NCBI GenBank assembly: GCA_965202585.1
Contig: OZ241830.1
Location: 54,002,001-54,066,000 of the forward strand
From: Thalia democratica
Lineage: Eukaryota
Direction of reading: 5' to 3'
DNA: 64,000 bases
The notes below the pieces were generated by a model. That model did no database searches. It saw only the letters and a list, made by a program, of their open reading frames with translations, and was not told where the DNA came from. The position numbers and the translations under genes are program-made. Below, piece by piece: positions 1 through 64,000 of the stretch; position 1 is the stretch's first letter; the number at the start of each line of letters is the position of its first letter.

Positions 1-229
1 GATTCAGATCTAGTTAGTAAAAAAGAGCATACAGAACAGTATTTTTTCAAAAACAAACCCTTTGTAAATTAAAAAGTCATTTTCGTCAGTTAAAATCAAA
101 CACCTACCGTGATTGGCTCATTTTGAACACGTGACTAATTTACATTTGTTTACATTTAAACTATGAAATAAACATTTTAGAAATGCAACTCTTTACCTAT
201 GTTGTAAAATTAAAAACTTTACTACCAAA

Positions 230-350
230 TTGTTAGGCTAGTTTTAAGATTTTTTGAAAAACTCAGGCTAGTTTTCTTTTAGATTTTGAATGAGTTTAAG
301 CTGATCCAGTTTTCAATATTTTGTGATTTTCTAGTTAATTTTGTTCAAGA
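230..350. mobile_element. Internal fragment of the CAGGGTT-ended family (actcaggctagtttt motif)
   Basis: Same aggctagtttt repeats as 27103-27477 and 29195-29272. Confidence 0.5.
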
Positions 351-380
351 ACTTGATTTTAATTGATTTTAGATTGGTAA

Positions 381-441
381 GGCTATAAGGCCTCCTTGAT
401 TTTTACAAGTTGATTTTATTTAATAGATTTTAATCTTAGCT
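381..441. mobile_element. Terminal fragment of Kolobok-like MITE family
   Basis: ccttgatttttacaagttgattttatttaatag matches the reverse complement of the right end of 27484-28164. Confidence 0.55.
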
Positions 442-583
442 ACCAGATATTGTTTCTGTGATGTACTTTATCTTTCTATCAATTTCCCTTATACTAAATT
501 TAAAGTTATTCATAGTTTTTTTTTAGCTTTTGTAGAAATGAAATTTTGAAACTACAAATGTAAGCTATACTTTTTATGTGAAA

Positions 584-755
584 ACTAGTGATGTACTGGA
601 CTCACTATCCGGGTCCGGATCCGGCCGGATATTGCCATTTTTGTCTGATATCCGGATCTGGCCGGATCTTGATATGAAAAAAAAGTCCGGATCCGATTCC
701 AGCCGGATCTTGATTTGAAAAAAAAGTCCGGATCCGGTTCCGGTACATCACTAGT
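584..755. mobile_element. MITE with 13-bp perfect TIR (actagtgatgtac) and CCGG/TCCGGA-rich interior, hAT-like ends
   Basis: TIRs at 584-596 and 743-755; internal duplicated gccggatcttgat..gaaaaaaaagtccggatccg; no TSD found. Confidence 0.75.
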
Positions 756-968
756 CGTAGGTTGTCTCGGATATTGCTGTTGATGGTTGAGTGGCAAAAA
801 TCATTATTTATTATTCTTTTAATAAGGTTTATCTTACTTTATAGTTAACTCAGACTGATTCTTAAAGGTTCCACAAAGTGAGTGATATCACCAAACTCTT
901 TTGGGAGTTACTGACCTAACAGCTAAGCTATATTTATAAACTAATTAAAGTCGTTTTTCCTTTATTAG

Positions 969-1143
969 GAGCACTGGAAATATGATGCTTTTGCGGCTCA
1001 TAAAGATGAAAATGGAAATATTTATGGTAGAGGTACACAAGACATGAAATGCGTTGGAATCCAGTATCTTGAAACCATTAGAAAACTTGTCTTGGAACGC
1101 AAATTGAAGTTTATGAGAACAATTTATTTATTGTTTGTTCCTG
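969..1143 (+). CDS. ACY1: ACY1 exon (EHWKYDAF...LLFVP)
   Basis: ttattag acceptor, gtaagt donor, RGTQDMKC motif. Confidence 0.95.
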
Positions 1144-4100
1144 GTAAGTGTATTGTTGACTTTATCTGCAATTTTGGTTGTTAGAATTTAGTTTTTATTT
1201 ATTTTATTTGTCAAATATTTTAATTTTTGGGTAGATATTTTTTTAATGAACTCTATTTAGCTAACTTTAGCTTAAATTTTAAATCTTTCTATAGTAAAAA
1301 TATGCTGAGTGAATTTAGTTGTAGTAATTACAAAATTGCACAAATTTTAGATGATCCCTGCATTGAAAATTTTAAGAAAAGTCTTAAACTATCTTTAAAT
1401 TTACAGTACATTTTTATAAATAATTGTTTAAATCTTAAGTTGTAGTAGTAAAATAGTAATATCATCGAAGTTTCATTGATACTGTTGTTGATATTGTGAA
1501 CAATTTAAATTTTCTTAAATCTGTATTTATTTTAATTTGCTTCAATTTTTATTTATTTTGTTTTAAATTTTACTCTAATTTATTGAAATGTGTAAACCTT
1601 AATATAAAAGAAATAATAATAGAGCAAAGTGTAATTAACATACATAAGTTCTTCTAGTTATATTGCAACTAAAAAATAAATAAAACATACGTAACAACTT
1701 ATAAACATATGTTTTATTTTTTTTTAGTTGCATTATAATTAGAAGTGTTAATGTATTGTTAATTACCCTTTGCTCTATTATTATAACTTTTACATTGATT
1801 ACATTTTCACTATATAAACCTTAATAATTTTAAATAAATCATGACAATTTTTAATACAGAAGTAATAAATATCATAATAATCTTTAAGTTTTGTTTGATT
1901 CACTAGTTACTTTTACATCTTAGTTTTCACAGTAAATTTAAGTAGTTTCAATAGTTACTTAATAGAATTAAGAGGTTAAAAGATTAACCTTTCTTAAACT
2001 TTTTTATTATATTAAATAAAATGTTTTTAGTAAGTATTTGTTTGTTAAACTGTATTCTAAAAATGTTATAATACGGAAAGAGTTGATATTATTATAGTCC
2101 ACTCGTTTAAATAACAGAGCTTTTAGAAGTTTCAAATTCTTCTACAGTTAAAAATACAAGGGTTATTTTAAATTACTCTGTTCAAGAAAACTTTATAAAA
2201 GGAGGCAGATTACAATATTGGCCTACAACTATTTATAAGCTTTATACTGTGTTGTACAAAACTAAGTTTTTAGTAAGAAGTTACAAGGTTCTAAAAAGAG
2301 GTAGATTCAACTAGATAGTTAATTAGACTAAAAACAAGATGTAGTCGTTAAATAGCGGCCTCTATGTGTAATTAAAATTGCTGCTTGCACTACCGAATGT
2401 CTGCCGATTCCTGATGTAGTATAAAAAATAAACTCTTACAAAGTATCAATGTAAAACATTGACAACACTAACATATTTACATTTTTTTATTATATTTATA
2501 GAATGTATTTAAAATACATGTAGCATTTTTTAGTTCCACAGGTGTGTATATTTTTTTGGAATTAATATAGTATTTCTTTATAAAGTAACATGTTTTGTTT
2601 TTATCCTTACTATATTTTATTATAATAGACGAGGAAGTCGGAGGTGTAAAAGGAATGAAATCGTTTATGCAAACAGAGCTGTTTAAAACGCTTAATATTG
2701 GTTTTGTTTTAGATGAAGGTCTTGCTAATCCAAATAACAAGTACTCAGTTTTTTATGGAGAAAGAACTCCATGGTGTAAGTTTATAAGTTTTTGATGCTA
2801 TCTCTTTTGCTTCTTTTAATAAAAATATAGTTTTATTTCATATTTTTAGTTTTTAATTTAAGTATGTGTTGATTACAATGACTTTTAATATTAAGCTACT
2901 GTATGTAAACAATTAATGTAAACATAAATTTTTACTTATAAAATAAAAATTGTTCCATAATTTATAGTCTGCATAAATATTGTCCAGAATTAGAAAGTTC
3001 AATTTAGAATGAGCAGGTATTGAGGGACAAGGACATTAATTAAAAAAAAAATTATCGGAGCTTATATTAAAGCTTAAAGTTTAAACTACTAGTTTGTTTT
3101 TAAAGATTGTAAAAAATTATATTAAGTTTATGAAAAAAATGAGTATGAATCGATTAACAATAGTTTTTTTTTGTTGTTTTTGCTTGAAAAAAAAAACACT
3201 AAAAATATATCTTATTTAATTTTTTTTTCGTTACTAGTTACCACCTGTTTTATAAAAAAATTCAACAAACAGTTACCAAATAATGTATTCAGGTATCTTT
3301 TTGTTAATATTAGAAGTGAACTAATTGTAAAAATTTTGTTATATTTGATAAAAAATTGAGAGAAATACCTACTTTTAGTAATAGTCTTTTTAAGCCATTT
3401 TAGTTTGCACCTTCAATAAAGATCGTTTCAAACTCACCCACTTTGATAACTTACGTTATTTTGCATTTTTTCAAGCGTTTACAAGTGTCTGGTGTCTACG
3501 ATATAAGTATAAAAAGTAATATCAACTTCAAAAACAAGATGAACTCCCTATTACCTAGTCCACGTAGCCGTTGTTGTAATTTTTGTGAGCTCTTTCTTAT
3601 TTAATGACATAGTTTTTAAGTTCCTTATAAAAACTTGATGCACAAACATAAAAAAATTCTAAATATTTTGGAAGACTAAACTGGAATTATGATTTATTTT
3701 ATCTTAAAAAAGAATGTGGACAATTTAATTTATTAAACTTGATTTTAAGTTTTATGTGTTCAAAAGTAGCTATATATAGAGAAAAAATAATTACAGTAAT
3801 AAACCTTATGTAAGTTAAGCTCTAAGAATTTACCTTATCAGTTTACATTTTTTATATTAAGTTAAGACCTTTTACAGTTTTATTTTATTGACCATAAGTT
3901 TTGAAAAAAAGAAAATATATGTGACAATTTAAACAAATTAAGGGTTGAAAATAAAATGTGAGGGGCCTCCAGGACATGGATCCAGGTTTATCAATGACAA
4001 CGCTCCAGAAAAACTAGTTAGTTAGTATTTTTTTTAAATGATTGTGGATTGAACAATTAATTACACAGAGAAGAATCCTAAACTCAGTGTTGGACTATAG

Positions 4101-7100
4101 GGACAAGCAACAAAAGATATTAGATAACTCAAATTCTTGCTTAACTTTGGGCGATGTTACTACAGTTAACCTTACTCGTGTGAATGTGAGTTGTTTATAT
4201 ATATTTTTTTGAATTTTGTAGTGTTATTAGCTTAATTTATTTGAGCATCATTTTAAGATTTTTATATTTATGTTTTTGTTTATTTATGTTTCCGTATTGA
4301 TTTTGAAATAAAAAAATATCATGTTTTAAATAAGGTATATTTTTAATACAAAAAGCACTTTACTGCAAACATTTTCTAGTTTTCTACCCGCATATCTTAA
4401 AATAAATTGAAGTTTAAATTGAAATAAAAAATATAGATAAATGTTTTATATTAGTTTTAGGAACCATATTAAGGATAAATACTAGTTTCGTTATTATCAA
4501 AGTTTCGCTTTAAAATCGTTTACTCCTTTTACTTTAAAGTAAAGTAATTGTTTGTTTGCTTTATTTTTTGTTTAACATTAAACGTTTTGTTGGCACAAAA
4601 CTTATTTGTTTTGTAAACATTTGACTTAAATAAAATAAACAAGGTTCGTGTGCAAAATTCTCAATTTTAGCCTGACATTTCTCAATTTTGACTGGCATTT
4701 TATCAAGATGGGCAATATTACCTTTTTAAGAAAATTTTGGCTGTTAGGGGGTGGTGTTTAGTAAGGCGGTAACTTACTAGTAATGTGGCTATATCTAGAA
4801 AGTGAGGCAATTTTTTTAGTTTTGCCAAGGGGTGTTTATGAAAATGAGTTTGGGAAACCCTGTCCTAACCTTTGTTGGTTAGCGCCCAGTTGGCTTTATA
4901 TCTAGATAAAACGAATACCATATTAGATGAGTTCTAGTTGAGTAGCTTATTGTTTAAAGAATTTTCTAGTGTTTTTTTTTTAGTTTCAAATTATTTTAAA
5001 AGATATGTTTCCTGAAAAATATTATAAAAGTTTCAGTTTTTGGAACTTGGATTGTTGTGTAACTGCTACATATATATCTAAGAGACAGTATTTTACAGAC
5101 AGTATTGCTACAAACAAAAATCGAATGTTTGTTTAGAAATAAATTCACATCTTAATAATCTACTCATAACTGAATAAAAAAAAAGTCAATTTTTTTAGGA
5201 AAATAAGAAATTTTAAAGCATTTGCAAGAAGTACTGACATTTTGCCTCATAAACTAAATGTTAATTTATAAATAAGTTCATGTCTTAATTTAATCTGTCT
5301 ACTCAAAACAAAATAAAAGTTAATCTTAAATTTCTTAAATAAATTCAGAAAGTTTTAAGCATTCGTACTGACAAATACTGACGTTTTGCCTTTAAAAGCC
5401 AAATGATTGTTTAGAAAGAAAATTGCATTAAAAAAATATTCTCAAAAATATTATGAATCTTCAAGCATTTGAACTGACAAAAACTAATATTTTCCCCGTT
5501 TTTCTAAAAACCTGATTTAGCCTGACACGCACGAACCCTGAATAAAGCTTTAAATGCCTAAGGTAATCCAATCAGAGCTTTTAAACTTCAGGGTGGAATA
5601 GCCAATAATCTGGTTCCAGCGGAAATATCAGCTGTGTTCGATTTTAGAATTGCCCCAACAGTTGACCTTGATGTTAGTTTAAAGCTTGTTTCTATTTGTT
5701 TGCGAATATTCTTTTTATCCGAACTTTCCAGTTTTTTAGATTATTTTTATATAAAACTTTTTGTACAAATTTCGGTTCAGTCGATTACGTCTTTATTATA
5801 ATTTATTTAAAAACAGCTTTATTCATTTGTTGATACCATTTAAAAAAGTGTATCCTTGACTTTAAAACAACTGGTAGGTACAAAGATACTTAAAATGTTT
5901 AATACGCCGTCAGACAAATTTAGTATTTGAGTAGAAAAAAAGTAGTTTTTATTTTCGGACACTTTTTGCTTGTCTAGATCAAAAGATTAAGCTCCTTCTT
6001 ATCACGTTATTTCAGATATATTTCAGATATATTTCATATTAATAAATTATATTTAATTTAAAACATCAGTAGTTTCTTTTATTTAGATTCTTGATGTTTA
6101 TACATTTAGAGGTTCAAGCATTTCTAAACTAATTAAAACTCCTTCAAGTGGTAGAACAACATTTCAAATTCTGATAGTTCTGAGTGTTTTGAAAAATATT
6201 CTATAACATGTTAATTATTATTTTCTATTAATCATTACAATCTTTTGTAGTTGGACCTTCTGGTTATTTTTTTCAATTTCAGACTATTTCTTAAGATATG
6301 GTTAAAAATAGTTATAAAATATTGCTGTTATTTAGGGTTTTTAGTTATATTAGTTTTATTTATGTCATAACTTTTCAGGCTTGCCAAAAAACCTGGAATC
6401 CTGGAAAAACCTGGAATTTGAGAAATTGCAATAAAAAACATGGAATTTTTAACAAAAATCACTTAAAAAACCTAGAACAACCAAGAAATTTAAATTATTT
6501 TATATAATAAGTAGTAGAATTTTAATTAGACACAAAAAGTCTACAATATAGATTGAAAAAATATCAAAAAGCACATTTGAAGTAGCTAAACAGTACCCTT
6601 TCAATGTTGTTATACTACTTAGCACAGTTTTTAATCTTAAACTTAGCTTTAAACTAAAAATAGACCCAAAAAAGCTTTACTTTTAAAAACCTGGAAGAAA
6701 TACAGAAAACCTAGAAGACATTTCTTAAGAAATTTTGGTAACCCTGACTTTTGAATATTTTGCCACTTTTTTTTCTTCAATTACAAATTGTTTCTTAAGA
6801 TTTAGCTCCTTGAAAGTCTTAAATTTGACGAACTTGAATGGTCATGTAACTGTTTAAATTATATTTTACAAATTTACAAATATGAGATATTTATGTTAAT
6901 AACATTATTAGTTTTTTTCGAATTGCTTCTATACCAAAGAAATATAAACGTTTCAGTGATTCTAAGTTTATTCTAAAACTAGAGTTTCGCAGTGGTATTA
7001 CTATTAGTGCTCTTCAGACAAAATAAACTCGTAAAATCACTACATTTGGCTATATTAAAAACTATAAAACTAATCGGGCGTGTTCATTGTTTTTAAATAA

Positions 7101-9376
7101 AGTTAATTAGTTTGCTTTTGGTAATTAATATAAGTAAAATAGATTAGTAGATTACGTTAACAGATTTCATGGTTAAAACTTAGAGTGTAAAAAATTAAAC
7201 GGAAATTAATTTTAAAATAACAAAAAGAAGTTTTTGGTAAAAAAACATAAAAATAAGTACAAAAGACATTACAAATTATATAGAGCTTTTGCTTATGGTT
7301 TTTCTAATTTCAAGTAGGTATGTTACTAGATGTCTACATGTGTTTATGAGTTCGTTTCTTATGTTGATACAGTACCTTTTCTCCTCGAATTGCTTTGGCT
7401 TCTGTTAAACATAGTTTGCAGGTGTCTTTTCCTTGTCTGGTTTTTCGGATTTGTTTGATTATTCTCCAAAGGATTTAATATTCTTAGTTTTTTCTTTTAA
7501 TTTCAAAATATCTTTAGATAATTCGATTGAGTTCTTTTATTTTAGATGGGTAGCTGTCCAATTTGCACGAGTGTACAAAATTGTATGACGGGAAAAAATT
7601 GCACGAGTGCACAAAGTTGCACGAAGATGCTTTTGCACGAAGACAATTTTGCACGGAGATTTTTTTGCACGGGTTAAGTATATTTATTTATTTTTATTGT
7701 TTTTTTACTATCACTGTTACCCTTGACCCTTACTCTCGGTCGGTAAGTTATTTTTTTCTAGTTTTTTTTTAAATATTTTTTTTTCTTTTACTTTTTTTTT
7801 AATTTCTAAAAAAATTAATTAATTATTTTTGTATTATTATTTTTTATAGTAATTTTTATTGTTTAATTCTTTATTTTTATTTTTACTATCACTGTTACCC
7901 CTAACCCTTACCCTCGGTAAGTAACTTTTTATTTAGTTTTTTTATCTTTTTTTTTTCTGTTTTTATTAATTTTTTTCTGTATTTTTTTTTCTTGTGCAAA
8001 ATGTAACTTGTGAAAAATTGACCCTTGGTGCAAAATCGTCTTCGTGCAATTTAGTCCAATCGTGCAATTTAGACCCGTTCCCATTTCAGATAGTTTATTT
8101 ATCTGGGTCAATCTTAAATGTTGTATTATGCACTGCGATTCTTTTATTGATTTCGTTTTCTGTTAGTCCTATATATACTTTGTTGACGTTTTTATGCTCT
8201 ATTTTTGCCTCGATAATGACATTTTCTTTTCTACACTCATTATTTTTAAATGGACATTCGTGTTTTTTTCTAAAATTGCACTTTTTTGAGCAGTTTTTAT
8301 CTTTATTGGCTTTCGAGGATCTTGGAGTTATGACATTTTATGATGTTTTCAATGTTAATCATGCAGGAGTAGCTGATTTTTACTTTATTTTTGTTTGTGA
8401 ATTTCTTAATTTTACTCTTTGAACCAAAATGTTTTTTTATTATGTTGATGAAATTTCTGCTTATGTTTATTTTTACTGCCTTGTCATATGGTGAATTGAA
8501 CCATAATACTCTTGTTTTCTAATTTTACCTTTTTTGTTTGTAATATTATTCTTATCGATGTATTTAATCTCTTTGCGGTATCCACTTTTTTTAGTGCTTC
8601 ATTGTGTACGTACTTTGATGAATCGAATAATTCTCTATTACTTTAGTATTTTTTGGTCCATTTTTCAATCATACTTGGTATTTACCTTAAGATAAAGTGA
8701 GGGTAGTTTGAGTTTACATCAATATTTTGATTTCGTTGTTTGGCTTTATGTATGGATTGAATGTTCCATTTTTGAATTTAGGTTTAGATCTAGGTAATCA
8801 ATTACATATGCTGGGTTTTCTATTCTTTGGAATCAACAGCCGTTATGTATGCGTTAAAAAAGGAAGTTATTTAAATAAGAGGAGTGAGTTCATATCGTCT
8901 TGTCGACATATGAAAAAGTTCCTCTTAAAATACAATAAATTTTGAAGTATTTTATAGTCACTTAACTTTAGTATTTGTTAATTTTAGTTGTTTGTAAGTT
9001 AGATGGTAGATCGATTTTTGAACTGAATTTTTATAATGCACAATATTACGTCATAATTTTTTTTGTTTATTTGTATAAATTTTGCATCTATGTTTAGCAA
9101 AGTGCTTTTTTATTTAAAAATTAACATGTACCAGTATTTTTAAAATCTTATTTTTCTAATGAATTATTTAAAAGCCCTTCAAGTTGACTCAGTAGAAGGT
9201 GTCCAAGTTTAAATAATAACCTTATTTTATATATATATATATATATATCCAATATTTATTTTAACAGTTTATTACTAACAAAACAATGTTTCACTCCTAT
9301 ACTTGCATATAGGAGATCCTCAGTTGTTGTAAACAGGTCTTATTCAAATAGTCTTATTTAATTTAAAACAAGTTAC

Positions 9377-9407
<31 letters not shown>

Positions 9408-12400
9408 ACCAAATGTAGTGGTTTTGCAAGCTTATTTTGACTGAAGAGCACAGGTAGTAATACCACTGCAAAACTGTAGTTTTAGAATAAACTTAGAATC
9501 ACTTAGTCGTTTATCTGAAGCTCTTTAAGGTTTTTAAAATTGAGCAGAGTTATACCAGCTTATTTTAAGGTGATTGAATATACCAAAGAAATAAAGTGCT
9601 TGAGTTTTTGTAAAACATTACACTTTGGATTTAAATTTTATAATGTTGTCATTAATTTGATAAGTTATCCACAGATTTGCTACAATAAAACTCTTGAATC
9701 AAAAATAATACTTAAAAATTCTCGAATACCTTTAAACTTTCATACCGTAAAAATAGACTTTTAATATTCACTGAAATAAAAATAATATTTTCTTGATCAA
9801 GCAGTTGTTTTTTATAAATATAAAAACTTCAGTAGTATCGACAATAAACATTTTAGAGATTTTGTTCTAATTTTTTATCGTACTTATTTTAAAAATTTAA
9901 AGTGCTTAAAATACTATTTATTAATTTGTATAATTATATATAAATATAAAAATTGTATATATAAAATTAAACTTATTTAAAATTTTCTAAAAATGACTAG
10001 AGCTTTAATATAAAAATAATTAATAGCTTTTATCTAAGTTAAAGTTTTTATCTCATATTTCGTGACAAATTATATAAACATATATTTTATAACCAGTAGC
10101 AGATTTTACGGAAAGTTTAAGTTGATACTAATAAATAAATGTATTTGTTATTTTTGATATGTTATTGAAACCCTTGATTGTGTTTTGATTGATTAATGTA
10201 CTATATGTTTATAGTAAAAACCACTTTTGTTTGAAACTCTAAAACACTAGTCCATATTTATAGATATAGATAATTATAGACGTTTTATATAAAGTTATTA
10301 TTAGATATCTTTTGAATTTTGAGAGGTTTCTTACCTAATTCAAGCTTAATATTTTTAAAATACAACATTGAATAGACAGTTACTGAATATATCTTTTAAA
10401 GTGATTATTTAATTGCATAATTGGTAATTTTTATATAATTCGAGCATATAACTGACATAAGTAGTACAATTGTTTAAGTTTTAAAAGATAAAAGATTAAG
10501 AGTTTTATTTAAGTAAAATCATGTAAAAGAACATAACAAAATATTTGGTGTTTAAATAGTTTTTTACTGCTTTGAATACCTATTATTGACGATAAGTTTT
10601 TATTTTCTTTTAAAAATAAATTTTAGTAGGTTTTTAATTTATTAATTGGTACGGATATTAAAAAACTTTTATTCAATTTTTAAAAACGGGTGGAAATCTA
10701 TTGTGTATTTGAATGAGCTTTTAAGCGTTTTTCTATTTATTTATTTCAAACTGAACTATGTTGTTATAGTATAACTCTTTTTTTACATGAAAACAGGTGC
10801 TAGAAAAACAAATAAAAGACTGGTGTGAGGAAGCCGGAAATAATGTTTCATTTTCGTTTATACAGGTCTGTTTATAAACATTTTGTTTTTAAAATTGAAC
10901 ATTTTAATATTCGTATCCTATGAGTACAGATGTGCACAGCAAATAAAATGTTTGTCATAAAGTTTTTTATTTTTAAATTAATAATATGCTATCAATAAAT
11001 TGATGCAGCCAAATATTCTTTACCCGCTGTCGGTCGTTTCAGTGCTTATGTACTATTCACGGCTCGTTTGGACGTCAACATCAGTTTCTCCCGACTCTGC
11101 CTGCCTAATGAGTCCTAATAAACACGAAACTGGTTATAGGTCGTCTAGAGTGCTGCTGTTGTTGGTCGTGCGGTGAACTCCATTATTTAAAAAAGTAACT
11201 TAAATAAAAAAAGAACTTAAACACAATTAGTCGCATATTTGAATGGGGATGGGTCGCATATGCACGAAGACACTTTTGCACGAGAGTAAAGAAAAATGAA
11301 TGAAAAGAAAAATTATCAATAGAAAAAAAATACCGAACAAGGGTAAGGGGTAACAGTGTTAGTAAAACAAAAAAAAACAACAATAAATATAATTTAAAGA
11401 AATCATCGCTTGTTCAAATAATTGCTATTCAAGTAGAATTCTATTTCAAAGAATTATTTTAATAAAACATAATGATAGTTTAACAAAGTTACCGACTGAA
11501 GGCAAGGTTTAGGGGTGACATAGATAGTTAGAAAAAAAAAAGACTGTAATTAAAAAATGATAAGAGGAAGGAAAAACAGTTACCGACCAGGTAATGGTTA
11601 GAGGTAACAGTGATAGTAAAAATAAAGAAAAAAACAACTCGTGCAAAAGTGTATTCGTGCAAAAGTGACCTCTAGTGCAAAATTGTCCCTTTCGTGCATA
11701 TTTGACACCTATTTATTTGAATGCAGCTGTGTCTTTTTTATTAATAATTAATCGCATCAAAACCCCATATTTAAGTATGGTAGTTAATTTTCAAGTTAGT
11801 TTAAAACTAAGCTAAAAAACAAAATTAGAAAACAGAGAAGCAGAAAATGACAACTCATGATGATACAAGCCCATGGTGGAGAGCATTCAAGAACGCCTGT
11901 TGCGATAAGTTGTAAGTATATATTATCTAAAAACAAAAAAAAAAATTCAATCAACTTAAATTTGATAATAATATTTACTGTGCAATCATTTAAAGTTTTC
12001 AGTTGCATCACGAATAAAAAAAAAGTAATACAATTGCTTAAAAGAACAAAATTGACTGCAATTAAAAACATAAATTGAAGTGTTTTATTTAAAAGAAATA
12101 AATAAGCATTTAACATATATCGTTTACTTCTTTTTTAAAAACAATTACTACGTCGGTTTTCACAATATTTTTAAAGCAATATCAAAAAATAGAGTAAATT
12201 TTCTATTTTTAACGAATGTGATAAATGCTTTCTCTAACAATTTTTTTTTTGATTAAGTAAAGTTTCCGCATTAAGTTAATTAACAGGTATTAAATCTAAA
12301 ATATTCTTGATTGTATAAAAAATAAGTTGACAATTTAAATTTAGTAGATTTTTTAAATTAACTAGATGAAAGTATATTAACATAGTTTCAATTTTAAGAT

Positions 12401-14061
12401 AACCTTTTTACGATAAATGAAAAATTGAAGAAATATTTTGAAGTAAAGGTGAAATAGGTTTATTCTACTTTTAAACTTATATATACGTTTATTATTTGTT
12501 TTTTTAATATCTCTTTTTATGTAAAATATTATGAAATAAAAAGCTTTTTTATCCAAAAAAAATTAAAATGGTTGATATAAAAAAACGTTTTGAAAGTTAA
12601 TAAAGTTTTTTGTGATTAAGTTTAAAAGCATTAAAAACGATTTAGCTTTACACTGTATATATTTTTCCAAATAACTTAGTACTAAGGTATGTTTTCTGCA
12701 TTACCTTGGTAAATAAAGCTAAAAATATGTAGAACATAGAATAAAATTTTTATCTAGCTTAGATAACAGTTAATTTTTTTTTTACTACTTGTTTAGTTAA
12801 ACAGTTTATATTATTTATATACTACTAATCTGTGCTGTTGTTGAGTTATGCAATATGTTACATGATGCTTAATTTTAAACTATCTTGATAGATAAAATAT
12901 ATCATCAAGTGTCTAAGCTTTAGCTAGTAAAATAAAACGTCAGTAATCTGCTACAAAAAATATTTAAACAAAAAAGAAAACAACTGCAAAATTTTAGTTT
13001 GTAATACATAATTAATTTAGTGACTGAAAAATAATACACTTAGTTATTTAATTTTATATTTAAAATGATTACTCGTTTTTATTGCAACAACAATAACTGT
13101 TCAGCGGAGTGGACATACAAACTGAAGTATTTCCGGCTGCAACGGATAGTAGATTTTTAAGAACAGTGAGTCTATTTATTTTACTCTATATAAGTTGAGT
13201 TTTTATGTTATGAACAGTATTTCTTGAAGACCCTTATTTTGATTACTTAGTTTTTAATACAGCAGTCTGCCGCTTGAGTTCTTACTTTGAACAAAACCCA
13301 AAAGTGCAACTTAACTATTAATACTAACTAAGCAAAATATTTTTATATAATACTTTGTTTTTAAAACTCTGCAATTTACCAAATTTTAAATAAATTAAAA
13401 TATTACATGTCAAAATGTTTGTTTTTCGAAACAAGTTAACGACGTTATTTTGATAAGTTGCCGTATCGTTATTAATTCACACTTTAGATTAAATAATATT
13501 GTTTAAATAAATTCAAAATTTTTCGTTAAAATATGATTTAAATTTTATATAAGAAGAATAGAATTGCAAATAACGTGACACCTGAGCGCAGAGATAATAC
13601 GTTTATTGTATGAAAAGCCTTTTTGTTCTACGAATTGAAAGTTTTATTTATATATGAAGATTGAAAATAAAAGTTCATTTGTTACTAGTAAAAGTTCTAA
13701 GCCATAAAATTAATTTTTTGAGATTATTTATATTGAGGTAATTGAAATCTTTAGACGTGTTCAAATTCAATTACAGAGTTTTGTGTTATAAAAGATTATA
13801 AAACAACATTTGTTTGACTAATATAAACACTTAACACTAGAGCTCAACAACTTGATTGTAATATATAAACATTTGTATTTTTGGTATCTTAAAAATTTTT
13901 ACGTATAGGCGGGGTATCCAGCAATAGGATTTAGCCCAATGAGAAACACGCCTATTTTACTACACGATCATAACGAGTTTCTGAACGAAAAAGTTTTTCT
14001 AGAAGGAATAGAGTGCTATTGTGAAATTATTCCTGCACTTGCTAACGTCCCTTCTTTTTAG
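969..14061 (+). CDS. ACY1: Aminoacylase-1 (M20A peptidase family), 5'-partial gene; exons 969-1143, 2629-2775, 3943-4016, 4069-4185, 5592-5672, 10797-10865, 11829-11911, 13105-13165, 13909-14061
   Basis: Spliced translation [99 protein letters not shown] matches ACY1 motifs; all introns GT-AG with matching phases; metal/catalytic motifs (QDMK, DEE, DEG, HDHNE) intact. Confidence 0.96.
2629..2775 (+). CDS. ACY1: ACY1 exon (DEEVGG...ERTPW)
   Basis: taatag acceptor, gtaagt donor, DEEVGG and DEGLANP motifs. Confidence 0.95.
3943..4016 (+). CDS. ACY1: ACY1 exon ([16 protein letters not shown]...EKL)
   Basis: ttaag acceptor, gttagt donor, GHGSRF motif, phase fits neighbours. Confidence 0.92.
4069..4185 (+). 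CDS. ACY1: ACY1 exon (RRILNSV...TTVNLTRVN)
   Basis: acacag acceptor after a 52-bp intron, gtgagt donor. Confidence 0.92.
4640..5540. mobile_element. Non-autonomous DNA transposon, CA(A/G)GGTTCGTG TIR, 6-bp TSD aataaa
   Basis: caaggttcgtg at 4640 and cacgaaccctg ending 5540; aataaa on both flanks; nested gggaaaccctg end at 4862. Confidence 0.7.
5592..5672 (+). CDS. ACY1: ACY1 exon (GGIANNLVP...PTVDLD)
   Basis: cttcag acceptor, gttagt donor, FDFRIAP motif. Confidence 0.93.
6376..6746. mobile_element. MITE, CAGG(C/G)TT(G/A)CCA TIR, 6-bp TSD actttt
   Basis: caggcttgcca...tggtaaccctg; subterminal aaaacctggaa repeats; actttt on both flanks. Confidence 0.8.
6950..7030 (-). ncRNA. Degenerate hammerhead ribozyme (PLE-associated)
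   Basis: CUGAAGA (7017-7011), stem II gcactaata-gtaa-taccactgc (5' arm mutated), GAAAC (6988-6984), AUC triplet 6960-6958. Confidence 0.7.
7548..8082. mobile_element. Mutator-like MITE with TGCACGA subterminal arrays, 9-bp TSD
   Basis: About 23-bp imperfect TIRs (ggg..gtc..ttgcacga); flanks attttagat / atttcagat (8/9). Confidence 0.85.
9228..9407. repeat. Two (TA)n microsatellites, 9228-9248 and 9382-9407
   Basis: Directly visible. Confidence 0.9.
9270..9335 (-). ncRNA. Hammerhead ribozyme core between two (TA)n tracts
   Basis: CUGAGGA (9323-9317), perfect 8-bp stem II ctcctata/tataggag, GAAAC (9292-9288); stems I/III not resolved. Confidence 0.6.
9430..9510 (+). ncRNA. Degenerate hammerhead ribozyme (PLE-associated; GAAA mutated to AAAA)
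   Basis: CUGAAGA 9441-9447, stem II gcacaggta-gtaa-taccactgc, aaaac 9470-9474; homologous to 6950-7030. Confidence 0.65.
10797..10865 (+). CDS. ACY1: ACY1 exon ([14 protein letters not shown]...FIQ)
   Basis: aaacag acceptor, gtctgt donor; aligns with ACY1 FEEQLQSWCQAAG region. Confidence 0.88.
11090..11152 (+). ncRNA. Degenerate hammerhead ribozyme (retrozyme-like), G5A core variant
   Basis: ctaatgagtcctaataaacacgaaactggttataggtc resembles CUGAUGAGUCC..GGACGAAAC..GUC of metazoan type I hammerheads. Confidence 0.55.
11246..11714. mobile_element. Mutator-like MITE, same family as 7548-8082, opposite orientation
   Basis: tgcacga arrays, internal gggtaaggggtaacagtg; perfect 9-bp TSD atttgaatg (11237-11245, 11715-11723). 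Confidence 0.88.
11829..11911 (+). CDS. ACY1: ACY1 exon ([20 protein letters not shown]...)
   Basis: DDxxPWWxAF motif, gtaagt donor; A-rich aaattag acceptor is the only one giving the right frame. Confidence 0.88.
13105..13165 (+). CDS. ACY1: ACY1 exon ([20 protein letters not shown])
   Basis: gttcag acceptor, gtgagt donor, PAATD motif. Confidence 0.93.
13909..14061 (+). CDS. ACY1: ACY1 last coding exon ([11 protein letters not shown]...VPSF*)
   Basis: gtatag acceptor, LLHDHNE motif, TAG stop at 14059-14061. Confidence 0.95.
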
Positions 14062-14615
14062 CTGGGTGTTTTTATAAAATTTACTTATGTATAACCTAAA
14101 AATTACATCAAAATTAAGTGTACTAATTTAGAACATTAAAAATCATATGCAATTTATTTTTTATTTCATATTTTTAAAACTTTAATCTGTACTTTTTTTA
14201 TCCTAGTGCATTAAAAACTATTTTGATTAGTAACAATGTATTCTATTTATACTGTTTTTAAATAAAAAAAATATATAAATTATTGTTTTAGTACTAAAGT
14301 TTCACCTGTTTTATAAATTTAATCATTTGCTTGTGATGGTAAAGAAACATACATATACTTAATATAAAAATTTATATAGACAACTACTATATTTTAAAGA
14401 AGTTTTAATGTTAATACGAAATCGTAAAATATTTAAATGTTAGAACAGCTTTTTTTCCGGTGCATAACTTAACTAAAAGATATTACAAAACACATTTAAT
14501 TTTTTCTTAGTAATTTAATAATCACAAAATTTATTTGAACACTTTCGTAGTAAGTCTTATCAAAAGTTATATCTTACCAAATTAAACTGAATTGAAATAA
14601 AAGTATACTGTAAAG

Positions 14616-15867
14616 CAGGGTCGGCAGGCTGGAGGTACTCGCGGGCCAAATTTAGAACTTTAAATATCTTCGCGGGTCGCAGTTTTAGTTTTAATCACAG
14701 CTTTAGAATTATTTAGTTTTAGCTTCAATCAGTCTGATATATAGTCAGTCTGAATTTTAAATATACATATAGGGCTTAATTTTAAAAGGTAAAATTGCAA
14801 TTTTTGTCTTAAAAAATTAACATCTGTCTAATAAACTAATATTTTTATGCTTGGTGATTTAACTTCTTTAAACGAACGAGCTTAAAAATTAGTTGTATGC
14901 TTGTTTTTTAAATTTTCCTTATCAATCTCTTGTTAGTAAATCTTTTATATAACTTAAATATAATTATTTTTAAATTTTACGTTTAATAACTTTCAACATC
15001 TGATAAAAATTCAGTCTTTCAAATCAATACACTAAAGTAGATAAACAAACTAAAAAATATTATTAAAAAATATGCTAGCTTTAAAAAATTACGTTTAAAC
15101 TTTTAAAGAAGCTGTTTATTTCTATCAAATAGGGCTCCATTTTGAAACAAAAAAATTAGCCTAAGTAATCTAACTTGAATACTTTATAAAAGATAACAAT
15201 ATTCATAAAGGCTAAATAAAATTAAAAATGCTAATCAAGTACTACTACCACTATTATTATTGTGATTACTAAGTGCTTAACTACTTGGCTAGAAGATATT
15301 AATTTATAAAAAAAATTCAAAATAAAAACTTATCTAAACTAGATTTTCTATTTAAAAGTTTTACGCTAGATGAATTAAAAAAAAAATAATTTAAAATAAT
15401 CTATTTCTTTAAAAATGTTAAACTAACCTAAAAACTTGATAACCCTATCTAATATAAAACTAGTACAAAAATGTGTTTTTATAATACACAATTAATATGG
15501 TTTACTAACAATAAACTAATTGTAAACAAAGAAAATCTAAAAAAACACTTTCAGTAAATTAAAAAAAAAACAACTATTAACTTTTAAATAAGGTATAAAA
15601 GTTACTGAGTCACAAGAAAAGATAAATATATTGAGAGTTATAGCAATTCTAAAGGGTTTATTTTCAGTCAAACTACTTTTATGTCAAAGAACAGAACCTT
15701 TACCGAAAAAAATCAACTTAATTTATTATTTAAGTGTGCCAGATCAATATGCTTACGGGCCACAGAATTTTCTTTTGCGGGCCGCATCCTATTTAAAATA
15801 AAAACATACTAGCGGGCCACAGATTTATTCTTCGAGGGCTGCAATTGACCCGTGTTGTCCAATCTTG
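14616..15867. mobile_element. Decayed hAT-Charlie-like non-autonomous element
   Basis: cagggtcggca left end, repeated gcgggcc(g/a)ca subterminal motifs at both ends; TSD not clean. Confidence 0.65.
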
Positions 15868-17264
15868 GTAAAAAATCAAGTAAAACTCAAATCTTGGTTA
15901 ATTTTATATAAACTGGTATCTGATAATAGTGTACCTTCTCCAGTACTAAACATATTTTTAACTAGAAATGTAAGTTAGTTACCAAAATTATAAAAAATAA
16001 AAACTTTCATACCAACAACTTGCTAAAGCTAAAGAGAAGCCAACTTCGTGGCCAAAAGTAAACTTATCTTAAAAGTAGAGCCGTTTTGAATAAAGCTTCC
16101 TTATGTCTATTGGTTTAAAAGAGTTTTTTTTTTCGCAACTAAATCAGCAAGATTAAAGACATGTCGATCCTATTGTAATAGCATAGAATTTACAAAATTT
16201 ATGTTAAAGTAGTCAAATTATGGCAAATATGAAAAAAATAATTAAAAAAAAAACAAAAATTGTTATATATATTTTTTTCTTATCAGAAAAATACAGTTAT
16301 TAAATTAATACATTAAAGTTTTAATTTACTTAGATAGCTAAAGTAAAACAATTCATTTCAGTTTCTTAAGTTACAGCTTTTAAAACGCTAGAATCAATTT
16401 TAACGACTTGTGTTTATAACTAAAAAATGTAAACATTCTGCAAAAATTTTTTTATTTGAGAAAATGTTTGATTAAACTAAGGCTTAAATTTATTTTTTTA
16501 AGTTTTCAAAAGATTTCAATATTGTAAAATAACGTCATTTGTTCAGAGCTGATGCCGTGCAAAAAAGATAATTTAGCATTGGCATTTTATCAATTCCCAC
16601 CCATATTAATACCCAACTCTTCAAATCACATTAAGGTCAATTCAAGTCCCTTTAAATTTAATTCAAATCAACTCTTCCTGATCAGATCAAATCTGATTAT
16701 TTTTCAACTAATTTATTTTCCATCTAATCAAAAGACATATTTTCTATCATTCAATAACTATTTGGGTTTATTTTAATAAAAACTATTTTGTTTGAACATA
16801 ATCATCAAACTTATTAGATTTTTATCAGTTATGGTAATATCAACTTTAATCCGATCATTTGATTTCGTCGAAACCCAATCGGCTCACTAAAAGTTTCTTT
16901 TATGAAATTCAACTAAATATATTTTTTAAGTAAAATTCATTAAAATTCAAAATAACAGTAATCTTCTTATTGAATACACACTATAAATAGTATAGTCCCA
17001 AGAATGCACTCAACAGTAAGAGTGTACCTAAAAAGTATTAGTGTAAATAAAAAAAAATCTCAGAACAAAGATTTTGGCTAAAAAATGCTTACTCAAAAAG
17101 TGCTTACTAACACAAAATGTATTTTATTAGATTCTTCCTACCTTAGTATAGGGGTAATACTTGTTCTATTCTCCTTTTGAATAGTTAAAACAACTTATTT
17201 TTTAGAGGTACATACCTAAAGCCGGAGTAAACTTGTTTTACTTTGCCCAAAACTTACTTAAACA

Positions 17265-17760
17265 ACAAGCTGAGCACAACAACAAGCACAGCCTGTAGCA
17301 GATGGTAGCAACCCTCTTTGTAGGCTTTGCTTAAAGTAATCAACGGCCGTTGTGTATGCGTTAAAAAAAGAGGGTTATTTAAATAAGAGGAGTGAATTCA
17401 TATCGTTTTGTCGACACATGAAAAAGCTCCTCTTTGAATTCAATAAGTTTTTAAGTATTTAATGTTACAGTTACTTATTCATATTTTTTGAATTTTAGTT
17501 GTTTGTTTAGAAGGAAGATTAATTTTTGCACTGAAAATTGTACTCTACTATATTTGATATCAAAGTCACAGAGTTTTTTGTCTTTTTGTATAACTTTTGT
17601 ATCAATGTTAAGCAAAGTTCAAATCATTTAGAACCTTCAGCAGATGTTTAAAAACAATTTTATTAATATGTTTTGTTGTTAATGTACTCAAATTTTCTCA
17701 ATAAGTTATTTATAAGCCCTTTAAGTGGGCTCTGTGGAAAGTGATTCTGTTTATATAATC
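17265..17760 (+). mobile_element. Second copy of the PLE 3' end ([20 protein letters not shown] + 3'UTR)
   Basis: Aligns with 8830-9210; extends upstream through QAQPVADGSNPLCRLCLK. Confidence 0.8.
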
Positions 17761-19768
17761 ACATCATTTTCTATATGTATGTATTCTTTTTTTGTTCAAT
17801 CAATATTGTGCGTCAGAGTTCAGTAAAATACTACCCATGGCGTTAAGGCTTTTTGAACATATTTTCAAAAGATTTTCTAAATTAATTTTTTGTTATTTTA
17901 AGTATTTTATTATTAAAAATATCGAACACATTTATTTCCAGGGATACTTAGGTGGGCCAGCAAACTATTACATATGACACCTTAGGATTGGAATCCCATA
18001 ATTTAAATATTCAAGTAAATGTAAGATAGAAGTAGTCTAAAAAATATAAATAAAAACTTGCGTCTTTGATTTTTTTACAGATTTAATTGTATAAGTTGAT
18101 ATTTCCATGAAACTAATTGTCTTATTCCTTACTTTTTTCGTTATTTTGTGAAATTTGTTCTGAATTTGTTGTTTGGAAAAAACCTTTTTTAGAATAAGCT
18201 AAATAAAAAAACCTCAAAGTTTTTTTTAGATATAAGCAGCAAAACTTACATTTTTAATTTCAAATGTCTTTTTTTTCCAATAGTAATGTTTGTGACGATT
18301 TTAGTTTACTATTTTTTTAAATGGTTTTAAAAGAGTGTGATAAAAAATAATAAGTAAATTAAAAGTTTATAATAATTTAATTGTTTATATTTTCCAATGT
18401 TAATGAATAATTTTTTTAAATTTTTTTGCTGTTACAAACAACTTATTTTTTTATGCCTTTTAAAATAAAAATAAACAAGTTTAAGTTTCGTTTATTTCCT
18501 TATTAAACGTTAGCTTAAATAAGAAGTTGAAACTATTTAATTAATACTTTAAAAGTGTCTATACATTACTTTTTATAAAGTTATATAAATTACCGAGTCT
18601 TTAAGTCTTGATAAAACAAATAATATTGTTTTTATCAATCTTCTAACAGTTTTATTTTTAGTAAATTTTTATAAAAAATTTAAACAAGTTTGTTTTTTAT
18701 CATAACTTTTAGTTAAGTCGTTCGTTATACTTTTATTTCAAGATTTAAATAATTCAACATCAGAATTTATGATTAAAACATAAAAATTATTAATTATATA
18801 ATGTTTATCTTAGAATAAAAAGTTCAAATAAGATAATGTAAAGGATAGTTCAAGTTTCATGTTTTTAATTTTTTAATAAAATACCTGTATTTTTATGCAA
18901 GACTTAATACGCTTTCATTCATTGTTCTTATTATGTAAATTAATTGTTTCAATAGTCTACTTAAGTTTTGTTTTTTCCTAAATAAAGATAACTAATTTTA
19001 GTAGATTTTACCGTTTTATTTAAATTTAAAATTGATATAAACCTTGTTTTGCTACTAAACTTTTAGATAATATTTTACGAGCGTAGGATAATTTTTCAAA
19101 TGAACTATGATATGTCTCAGTATAGTTTAAAAATAAGTAATTATGTATATATCACAATTAAATGTATTCAAAAGGTTATAATGTGTTAGTAATTCAAAGT
19201 AAGACTGAACCATATTTAATTATAAAGTATATATAATTTTTAAACTTATAAGTTGCTAAAGCAAAACACTAAAATAAAATTAAGTCAGTGTCAATAATAA
19301 CAAACAAATTTTCGTAAACATTTAATGGAGCTTATAATTCTTGTTAAATATAAACAAAAACATCCTAAACGTAAAAGTTAATAATAGAGGAATATCAGAT
19401 TTTTAAAGTCTGCGAAATTTCACCTTCACTAAGAAACGATATATTTCACATATGTAAACTTGTTTGTACAAACTTAATTTAAGTTTTTTTTTCTTCTAGT
19501 AAACTTAGTTTAAAAATAATACTTTGCTTTTTGCACTGCAGTTTATTTCATACAAAATTACTACAATGTGCAAAAGAACAAACGTTTACTTATAAATAAA
19601 TAAAAGAAAATTTCTAATAGTAATTAAGTTATTTGCAAACAAACAAAACATATTTTTCAGAATTTTTGTTATAAAAAGTTTTATTTCAGTTACTTTTGAT
19701 AAATTTTTGCTAAAATGACGTCGCGGATAAAGTTTTTTGCTTGACGGGCTATAGTATATATGTGTATT

Positions 19769-19896
19769 GGGTAGGTGTCATACGCGAAAGGACACTTTTG
19801 CAAAGATTAATATTTTTTAACGGGTTAAACTTTTTTATTCTATTTAATTTTTCTCATTTTCTTTTTTTTTTATTATCACTGTTACTCCTTACCCTT
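19769..19896. mobile_element. Truncated copy of the TGCACGA Mutator-like MITE
   Basis: gggtaggtgtca left end, gacacttttgca, tatcactgttac motif. Confidence 0.6.
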
Positions 19897-21529
19897 GTTC
19901 TATCTATCTTTGTAGGCAAGTATGTTAAGTATATTTTAATGGACCTTTAAGATGACAAAAGCGCTAAAATGAAAAAAAAATCTTAGAATAGTTTTACTAA
20001 TTACAAAATTTTACATGTAAAATAAATACGTTGATTATTATGCATACCTCTTTGTTTTTCTAACCATTATGTTAAGATATTTTAGATAGTCTGGTATCAA
20101 GTTTTTTTTAGCCTTATACAAATTAAACATTTTTTTTATTTTGAATCACCTTATGTTTTGTAACAATAACAAATAAGTTTACTTCAAAAATTTTAGAAAC
20201 AAAATTTTTGTTAAAACGTTTTTAACTATAAAGGCCAAAAGAATACTGTAAACTAATTTAAAATAGTTTGTATCAATTTACAATATTTTACTTAAATACT
20301 TATTTAATTTTAGTAAAAATAAACAAGTTTAAACATATTTTATTTAAAATTAAAATATTTGTTTAAAAAAAAATATTTTATTTGCCTTTGGTGATAATAA
20401 AACTTTATATATAAAATTAAAATAGTTGATTTTTAAAAAGAAGTTTACTTTTTATCAGTAAGTTATTATCAGAAATATATTTTAAAAGTTCATTAGATAG
20501 TTCACTAAGCAAACAAAAAGACCACAGAAAGAACTTGATATGCTTAAAAACTCAAGTAAAATATAATTGTCATAGAATTTGCGAAATTAAATTTGCTACA
20601 AGAAAAAAATAAATTATCTAAATAATTTAACAATTATAGTTTTTATCAACTTATGAGAGATCATGCTACTTTAGATTAGACTCTTTTACTAGAAAAATAC
20701 AAAACTGCTTATTTTACTCGGTAATTTAAAATTTTCATTATCTATTTTTTTTAGTATAGCAGAGAACTACAAAACAATATTAGATCATCTCGATCACTTT
20801 CGTGTTTAAGTCAATTGAAAGGGTTCGGAAATCTGTTCGCATTTGTCTCTGAAGCACTAGCACAAATAGTTCACATTAGCTTTTTGATCGCTATTTATTT
20901 TTACCATTTAGTTTTTTATATGATAATGAATAGAAAATAATTTATTTGAATTCTAACTAAAGACTTTGATGCTTTTATCATTCAGTTACATTTTAAAACT
21001 AAATAACATTTGATATTCAGCTCTAGAAAAATAGAAATTAAGTTCATAAAAAATTGCTGAAAAGTGTTTATTTGTTTTTTAAGAACGTATTAAACTTTTA
21101 CTCGGAAATTATTTAATGAATAGTATTAAGATAATTTAGATATCAATATTTTGTTGGTAAAAGTTTATTTTGTAACATTAACACAAAAATTACATAACAG
21201 CTTAACTAAATAAAATTCTAAACATTAACAGTTTTCTTTCAATGAAAGTCAGTTCGACAATTTACTAAATACAGTTTTCCTTCATATTTTTTAAATGTAG
21301 AGATAATAGTGCAGTAAGAAATAATATGCAACCTAATCATTGTAAATGTAATTTCGACAAAAACAAACGTTTTTCAAAAAGTTTTCAGTTCAAGTTATTT
21401 ATATACAACATTAGTTTGCTTACAAATATATTTTTAAGTTTTGCAATATACTTGATTAATTACTACTGATTAAAGTAAACTTATTGATATATTAAGTTAT
21501 TTTGAACAACTATTTATACATCGTAACAT

Positions 21530-21620
21530 TTTTTATTGAACAACAGAAAAAGCGCTCTTATGACTTGGTTTACAAAAACCTTTCGGTTATTGAGTCATAC
21601 ACTACGGATATAGCTTAATG
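21530..21620 (-). repeat. Short dispersed repeat (probable LINE/SINE 3' tail), copy a
   Basis: Shares tggt(g/t)tacaaaaacctttcggttattgagtcatacac with 32245, 37800, 40300. Confidence 0.6.
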
Positions 21621-22563
21621 TAGAGTCAATGATATCGATATATTGATTAAAAAACCTAATAACTTAACTGTTAGATTTTTTTGCTATTATACCTTAAATC
21701 GGAATTGTTTCTCTTTTAATAGTTGTTATTACGTAAAAAATTATTATGAATAAAGCTGACTTCATTACTAGATAATTTTAAAATTGTATGACTTTTTTAC
21801 AGTTCGGATTAATAAGTTTTATGATGGGAAAATTTTCAAAGTTTAAAACTTCTACATGGCACTCAAAGTCTATAAAGAAAATGACTTTGTTTTCGATTTA
21901 AATTGACTTCTCCGGTTTTTAGGCACCTTATGCATTCTTATTAATTTTTATCTCAGTAGATAAATTTATTTAAAAACTTCAGACAAAACATTAGAATTTT
22001 CACAAAAGAGCCTGATTTTATATTTTATAGTTTGAATATGCAAACTTCAGTGACTAACCTTATGATCAATTTATATACGACATTCATGTTTTTAAAACTA
22101 AATTTACAATCAAAAACTTTAAGTAAAACACAGTTACCTCAAAGTTGTTGTTAACAAAACATAAGCTTATTAACAATAATTTAGGGTTTGTTCACATTAT
22201 TTGAGATTTTTTTTTATTACTGATAACAACAAATTTTAGTTATAACACGTATTTATTATTGACAAAACTTAAATTTATCTTTAAATATAATTCATTATTA
22301 AAAACTTTTACCAATGATATATAAATTATACCAAAACGACTTTTTATACAGTAAGATGAAACTTGTATATTATTCATTTATTAAAACAAAGTAAATTTAC
22401 TTAGATTACTAGTACTGACTTGATTTATAGCATTAAAAATAAACAAACTTTGTGTGTGATAAAGCATAACAGTGTAAATTTTACATAATTTTCACAGTAA
22501 ATTAAAAAAAAAACTCATGATCAATTACTATATCTCAAATAAACATAAAACATATCATTAAAA

Positions 22564-22799
22564 CTATGGTTTCCATTCAATTACTTGCTTAGCAACTCTT
22601 TTTGCTCTGTTTTCTATTTCTTTTGATTTTGCATCAAATTTAATACTTTTAGCAAAGTTTTGTAGTTCTTCCCGACCCTGGGTAGCTTCAGAAATATTTG
22701 TTAGTGCTTTAAAAGCGTACAATCGTTCCTCGCTGCATTCTGATTTAGTTTGTTTTTCGAGAAAAGTTATAGCGTTTTCAGAAATGCATGCAAATTTTC
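22564..22799 (-). CDS. RSPH14: RSPH14 coding exon 6 (stop)
   Basis: cgcag acceptor, KALTNISEA..GR..VIEWKP*, TAG at 22566-22564. Confidence 0.92.
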
Positions 22800-25700
22800 C
22801 TGCGAAATTGTTTCTTATGTAAATTTTAATTATTTGTTTCTGCTTTTTTATAAATGTTAATATATAAATATATAATATTATACTTTTCTGGTAAACGTAT
22901 CCGTAACTTAACTAATTCAAACCATTATATAAATACATATAGATATTTCTAATAAAACATTTTTACAACGTTTTGAAAAGAGAACAACATTTCATTGTAA
23001 TAAAATTTGTTAAAAATATAAGTTTAATATACATACACTTTTACAGTAAAAATATCAAAAATAACCATCAGTCACTATTGAGATATTCATAAGAGAGCCT
23101 GCAGCAAAAATACGGACTTCTTCACACTCGTCAGTTAACAAGGACACTAGTTTATTAATCAAACCACTCATCTCGATAGCAAGTAGCTTACCCTCACAAG
23201 GAACACAAAGATCCATGATGCATCTGCAGCTTCTGTACCTCAGCTCCTCGTTAGAATGTAACAGCAATTTCTGTTATTAAGTAAATGAGAGAATTTAAAA
23301 AAAAACCGACTCTTATAACAACATTAGTTCGAAGCCTTAAGAATAAACTACATTTTAATTTTACTTTGTGAAGTTATTAATAACAAAATTTATTTAGAGG
23401 TCACATAAAAAAAAACATAAATAGTAATTTTTATGAAAAAAAACTATAACTAAAAAACAATTTACTAAAAAAACATTTTTTAAAGTTAAATAAATATTGA
23501 CTTATAAAATTGAAAGTAATTTCTTAGAAATTAAGGAAAGTGTGTATTTAAATGAGTTTGTCTTTTCAATTGTTCAGTTTTAATCTATTAATAAGAACGT
23601 TTTTTAACTTTTTATCTTAAATTTATCTTAACTACTATGATATTTGTAAAGCTGCAAAAGGTATCTACCTCAGGTTTTGGCTTTGGCTCTGATAGATTTT
23701 AACCCATGTTTTCTTTGATCATATTACAAAATGAGCGTGTCAGTTGTCTTTACAAGTGGACAATGCATTAAACGTCGCACTGCAGACAAGGTTGACATAA
23801 TTGATCCTACCAGCAAACGGTTAATCATGGTGAAACATTTAATACCGTTGGTAGATTAACCTATGCAGGTTAGTTCGGTTGCGACTGAAAATTTTCAATA
23901 AAAACAAAACCCAGGTCTCAGTTTACCAAATCCTTGTGGTCTGATGATCGAAGTGATATGTTCAAAACTTCCTGTTAACTTGGGTTTGTCACACGGCACA
24001 AAAAAGTTAAGGCTATGGCTCTGATAGACTACTTTCGCTGATGTTTTCTTTAAAGCCATAGTGGTTGAAGTAGAATTTTTTAATAACTTCTTTACATCTT
24101 GTAGATTTATGAACAAACTACGAACTGTTATTTACATTTATTACAATGTTTTTCGAGTAACTTTGAGATAAACCTAATCAAAGTTGGAAAGTAAAACAGG
24201 TTACTTATAAAAGGGGCAAACTAGAAAGTAGATTACAGTTTATTTCTTTAGAAATTTATCTTCTTCTACATGTTTTAAGCAATCGTTTTAAAAACTTTAT
24301 TTCAAATAACACACATCACATGTGTGCATAAAAAACTAAACTTATATTACAAAACTCACAACCAACACCTATCAGCTTTGTTTTTGAATTTAATGTTTAA
24401 TTTACAACAAATTGAAACAAAAGTATGTTCTAAATCTAAATAAAACATAACAACTTTACCTAACAAAATGATGTAGTATTTGAAAAAGCTTTAAAAAATC
24501 ATCATAAAATTGTTTTGAAATAAAATGATAATTAAAACTACTATTCACTATAGAGATCAGTAAACTTCTGGCCAGCGACGTCCTTTTAAGCTATATAACA
24601 GCTAATTTTTTTTTTTTTTTTTTTTGGATTTTTTGAATTTAGATACTCTTAGTGCATTTTATATTTTATTTTCAAACCTGGAGTAAGAGTTTTTTATGGG
24701 GAACGAACCAGAGATTTTTATTTTATTTCAGTAATTTAAAAAATATATATATCAATGAGGCAGGTAAAAATACACTATGTAACACACTAGCTATTGCCAA
24801 GCAAACATTATCGTTGCAAAGGGTAAGGTTTGAGACTGATGTTTATTTTTAATTTTTACTATTAAAAAAAAGGGGAAAAAATAAAATTTCAGTTATATCA
24901 TAATAAATGTTTATAAATTTTATTTTTTATGTGAGTATACTTTGCTTTCTGATTATTAAATTATTAATTTGCTCCGAAACATTTTTCTACTTTAAAGCAA
25001 AACTTATCAAAAATACTATGGCTAGCAGTAATTTTTTTCAGTAAAGCTGGCCTAATCCCCATATAAAGCTCAAACTAAAAACATTAAATTCAAAATAGTA
25101 CGAGACCAAATTAAAAATACTGTCAGCAAAACTTTTGAAGTTATATAAAAACTACTAGTTAAGAAAAACAACTTAGTATAAAAATTCAAAAATCATAGTC
25201 TGGTAGACAAACTTCTTTTGTTGAAACAAATTGGATTTAAAATATTTGTATAGTCGATCTTTCCATAATGTGCATCTGGAAGCGTATGTATCAGCACGTA
25301 TTAAAACCAAAACGTCCGTATCTTTAAAGTTCCTAGCACACTTTTAGTTGTCAATTAATTAGTGTTAATCATTTGTAGAAAAGTTTTTTGTTAGTGTTTG
25401 ATAAACCTTTAATGCAGTCTCTTAGAACTTCGGTAAACACTAAGCAGTCCATAAGTATAAACTTTGAGTTGTTTTTTTCCACATAGTCACTACTATACTG
25501 ACAAATGAACTTACAAATGCTGTTGTAAGTCATACTGAAAAATTTCTTAGAAAGAATGAGGGAAAAAGAGTCAGCACTGTTACAAAAAAGTAACTAAGAG
25601 CAATAACAGAGAGAAATGCACAGTGGGATAGCACTTTGACAAAGAGGTTTTTTATTATTAGCCAGAAAGCTGAAGTTCTAGCGCATTTAGAGCTTTAAGT

Positions 25701-28700
25701 AAATTTAAAAATTCTATTTAAAGAATGACAATTGGCGTAAGGCGATTTAAAGGATTTTTGTATTGACCAAATTTTGATATCTTCAAAGTAAGAAACTCAG
25801 CTATCAAATAAAAAACTACTACAAAAACTATTTTAGACTTAACTGTGTGTGTAGACTCTCATAGCTGTGAGCTTAGCTGTATATAACTTTTTACATGTGA
25901 CTGACTTGCAATAGAATTTGCACACGTCACCACATTTAATTAGCTCATTTTCAAACGTGGCTATATGTTTCAATGAGCAACAAAAAGGCTATTCTCTTAC
26001 TTTAATGAGCTGTGGCTAAATACCGTTTTTTTTTCCTAAAAAATTGCTTAAATCTCAAAGTTTCTCTAATAATATTTTGTAAAAATAAGACTAACGAAAA
26101 AAATATTTAAAGCTTTACTGTCAAGAGAAGATAGTGGACTTTTTTGATAAGCAAAATGGAGTGAATCCAGAATATACAGCTTTAACTGATCATTTTCAAT
26201 TTCTAGTTTGTTTACAAGAACAGGAATTAAGTTATCATCAACAACTGCTTGCGCTCCTATAATAAGATTTTGTTTAATACTAAAAAAACTTAAATCATAT
26301 TTTATTTTAAATAGCATACAAAGTTATTGTTAAAAGGCTTTACATGAATAAATTTTTTAAGTTGAACAACATAAACAAAGTCGTTTTAAGAATTCTTCTT
26401 TTGAAACCAATAACTTGGGATTTTAAAATGTAAAAAAAAAATTATAAGTTTTTGAGATATACAAACATATAAAAACATTATAACCTTTAATCATTATAGG
26501 TATTAAAAAGCTATCATCTTCTACAACTTTAATAAATGTATATTAAACTAAAGCTTTTAAATAACCAGTGCTAATTTTAATAAAAATATGTTTAGATTCC
26601 TCTGCCATTAAAGTTTCAATAAAGGACAGTCAAGTTTATCAAAACCAACTTTATAAAGTTCTGACTATCCTAAAAAACTATAAAATGTAGACACTTTGAT
26701 ATACTTTTAAGTATGACTTATACACAGTTTACTTTAATCAATTACGAGTCTTTGAGGTAAAAAAGCCAGTCTAAGTGGAACAAAACTAGCATAAGTTAGA
26801 TGAGGGGTCGGCAAACTGCTGCCCGCGGGCCACATTATTTTTTTTATTCAAACAGTTTAATATACTAATATTTTCGAAAACACAAAAATAAAATTTTAGT
26901 GTTATATTTAAAGGATATTCTATCGCCTAAATTTTTTTTGTTCAAAAAAATTGTCTTTAAATATGTTTTTTAAAGCACATAAAAAAACGTTCCTTTTTGA
27001 CCTGCCAACCCCTGAGTTAGATCAACCTAGCTCTAAGAGTCCTAAGTAAATAAGAAAATAAAAACCAAAAATAGACCAAAAAATAAGAAAAAACACTTTT
27101 AACAGGGTTGCAGCACCGTCAGGCTGCTCAGGATAACTCAGTTGAGATTGATTTTTTTTTAAACTCAGGTTAGTTTTAACTTTCCTAGATAGGCTGACTC
27201 AAGTTTGTTTGAGATTTTTGCAATTCTCTGGCTAGTTTTGATTTTTTTAGTATCAGGCTGAGTTTTATGACTTTAAAATAATCTGTTTTAATGTTTTTTT
27301 TTCAACTAGATATTACGTCATTTTGGTATTGTTTAAATATTTTTAAGAATTAAAAATTTGTAAACAGTAATGTTTTTCTAAATTTGGCTATAACTACTGT
27401 TGCTCAAATTTTTCATTAACTCAGGCTAGTTTTTGAACTTTCAGTATGGCTTTTTTGCTTAAATAGTGGCTACCTTGTGTTAAGGGCATGGGAGGGGTCC
27501 AACACATTTTTTACTAAAAATAACATTGGATCTTATATGAAAGCTTGAAGTACAAACTACAAGCCAGTTTTTATAGAATTTTAGAATCTTATTTAACTTT
27601 TGAGTTAATGTAATTTTTATAAAAAGTTTCCGATACAAAGTTATGGACCACAAATTTTTTGGGGTCAATTTTGTCCAAAATTAAAAAACTCACAAAAATC
27701 TATCTTCTCCTTCATTTTTTTGAGCTAGAGACCTCAAACTTTTAGGAAACGTTCTTTTTATAGTTTAGAATACTTTGAAAGTAGTAATTTTATAAATATT
27801 AAAAAACAAAAATTTTAGATAAAAAAAAAAAAGTAGGTATTTTTTTTTAATAAAATTTTATTTTTCAAAATTAAAAAAATTCCTACAATAATCTTTTTAA
27901 AATTTAAAAATACACTTTCTATAAATATTTGAAGAATATTGCTTAAAAAATGAAGGAGTAAATAGATTTTTAGTGAAATGGTCTTTTTTGGCATTTTTAG
28001 TTTGTGTCTTCCATTAGGAACCTATTGAGGTCACCAACTTTGATCGCTCATATCTCAAAAATTACTTTCTATTTTTTCAAGCAGTTAAAAATGTCTGAAA
28101 GCTCAGATAAAACTCTATTAAATAAGATAAACTTGTAAAAATCAAGGTGGACCCCCCTATGCCCTTAACCTAGCTTAAGTACTTTAAAATACAATAAAAT
28201 AATAAAATATTTGATAGAAAAAATAAATAAATGTCTAAGTCAAAAAATAATATGAGATTTAGGAGCAAAAAAAAACAAATTTAAAATTAAATAAACTTAA
28301 AAATATAAAAAATTACGATGAAAAATAAATCATTTTGTAACTATATTTACTTCTGCATATTTGTTTAAAAAACAGCTTAAAGATTGTGTTATTTTAACAA
28401 AAAGAAAATATAAAAGTATGAAAAATATACACTTTTATAAATCAATATTCTCACAAGTATGAAACATGTTTAGAAAATAGTTTTACGTTTCCATTTTATA
28501 AATGTTTCAGTAGTATTATAAACATTTAAACTTTCACTAAACACATAATTAACTAACCAAAAGGTGATTCACATAAAATTGAAATAGCTTGGTGTGCAAA
28601 TGTTCTTACAATTTCAATATTGTCATCAAAGAGCTGAAAATACCAAAAATATTTATAAAGACTTTGTCTGCTTCTCTAAATTAAATAATGCTTTTCATGA

Positions 28701-30345
28701 TTATAAGTAAAAAACGGTCTATAGATAATACATAAACTATGAACATACTAAAACAAAACATTAACCCCTTAATGGTCTAAAATCGGTTTCCTGAACCCAT
28801 TTTCTTAACTAACTCTTTACTAGTTAATTAACCATTTAGTTTTTAGACCCCTTACTAGTTATTGCCTTATAGAATAAGAAAAGGGGAAATAATATTTAAA
28901 AGAAGCCCTGTCTATCAAAAACAATAAGGTTTTTAGAGATATAAGGACGAATGTAAGAGAGATTAAGAGAGGGATGATACTCTTAGAAGCAAAAAAATCA
29001 ATTAAAGTGACCAAAAACAAGTCTGAGTTTATGATAAAAGTTAAAAAATTAAGTAGTAAAACCCAAAAACTGAAAACGATAACTGCTTGAATCTTTTGAA
29101 ATCTTATAATAACAAAAACAAGAAGATAATTTTATATAAAGAAGAACATAATAACATAACTTACTTTAAAGTCATAAAAACAAACTGAGATTTATAGAAA
29201 GAACTAAAACTAGCCTGAGTTGGCCTGAATTTTTCAAAAATTTTAAACTAGTCTGAGTGTGTAGCAACCTTGTCAACAGGTTCCATTTGGAACACACAAG
29301 CTAAATAACAAAAAAAAAAGACTAATTTATTATAAGTAGTTTTATTTAATTATTTTTAACATTAATAAATAATTTTAACAACCTAATTATAATAAAGTTT
29401 CAACTACTAGTTTAATGATTTTTTAAAAAACTTAGTACTAAAATATTTTTGAATTGTCCAAAGAGTACTTATAGTGACCTTGAGACCTTAGCTTTGAAAA
29501 AAATTTATACAAAAATTCCAAAAATGTTAACATAGAAAATATAATATGTTTATTTAGAAAAACCTTTAGTTAATTGATTCTACTTCAAAAAAAAAAGAAT
29601 AGATGTTATACAAAAAGTTTGTCAAACATATGTGTAGTTTTTTTAAAGTACTCCTTGGTCTAAGTTTCACCATATAAAAAAACTTAGGTTAAAGAAAATT
29701 TTTTCATATCTACTTCTAAACTTCAAAACACAGTTAAAACTATAAATTTTCTCACAAAATTATAACTCGTATTATAAACAAAAAACTTTAAAGTAACAAA
29801 CTTTACTATAAAAACTAACTTTACCAATTGCTGGTATAACACTTGCTTTAATAAATACTGATCTACCAGCACTGTGTTGAGCCATAACTTTAAGTGTTTC
29901 AATGGCTTTATGACGTACAGTGTCGTCTGAATCTTTCAACAAGTTTTTTAGCAATTGAACACATCCTGTCAAACAATTATAAATTTTGTGCTTATATAGG
30001 GTAATATAACTATGTACAATGTTTATGTTTAATTTATGTTTATATGCGAAAGACATTTCAAATAAATTTATATATGCACCTATAAAAATTTTACTAACTT
30101 GATATAATGTCAAATATACTCAAAACTTATAAAATTAAAATCTAACCAGTAGAAATTGCTTGGTAAACCTTTTCTGGGCTGTGAGCAAGAGTTGAAAGAG
30201 TATAAACAGCTTTCTGGCGAGTAATTAGGTCATTACTTTGCATTTCTTCCTTTAATTTAGGAGCAGCAAGTCTGTCAAAAGCAAGAGGGGCCTCAAGTGG
30301 GTTTATATGAGGAGGTAATGTGTATGATATTCGAGTTGTTGCCAT
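22564..30345 (-). CDS. RSPH14: Radial spoke head 14 homolog (armadillo-repeat axonemal protein), complete CDS 340 aa; exons 30345-30147, 29965-29820, 28633-28558, 26256-26096, 23270-23066, 22799-22564
   Basis: MATTRISYTLPPHINP..AAPKLKEEMQSNDLITRQKA..LLKDSDDTVR..LFDD..FAAGSLMNISIVTDGKFA..VIEWKP* matches RSPH14/RTDR1 motifs (LPKLKEEL, TRQKA, AAGALM, terminal IE(F/W)KP); exon lengths sum to 1023 nt with consistent phases. Confidence 0.93.
23066..23270 (-). CDS. RSPH14: RSPH14 coding exon 5
   Basis: taacag acceptor, gttatt donor, EGK..AAGSLM. Confidence 0.9.
26096..26256 (-). CDS. RSPH14: RSPH14 coding exon 4
   Basis: tatag acceptor, gttagt donor, GAQAVV..YILDSLH. Confidence 0.9.
26802..27014. 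mobile_element. hAT-Charlie-like MITE, perfect 8-bp TSD agttagat
   Basis: (g)aggggtcggca...tgccaacccctg; TSD at 26794-26801 and 27015-27022. Confidence 0.9.
27103..27477. mobile_element. MITE with CAGGGTTGC-type TIR, 6-bp TSD-like flanks ttttaa/tgttaa
   Basis: cagggttgcagcac...gtggctaccttg; internal actcaggctagtttt repeats. Confidence 0.7.
27484..28164. mobile_element. Kolobok-like MITE (GGG termini, TTAA TSD)
   Basis: gggcatgggaggggtcc / ggacccccctatgccc TIR, TTAA on both sides; purine termini argue for Kolobok rather than piggyBac. Confidence 0.8.
28558..28633 (-). CDS. RSPH14: RSPH14 coding exon 3
   Basis: tttcag acceptor, gttagt donor, LFDDNIEIVR..ESPFG. Confidence 0.88.
29195..29272. 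mobile_element. Terminal fragment of the CAGGGTTGC family
   Basis: aaactagcctgagt repeats ending gtagcaaccttg. Confidence 0.55.
29820..29965 (-). CDS. RSPH14: RSPH14 coding exon 2
   Basis: gacag acceptor, gttagt donor, LLKDSDDTVRHKA. Confidence 0.92.
30147..30345 (-). CDS. RSPH14: RSPH14 coding exon 1
   Basis: ATG at 30345, PKLKEE/TRQKA motifs, gttaga donor; AG acceptor 50 nt upstream of ATG implies a further non-coding exon or trans-splicing. Confidence 0.92.
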
Positions 30346-30689
30346 TTTACTTGTTGATTTTAATAATGTATAGGTTTTGATTTTTGTTAACAATTCTAGA
30401 TAGTAATAAAAAATTATCTTTAAAAGCAAGGCTTTTAAAAAGTTAATTATAATAACTTTATAACTAATTATAGTTAAAATAGTTATTAATTTAGTATTAT
30501 AAAAACTAAAAGTAAAATCAGATGTATTAATCAGTATATAAAACAGATTACAATTTTCATAAATAAATAAGTAAGGTTAAAAAAGTATTTAACTGATATA
30601 TAAAGGAATTATTATAATTTACATTTGATTAAACAAAAATTTTAAAAAAAGTAGTCATAACAACCTAAAATTCAACAAAAATTATTCAG

Positions 30690-31120
30690 TAAACTGTCAG
30701 TTGGGCTCCTTTGCCTAGAATTCAGGCTGTATTTTAATTTGTAATAATTCTCTATGAACTAGAACTGCTTGTTGTAAGCTTAATAGTTTTTTGATGAGTA
30801 TGTCTTACTATTCTGAATTGATTATTTAAGTTCTGAAAGTTTTTTTTCAATTGCTATAATTTAATAAATTATTGTATAATATGCTGTTTTGTCAGTAAAT
30901 TTTTGTTTACATTTTAAGAACTGTTTTTTTTGTTCCTTATTTATAGGACCTGTAAATTTTTAAATAATTATTGGACTATGAAACTTAGAATAAGTCTCTT
31001 TTAGGCTAAAGTATATGTTCAATTTTGTAGTGGTAAACATTAGCTTGATGTTCATATTGTTGTTTTTAAATTCTGTCTTTGTAGTATTTTATTTGTAATT
31101 CACTTGTTGTTAAATCAGTT
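30690..31120 (-). mobile_element. Heavily decayed relic of a second Penelope-like family (pre-GIY-YIG region)
   Basis: Minus-strand NIKLMFTTTKLNIYFSLKE..SNNYLKFTGP..KNLLTKQH resembles the IKLVFTT.K...FS.KD....S.VVYKFTC of Penelope/Poseidon-type elements. Confidence 0.4.
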
Positions 31121-31227
31121 TAGAGCTAACTTTTTTACTAATTGATACAAAATGATTTATATTTTTTTGGAAAAGGAACAAAGTAATGTTCAAACAGAGT
31201 CACAAAACAAAAATGTATAAACAGAAC

Positions 31228-31892
31228 TCGGGGGGTAAACCATGTATTTTACAAGTTGATCTGATTTTATAGAGTTTTTTCTAAGCTTCAAGATGCTTTT
31301 ATTCGTTTAATAAAAATCAAATTATTTTTTGAGATATGACCAGTCAAAGTCGGGCCGCATAATAGGTTCCCTATGGGTAGGGAAAACTAAAACAGCGAAA
31401 AAAGACTATTTCATTTAAAATCTATCTCCTCCTACATTTTTCAAGCAATCTTCTTCAAACTTTCACAGTCTAATGTTTATACAATAAAAAAAAAAACGTT
31501 ACTTTGGAATTTGAATTTTTTTTTGTAAAAATATATTTCTATTGAAAAAAAATAACTCTTTTTTTTTTAATTTTTATGATAAAATTTCAATTTTTCAAAA
31601 TCACTAAAATTCTAAAGTAGCGTTTTTTCCTTTTATTATTAGGAACGTTTCCTGAAAATTTGAAGAAGATTGCTTGAAAAATGAAGGAAGAGATAGATTT
31701 TTAGTGAATTTTAAAATTTCCAAACAAATCCATATGTTTATATTTGAAAATTTTTACAAAAAATTATATATCTCAAAAGTTAAATGACGTTTTTGAATTC
31801 TATAAAAACTGGCTTGTAGTTTGTACTTGAAGCTTTCATATAAAAGCCAAAGTTAATTTTTGTAAAAAAAAATGTTGGACCCCCCTATGGCC
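31228..31892. mobile_element. Second copy of the Kolobok-like MITE, inverted
   Basis: Reverse complement aligns along its length with 27484-28164; ggacccccctatggcc end. Confidence 0.8.
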
Positions 31893-32244
31893 TTATATTG
31901 TTGTATTATCAAATGATACTTATTTAGTAGAAGAAATTTTAACTTAGTTGAAAATTAAAAACATAGGAATGAATCTTATAAAGTGCTGCATCTATTTTTA
32001 AAGGTGGAAAAACTTCATTCTTACTCTTCCCACTACAACAAACATTTTTTGAAGGTTAAGCAAGTAATTTACATATAATATTTAATTCTACTTGTATATT
32101 CTTACACAATTTACCAATTAAAATTCCAAAAAACAAATCCAGTGCTAGATAACAAACTCTTACCCATTGGGTCAGAGACAATTTGTTAGGTAGGTTATTT
32201 TTAATACTAAAAGGTATTTTTTGATCCACAAGCTTATCTACATT

Positions 32245-32350
32245 ACTTTTTATTAAACAACGAAAAAAAAACGCTCAAAAGGTTTGGTCCGAGGACCTGG
32301 TGTACAAAAAACCTTTTGGTTATCGAGTCATACACCAGAACAGTTTAATG
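32245..32350 (-). repeat. Short dispersed repeat, copy b
   Basis: aacgctcaaaaggtttggtccgaggacctggtgtacaaaaaacc; GGTC-N4-GACC hairpin. Confidence 0.6.
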
Positions 32351-32560
32351 TCATGCCCAGGACAATTGGGCAGTCACCATTGTTTAACCAAAAAGATTTA
32401 TTACAAAAAATGTTTGATTAGTGTGTTTTAAATTAGTATTTCTGAGAGTATGCAGTACACAGTAGTGTGTTTATAAATTAGTGAATTACATAGTACTGAA
32501 GCATATCACAAACTATTGTACAGGAAACTTTTATAAAATTGACTTTATCATAAAAAATAA

Positions 32561-32730
32561 GGGCATAGGGGGATTAACTCCTTTTTTTTAAATTTTATCT
32601 AATTTTATATAGTTTTTACTAAGCTACAAGACGCTTTCTACAGATTTTAAAAATTCAAAATAATTTTTAAAATATAGCTGGTCAAAGTTGGAGGCAACAA
32701 TAGGATCCTTATGGGTGGTGCAAACTAAAA
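32561..32730. mobile_element. Diverged terminal fragment of the Kolobok-like MITE family
   Basis: gggcataggggg end; ggtcaaagttgg..aataggatcc matches the family. Confidence 0.6.
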
Positions 32731-32918
32731 TGGCTTTATCACTAATACAACTTTTAAAAAACTTATTTTGAAGTTAAAATCTATATCATTAATAAATTTT
32801 TTTAATGATTTTTCAAAAATCCAGATTGCATTCATGAATAAAAATAATCCGCTATACATTATTAAAAATATAATTATTAAAAATAATAAAAAGTAAAAGC
32901 TTGATATTCTAAGCTTTA

Positions 32919-32933
32919 GTTTACCATGACAAC
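32919..32933. promoter_or_regulatory. Imperfect X-box-like site GTTTACCATGACAAC upstream of RSPH14
   Basis: Near-match to GTTRCCATGGYAAC about 2.6 kb upstream of a motile-cilia gene; GATTGG (CCAAT) nearby at ~33034. Confidence 0.35.
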
Positions 32934-33208
32934 ATCCTTAATTGTAAAGAGAAACAGACCCAGTTTGTAAAAAAATCCCCAAAATAATAGTAAATAGTTT
33001 AAAATGCGTCGGCTGCAGTTTTAATATCGTTCCGATTGGCAAATACTATATTAATTTTTGTTTTAAGTTTTAAGAAATAAAACTTTTTTTCGGTTTTTTA
33101 CATATTTAGGTAAAGTGGGTTTGGGATAAGAGTGTAAATTAATAGTTTTGGGATAGGTGGGTTAGGGATAAGGGTATAAATGTTCTTAACATTCTGCTGT
33201 ATTGTTAA

Positions 33209-33320
33209 TTTGGGACACGTTCAAAATCCAACAGATCAAAATCCACCCAGTCAAATTCGAGAACCGCTTACCGATCGAGGGTTAGGGGTAACAGTGATCA
33301 GGGGTTACAGGTTAGTTGGT
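33209..33320. mobile_element. Left end of a Mutator-like MITE relative
   Basis: gggacacgtt end, aaaatcc repeats, gggttaggggtaacagtgat motif shared with the TGCACGA family. Confidence 0.45.
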
Positions 33321-35575
33321 TTTTTTAATAACAAACAGAAATTAAAAAATTGAGTACATATTTAAGTTTATTAAGAAAAAAAACTAAAATATTATTCTGC
33401 AATTTTTTAGTCAGAAAACATCTTCAAAATATGCGATTTAGGACTTTACTTGTTAGACAGAGTTAAGTAATACAAGTTCAATTTGAAAAAAAGTTTGTTT
33501 TTGTATTAGAAAACTTATTACTAGACTTTTAATCATTAATTACTTTAAAAATAATTTTATTCATATTTTTACAAACTTTTTAATTGCTTGAATAAAAGTA
33601 CAAAAGACAAAGACTAAATATAAGATAAAGTTATCTTTTTTATAAATTACTTTTTAAGTATTTAGTAATAAATAATGTATTTAGTAGATTACGTATGTAA
33701 ATCTAATTAAAAATGATTGTATAAGATAAGCTATTTATCTTAATTTTCTTATTCATACAGGGTTACTCAATAAATTAAACTTGTATTAATTCAAATTCTG
33801 GCAATTGCGTTAAGTTTTGACAATTGAAATGCAAAAATTCAAGTCAAATATATATTTTCTATTTTTAGACGACTTTTTAATGAAAAATCATTTTGAAAGA
33901 AATATTTTACTTAAAAAGCATTTTAGAAAATTTACGTTTAAAAAGTTTAAATTACCATAATTCAAAACGAGAAAATTGAAAATTCAACATTTTATTCTTT
34001 TTTAATAAGTGAATTCTAATAACAACAACTTATTTTTGTTTTAAATCAAAAAGTTTAAATTATGTCTGTTCAAACTTTTGATTTTAAAATTCAAACTGAA
34101 AACTAAGTAAATATACGCTTTTATTTGTGATTTTTAATATGACATTTAAATTATAATTAATATGAATTGGCTAAACCTTATAGTTTAGTAATAATTAAGT
34201 TGCTGAAAAAAATTGTAGCAACACAATGGCAAATTGACTTTAGAGGGCAGCAATTAACTTTATTTAGCAATACTTCACTCTAACCAGATATATGATTCTT
34301 TTATTTAATCCAATGTGCTTCGTATAACTAAAAGTAAAAAACTGTAAATCTTAAAAGTATCTGAAAAAAAAAACTAAATAAATTGGTCCTTAACAAAATA
34401 TGCATTACCGTATCCAAAAAAAAAAAATACAGAGCAAAATTAATAATTTTTGTAACAAAAACTTTTAATTTTATTTGCTTTACACAAATTTTTTTTAATC
34501 AGTAAAGTTCGTTGCTGGTCAGGTTTTTCTACATTCGACCAGGCCAGCGGATTATACTTTGTAAAGACGGATAGTTAGTTGAGCTTGGTCTCAAGCGATA
34601 TCACAGAGAACAGGACTTAACTTGCCTGGTTTAAAAATATTTTTATTCTGTAAAACCTTTTAAAATGTAATCGCAAGAGACAAATTATTTAATCGTTAAA
34701 TAAGGTAGTATAGTTGTAAAATAAGGTTGTCTTACTTGACTAGTTTTATAATTTTTCAAAAAGAATTGTTCTGAAATCGTCAATATTAGTGTGAAATGGT
34801 TTTTGAGAAAACAAAAGACGATATATCTCAACAAGCTTAAGATTGATAATTTTGTTAGTTATTAAACTATTGAATAGAGACAATAATTTTTTTCCTTTTT
34901 TAAATTTATATTTTATAAAATAATTAAAAAAAAATTACCATTACTGGTAAGGTACTTTTTATAACTTTTATGTTTAAAGTGTATTCTTAAAAAAAACAAT
35001 TTTAAATATTCTTGTTAAAACTTTAGACCAGTTTTAGCCGATTAAACAAGGCGGAATACGATATCGTAGTAGACTTTTGTCCATTACAATCCAGTTGATG
35101 CATTAAAAAAAGATAGCTATGTTTTACAGTTTTGTTAAATAATCTTCAAATATTAAAAATTGTGACTGTTTTTTAATTCATTTTGTTAATACACTAAATT
35201 AAGTCGAAAAATAACATAAAACATTTTAGATTGACTAATGATGTATGGCTTTTTTTCGTTCAATTACCGAGCAAGCTCCCAAAAAAGTTTCATGTGAAAC
35301 AGTAGAACAATTTTGAATAATATTTTCTAAGTTTGATTTAAATAAAATACTTTTTAGTAATGTTTATAAGCAAACTATTCAATTGTTATATATTCAATTA
35401 TTGGTTCAATTTGTAAGCAATGTCTTTTTCCTGAAAAAAAGTCTATTTATTATGCTAAATATATATGTTTTATATTAGTTAAAGTGGTTTGAAGCTTTGT
35501 ATTACAATTTTAGTAACTGGTTATTGCAAAAATATTATTTTTCTAATATACATTTCTATTTTATATAGTTTAGAT

Positions 35576-35879
35576 CAGCGATTCTTAACCTGGGAAAAAT
35601 TTACCCCTGGAAGGTGAATTCCCTTGTTTAAGATGGCAAATTTTAACAAAGCAAGTTGTGAAAAAATATATTAATTAATTGTTTTTTCTATTTATAAGTT
35701 AGTATTTATTAAAAACTTTTATTAGTTAAACTAGCTAAGTAATTTCTTTTATTTTATAAGCTTTAGGTTTAAGAAATTATTTTTCCTCATAATTAAATAT
35801 TATCTTGTAAACTAAAGGTAAGTTTGGTAATTTAATTTCATAAAAGAGTAAAATATGAACAAAAGGTTAAGAACCGCTG
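35576..35879. mobile_element. hAT-Charlie-like MITE
   Basis: 16-bp TIR cagcg(a/g)ttcttaacct (15/16); TSD gtttagat/gtttaaat (7/8). Confidence 0.88.
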
Positions 35880-37416
35880 GTTTAAATATTCTTGATGAGC
35901 TTTATATGCGCATTAAAGTTTATTGTTTAGAATTTATTTTGAAACTTTTAATTTGGGTTTATTATACTTTAACTGTACTCAATTGTTGTATGACATACAA
36001 TTATGCACTCTGATATAATTTTTTGTTTGTTTACTATTAGAATGTATTTTTACTGTGTTACAATAAATTCAAGTTTACTTCTTTTAGTTACCTTACAAGA
36101 TGTACTTTTTCTTAGTTCTGGTTTTTGTATTTTTAAGTGTGTCTTTCAGCTTTAGTTACTAAGGTTTTTACGCCTAGGTTTATTGATAACAACAACCAAT
36201 AATCAATTTTTTAACGATACTTAATTAGTTATAAAAACTAAAAGTTTGTTTTTTGCAATCAGTTATAGCTGTGATTAACTATCACTTGTTGATAAAATTG
36301 TTAAACCTTGTATACTTGGATAATAACATAATTAAAGTTGTTTACATATATTGAAAACGAACAAGGTTTGTTCGAAAATCTTTAAACAAAAACAAAAATA
36401 TAAAACCAACTTTGCTCTATTGCTTTGTTGTCAAATGTTACGTATCTAGTAAAACAAATTGAAATTTAATTGTAACACAGGTTGTAAAAAGTTGTAGGAA
36501 ATGTACTATAACTATTAACAGAAAAACACATTTTACTGGACAATATCTTTATTACGTATTTTACATTACCAAAATTTAAGGTAACAATATAAAACAAAAT
36601 AATAATAGGTAAAGAATTGTTAACTTGGTTGTTTTTTTTAAAGATGAAAATTAATTATTTTTAAAATTATCTGTAGAGTAACAGACTAAGAAACTATAAA
36701 TTAATTGACAAGAAACAAGTTACTATTAACGTTTTAGTTTTTTACGTAAGTTTTTTTTTTTATTGCGCCTTTGGCTGTTCAGTTTACTCTTGATCTCTAA
36801 CGAAAACTTACTAAAAATAATTAGATTTTAGATGTAAAATATTTTTTTTTTCAATTAAAGTAAAAGAACAAGAAATGTCTGTTTTACTTGTATTTATATT
36901 AAAGTTTAAAGTTCTCAATTTCCACAGAAGTTTTTACAAATATGCACTTTACTTAATTCACATTTATAAGTACAGGAACTTATAATAGACCTTTAAAAGT
37001 TAAACTAATATGTAAACTTTATTTTGCTACCAGTTTAAGTCAAAACAAAAACAGATTTTAGTAAAAATTCAGAGCTTACAATAGCAAGTATAGGCTACTT
37101 TGTAAAAGTTAATATAAAATGTTTTAGATTTTCTTCTAAAAAACTTCTTTAATGATACGGAAACAAAAAAAATTCAAAATACTTTATTAAAAGGTTTTTG
37201 AGTCTTACAGCAGGGAGTACATAAGTTTTCAGAAAAAAAAAGCATAGCTGTTGTACAAAACAAAAACAAAACTGTTTAGTTTTATTATAATAGCAAATGA
37301 GGCTAAAAAATTCTATTCAAATTGTTCAAATTAAAACATTTTAAAGTAATTTTTTTTATATTTATATAGTTATTTTATAAATGTAATATAATTTGTATAA
37401 AAGATAGTTACAATTG

Positions 37417-37893
37417 TTTATTGAACGATAAAAAAAGGGCTCAAAATATTTTGTCCTTAGACTTAAATGATTAATTTTAAAGGTAAATGCAAAAAGTCAA
37501 AAAAAAAAAACCTTTAACCTTATGCAGATAAAGAATTTATTATTAACAAATTGTGAAGGTAAAATGTTTTTTTTTTTAATTAAAGTTTTAAAAATTCCAC
37601 TCTAAGTAAAACCCGCATCAAATAAACAAAGGTATATACTCAAATTATTATGCTTTATTAAGTAGTCAAAATTTCAGTAATAAATAACATTTAACGACGA
37701 TACTTTTTGATATTTAGCAGAAATTTTACTCAAACAAAAATGAAATATAGTAAGAAATACCACAGTATAAAAGATCAAGGTTTTGTTGTTGTTCATTGTT
37801 TCTTTAACGATAAAAAAAGCGCCCAGAAAGTTATGTCTAAGGACTTGGTGTACAAAGAAACAAAACTTTCGGTTATTGAGTCGTACAGCACAT
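37417..37893 (-). repeat. Two further copies of the short dispersed repeat (37417-37463 and 37800-37893)
   Basis: tt(a/t)(t)(g/t)aacgataaaaaaa..gc.ca.aa and ggacttggtgtacaaa..ctttcggttattgagtc. Confidence 0.6.
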
Positions 37894-40294
37894 GCTTATA
37901 AAAACAAGCAGTTTTAGTACACGATTTTTAATAATTCTGAAATCTAGAAAATATTTTTATTTGGTAATAGTTTACACTTTATAATAAACGCTTAAAAACT
38001 TGTATTACTCTAATTAATATAATAATGGTGTAGTTTTAAGAGTAAATTTTTAAATATCAGAAAATTTAACGTTTTGTTAGTGAATTTGATTTTGAAGTTA
38101 AACTTTTAAAACTAAAGTTTAGATTTTGTTTTTAAGTTCTACATATTTTTAGTTTAAACTATTTTCTTCAAAACAATAAAAAATATTTTGTATACTTTTT
38201 AAATTTACATACAATTTTAAGACGTTGAAATGAATTATTAACAACAACAAGGAAGTTTAATTTAACCAATTTAGCTTTGTTGACGTTAGCATAGATGCAA
38301 AAAATGCTTAAATTAAAAAACAAAACTAATTGGTTGTCAAAGCTGATAAACAGTTGTATGTTCACTTAGTGTCAAATACCAGTCAATAATATCAGACGTA
38401 CAACACGTTGAGGACGTGGCGTAATGGGCTGTCTGGTCTACCTTGTCAATTAAAAGTTTTAATAGAATGGATATTTTTAATAGAAAAATTGCTAAGCTAT
38501 CTTTTTGATTTAAGTTTTTAAGACAACATTTTTTACAAAAAAAAAGTGGTAGTTAGTTTATGTTAACTTTTTGAAATCAACTTAATATTTTCCCGACCTG
38601 TAATGTATATACTTCTATAACATATTGCCATATAGTTAAATTTGTGTATTAAAAATTTTGTTTGTTTACTCTAAGCATTAAATGAACTCTAAATATAATT
38701 GGAAAAAATTCTTTATTCAAAGATGACCGCATGCGCCGTGATCAAAGGTGTTCGGCTGACTTAAGAAAGTAAGAAAAAACTACAAAGAAGACAAAAGAGG
38801 GTAAGAAGCGTGCGACGGCCACATTTCACGGCACAAAAATGGGCTACTGGTAGTGCTGAGGGTAGAAAGTGACATTTACAACTTAAAAGCATGAAAATTC
38901 TATGTTACATAGTGAATTGCGTTTACCATGATTGTTATTTTCTTTGATATCTCGCTTGGTTCAGGTGAGTGCGACTTGACAGGCTCGCAACGATTTTTTT
39001 TCTGGTTTTTAAAGTTTTTTTGTTGAAATACAGCCAGGAATCATGTTGTTGATCTCGTAGTTGCTGTTTATCAGTAAAGTTTTATACAGATTACAAACAC
39101 CTATTTTTGTTAATAAATAACCTTTAAACTTAATATTGATGCTTATCAAAAAAGTTTTATTTACGTATTTTTTATTAATATTTGAAAATTTTGTCAAAAA
39201 AAAAACAAATACACAAAGCTTTTTTTTTAAGATATTGCTTATAATATTCTATTCATGTAAATATATTATTTAAATTATAAGTTTCAATAATGAAAATTCA
39301 AAGTTTCAGTTTTAATTAAACTAGCTATAAAAAGTGAGTGTACAGTTTCTAGTAGTTCAACAAATATTTGAAAAACAAGATTTTTAGTTTGCCATCCTTA
39401 AAAAGTAATCATATGTATATTTAAGCTTTAATAACTTCTTACATAAGCTAAAAAATATATAAATATAAAGTACAAATACTAATCAATGGTTAGGTTGATG
39501 TATTTAAGAAAATAATTATTATTACACACATAAAGATCCGAAGTTGTTAATATTAGTGACAGTTTTATTGCCTTCCGCTTTTTCAAGGTTGCAGCGAGAC
39601 TAATTTCAAATAAACATCGTAATTTTTTTGCCCATTCAGCATGTCACTAGAATTGTCATACATCAGAGTTTTTTCTTTTCATAAATCCGCCCAATTTCAT
39701 TTAGTTTTACTACATTCATTGTCTATGTTTTAGCGTGCAATACTATTTTTCTTAAGAGTATGAAGCAGCAAATTTAATTAAAAGTTTTTAAGTTTCAAGT
39801 TTCCTGACCATGTTAGTCTTTGATTTATATTTTGAATTTCAAATTTTATAAAATAAATAACGCTTATATTTTAAGTAGGGTGACGTATCTGCTTATTTCT
39901 AAACTTATAAAATTTAGTATGCCTATCTTAAACTATTTTTATTCTATTTCAAACGTTTACTTAAAAACTAAATAAACAAAACTTTTCGTTTCTATACATA
40001 ATATTTAAAAATGTCTTTAAGTTAGGTTTACAGCTTATTGATGAGGTTCTTAAAATAACTGTTAAAAAAGTAATTTTCTGATTAATAGCATAAAAAGATA
40101 ATCTAAATATTTTGCAAATTAAATTTGTTTCAACCATATATACTACATGAATCCTAATAAAATAATTAATAAACAATTAACTGCCAATTTTTAATTTAGT
40201 TCGATGATAATAAACTACTTAACTAACTGGTAAAAGTAAGTTTTAGTATAAAGTTCTATGGCTATTAACTAGTTTTAAAGTCCTGTGCAAAGCA

Positions 40295-40395
40295 TTAAAA
40301 GGTATCCGTAAGGTTTTTCGTACACCAGGTTCTAGAACCAAATATTTTGAGCGTTATCTTTATTTATCCTTCAATAAACTATAACTATATAACTA
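40295..40395 (+). repeat. Short dispersed repeat, copy e, with AATAAA and a (CTATAA)-like tail
   Basis: ggtttttcgtacaccaggttctagaaccaaatattttgagcgtt...caataaactataactatataact. Confidence 0.6.
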
Positions 40396-43333
40396 TTTAT
40401 TTAGGCTTTACTTTTTATATAGGCAATTACTATCATAATACTTTGTATACACTAACTATTCTCAAAAAAAGTAAAATCTGATTTTAGTGAAAGTTATAAC
40501 GAGTGGTATTAAGACTAAGGTAGTTTAATGTGATAAAATAGTCAATTTTAAATTTTTTTAATTGCGTTATTTTGATCATTTAGAAAATTTTTAGAAACTT
40601 AAAAAAAAGGAGTTTTTGTTATGGTTTTTATGTTATTTACTAGTTATAAATTACTACTAGGAATAAGAAACTTTTTCAACTTTAATATTTACATTTATAT
40701 TCTAAAAGTAAAGTTCATATTTACTATTTAAAATCAAATTAAGTTTGACAGTATATATCTAAGTGTTAAAAAGAGAACTATACTCAACTTTAAATATTAA
40801 CATTATTAACAATATTTGAACCACATATATTTATTTCACTCAATACAGTGTACACAATAAATTTTTTAATTAGTAGTAAGTTTTTACTTTTAGTATTTTT
40901 AAGCAGATGGTGAAAATTAAAACTTTATCAAACTTATGATAAAAAAAAAAGTAACCATATTTAATTGTTGTTTAAATTTAGTTTTATTGAAAAATAAACC
41001 GCTCGTTATTTATTTGTTTTGAAAGTTTTTTTTGAACTTTTTATTTGTGCTTACAAACCTTTAATTCTGTGATAACATACTTAGAAAAAAAACCAAGTTC
41101 TATAAAAATAAAAACTGTCTTACACTTGAGTTTGTCATTTACATTTAAAATTATTATTAAGTTAGATTAAGAAAAATATCGATATCGGATTAAAGCTTTA
41201 TAATTTTATATTACATCTTAAAACTTGAATAAACTTTAAAGATTCAGTTTTTTATTATTAGATAATTGGTACAAACTTAGATTTTTGTTTTATAAACAAT
41301 AAAGCAAATAAAGTTTGGTTAACGTTTTACACACGAACAATCATTTAAAGGTTTAATTAATCCTAGTGTTACGCTTTTATTTGATGATAACTAATTTCTA
41401 AAAATCAAAAAAAATATGGTAATTCTAAAAATAAGGACGCCATATGATCAACATAAATATTTATAATTAACAGTTTGCTATCAACTTTCTCTGTTTATTT
41501 TTCAACGTATAGAATATATTATGCTTATGATTATTGTCTCATGTACAAGAATAAAAAATAAGTTAAGTTTTATATAAATAATTTGACATTATTTTATTTA
41601 ATATACTTTAAGAATATTTACTATTTGATGTAAATTTTTTTTATAGAACTTTTATAAATTCAACCATAAAAAGTAATTTTAGATAAAATCAAAAAAAAAA
41701 ATAGGACATAACACGATTTTACAGTTTTTTTTTATATTGTACATATTTGAAGCTTACACGATTAGAAGAACAAAACAAACAGTTAATAGATGTTAAATAA
41801 AAGGATATATTTTAACAATAACCTTTTTCAAGGTACATTAAATTAGTCACACCAAAAATTTCAGTCAAAATTACTGTACGATTTGTAATTTTCTTGACCG
41901 TATGTACAAATATTTCATACTAAGAGATACATTACGACGTTTTGTACAGTTTTGTGTATTACACGGTTATTATGAAGATAAATAAGGCATTTGTTATAAC
42001 AAATTCTAAAACAAAATGCCTCAATTTATTCCTAAATTAGCATTAAAACAAATATTAAATAAGTTTAATATATAAAAATATTTCTAAAGTAAAAAGGTTC
42101 AGTTTAATTAAATTTATTTAGAAAAATTAAAACAATTAAACTATCCATTTTTTTATTTGATGATAGTGGTAGAAAGTATAGCTTAGTCTAATTGAAAAAC
42201 TAAAGAAATATCTTTAAAGCAGTTTATTTATCAATTCATATCAAAATCATGTTTCTTTTTATGGTTATAAATGTTTTATGAATTTAGTCTTGTCTTCAAA
42301 ACAGTTCACACACGCAGAAAATACTTATCGTATTTATTTTTTCCCTTTTTTGTTTTTTAATTTTCTAAACATAAAATTATTTTTTTAATTGAGGAATTGT
42401 AAATAAATAGAAATTTCCTTTAAACTTGGTTGAAATTAAAACAAAAAAATTATAATGAAACTTTTATAAGTAGAGTTAAAAGTTATGCAAAGTAAAGTAA
42501 ACTATCATTTTTTAAACAAACAATAAACTATTAATAGGATTTTAACACTGTTTTGGTAAAAAAAATATAGAATTGAATATACTTAGATGAATTTAAAAGC
42601 ATGTTTAAGAAAATACCTCGTTAAGAACAAGATTATTTTTTCACAATTTAAAAAACTGAGCAATCTAAAGTAATTATTGTATACTATTGTATTTTATTAT
42701 AAAAAAACATATGCTGTGGTATAAAGTAAGTTTAGTATACGTAACTGAAAATTTATGAAAAATCTTAAAAAAAAAATATATAAAGAACAAATCATATAAA
42801 AAACATATAAATATTAAAAAATAATTAATTGGTGTAAAGCTTTATTATTACTTTTTTTCGTTTTGTAGCTTAAATTAATAAAAACCTGACCAAAATTTAC
42901 AACAAGTATAGTTGACACATAACTGGATCAAAAACCAGCTTATAATTTATTTTAAAGCGAGAAAAAACAGAGCGCCACGAGTTTTTAGCGTCTTTTTACT
43001 CAATTAAAACAAAAAAGAACACTATGGCTGTTCATCTCCAAACTTTCCCTCGCTGATGCTTTTGCGTTATATTTGCTTGGCAGGCAGGTAAGGCGAGCCA
43101 ACTGTCGAGGATCCAGTCAACTGTTTGTCTAATGTTACAAGCCATTATTAATCAGTCGGCTAAGGACCTTACCAAACCTACCGTTTTGCCGACAGCGGCT
43201 CAGCATCATCCCTTGTATGTTTTCTTTTGCAACTCGATCGATTTTTATTTCTTTTACGTGTAGCAGCATTTTATCTTATTTAGCAACTTTTCGTTCGAGT
43301 TCAAGCAAAACTTGGACTCTAGAGACCTAGCGA

Positions 43334-43347
43334 GTAACCATAGAAAC
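43334..43347. promoter_or_regulatory. RFX X-box-like site GTAACCATAGAAAC
   Basis: Fits GTNRCC-N2-RGNAAC within a GC-rich island. Confidence 0.5.
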
Positions 43348-46300
43348 AGACGACGCGGTGTCAAGCAGCAGACCTCTTTTTTTTCTAAACAACTATTATT
43401 TTTGGTCGGCGCGCCGTGTTTTGTGATGAAACAGTGGGATGGGTAATGGGAAAATATTAAAATTATCTCCTGCGGCGAACTTAAATGGATGGCAGTGTTT
43501 GTGTCCAAACAACAAGGGCACTATGGATAAAATTCGAGCTACATTTATTAAAAATGGTAAAAGTTAAAAAGATATACACATGCATAAACTTTTGTTTTTT
43601 ATCTTTTAATGCACTTACTATGTTAAAATAATATTTTATACATAATTAGTTAAAATTTTAGTTGTTATATTCTACAAAAAAATCGGAAAAAAATAATATG
43701 TTTGTAAAAATGAGTGAAGCTTAAGTTTATTTCTATACATAACTTTTATTTAAACTTCGTAAAACTAAAACAGTGTTTAACTATTTAGAGAATACTTAGC
43801 GAGCATAAAAGTTCATCCTGTTTCCAAAAGCTGAAAAAATATTATTTTTTCACCAAGCTTTACTATACTGGATTACGCTGCTCATTTGTGGTGCGGTCAA
43901 AAAATGACATTATTAATACCCCTGGGATCAGCACAGAGCAGAGTCTAGCAGCGACAATCGAACATGCAAACGAGTTAGAAAAGGTGAAACGTTTCATTTG
44001 CAAGGTCAAGTCACGCGCTATGAGCGCGCCCCGTGACTTCGTAATTCGAACATCAATACATTAGCCGTGCTTGAGCGCGTCACCCCTCACTATGCGCTGC
44101 AGCAGCCGGCTAGACCGATTGCAGGCGACTTTTTGTTTGAAAGCTTCCTTGGTCAAAGTCATTGCGACGTGCGTCCTCAGAAGTTATTACTTTTATTGAT
44201 CTTCTAGCAAACTTTAATGTTTTTATTCAAAAAGTAATGTTTAATTTGCGTGTTAAATTAAAAATATATGTGTGTTTTCAATACAATTTAATAAATAAGC
44301 TGTAAGTCTTGTTTTAATAAAGTTTATTATATTTATAACTTAAACAAGTTTTATCATGGTTTTAGAATACTTTTCCGTTTACTTATGAACTTATGATTCA
44401 GTATTTATTAACTCTATCAACCGTTCATATTTTAAGTTTTAAATAATATTAATTTTTTTCTTATACTCGTTGAAAAATTTTCAAAGTCTAGAAACATTTT
44501 TACTAAGTCTTTCATAAAACTTGAATAGGTAAATAAAACATTAGGATTGATTGCAGCTTTTAAAATAAGTTATTGGTAATAAATTAATTTATAGTCTAAA
44601 TCTAGCTAAAATTAACTTAATATAAACTAAACTTATGTTTTGTACAAATCATAAGTAGTTTCAATCAAGCAGTTTTAGCAAAACAAGCTTATAACTAAGT
44701 ATTATACAGAAATAGAACTAACTGTTGTACATAAATAGTCAAAAAAATTCACTAAGTCGTAATGTTTCAATGATTTAACGCTATAGTCAATTAAAAATTT
44801 GGATGTTTTCAATACTTTAAAGAAAGTTTAATTATATTAGTAGGTATAATTATAAAAAATAATAAATTCGACAATGAATTTTAATTTTAAGTACCGTAAA
44901 TAAATGGATCACATTGTATTGACAAGCTAAAGTGTTTTTGTTTTTTATATACTTAATTTATGCTATATATTCACAAAATACTTCACTAACTTTTAAATAT
45001 TCATCGATTGCTTTATCATGTATTAGTTTAAAATGTTTATAGAAACTTGAGCGCAAGTGTTTCACGGCAGTTTCAAGTAAATTGGTAAGCTTCTAAAATA
45101 GTTATTGTAAAACTAGATTATTATGAAGGACATTAATTTTGAATTAAAATAATAAGGTACAAGGTTATATTTGAATTTTAATTTGGTAGTTTGTAAAATT
45201 ATTATCAACAGTATATCTGTTATGGTCTTAAGTTCTCAAACAAAACAAATGACCATCAAAGTCTTATAAAAGTTTATAAAATGGCTGCTACAAAGCATTG
45301 AGTTAATTAGATTACTTTAAGAGTTGACGTCTTGTTACTACTTAAAAAGGTTTAAAAAGTACTTGAAATGTTTTTATTTTAATATTTTAGTTCGGTATGT
45401 TGAATTCTAATGTTAATTTTTTTTCTACTTTTTCATTAAACTTTCCATAAAATGAAATTTATTTATATTTCTAGTTTTTGTGAAATAAAAAATATAAAGT
45501 AGTCTAGTTTATAAGAAATCGATTCAAGAATGTTAGATGTGACAATGACCAATGTAACATAGTCATTTTAGTTAAAAGATTATTTAGGACATAGCTACTA
45601 AAAGTAAACATTAAAATTATTCTTATACAGCATAGTTTAATAAAATCTTATGTTGTTTTTAAAACAAAACTAGTTTTTTGAACTGTATGCAATTGAGTTT
45701 TTAAATCTAAACATAAAATAAAAACTGAAATACTTATTCAAAAAAAAATGTTAAACAAGAATTTTATTAAATTAATTAGTTTTTTCAATGCTAGACTATA
45801 AAGTCTACTAAAAGACTTGAACAAAACTAGTTGATTGTTTTATACTTGCTTTGTTTGATTACAGATGACAACAGTAGTTCGAATCTTATAATACCTACCA
45901 TTTATGATCAATTGTTATAATGTAAAAGTGTTTTAACTTATGTATATGTACATTAAAACGTAAACTCGACTAAAAGCGTTGTTTTAAGATTCTGTTCATA
46001 ACTTTGTAGAAGTTTAACTCTTTTATTTCTTTTATGGTATGAATTTATAATCCATAGCACTTCATTAAGTGCTAAGTAGTATTATAAGCTTACTTATTGT
46101 TTTTACCGTTTTGTTCACTTTTAGCATTTATCGAGACTTTTTTTTTATAACAACCGCAGTTGATTTTTGAAGTAATAAAATACTACATTGTTAAAAAATT
46201 AAAAAACAGCTAAATTCTTAATTTTTACGTTTATTGTCAATAAAAGTATTATTCTTATACCAAACAAAATCAAGCTAAAGTTTAGAACTTTTAATGAAAA

Positions 46301-49300
46301 TAAAAAAATAAATTAAAACTAGTATAACGTTATTAGTATACAAAAAGTATTTACAATGTTTTACTACAAGCTAAGCATTTCAAATAAATTTAAGGTCTTA
46401 AGATAACAACAATTTTATAAATATATTTAACTTACACAACAAAAACATCAAAAAAAGTAAATTCAGTTACGAGCTTAAAATACTATTAAATACTATCGTT
46501 GTTGAGCCAAACCAAAGCTAAGTTTACTTGGCGTTTAGTGTATTGGACAAAAACAGGTAGTAGTTGTTTTTGTTGATGAAGAATAGAATTGTCTGACTGG
46601 TTTTTTGTTTAGGCAAACTTTTATTGTCATTCATGCATGCTTTGAATTTAAAGTATACTTTTTTTGTTATTTGAATCTGCTTCATGTAATTGTTTATATC
46701 AAAACAGACTCCATACGTATGTTGTACTCAAGGTGTTAACAACTATTTTAGCTGTAATATATTCTAACTTGCTAAAAAAAACACATAAAACAAAGCTTTA
46801 CCAACACATTTTCAAATTCTACTTAAAAATAAAAAGTTCTTGTCTGTTTTGTGTTTTTAATATCATTGAGTAAAATTATTTAATGTAAAAAGTACCCGAT
46901 AAAAAAGTACTACTTTATAATACCTAAGAAACTTTTAAAGCAGTAAATCAAACTATTTGCTTGATAAACACTTGGATATCCGAACTGAATAGCTGTAAAA
47001 GGTTGCAGTTACTAATTAAATAAGTTGTGATGATGCAATGACCTCGACTATGTTCATAAATAGATAAAGATCTTGCCAAGTATACAATATACTTTAGTAA
47101 GTTGCATAAATGACCTTTAATCTGTATTAATAATTCAATAATTGAGCTATTAAAGTATAAGGCTAGCCGGCGTGGTTTAGGGAGGCGTAAAATCAATAGA
47201 TACATTTTTGATGTTAAACTTATCTTTCTACTTATGTACGGGCAAAAGTATAAAATTTGAATAGTCTTTCTCTTTTTAAGTACAGTTTAATTAAATCCTA
47301 AAAACTTAAAACATATCTCAATGGTTTTGTTGACACCTCATGAATTACTTCGAGCAAAGGTCACGAAAACAATGATAATGATGCACTGTCGCTACCTTAG
47401 AGCTGTCTGATGGCGATGACAAATAAAAACAAAAGAAAATCAAAGCCCATCCACTTGAAATATGACGTCACCAAAAAGTCAAAACTTAAGCCGGTCTTAT
47501 TGAAGTTGCGCCTAAGCAAGAGAGCGACTCACCACAAGAGATGAAGATTGAAACTAAAAAACAGGAGACGATAAACAGAAGCAAAATACTTGTAAATGAA
47601 CTTGTTTGATTGATTTTCAATTCTATCAATATTACAGCTACCCCCATAAGTTTCAAATGGTAGGAGACTTTTCTTAAAGGTTTTCCTTAGGATAAACCCA
47701 TCACAATTCTCGAAAACAATTCTATTTTGTCTATTGTTTAATGAAATGTTCAAAGTTTTCATGTAGCTTAATTTACGATACCGGCAAAAATTAAAGATTC
47801 TTATTAACACAAAAACTCTTGGTATATTTAGATGTCTTGATACTACTCTTTATAAATATATTAGCTTTTATTATAATACTAAGAGTAAATTTTGTAATTA
47901 TCTAAGAATTAATTTAATTAAAAATGTTTAAACTTATTAAATTTTTTAAACTTAAAATAAAAGCATATTATTTATACAATTGATCTATTTTTTTAGTGTC
48001 ATAAAAAAAGTTATGAAATGTTTTTACCAATAACTCAATCAATATAAATTCAAGGAGTATAATTAAGATATAACCTTAAGAAAAAGTTGTGAAACTTGTT
48101 GGCATTTTCTTTTCACGTTATTGTAAAAAAAATTTTCTTTTGATCCGATTTTTAAACCAAACCCATAACTTTAAAAAGTTTTTGAACATATTTAAAGTAA
48201 AAAGTATAATACGTTACGAAATACTTGTGTCAGTTTTTATCATTTTAATTTTAAGTTGGAATTTAAATTTGATCGAAACTTTTTTTGAACAAAAAGTTCT
48301 TAATTCTTAAACAATGAAGCTATAGCTTATTTTATGAGCAAATATTACACTCAATTTGTCAGCAGATTTGGTAAATTTAAATCTAAACAAATATTTTAAC
48401 TTAATAATGTACTGTGTCCCAAGAGTAAAAAAGGTATATGTAAAAAACAAATTTTATTTCTTTAATTTACTTTTTCATTAATTTCAATTATTTACTAGAA
48501 GAATTGATAAAATAATGGTTTTACAGAAATTTGACTTTAAAACTTAACAAATCAATAAGTCAAAAAGACTTTATATAATGTTTTTTTCACAGTAAGTTTA
48601 CGGAAACTTAACATATCTCAACAACAAATATCAAACAAAAAACGTACAGGAAAAATTCAACTAAATAAAAGAAGAACTTAAAAAGTAAAAAAAATATGAT
48701 AGGAAACGTTTCACAATAATCTAAAACTTATCAAAAAAGTGTTAATAAATTTTTTTAGTTGTAAGTTTTGTTTATATAAAAGCATTGTTATTTTACTGAC
48801 TTTTTATAAAGTTTATGAAGTTTAGTTTGAATACGTTTTTAAGACAAAAATAATTGTTTTATGTTTTTGTAAACTCTGTCAATAAACAGTTAAATTCTCC
48901 TACCAAACATGTTAGTTTTTTATACGTTAAATTTTTATTCTTAACATTATTACAGTAGTAATTACCCGTTGAAAAGAAAGAAACGAATAATTTTATTAAG
49001 ATGAAACAACGATTATATTTTCCTGTCTTAAAATAACATGCTGTATAAATATGATGTTCATCTGACTCCATTAAATGTAGTATATTAATGTAAAAAACGT
49101 TTATATGTATTACAAAAACTTTTTATCTATTTATTTTAACAATTTTATTAAAAATATTTAACATAAACTAATTTTTTTTTACCAACATTCATCAACTTTG
49201 TATTTTAAACAAGATTAGAGTAAATAAATTATTAAAATATTTTTCACTTTTTTAAATAGTATTGTTAAGTTTTACAGTTATTGATTTCAAAACATGTATA

Positions 49301-49989
49301 CTGAATAAACACAAAGTACTTAAACTCTAAAACACCTATAAAACAAGTTTTTCGTGTTTTTTATTCAGTTAATTAGTGCTATCGTCAGAAAACACACTTT
49401 ATATTGAAAAAAGTTTATTAAATTTTGAGATGACTTAAACAAAGTTAGATGATTTTTGAGAAACTAATTTCAAGTAAAAAGTTCCTGTATTTAACAAAAC
49501 AACTAATTTTATATTGTTATAATACTAGTAGTATTTAAAAATATTCTAAATGATCTCTTGTGTATTAAATCAGTTAACTAGTAGTAATAAATAAGCTCAG
49601 GTATTTTTAAATCTAATCTAGCAATCAGTTTACAGTTTATCAAGTTTTAGATTAACATTATTTTAAAAGATTTAAGTCAGGGTAAAAATATTCATAAACT
49701 ATAGCTAAATGCTTTATTTATATATGGAAAAATAATTTGTAATTTTCATAATTGTTTGAAAAAATATCGTTTTAATAACTTATTAAATAATTATTTACAA
49801 ACATAGAAGATAAGACATAATCATCATGTATGTCATATTGTATGTTCGTTATAAGTACTATCTAATTCAGATGACTTTATTTGTAAAATTTAAAAAAAAT
49901 ATTATAATATTTTTATCCAAAAACAATTTTCCATAACTGGTTTGTCAATAGCTTTATAGCTCTGAAATTAAAACGCAAAAGCTATGATA

Positions 49990-50267
49990 TATTAGGCGAA
50001 CTTGGAAACAGTAAACAACCGGAGTCGAACTTGTAGGATCGCATCATTTTACGGACTTCGATGCGGCTCATCCACTTTAGTTATGGTTTTCTGCTGCTAG
50101 ACGCGAGCGGCTCTCTTTCTCTCTCGACGCCATAATACTTTTTTCTCTCTCCAGCCATCATTTGCTAAAACAGTGTTTAAGATGGCGATGACCACTTGCA
50201 CTCTGCTTTAGCTCCGCTCAGTCTGGCCGACTCGTCTACCTGCCTTTCGCATTTTGGAACATGAAAA
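49990..50267 (+). promoter_or_regulatory. Putative BCL11 promoter/5'UTR island
   Basis: GC/CpG-rich island directly upstream of the MSRRKQ ATG; pyrimidine tracts (ctctctttctctctc); YY1-like AAGATGGCG at 50179-50187; two upstream ATGs. Confidence 0.65.
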
Positions 50268-50334
50268 ATGTCGAGACGCAAGCAAGAAAAACCCCAGCAC
50301 GTGTTAACTCCTACTACGGCTACTGATGACAAAG
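50268..50334 (+). CDS. BCL11: BCL11 coding exon 1 (MSRRKQEKPQHVLTPTTATDDK)
   Basis: Not in the ORF track; read directly: atgtcgagacgcaagcaagaaaaaccccagcac; phase-1 gtttgt donor fits the 57291 acceptor. Confidence 0.9.
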
Positions 50335-53300
50335 GTTTGTTTTGTTTTTGAGCCTTATAGTAATTTCTACATGCGTCAGTTTTAACAGGTGTTACTAAAT
50401 AAAAACGTTTACAGCTTCACTTTATTAATATAAAAATGTTATAAAATCGTATTAGAATAAATTAAACTAACATAGTTCTAGGAATAGTTTTTTTATTTTT
50501 TAAATGATAAAAAACTAATTTAAAGTAAAATATTTTTTGTTAAAGTAATAAATAAAAAAACAACAAAATCAACGCGTTTTAAACTAACTAATAAACAAAC
50601 TAAATTAAACTTCAGTTGAAAACTACTAATTTCTTAGATGGAAACGTAAACCTATAATAAACTTTTCTGTATAGAAAAAAAAAGTAAAAGCTAGCTATGA
50701 TTTTCTCTAAAAATAAAATATCCAAATAGTTGATTTTGTTTAAGTATTTGTCAATTAAAGTTGAATAAATTAAACAGCAACATATCACGTGAAACAAGTG
50801 AATTTTTTATGGTGTATTGAAGCTTTGTAGAAAATAAAGTTTTTTAAATGATCTAAAAACTACATTAATTAAGTTTATTTTTTGATAAGTAAACATATTT
50901 TTTAATTAAGTTTACTAATATTATTAGTTATCAATACTAATAAACATTATTTTAAAACAAAAGAAAATTTGTCGAATATTTTGCATTCAATCATGCTTGA
51001 ATATACTATCGCCTCTATGGTCATAGCAATTGAAGCATGTCGTCCGATTGCTATATATACTGACCGCTTTTACCTTATGCTATAAATTTTAAGGTAAAAT
51101 AGTTTTAAAAAATGTGCTGAAGGTAAAAAGTAAGTGTTGCAAAGTTGTTCTAATAGATAAACAATAGTTTTTCTTGCGAATCTTTTAAATATTTAAGACT
51201 AAATCTTTAGCACTATATACAATGCAACTTTAAAAATATACAAACGTAAAAAGTGCTTACGAAGTACTAAAGTAGCTTGAAAGGGTTAAGATGAAAACAG
51301 TGCAATAAAATTTAATAGTTCGTAAAAATTAAAATTAAGGTGCGTATAAGCAAGAATAAGCGTGTATATCCTCTAAAACTTTGAAAATCGAATGGACTTT
51401 GTACAAAAACCTTATTTTTGTTTTCCAATTTGTTTTTTTTTTTGGAAAATTTGTTTAAAGAATATATTTCGTCAAATTTAAGTATGCTAAAAGAAACGAA
51501 AAGTCTAAATCTGTTTATTTTTTTAGAATCCATTTACTTATGTAGTCAACTATATAATTTTAGATAACTTGTTTAAATTTTTATTAAAAACGATTATATC
51601 ATTATTTTAAACTTTTAATTCAAAAAGTAACTGATGGGTTTCAAGTACTGACTGGTCAAAGCAATAAAAAATAGTTAAAACAAACAAGACTTGTTCTTAC
51701 ACATAATTTTAAATGCTTTTAAATAGCTATAGAAATAAAATATACTTTGCAATACCTTATAATAAACTATAAAACAAACTCTTCATTTGTTTTCGTTTAA
51801 AAACAAATTGTTTAAAAGAAGAAAAAAAGAGAGTACTTGTAAAACTAATTAACAGTTTGTAAACGTTAAAAGAAAATAAAGTTTATACAAAATTAAAGTA
51901 TTGTACTGCAAAAAAATGTATATACATGTAATTTTAGTAAAACTAAAATTTTTTAGACGCCATTCGAAAAAAAAGCATGTTTTTTGTGTTATCCGGACAA
52001 AAATTATTTTTTGAATTAAAGTTTTGAATAAATATAAAAAAAAAAAAGTCTTACATAAAAGTTAATTATTGTACTATTTTTTGCTTCGCTTTAACTTACA
52101 TAGATTATATTGTTTATCTATCTAATTTAAGATCAATGCTTGAAACTCTTGTTATAAAAATATTCATTAAAATTAATTTGCATGAAAAAACTTTATGCAG
52201 CCTGAAAGTCTACAATCATTTTCCCTTTAAGGTTAAAATTAGAGTTTTGTGTTCTTTATCTTAAGTGCATACCTCTTTTGAGTCTCAATTTCTGCTGTAC
52301 TACAAGTAGTTTATGAAGGCCATGACATCAGTTTCTATTGCCAAGTGTATATTTTTAAGAGCTAGTTTTAAGCATCAATTAAGCTCGCTAATGAGTTTTG
52401 GGTTAAGATTTAAAAACAACTTGCTGAGAGGTAAGTGCTAAACATCCAACCTTATTTTAAAACATAATTATCGTTTTATCCTAAATGAAAGTTAAAAAGT
52501 TTTTATGGACTAAAGAACGAGTTTTTTTCTTTAACTTAAAAAGGTTTTTTAAATTTAAACTGTGTTTATTTAAATTATGACTAATCTTAAGACTGGATAG
52601 TTGTTGTTGTATGTAGTTAAGTTTTTAAACCTAAACAACTTACCAACCGTGTTTAGAACTTAAAAGTAACATTTCAAGTATAAGTTAAATGTTTACTCAA
52701 TGAAAAATAGTATGAGTGGTAATCACGATAAAATCGCTTTATTAGATTTAATCTATCCAATGCTTTCCTTAACGATCTGAACTGAAAAACGAGCGATGAA
52801 AAGTTGATTGAATATGTTTAAAAATAAGAAATTTCGCACGGATAGCTGAATGTGGTGAAAAATTTTCTAAGGTAGAACGCTTCGAGGCAAAATATTGATG
52901 ATTACGCTGCTGCTGGACTGCACAGTAGCCAATCCATTATCACGTCATAGCGGAGCTCGATACACACGCAGCTAGTTTTTCAAGTCTTCGCGAGCGATAG
53001 TCTTGACAGACAATTTAATAAGCGCTGATGTGCCAGAAATGCAGCCGAGCGACTATCTTATTAAAAATCAATTTGATGTTCTATGTGTGTAGTTGCAAAA
53101 AAAGTTTTATTTAAATTCTTTAATTAATGTTAAAATAACAAAAGCACGAGGCATTTTTGAGTAATCCATAATTGTGGCAGAACAATACTTTGTATAAACT
53201 GTTTATCTACAAACTAACAAAAAAGTTTTTTTTTTTCATTTGAAAGAACGCAACTTATACACTTAGTTTAAATGAAAAATGTTGACTAAAATTTAGTTAA

Positions 53301-56300
53301 ATAATAAATATCGCGATATATAGTAGATTTGATGAGAAATATTAAATAGTTTGAGTTGTAACAGTTAATTTTTTTTAGTACTGTTAAAAGTTATTGTAAA
53401 ACTATTTGTACTTACTAAATAAGCTAATTTTTTTGATTAAATTGATAAAATTTTCGCATCTCAAATAAGCCCAATACATACTTAAAGTATAAATATAAAG
53501 ATATAATACAAACAAAACACAATCACAATGTGTTTTTATAATGTTAAATTAGAAATGTTTTAAAGGAAAGTAAATATAAAATAAAGCTATAATATGCATA
53601 TTTAAAAACTCAAAATAGGTTTTTCTAAAAGCGTAAACTTAACTTTGAATAAAAGTTACAATTTTTTTTATAAATAATAAAATAAAAATATGTTACTCAG
53701 GTGAAAACAGGTTTAATTGAGGTTAAAAAGTCAAACTTTAATCAAATAGGCCAAACAATTAAAACATATTAAACATATAGTTGAAACATTCAAACTAAAA
53801 ATTCAACTATTTTAAATTTATTTTGAATAAAACAAGACAATGCGATTAACACAATACCTTATAAAAAAGATATGCTAAGTTTATAAGTTTGTAACACATC
53901 AATATATTTACCAGGGTGCAGAACTATTCAAGTTCGGACAATTCAAATTCTTAGTAAAAAATTGAAACAGCTAAATATAATAAAAATAAAAATTGATATA
54001 AATTTTTATAAAATAAAAAATGCATATGTAAATCATGTTATTATCAACAGGCCATTTTTTTCTTTTTGCAAAAAAAATAAATATTCTTTGAGATATGGCT
54101 TAATTAAAGTAAAAAATTTAGTCATTTTTAGAAATTTTAAAATATATTGTAAAATGTTTTAGATTTTCAAAAAAGATAAAAGTGGCTTGTATAAATTAAT
54201 AAGATCTACATACGCATTTTTTATTTTTTTCAAAATTATATTACTTTTTGAGGTATAGTCTTTTAAATATTTTTTTTTAGAATTTGAATTGTCGGAATTT
54301 GAGTTGTCCGAATTTGAATTGTCATGTAACCATTTACCAGTTAAAAATTTTTACCTAATATTATTCTTTAGTGAAATGGTTGATAAGTATTTTATAAAAT
54401 CCTCTTAATTCTATGTGTCTCTTAAATTTTATTAAAATTATCATTTTTAAACAAAGTTGTTTATTTAAAAAGTTAGAATAGCCAGTTGCATAATGTATAT
54501 TTAAAAATAATTTATAATGGTTTCCGTAACATAAATCAATAACTTTTTTTTTGGTATATCAGCTTGTTTATATAGCTTTAAACTTTTTACAATTTAATAA
54601 TTGTTTTACTCTAGCTTTTCACTGGTTTTTATTCTAACACAACATTTTGGTTTGATATCAACAATACAGAAACCAATAATATTACATATAAGAATAAAGA
54701 TTAAACTTAAAAAAAATTTTTATTAAGTTTATAAACTACATGAAGCCTTAAAAACAACTTACATGACCCTTTAGTTGATTGTTTTTCTCAAAAATATACC
54801 AGCAAATTTTATAATTCCCAAGTTTTATATAAGAAAGACTTAAACGGATTAAACAAATGAGCTAGTAGCAGAAATATATTTTAAACTATTTTAAATCCAT
54901 AGATAAAACGGAGTAAAACCCTTTAAGAAAGAGTTATAAAACTCAAAGCCATTTAATTTGCATAGCTAAAGCTGAGTATTGCTATTGTGAAAGTAGTTTT
55001 ATTTATTACAAGCTTTTTCTCTTTTTATTCTCTCGGTCAATTTTTGTGTGATTTGTGATATATTTCTTTAATTTCTGTCATGCGAATTGAATAAACAAAG
55101 GATTCAAAGTTCTTCCAAAAGTCGTAAAAATCTATTAAAATAAAAATTATATTATCTTAATTAACTTTTAATTACACAGTTAAAATAATTCTGATAGACG
55201 TTTTTTATAAAACGATGAAAAATAATGTATTAAAAATGTTTTTCAATAGTTTTTTTTTTCTACTGTTGTTTTTTTTCTTAAGTATATTTCAAATACATAA
55301 AAAAACATTATATTTTTTTAGTTATTTAATTTTAAACTAAAAAAATAATACACCAACAAAGTAAAATAATTTTCAATGTAACTATCTAGGTTTTTATTTA
55401 AGTTAAATTTAAACTTATCGACTAGCGTATACTACTAATTGAGTTTTTTAAACTTAAAGTATAAACAATAAATATTAGCTGTACTTTTTCAATAAACACT
55501 TGAGATAATAAAGCTCCAAAAAATTAGCATAACACAGTGAAAAACTAAAACTACTTACAATACATTTTTACTGCTAACAGAAATTAATAAAAAAATAATA
55601 ATTTTTTTGATTAATCTAGTTTATAAAACTTTTTGTGCATAATAAAACTGAAATCCTTTTTTTTTTGAGGATATTTAACTATTAAACTTTAGACAATACA
55701 AAATGACACATCTATCCCAAGTTAATAAGCAAAAACGTAAGTACTATTTAAAATGAAAGTTTTTATTTAGAAACCGAGCTACAATCTAAAAAATTCGTCT
55801 TTAACTTTTAGCGACAAATGATAAATGTGCATGCAGGTGTCTAAAATATGTAAAGTTTTAAAATACTACACAACTAAAGCATACATTTGAACTATCTCAA
55901 ATCAACTAACTTGTACGTCGAGTGTTTTTTCGCTCTACTTTAATGTTTGTATTGCGTTGTGTTTATACTTTTTTAATTGAAATGACATTTAAAGTTCCGT
56001 GAACTAAAATCTTCAAAAAATTTTAAGAAGCAACGTCTCAAAAAGTGTTAAATTCTAAAATAATACCTATATAGGTCTAAATGATAAGATTATGATCGGA
56101 ACAAAAAAAAATATATATAGAAAATAAAAAGTTACTAAGAATTGGTGTTTTTAGTAAGTTAAAAAACTTGTTTTAACTGTATCTAAAAAAAATTTAAAAT
56201 CTTATGTAGGTCAAAGTAATATGATTATGATAATAAATTATTTTGTTTTTTAACATTTATTTTAAACAAATTAGCAATAAAGAAGAATTATTAAAATTTG

Positions 56301-59300
56301 AGCTGTTTGAATTTGGACAGGTCAATGTTTACTTTACGACATTTGTGTGTTTTCTAGCCCCACATGCGCAAACAATAAAACAATTACTCATCAAAAACAC
56401 TGTTCGGTGTATTTTTTGTCATTTAATAGCAAATTTCATTACTTAGCATTTTAATGCGTTTTGAAATTATTTAAAAAATATTTTGGTTTGTGTTTAGACT
56501 AATCAAAAGCATTTGTAAAAAACCTACGTTTTATTGAATAACGGTGTGTTATATAATTTGTAACTCTAAAAGTTGTAGACAAAGCAAATAGGCTTAATAT
56601 ATAAACACTTTTTAGCTTATAATTAGGTTTAACGTCAAGTAACTTTACAAGTTAGTCTAGAAGTTAGTTTTTAGATGCACGGTAAGAAGCCGTCGTCTAC
56701 TATACAAACTTATCAACAACTTGAGCTTAAAAAAGTAGTTTTACCTTCAAAGAAGATAAAAAAGACTGCTGATTTATATGTAGATGAGTGTTTTTTATCT
56801 TATGGACAGTACTATCGCGAAGCACAAAGTTGTATCATAAACTGCATTTAGTTTTTTAAAGTAGTTTTCCAGTAAAATATGCCTAGAGATAAACTAGGGT
56901 TTAGAAGTATTCATGAAGTTAATTTGAACAAAATACCTTCCGAAACATACCAACTTAGTAGAGATGATATATGTTTAAACCATAACCATACAAAGACAAG
57001 TAAAAATGATATGATGAAAGCTTCCACTGCTTTTTGTGTTCCTGATAGCCAAACTAAATCCGCCTTTTCCTTAAATATGAAATATTTAAACAAAAACAAT
57101 TATTTAAGTGAGTTAATTTTAAGAGAACACGTCATGAAATAACTTGCTACATTTCAAATTTGTGCGTTTGGTTTTTAGTTCAAAATAAAAGTGGATATTT
57201 TACGTTGTAATTTTTTTAGATTTCGAATCAAACTTAACTTTTAATAACTATGGCAATTAGATTTTTAAACAGTCTGAAAAATGTTTTCAGGTATCGATGG
57301 TCTACGACAGAATAGTAAGACTTTTAGACAGATTCCGGAAGGAGAAGACTTTATAACATGTGGAAGTTGCCAATCTAAATTTGCACTTTCTGAATTTGCA
57401 ACATTCGTTTCGGTTGGTTTAAATATATATTTAATCTTAACTTTCAATTACGTGTATATATATATAATAAATAGTGAATTTTCTTTAGTAGAATAAAGTT
57501 TTCGTAAAACAGTTTGTTTAAAATACGCATTTTATATAGGTTTTACAAACTAGTTAAAACTTAGCATGGATTTGTTTAGATATTAGGAATTTTTGTAAAC
57601 TACATAAATTTTTGTAAAAACAGTGGACAATAGTTAAGTTTTAAGTTAACTTTTATTCTTAACTATGAAACTAACTATATTTTTGCTGAATTTTAAGTAT
57701 AAGCTGTTATTATATAGTTGAAATAAGTTATAGAATGTTGTAGATTTTTTTTATAACAATCAAGTTACAAAAAATTATAACATATCGTATATTTTCTCGA
57801 GATAAAAGCTTTATTTGTCAATTTATTTGTGTAGGTACAATTTTAAAATAAACAAATCTTTAAGTACAACTTGTGTCCCACCTGGTTTCTTGTAATCACT
57901 TTAAACTACTAAAATGATCAAAAGTGCTTATTACTTACTTTTGTGTATTAGCCATCACAGTTGCGCTCGCAAGTACACACCTGAGCTGGCTTTGCAATGG
58001 ATACTGTAAATTACTTTGTAGATATTTTTCTTACCAAAGTATATATAATTTATGTCTAAAAATATAAAATTATCCTATTTGCGGACACGTTTGACTGTAC
58101 TTTTTAAGTTTAAGGTTTGTATCACCATTTGTCGAGCACATAAACTTAAAAAACAGTTAAAGTTATTTGGTTTCAATGTTACTAAACAGCTTTGTTTTTG
58201 TATATATATTGATTAATAACTTAAAAAGAATATTGTATGTCATTATCCATTAGAATTTAAAATTTTCCACAAAAGTGTAGCAGATAAGTATATTAAAAGA
58301 TATTTATTTTAAAAAACATAATTAAGCTAAATTAAAATTGTTGATATTATAAAATTATTATTTATGCATAATAAATATTTACTCTTTATTAATATATATT
58401 CTATACAACATAAAAATTACAAAAAAAAATTGAAGCGAGCCGTGCTGCCATTTTTTTCGTACCAAGGGTCAGTACTTTAAAATAAACTTAAGTTTGTTGA
58501 ATATTGATTTTTGAAATTCGAACATATTTATTTTTTAAAATATTTACCAATTTAAAGTATAATTTGTCTTTATTTATAAACAAATTTATTAAGTTTAATA
58601 GAAATTTCAAGTGTGTAAAAGAAAAAAGTCTTTAGAAAGAGCAAAACAAATTAAAATATTGTTTTTCGAAAAGAAAAGTTACTGAAATATTCAAGCGAGT
58701 CTGTTGATAAAAACACTTATCTAATAGATAAAATTAATTGATATGTTTTAAAATCTGATTTAAACTAATACTGAATATTTTAAAAAAAAGTATATATACA
58801 TTAAAAAAAAACACGTTTTACTTAGCACAAGAAAGAGTGTGAATTTGCTAATAACGAAGTCAGTAACTTGATGGCTCAGCCTCCAAGCATGCTCAAAAAG
58901 AAACGGATTCTTTTCAACCAATCAATTCACAATGGTTGCACAGATGTAAGCGACGATAGCAACCAATCTGAGATTTCTACGAGTTGCGACATGAAAGCTT
59001 TAGATTTGGAAAAAAGTTAGTTTTCAAAAACTTATTATTTCTCTTGTTAAAAAAACAACCGATGATGTTAAAATAAAAAAAACTAATAAAAGACCCTTTA
59101 CAAAAATGACCTACTCAAATATTGAAGCTTAAAAGATGTTTTTTTTTTTTGAGTTTGTTTAATCTTGCCTATTTAAAATTATATAAATGTACATCACATT
59201 GTTTAATTCGATTAGCTCAACAAGCTTAACGAAATCTTGCTGCCCTAAGTATAATAAATTAACTCCTGACGAACAGAGACATTTTTATTGACTTTCTTAA

Positions 59301-62300
59301 GTTTTGGTATTTGAACTACTTGAGTTTCGCGATGTGGGATAAACTGTTCGCCACTTGACTTACCAAGTCGAAGGAGTAGTTTATTTTGATAAATTTGAAT
59401 TCGTTTGCAAGTACATACTACGGTCGCGAGAGAGATAGTTCAAGTGTCTAGTTTAAACATAAAAATGTTTATCTTAAATTTGAGTCAATTAAATTCTACT
59501 TTGTTTGAAATTTTCGAAATAACTCGTTGTGCTTTTTTTCAGTGGAGCAATTGAGATTAAGACAATAGTATAGTGCTGTCTTAAATAGCCTATAATATGC
59601 TTAAAAAACACGATTTTCCTTAAATACTTAATGTTAAAAAAAAAAACAATTACAAAACAATTATCTTATTTAGAGCACTAGTTTTAGCAAGAAACTTATA
59701 AACGATAAATCTAAACTTTCGAATGTTTTCTGTGTTAGCATTGATTTACTTTTTTAAGTACAATTTAAAAATTTTAGTTTTGTTAAACCATTTGTATAAA
59801 ATCGTTTTAAATTGTACTGTACAAATTAGTTCTTTGTAAACTTTTCGACTATCTTTATAAAATATAATTTTATTTTAGCCTTTTAATGCTTAAGGAGGTT
59901 GTTTTCTGAATCTATTCGTTTTATTATAGTTTACTTATAAGAAGCTTAATAAAAACAAAACTCTTTATTAGCTTGATTAAGATAGAAAAACTTATTTTAT
60001 TACAACTGAATTTTATAAATTAAACTAAAAATGTTGTATTGTACTCATTTTAGAAGTAACTATTTTATTTATTTAGTAGTACCGATTTAAATTTTATTTC
60101 TATGCGATGTTTCTTAAGTCTTACTTGATGAATAAATAAATAAAATACATTTATATTTATACTTCAGCTCTTATAGAGTTATAAAACAGCTATTTTGCGA
60201 ATTCAGTATAAAGTTTTATATAAAAAAATACTTACAAAACATTACATTGTAAATAAAATTTCAAAGTTAAATAGATAATGAGCAAGAAGTTATTATAGAA
60301 ATAGTATAAATAATTTTAATAAACGGTGTTAAAATAAATAACAAAGTTTAAAAAAAAAATATTTCAAAGCAATTTTTTGTTCTACTACTATAAAAAACCG
60401 TTTGGTCTAAGTTTAACTTTTATCAATAAACATTAATACGCTGTTTGTTTAAAAAAAAATGTATATGCAAGGTCATGCATAACAATGATAAACATACATG
60501 CTTGCTTTGTAGCGCTTCCACACACACACACTCGCACACAGAAGCTGCACAACAATCAACAAACACGCAAGAGAAAAAATTGCGCTTGAAATTTCGCGAC
60601 TTGTCGTCTGCTCCAGCTGACATTGCCATCTCGCTTTGTTTTAGACGAGCGTTCGATGCTGGTCATCGCGTGACGCGCTCGACTGATCATCGCTTCCTTG
60701 TCGTCTGAGAAATTAATAAGTCGCCCCTTTACTACGTGCGCCTCGCACGCCCGTGCTTCCTAGACTACGTCGAAAGTTATAGGGCTGCCGACGAATAGCA
60801 AAGTTGAAGCTAGTCGCTGTTAGTGATGTTTGAATTTTTGTTTTAGATTGACGACCGAGGCTATTTTTAGCATTTCAAATACATCGAAATTTAGTTTAGT
60901 TAATCTTTATACGAGCGTTTTATAATTGGTATTCGTACTATTCATAAATGCTCAACCTTAGCGGATACGTTTTTAAGCCTCTTTAGCAACTATATTTTAG
61001 TTGAATTTTAAGTTGTGTTTATTATTATAAATTGTATACATAATTATCTTAACAAAAACGTTATTTTTAACTTATTAGTTTTACGTACATAAAATTTGAG
61101 TAAAATTTTAAGTTTAGTTAACGTATAGTTGTAATGGAAAATATATTAAGAGATTTATTTAGGAATAAAACTTTACTGAAATTATTGTTTTTTTTTTCAA
61201 TGTTAAAATTTTGTAAAATTACAAATTATATTTTTATATCTTATAACATTAGCATTAACATACATACTAAATAAAAAATAAACAAGTATGTCCACAACCA
61301 GCTTTTATTATAATTTTTTAAAAGGATTTTTAAATTTCATTGGTTGTAATTGAAACTTTATTTTTTAGAAAATGAAGAATCAGCAGTTTTTAAAGAAGGA
61401 TCAGCATCTGATTACATCAAAAAGATTAAACAAAATTTAAGTTTGAATGGTGAAGCTAACAATAAACAAGAATTAAGTTTCAATCTTAGCGAAAACAACA
61501 GCGTTCACCAAACTTCAAAGTAGTCAAAAAAATTATAATAGGTGTTCATGATTATTAAAAAAAATATTTTCTTGTTGGTGTTACGTTCATTCAAATTATT
61601 ACTAACTTTTTTAATAAACGCATTAATAATCTAATTTTTGTAAGATTTAATATTAAAACTTAGTACGTTTCTTTTTTTAAGCACTAATTAAAAGTACTTT
61701 ATTTTTTCAGGGAATTCAACAATTCTTTGCCCTCATTGGTGCTTAAAAACTCGTTACTTGACAAATACAATTCTGAAACTTTCGATAGCATGAACACTCT
61801 TGAAAATAAAAGTCTTACAAACTTATGCGATGAAGCTAAAACAGTCAATACCTCTTCAAAAAAATACCAAAATACAGAAAATAAAAATGGAGTCGCAACA
61901 ACAAACCAGCAAATAGCACTGTTAAACCTTTTAAACTCGACGGTATTGCGGTCAACTGGAGGACAGGAAAATAATATTTTTTCAAACTGTGACCCGATCA
62001 CAATGTCGCAGTTGATGATAGGTCGCAGTTTTGATCCGTTGCAACTTGCACATCAAGAAAACATGTTTTCAAAGTTTTACAACTTAAAGGCTACTGCGAA
62101 AACAAAGCAAGTAGCTTACAGTTCGGATAGCGAGATTAAGTCAGCGGATGACGTCAACAATCCAAATATGTTGATAACGTCATCGCAAAACAAGCCAAGT
62201 AACGTGACTTTAGGTCATCATCAACTGATTGTAAATGGGACAGGCTATAGTGAAAAGCTTAAACAGTTGGCTAATGGCATCAACAGTGAAAAAAGCGGAA

Positions 62301-63849
62301 GAAATTCATATTTGGACAACCTAAAAACAGAAGGTAAAGTTTTTTGGAAATTTTAATTATGTTATATTTATAAGCTTTATGGTGTAATTACCTTCTAAGA
62401 AAACGTCAATAAAAAACTTAAACTTTAATTTTAGAAAATTAACTTTATTTGATACAAATTAAAATTATTTTTGTACTAATTTTAGGTTCTGCAAAAAAAA
62501 AGAAGTTAGTATAGTCTTAAAATAAAATAGTTTCTGCTAAAAAAACTATTTAATAATACTTAAAAAGATTTAAGCTAGCTTTAATAAAAAATTCAAAGCA
62601 GATTTAATCAAAAAGAAGGAAAACTTGGATACTAGAAAACTGAAGAAGTTAGAACAAAAAGAATTTAAAGGAAGCTGCTCAGATAGTGATGTGTGTTTGA
62701 AAAAGTTAGTTTATAAAGTTTTTACTTTGAAATGGCCAATTTTTGTAAAGTAAAAAAAGTGATTTTAGTTATATCTATCTTTATTTTTATAGTAAACCTG
62801 TAAATGACGAAAACACTCGGTTAAGGTGTAAGTCTTTGCCAACTGATGCAAGCAAAGTAAAGTACAAAGTAAACGACTTGAGCATCTCAAATTCGGATCG
62901 TTTAACGTTTAATTCTGACAAAAATTTAAACAAGCAGCTCTCTACTGAGTTCAGCAAATCAATTAGCAGAAAGCGCTCTTCATCAAAACTCGAGCAATTA
63001 AGCTCTGCTTTGGCTCCAAAACCAAACGAGCCCTTGTGCCAAACCATAACTAAAAAGAGAAAAGACACACAAAATAAAAAAGAGCTGGAATCAAATGATT
63101 TTATTGAAAGTGAAAATATTAAAAAAGAAGAACTTAAGTCGTATATTAATCTTTCAAGAGAATCTATAAAACAAGATGCAAATATCTCTAAAACAAGTGG
63201 TACAGACTTTAATAGGACAACAGTAAATTTTAATGCGTTTGGGAATGGATATAATCAGTTTAATGGTTCTCCTCTTTCATTGCCCGGTATGTTTTACAAT
63301 TTATTTAAAGTGTTTAAAATATTTAGATTATTAGTTATTGCCTCAACTTTAGCTTTATAAGTATAAGTAACAACCAACTTTATTTGCATTTCAGAATCTT
63401 TCAATCCGTTCAATTTTTTGATGCCCCAATCAAACATTCATCAAAGTCCGTTTCAACCTCCGCTGAATAACATACCAAACCTTTCATCTAAATTAAACCC
63501 AACTTTAAAAATGTGGCCGCTTAACTTGCAACAAAAAGGACCAGCGTCTAATTTTTATGGCAATCATATACCGATTATGGACCTTGCTTCGCAACCTCAA
63601 ATAAGAGCTGGTGATTTGACCTCAATGGTAAAACCTCACCAACGAGTTATCACATCTAATAGAGATTTTGTCAATCGACCACATAGTAACAATAGGGTAA
63701 AAAGCATTAACAAATGGTCGTACGGGTTTGGAAGTAATAACTTTTCGGGTGGACGAAAAAGTTCATCTTCGAGTGAAAAGTCTGGATCGTCGACCGGTGG
63801 AGTAACGAAAAAAAGAATAAGAAATGACACTTGTGAATACTGTGGCAAG
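50268..63849 (+). CDS. BCL11: BCL11/CTIP (chronophage-like) zinc-finger transcription factor, 3'-partial; exons 50268-50334, 57291-57412, 58826-59015, 61369-61519, 61711-62333, (62486-62504), 62579-62704, 62793-63286, 63395-63849, continuing beyond the window
   Basis: N-terminus MSRRKQEKPQHV (BCL11 MSRRKQGKPQH motif); CCHC finger EDFITCGSCQSKFALSEFATFVS/HKKEC split over two exons; RIRNDTCEYCGK at the end matches the BCL11 C-terminal finger cluster start; exon phases consistent (2247 nt, 749 codons). Confidence 0.9.
53915..54331. mobile_element. Mutator-like MITE in BCL11 intron 1, perfect 9-bp TSD atttaccag
   Basis: GG termini, subterminal gacaattcaaattc repeats, TSD at 53906-53914 and 54332-54340. 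Confidence 0.88.
56879..57107 (+). CDS. Candidate alternative first coding exon of BCL11 (MPRDKLGFRS..., 76 aa)
   Basis: 76 open codons from ATG to a consensus gtgagt donor in phase 1, matching the 57291 exon; upstream ttttccag acceptor at 56872. Confidence 0.55.
57291..57412 (+). CDS. BCL11: BCL11 exon, first half of CCHC finger
   Basis: ttttcag acceptor; DFITCGSCQSKFAL; gttggt donor. Confidence 0.9.
58826..59015 (+). CDS. BCL11: BCL11 exon, second half of CCHC finger (HKKEC...)
   Basis: cttag acceptor then cac aag aaa gag tgt; open frame to phase-1 gttagt donor. Confidence 0.85.
61369..61519 (+). CDS. BCL11: BCL11 exon
   Basis: ttttttag acceptor; phase 1 to 2 bridges neighbours; gtagtc donor. 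Confidence 0.75.
61711..62333 (+). CDS. BCL11: BCL11 exon (S/N/T-rich region)
   Basis: ttttcag acceptor, ORF 61727-62356, gtaaag donor. Confidence 0.85.
62486..62504 (+). CDS. Possible 19-nt BCL11 microexon (GSAKKKN)
   Basis: ctaattttag acceptor, gttagt donor, converts phase 1 to 2; not obligatory because a second acceptor at 62574 also restores frame. Confidence 0.45.
62579..62704 (+). CDS. BCL11: BCL11 exon (K/E-rich); start 62579 or 62575 depending on microexon use
   Basis: Open frame FNKKFKADLIKKKE..SCSDSDVCLK, phase-2 gttagt donor fits the 62793 acceptor. Confidence 0.65.
62793..63286 (+). CDS. BCL11: BCL11 exon
   Basis: tttatag acceptor, ORF 62836-63360, gtatgt donor. Confidence 0.85.
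63395..63849 (+). CDS. BCL11: BCL11 exon ending in NDTCEYCGK (start of C2H2 finger)
   Basis: atttcag acceptor, gttagc donor; pyrimidine tract at window end suggests the next acceptor lies just past 64000. Confidence 0.9.
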
Positions 63850-64000
63850 GTTAGCTTAAAGACTTGTTTACTTTTTAACTCTCTTTGTAATTTATTTAAA
63901 AGCCAGCTTTTGAAAACCCAATAATATTGAAAAAATAACAATCAATGAAATTAACAATTTTTAATTATCGCAAATGATTTTTTTATTGTTTATTCCTTTT

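Follow-up and report, generated by a model that had tools for sequence, protein, structure and literature searches.

Much of what BCL11 proteins do depends on their first few residues, through which they bring NuRD (and PRC2) to DNA. The question raised by the locus described here is whether BCL11 of Thalia democratica, a single-copy gene, can also be read from a second first exon located inside its intron 1, with another N-terminus placed in front of the same protein. The window that we analyzed is a stretch of 64,000 nucleotides that ends inside the gene, and its features are collected in Table 1. The BCL11 family features seen are an N-terminal RRKQxxP motif followed by a CCHC finger, with exon 3 continuing as HKKEC. 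Canonical exon 1, starting at ATG 50268, translates as MSRRKQEKPQHV, ends in phase 1, and carries the NuRD/RBBP4-binding RRKQxxP motif (as defined in PMC6644156) in the form MSRRKQEKPQH; joined to the CCHC exon, its translation is free of stops through exon 5. We infer the use of this exon from the conservation of its motif with vertebrates. The CCHC finger matches PF25491 (CCHC_BCL-11A) at 57353-57409 with 28.6 bits for a cut-off of 27, the sole above-threshold match genome-wide. Further downstream, DTCEYCGKV (ORF 63418-63924) is the start of one C2H2 finger; a Pfam search with this finger fragment gave no match.

Table 1. Positions of the BCL11 features in the window
Feature	Positions	Strand	Remarks
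Canonical exon 1, coding part	50268-50334	+	MSRRKQEKPQHVLTPTTATDDK plus 1 base, donor GTTTGT; from sequence and translation
Conserved non-coding block	55880-55977	.	Window aligned against L016 and L002; identity to taxon A 91% vs 72-80% intron background
Conserved block A, putative promoter/5' end region	56315-56460	+	Promoter function putative
Alternative first exon in RNA	56449-57107	+	At least 659 nt: leader of ~430 nt and coding part
Conserved leader block B	56658-56730	+	92% identity to taxon B, 93% to taxon A
Proposed acceptor AG	56871-56872	+	Unused in the RNA seen; not conserved
Alternative exon, coding part	56879-57107	+	229 nt = 76 codons plus 1 base
Intron	57108-57290	+	183 nt, GTGAGT...AG; spliced out of the alternative transcript
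First half of CCHC zinc-finger exon	57291-57412	+	Common to both isoforms; RNA joints on both sides
Exon 3 (HKKECEF...)	58826-59015	+	Joints 57412>58826 and 59015>61369; frame checked
Exon 4	61369-61519	+	Joints 59015>61369 and 61519>61711
Exon 5, start	61711-62299	+	RNA contig extends further; frame checked

The sequence-only reading of this DNA had described, within intron 1, a 76-codon frame that opens with an ATG, ends at a GTGAGT donor, and fits the phase of the CCHC exon, and all of its coordinates check. The ATG stands at 56879-81 with an in-frame TAA upstream at 56873-75, and the donor directly follows 57107 in phase 1, the same as that of canonical exon 1. Translation of the alternative exon and the CCHC exon from this ATG is in frame with exons 2-5, with zero stops. 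The exon is single-copy in the 802 Mb genome. The length of the frame is ordinary, with a rank of about 19th among the 10,357 stop-to-stop frames of the window and 21 frames of at least 87 codons. The frame goes beyond chance because of a spliced RNA junction, 57107>57291, and because the ATG, the 229-nt coding part, phase 1, and the GTGAGT donor are all kept in two related taxa. These taxa come from a comparison set of Tara Oceans genomic contigs, namely taxon A (L005, L009-L016), whose nucleotide identity to the window is about 92%, and taxon B (L002-L004), with about 72%. The donor is present in all related contigs, and the CCHC exon, which lies 183 nt after it in the window, follows about as far in both taxa.

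The RNA support is made of assembled metatranscriptome contigs from one marine sample of one study, and such contigs give neither read counts, nor strand, nor true 5' ends. Record 1 of X1 (3501 nt) is colinear with the genome over 56449-57107, its position 1 being 56449, and record 3 of X2 (3097 nt) is colinear over 56617-57107. Both contain the joint that had been predicted between 57107 and 57291, with GT..AG ends (contig depth of 90 in X1 and 26 in X2), and the GT..AG joints that follow lead into exons 3, 4, and 5. The alternative exon is transcribed and spliced to the CCHC exon. In the same runs, depth was zero across most of introns 2 and 3, indicating that the RNA is mature mRNA and that its leader does not stem from contaminating DNA or pre-mRNA. 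No loose ends were found at 56873 or 57291 in the X1 and X2 contigs, and none before 57291 in the four runs examined over a 6 kb stretch downstream of exon 1. Within the frame, the RNA haplotype departs from the window sequence at 6 bases, corresponding to 4 synonymous codons and one Ser-to-Asp codon.

The sequence-only reading had left two roles for this exon: an alternative first exon, perhaps trans-spliced at 56873, giving an N-terminus devoid of MSRRKQ, or a poison exon of the canonical transcript. The alternative first exon was borne out by the RNA junction and by the frame staying open in relatives. Trans-splicing at 56873 and the poison exon fared otherwise, as did the acceptor AG on which both relied. 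The contigs pass 56871-72 uninterrupted from 56449 or 56617, and the AG is replaced by GG in taxon A and by AC in taxon B; therefore, neither a poison cassette nor spliced-leader (SL) trans-splicing at 56873 is indicated. A cassette located between exon 1 and the CCHC exon, and entered via AG 56872 or AG 56446, would truncate the canonical frame and lower BCL11. The immediate stop that had been foreseen for such a transcript is confirmed by translation, exon 1 joined to 56873 reading ...DDK-VKYA-stop and ending after four codons, and exon 1 joined to 56447 in the window reads G+CA TTT TAA. However, no contig joins exon 1 to either acceptor, no loose ends occur at 56873 or before 56449, and a 56447-type junction in taxon B would give no immediate stop. 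A poison exon would also have no need of a conserved ATG frame matched in phase to the exon that follows. The RNA contigs show use of the donor but not of any acceptor. We consider the poison exon very improbable.

We then turn to the 5' end of the transcript. Two conserved blocks, 55880-55977 and 56315-56460 (block A), end at the contig start. They are contiguous in taxon B, whereas about 340 nt of inserted sequence lie between them in the window and in taxon A. Block A shares 80% identity with taxon B over 136 nt, where the flanks reach about 54% and are barely alignable, and 91-96% with taxon A. It holds a conserved TTTTTTGTCATTTAA at 56414-56428 with a TATA-like core, CATTTAA, at 56420-56426. 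A conserved AG is also present in the block, at 56445-46, and the X1 contig begins 3 nt after it. The conserved blocks do not correspond to known RNAs, as no Rfam family matched 55500-61200 at E values up to 1. The proximity of this AG raises another reading, in which the same mature mRNA arises without a separate promoter from a pre-mRNA that is SL trans-spliced at AG 56445-46, the 5' end at about 56447 being the acceptor. The AG is preceded by a T-rich tract, the longest contig starts 3 nt past it, and it is kept in taxa A and B. On the other side, neither X1 nor X2 begins with loose leader letters, even though loose ends of 9-17 letters occur elsewhere in the same output; true ends are not visible in contigs. 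The X2 end at 56617 suggests that the ends are limited by coverage, and it is the whole block that is conserved, not the AG alone, with the TATA-like element about 25 nt upstream. We regard SL trans-splicing at this AG as quite unlikely.

Over 56600-57199, identity to taxon A stays high, with 89-94% compared to 72-80% for typical intron. Five upstream ATGs precede 56879 if the 5' end is 56449, which is unfavourable for translation from 56879. The sole upstream ATG common to the three taxa, at 56675 (peptide MHGKKPSS...), lies in block B; the four changes in the first 17 codons of this uORF are all non-synonymous, and its lengths are 58, 22, and 20 codons. The constraint on block B looks to be at the nucleotide level.

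These features bear on whether the alternative exon is coding. It could be a real alternative first exon but a non-coding 5' UTR exon, with an open frame that is a by-product of nucleotide-level constraint and with translation initiating further downstream, such as at an AUG in exon 3. In that case, either the protein would be missing both the NuRD motif and the initial half of the CCHC finger, or the transcript would have a regulatory role. Besides the upstream ATGs of the leader, this explanation draws on the weak codon-position bias of the exon. Substitutions relative to taxon B fall 18/17/28 over the three codon positions in the alternative exon, which is not significant (p=0.17), for 2/1/16 in the CCHC exon. 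It also draws on the nucleotide-level conservation, synonymous sites included, of block B and of the 3' part of the exon. The latter (57030-57107, peptide TKSAFSLNMKY) is almost invariant, and the conservation of these 78 nt even at synonymous sites could reflect an RNA or splicing element rather than the peptide.

The scarcity of homologues points the same way. Pfam searches with the 76/87-residue frame gave no match, and a word search of a collection of 5.8 billion proteins with the alternative frame gave matches limited to the two related taxa. An exhaustive HMMER search of 1.84 billion representatives returned the same two taxa plus P0003, a 4241-residue repetitive protein rich in S/T/N/G that we rejected as a low-complexity chance match. 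The ESM Atlas yielded no usable match for the alternative N-terminus, and AlphaFold2 run on a five-sequence alignment gave no usable model (pLDDT 51.5, pTM 0.13). As judged by these searches and predictions, the alternative N-terminus is lineage-restricted and devoid of a confident predicted fold. A search of the protein collection for spliced transcripts through exon 5, with a length filter that full-length spliced products do not pass, returned genomic metagenome contigs of taxon A only.

However, several properties of the exon argue against a non-coding role. The ATG is kept, the coding part is exactly 229 nt, and the donor phase equals that of the canonical exon in all three taxa. Relative to taxon B, the frame contains two indels, both of 3 nt, whereas those of the flanks measure 1, 2, 5, 6, and 13 nt. 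The alternative frame has zero stops in the three taxa, while each of the other five frames has 2-14. In DNA of about 24-29% GC and at about 28% divergence, neutral simulated or shuffled versions stay open in 2-5% of cases. When the observed substitutions were shuffled, the frame was open in 4.8% of trials, and the synonymous count reached the observed one in 2.9% of those; the shuffle tests of the window against taxon A and against the RNA are each alone not significant. The dN/dS ratio is 0.39 between the window and taxon A and 0.47 between the window and taxon B, ranging from 0.39 to 0.55 and thus below 1 in all comparisons. Codon-level conservation, which the sequence-only reading had proposed as a check, is seen in the dN/dS ratio and in the frame being kept open, but the constraint is weak and the codon-position test does not detect it. 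Taken together, we consider a non-coding exon unlikely.

If the alternative frame is translated, its product may differ from the canonical one in NuRD recruitment. RBBP4 accommodates Arg-4 of the RRKQxxP motif in an acidic channel, and this residue is critical together with Lys-5; after Met-1, binding to RBBP4/7 requires Arg-3, Arg-4, Lys-5, Gln-6, and Pro-9 (PMC6644156). By sequence comparison, the alternative N-terminus does not carry this set of residues. It starts with MPRDKLG in the window and in taxon A and with MPKENKS in taxon B, which puts Asp or Glu at position 4 and Leu or Lys at position 6; Pro-9 is absent. The start had been described as a degenerate look-alike of MSRRKQ, a description that relatives do not uphold, with an acidic residue in place of Arg-4, MPKENK in taxon B, and conserved residues limited to M1, P2, and one Lys. 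The resemblance is at the level of chance for a K/R-rich sequence. Judged from this one position, the alternative N-terminus should not bind RBBP4. Fragments of vertebrate Bcl11b that lack the motif retain the ability to bind RBBP4/7 in vitro (PMC8079813).

The reading that we favor, and hold to be probable, is that an alternative promoter gives rise to a BCL11 isoform devoid of the NuRD motif, a situation comparable to SALL2 E1/E1A. The additional first exon (about 56449-57107) in intron 1 of the single-copy gene is spliced through 57107>57291 to the CCHC exon, and it probably has its own promoter in block A and perhaps also in 55880-55977. If translated from ATG 56879, the product would begin with 76 other residues instead of the canonical 22, which carry the RRKQxxP motif that docks on RBBP4/7 of NuRD and PRC2. 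Everything else, including the CCHC self-association finger, would be unchanged; the isoform should therefore recognize the same DNA and could assemble with canonical subunits, bringing less NuRD or none. The long leader with its five short upstream frames, one of which has a conserved start, suggests that translation may be regulated. The two isoforms would then form a putative on/off switch. A doubtful extension is a cofactor swap, in which the invariant TKSAFSLNMKY (residues 59-69), just before the CCHC finger, would act as a short linear motif for another partner or alter oligomerization, and one DNA-binding body would toggle between NuRD-dependent repression and another activity by promoter choice and uORF-controlled translation.

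The closest known system is the vertebrate zinc-finger repressor SALL2, whose E1 and E1A isoforms arise from alternative promoters about 11 kb apart and differ only at the N-terminus, with MSRRKQRKPQ on E1 only and the motif-less form predominant in most tissues (PMC7937961). The contigs of BCL11, which lack exon 1, likewise show an additional first exon that bears an ATG of its own and is joined to a common downstream exon; the BCL11 first exons are about 6.5 kb apart and both fit this exon in phase 1. Unlike SALL2, which belongs to another gene family, the alternative N-terminus of BCL11 is 76 residues long instead of 23 and lineage-restricted, and here RNA shows the alternative exon only. 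An N-terminal NuRD switch is known for SALL2 and not described for BCL11. Vertebrate BCL11A and BCL11B share with the gene studied here the N-terminal RRKQxxP motif and the CCHC finger, and carry C-terminal C2H2 fingers, of which the window shows the start of one. Alternative splicing further downstream generates their known isoforms (XL, L, S, XS; alpha, beta, gamma), which have a common N-terminus (PMC1526750). The NuRD-interacting domain is retained in all of them save mouse Bcl11a-XS, where both the motif and the CCHC finger are missing (PMC7158892). By comparison, the isoform described here would swap only the motif-bearing exon and retain the CCHC finger.

In Drosophila, the BCL11 homolog Chronophage (CG9650) has several annotated isoforms and transcription start sites (PMC9482335; bioRxiv 10.1101/2024.09.08.611891), and the cloned RL isoform, which starts with ATGTACAACAAAATGCTGTCGATC, does not encode MSRRKQ (PMC9482335). 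It shares no sequence similarity with the alternative N-terminus found here, and we found no paper in the literature analyzing this N-terminal difference or tying it to NuRD. Two further reports concern other families: a human ZNF423 reference protein lacked the N-terminal MSRRKQAK that recruits NuRD (bioRxiv 10.1101/2025.05.30.656936), and MECOM produces PRDM3 and a shorter EVI1 without the PR-SET N-terminus, the interaction of PRDM3/PRDM16 with NuRD being reported as direct (PMC6379669). They show only that N-terminus loss via alternative 5' ends recurs in this class.

On the favored reading, the isoform would be natural, expressed, and retained by (weak) selection, and NuRD recruitment would be tunable by promoter choice in BCL11 as in SALL2. 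The practical weight is modest, as the principle is known, the N-terminus is limited to a small clade, and the function is putative. The isoform would provide a natural separation-of-function allele with which to sort out the BCL11 activities that depend on NuRD. Finally, the gene model for this genome is corrected, the RNA seen in the sea sample starting inside annotated intron 1. In that one sample, the motif-less form is the only one assembled.

The window (C6:54002001-54066000 in the 802 Mb assembly) is very AT-rich, with 20-35% GC per kb, and carries, from 50268 onward, the 5' portion of a BCL11-type gene. PF25491 matches its CCHC exon with 28.6 bits, the sole above-threshold match genome-wide. 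The sequence-only reading had placed an alternative BCL11 N-terminus at 56873-57107, and the frame is as it described: an ATG at 56879 opens 76 codons plus 1 base up to 57107, followed by GTGAGT. Its phase fits the CCHC exon as proposed, the joined frame remaining open through exon 5; exon 1 joined to the CCHC exon is open through exon 5 as well, and exon 1 joined to 56873 does meet a stop after four codons. An AG at 56871-72 and a TAA at 56873-75 lie just 5' of the ATG. The frame is single-copy in the genome. The window contains 21 frames of at least 87 codons, this one ranks about 19th of 10,357 stop-to-stop frames, and the open frame taken alone is weak evidence.

Coordinates of exons and of the non-coding blocks that stand out in the comparison with taxon B
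Feature	Position	Remarks
Exon 1	50268-50334	codes MSRRKQEKPQHVLTPTTATDDK + 1 base; donor GTTTGT after 50334
Non-coding block	55880-55977	
Non-coding block	56315-56460	80% identity to taxon B
Non-coding block	56658-56730	92% identity to taxon B
Shared CCHC exon	57291-57412	encodes first half of CCHC finger

The run search returned four marine metatranscriptome runs (X1-X4), all belonging to a single study, and DNA runs of two coded organisms. The four RNA runs were aligned to 56300-62299, an interval 3' of exon 1; the spliced products come from X1 and X2, which are one and the same sample, and are assembled contigs without strand, counts or true ends. A contig of 3501 nt in X1 (depth 90) and one of 3097 nt in X2 (depth 26) are colinear with the genome over 56449-57107 and 56617-57107, respectively, and both show the same GT..AG joints, 57107>57291, 57412>58826, 59015>61369 and 61519>61711, before extending beyond 62299. 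The predicted donor after 57107 is used, and there is an mRNA that begins at or upstream of 56449, contains the ATG-initiated frame and joins it by splicing, with the reading frame kept, to the CCHC exon and those after it. Depth in introns 2 and 3 is zero, except for a 218-nt contig at 60521-60734 (X1) and two fragments of about 20 nt (X2), so the colinear leader cannot be DNA or pre-mRNA carry-over. Entry through the AG at 56872, as had been suggested, does not agree with these contigs, which run colinearly across the site and indicate a long first exon instead. Coverage by X3 and X4 is confined to downstream or intronic pieces. Within exon 5, small deletions totalling 9 nt (in frame) and clustered substitutions set the RNA haplotypes apart from the window at 61850-61865; this stretch is low-complexity and Asn/Thr-rich, and its length varies within the population.

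The 87-residue read-through frame, used as query, matched two clusters of proteins from metagenome assemblies of Tara Oceans, and an exhaustive HMMER search found nothing real beyond those two. The contigs behind both are genomic and, like the runs, come from marine plankton samples. They represent two related taxa: taxon A (L005, L009-L016), in which the frame is about 92% identical in nucleotides and 86-88% in protein, and taxon B (L002-L004), with about 72% and about 50%. Both retain the ATG, the in-frame TAA just 5' of it, a coding length of exactly 229 nt, the GTGAGT donor, and a CCHC exon downstream at a distance close to that in the window, where the intron is 183 nt. Compared with taxon B, the frame has two indels of 3 nt each, and the flanks have indels of 1, 2, 5, 6 and 13 nt. 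No stop occurs in this frame in any of the three taxa; each of the other five frames contains 2-14. At the proposed 56872 acceptor, every taxon A contig has GG in place of the AG, and taxon B has AC.

The dN/dS of the frame is 0.39 for the window versus taxon A, 0.47 versus taxon B, 0.55 between the two taxa, and 0.11 versus the RNA haplotype (six changes: four synonymous codons and one Ser>Asp codon). At window-B divergence, the open frame survives in 2.4% of neutral simulations; it survives in 4.8% of shuffles preserving the observed substitution types, and among those still-open shuffles the synonymous count reaches that observed in 2.9%. None of the other pairwise shuffle tests is significant alone. 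Changes per codon position relative to taxon B are 18/17/28 in the alternative exon (p=0.17) and 2/1/16 in the CCHC exon. Judged from these comparisons, coding constraint on the alternative exon is real but loose, fitting a disordered N-terminal extension, for which AlphaFold2 gives a pLDDT of 51.5, and we infer with fair support that the frame is translated. Its final 78 nt, which encode TKSAFSLNMKY and neighbouring residues, share 87% identity with taxon B, synonymous sites included, and a nucleotide-level element, for instance a splicing signal, may overlap them.

Against an intron background of 72-80% identity to taxon A, the stretches 55800-55999, 56300-56499 and 56600-57199 reach an exon-like 89-96%. 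The first two blocks of the table are contiguous in taxon B and about 340 nt apart in the window and taxon A; the sequence that splits this conserved upstream region, 55978-56314, is absent from taxon B and was probably inserted (mobile element?) in an ancestor shared by taxon A and the window species. The X1 contig starts where the second block ends, and within this block lies a conserved TTTTTTGTCATTTAA element with its core, CATTTAA, some 25 nt upstream of 56449. We read the block as the putative promoter of the alternative transcript together with its start region. The block also has a conserved AG at 56445-46, and 56446 may alternatively be a spliced-leader trans-splice acceptor for this transcript; the X1 and X2 contigs are both free of loose letters at the 5' end, at 56873 and before 57291. 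If the transcript begins at 56449, its leader holds five upstream ATGs, all closed before 56879, of which the one at 56675 is the only one common to all three taxa. The start and first 17 codons of this uORF (56675-56851) fall in the third block, which contains GCACGGTAAGAAGCCGTCGTC. Changes in those codons are all non-synonymous and the uORF is 58, 22 and 20 codons long across the taxa, so the block looks conserved at the nucleotide level and not as a peptide.

In the NuRD-binding motif, Arg-4 occupies an acidic channel of RBBP4, and both it and Lys-5 are critical in FOG-1; in BCL11B one substitution, R3S, weakens binding about ten-fold and is a cause of craniosynostosis (PMC6644156). At the alternative N-terminus, the window and taxon A share MPRDKLG and taxon B has MPKENKS, with an acidic residue at position 4 and neither Gln-6 nor Pro-9. 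The R-x-K pattern is not kept in taxon B. The idea of a degenerate NuRD look-alike is not borne out; the resemblance lacks conservation and gives no hint of residual binding. On the predicted protein, it is the absence of the motif that matters. From what is known of the family, the alternative product would lack NuRD/PRC2 docking through RBBP4/7 and would keep the CCHC finger for self-association, to which a role in BCL11B dimerisation has been ascribed (PMC7158892, PMC8079813). With the finger kept and docking lost, mixed complexes with the canonical form would be possible and could dilute NuRD recruitment.

Among described systems, SALL2 E1/E1A comes closest: two promoters separated by 11 kb produce N-termini 25 and 23 residues long, MSRRKQRKPQ being present in E1 only and E1A predominating (PMC7937961). 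The isoforms described for vertebrate BCL11A and BCL11B have a common N-terminus (PMC1526750) and retain the NuRD domain except for mouse Bcl11a-XS, also devoid of the CCHC finger (PMC7158892). In Drosophila, Chronophage is transcribed from several start sites, and a cloned isoform does not begin MSRRKQ (PMC9482335; bioRxiv 10.1101/2024.09.08.611891), a difference for which we found no analysis in the literature. The putative N-terminal switch is of a kind already known, new for BCL11 and confined to a small marine clade.

Other intronic elements of the gene are conserved with taxon A. The block 59200-59499 (91-96% identity) is not covered by RNA in any of the four runs. Intron 2 holds a non-coding element (57900-58100) that has no Rfam match and reaches 98% identity, above the coding exons; an X3 RNA contig covers the overlapping 57833-58133. 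A GC-rich island in intron 3 (60430-60800), also without Rfam match, shows 92-96% identity against the 72-80% background; a separate RNA contig of 218 nt at a low depth of 3.8 in X1 lies within it at 60521-60734, and the island is a candidate for another internal promoter or first exon, or for a non-coding RNA missing from the annotation.
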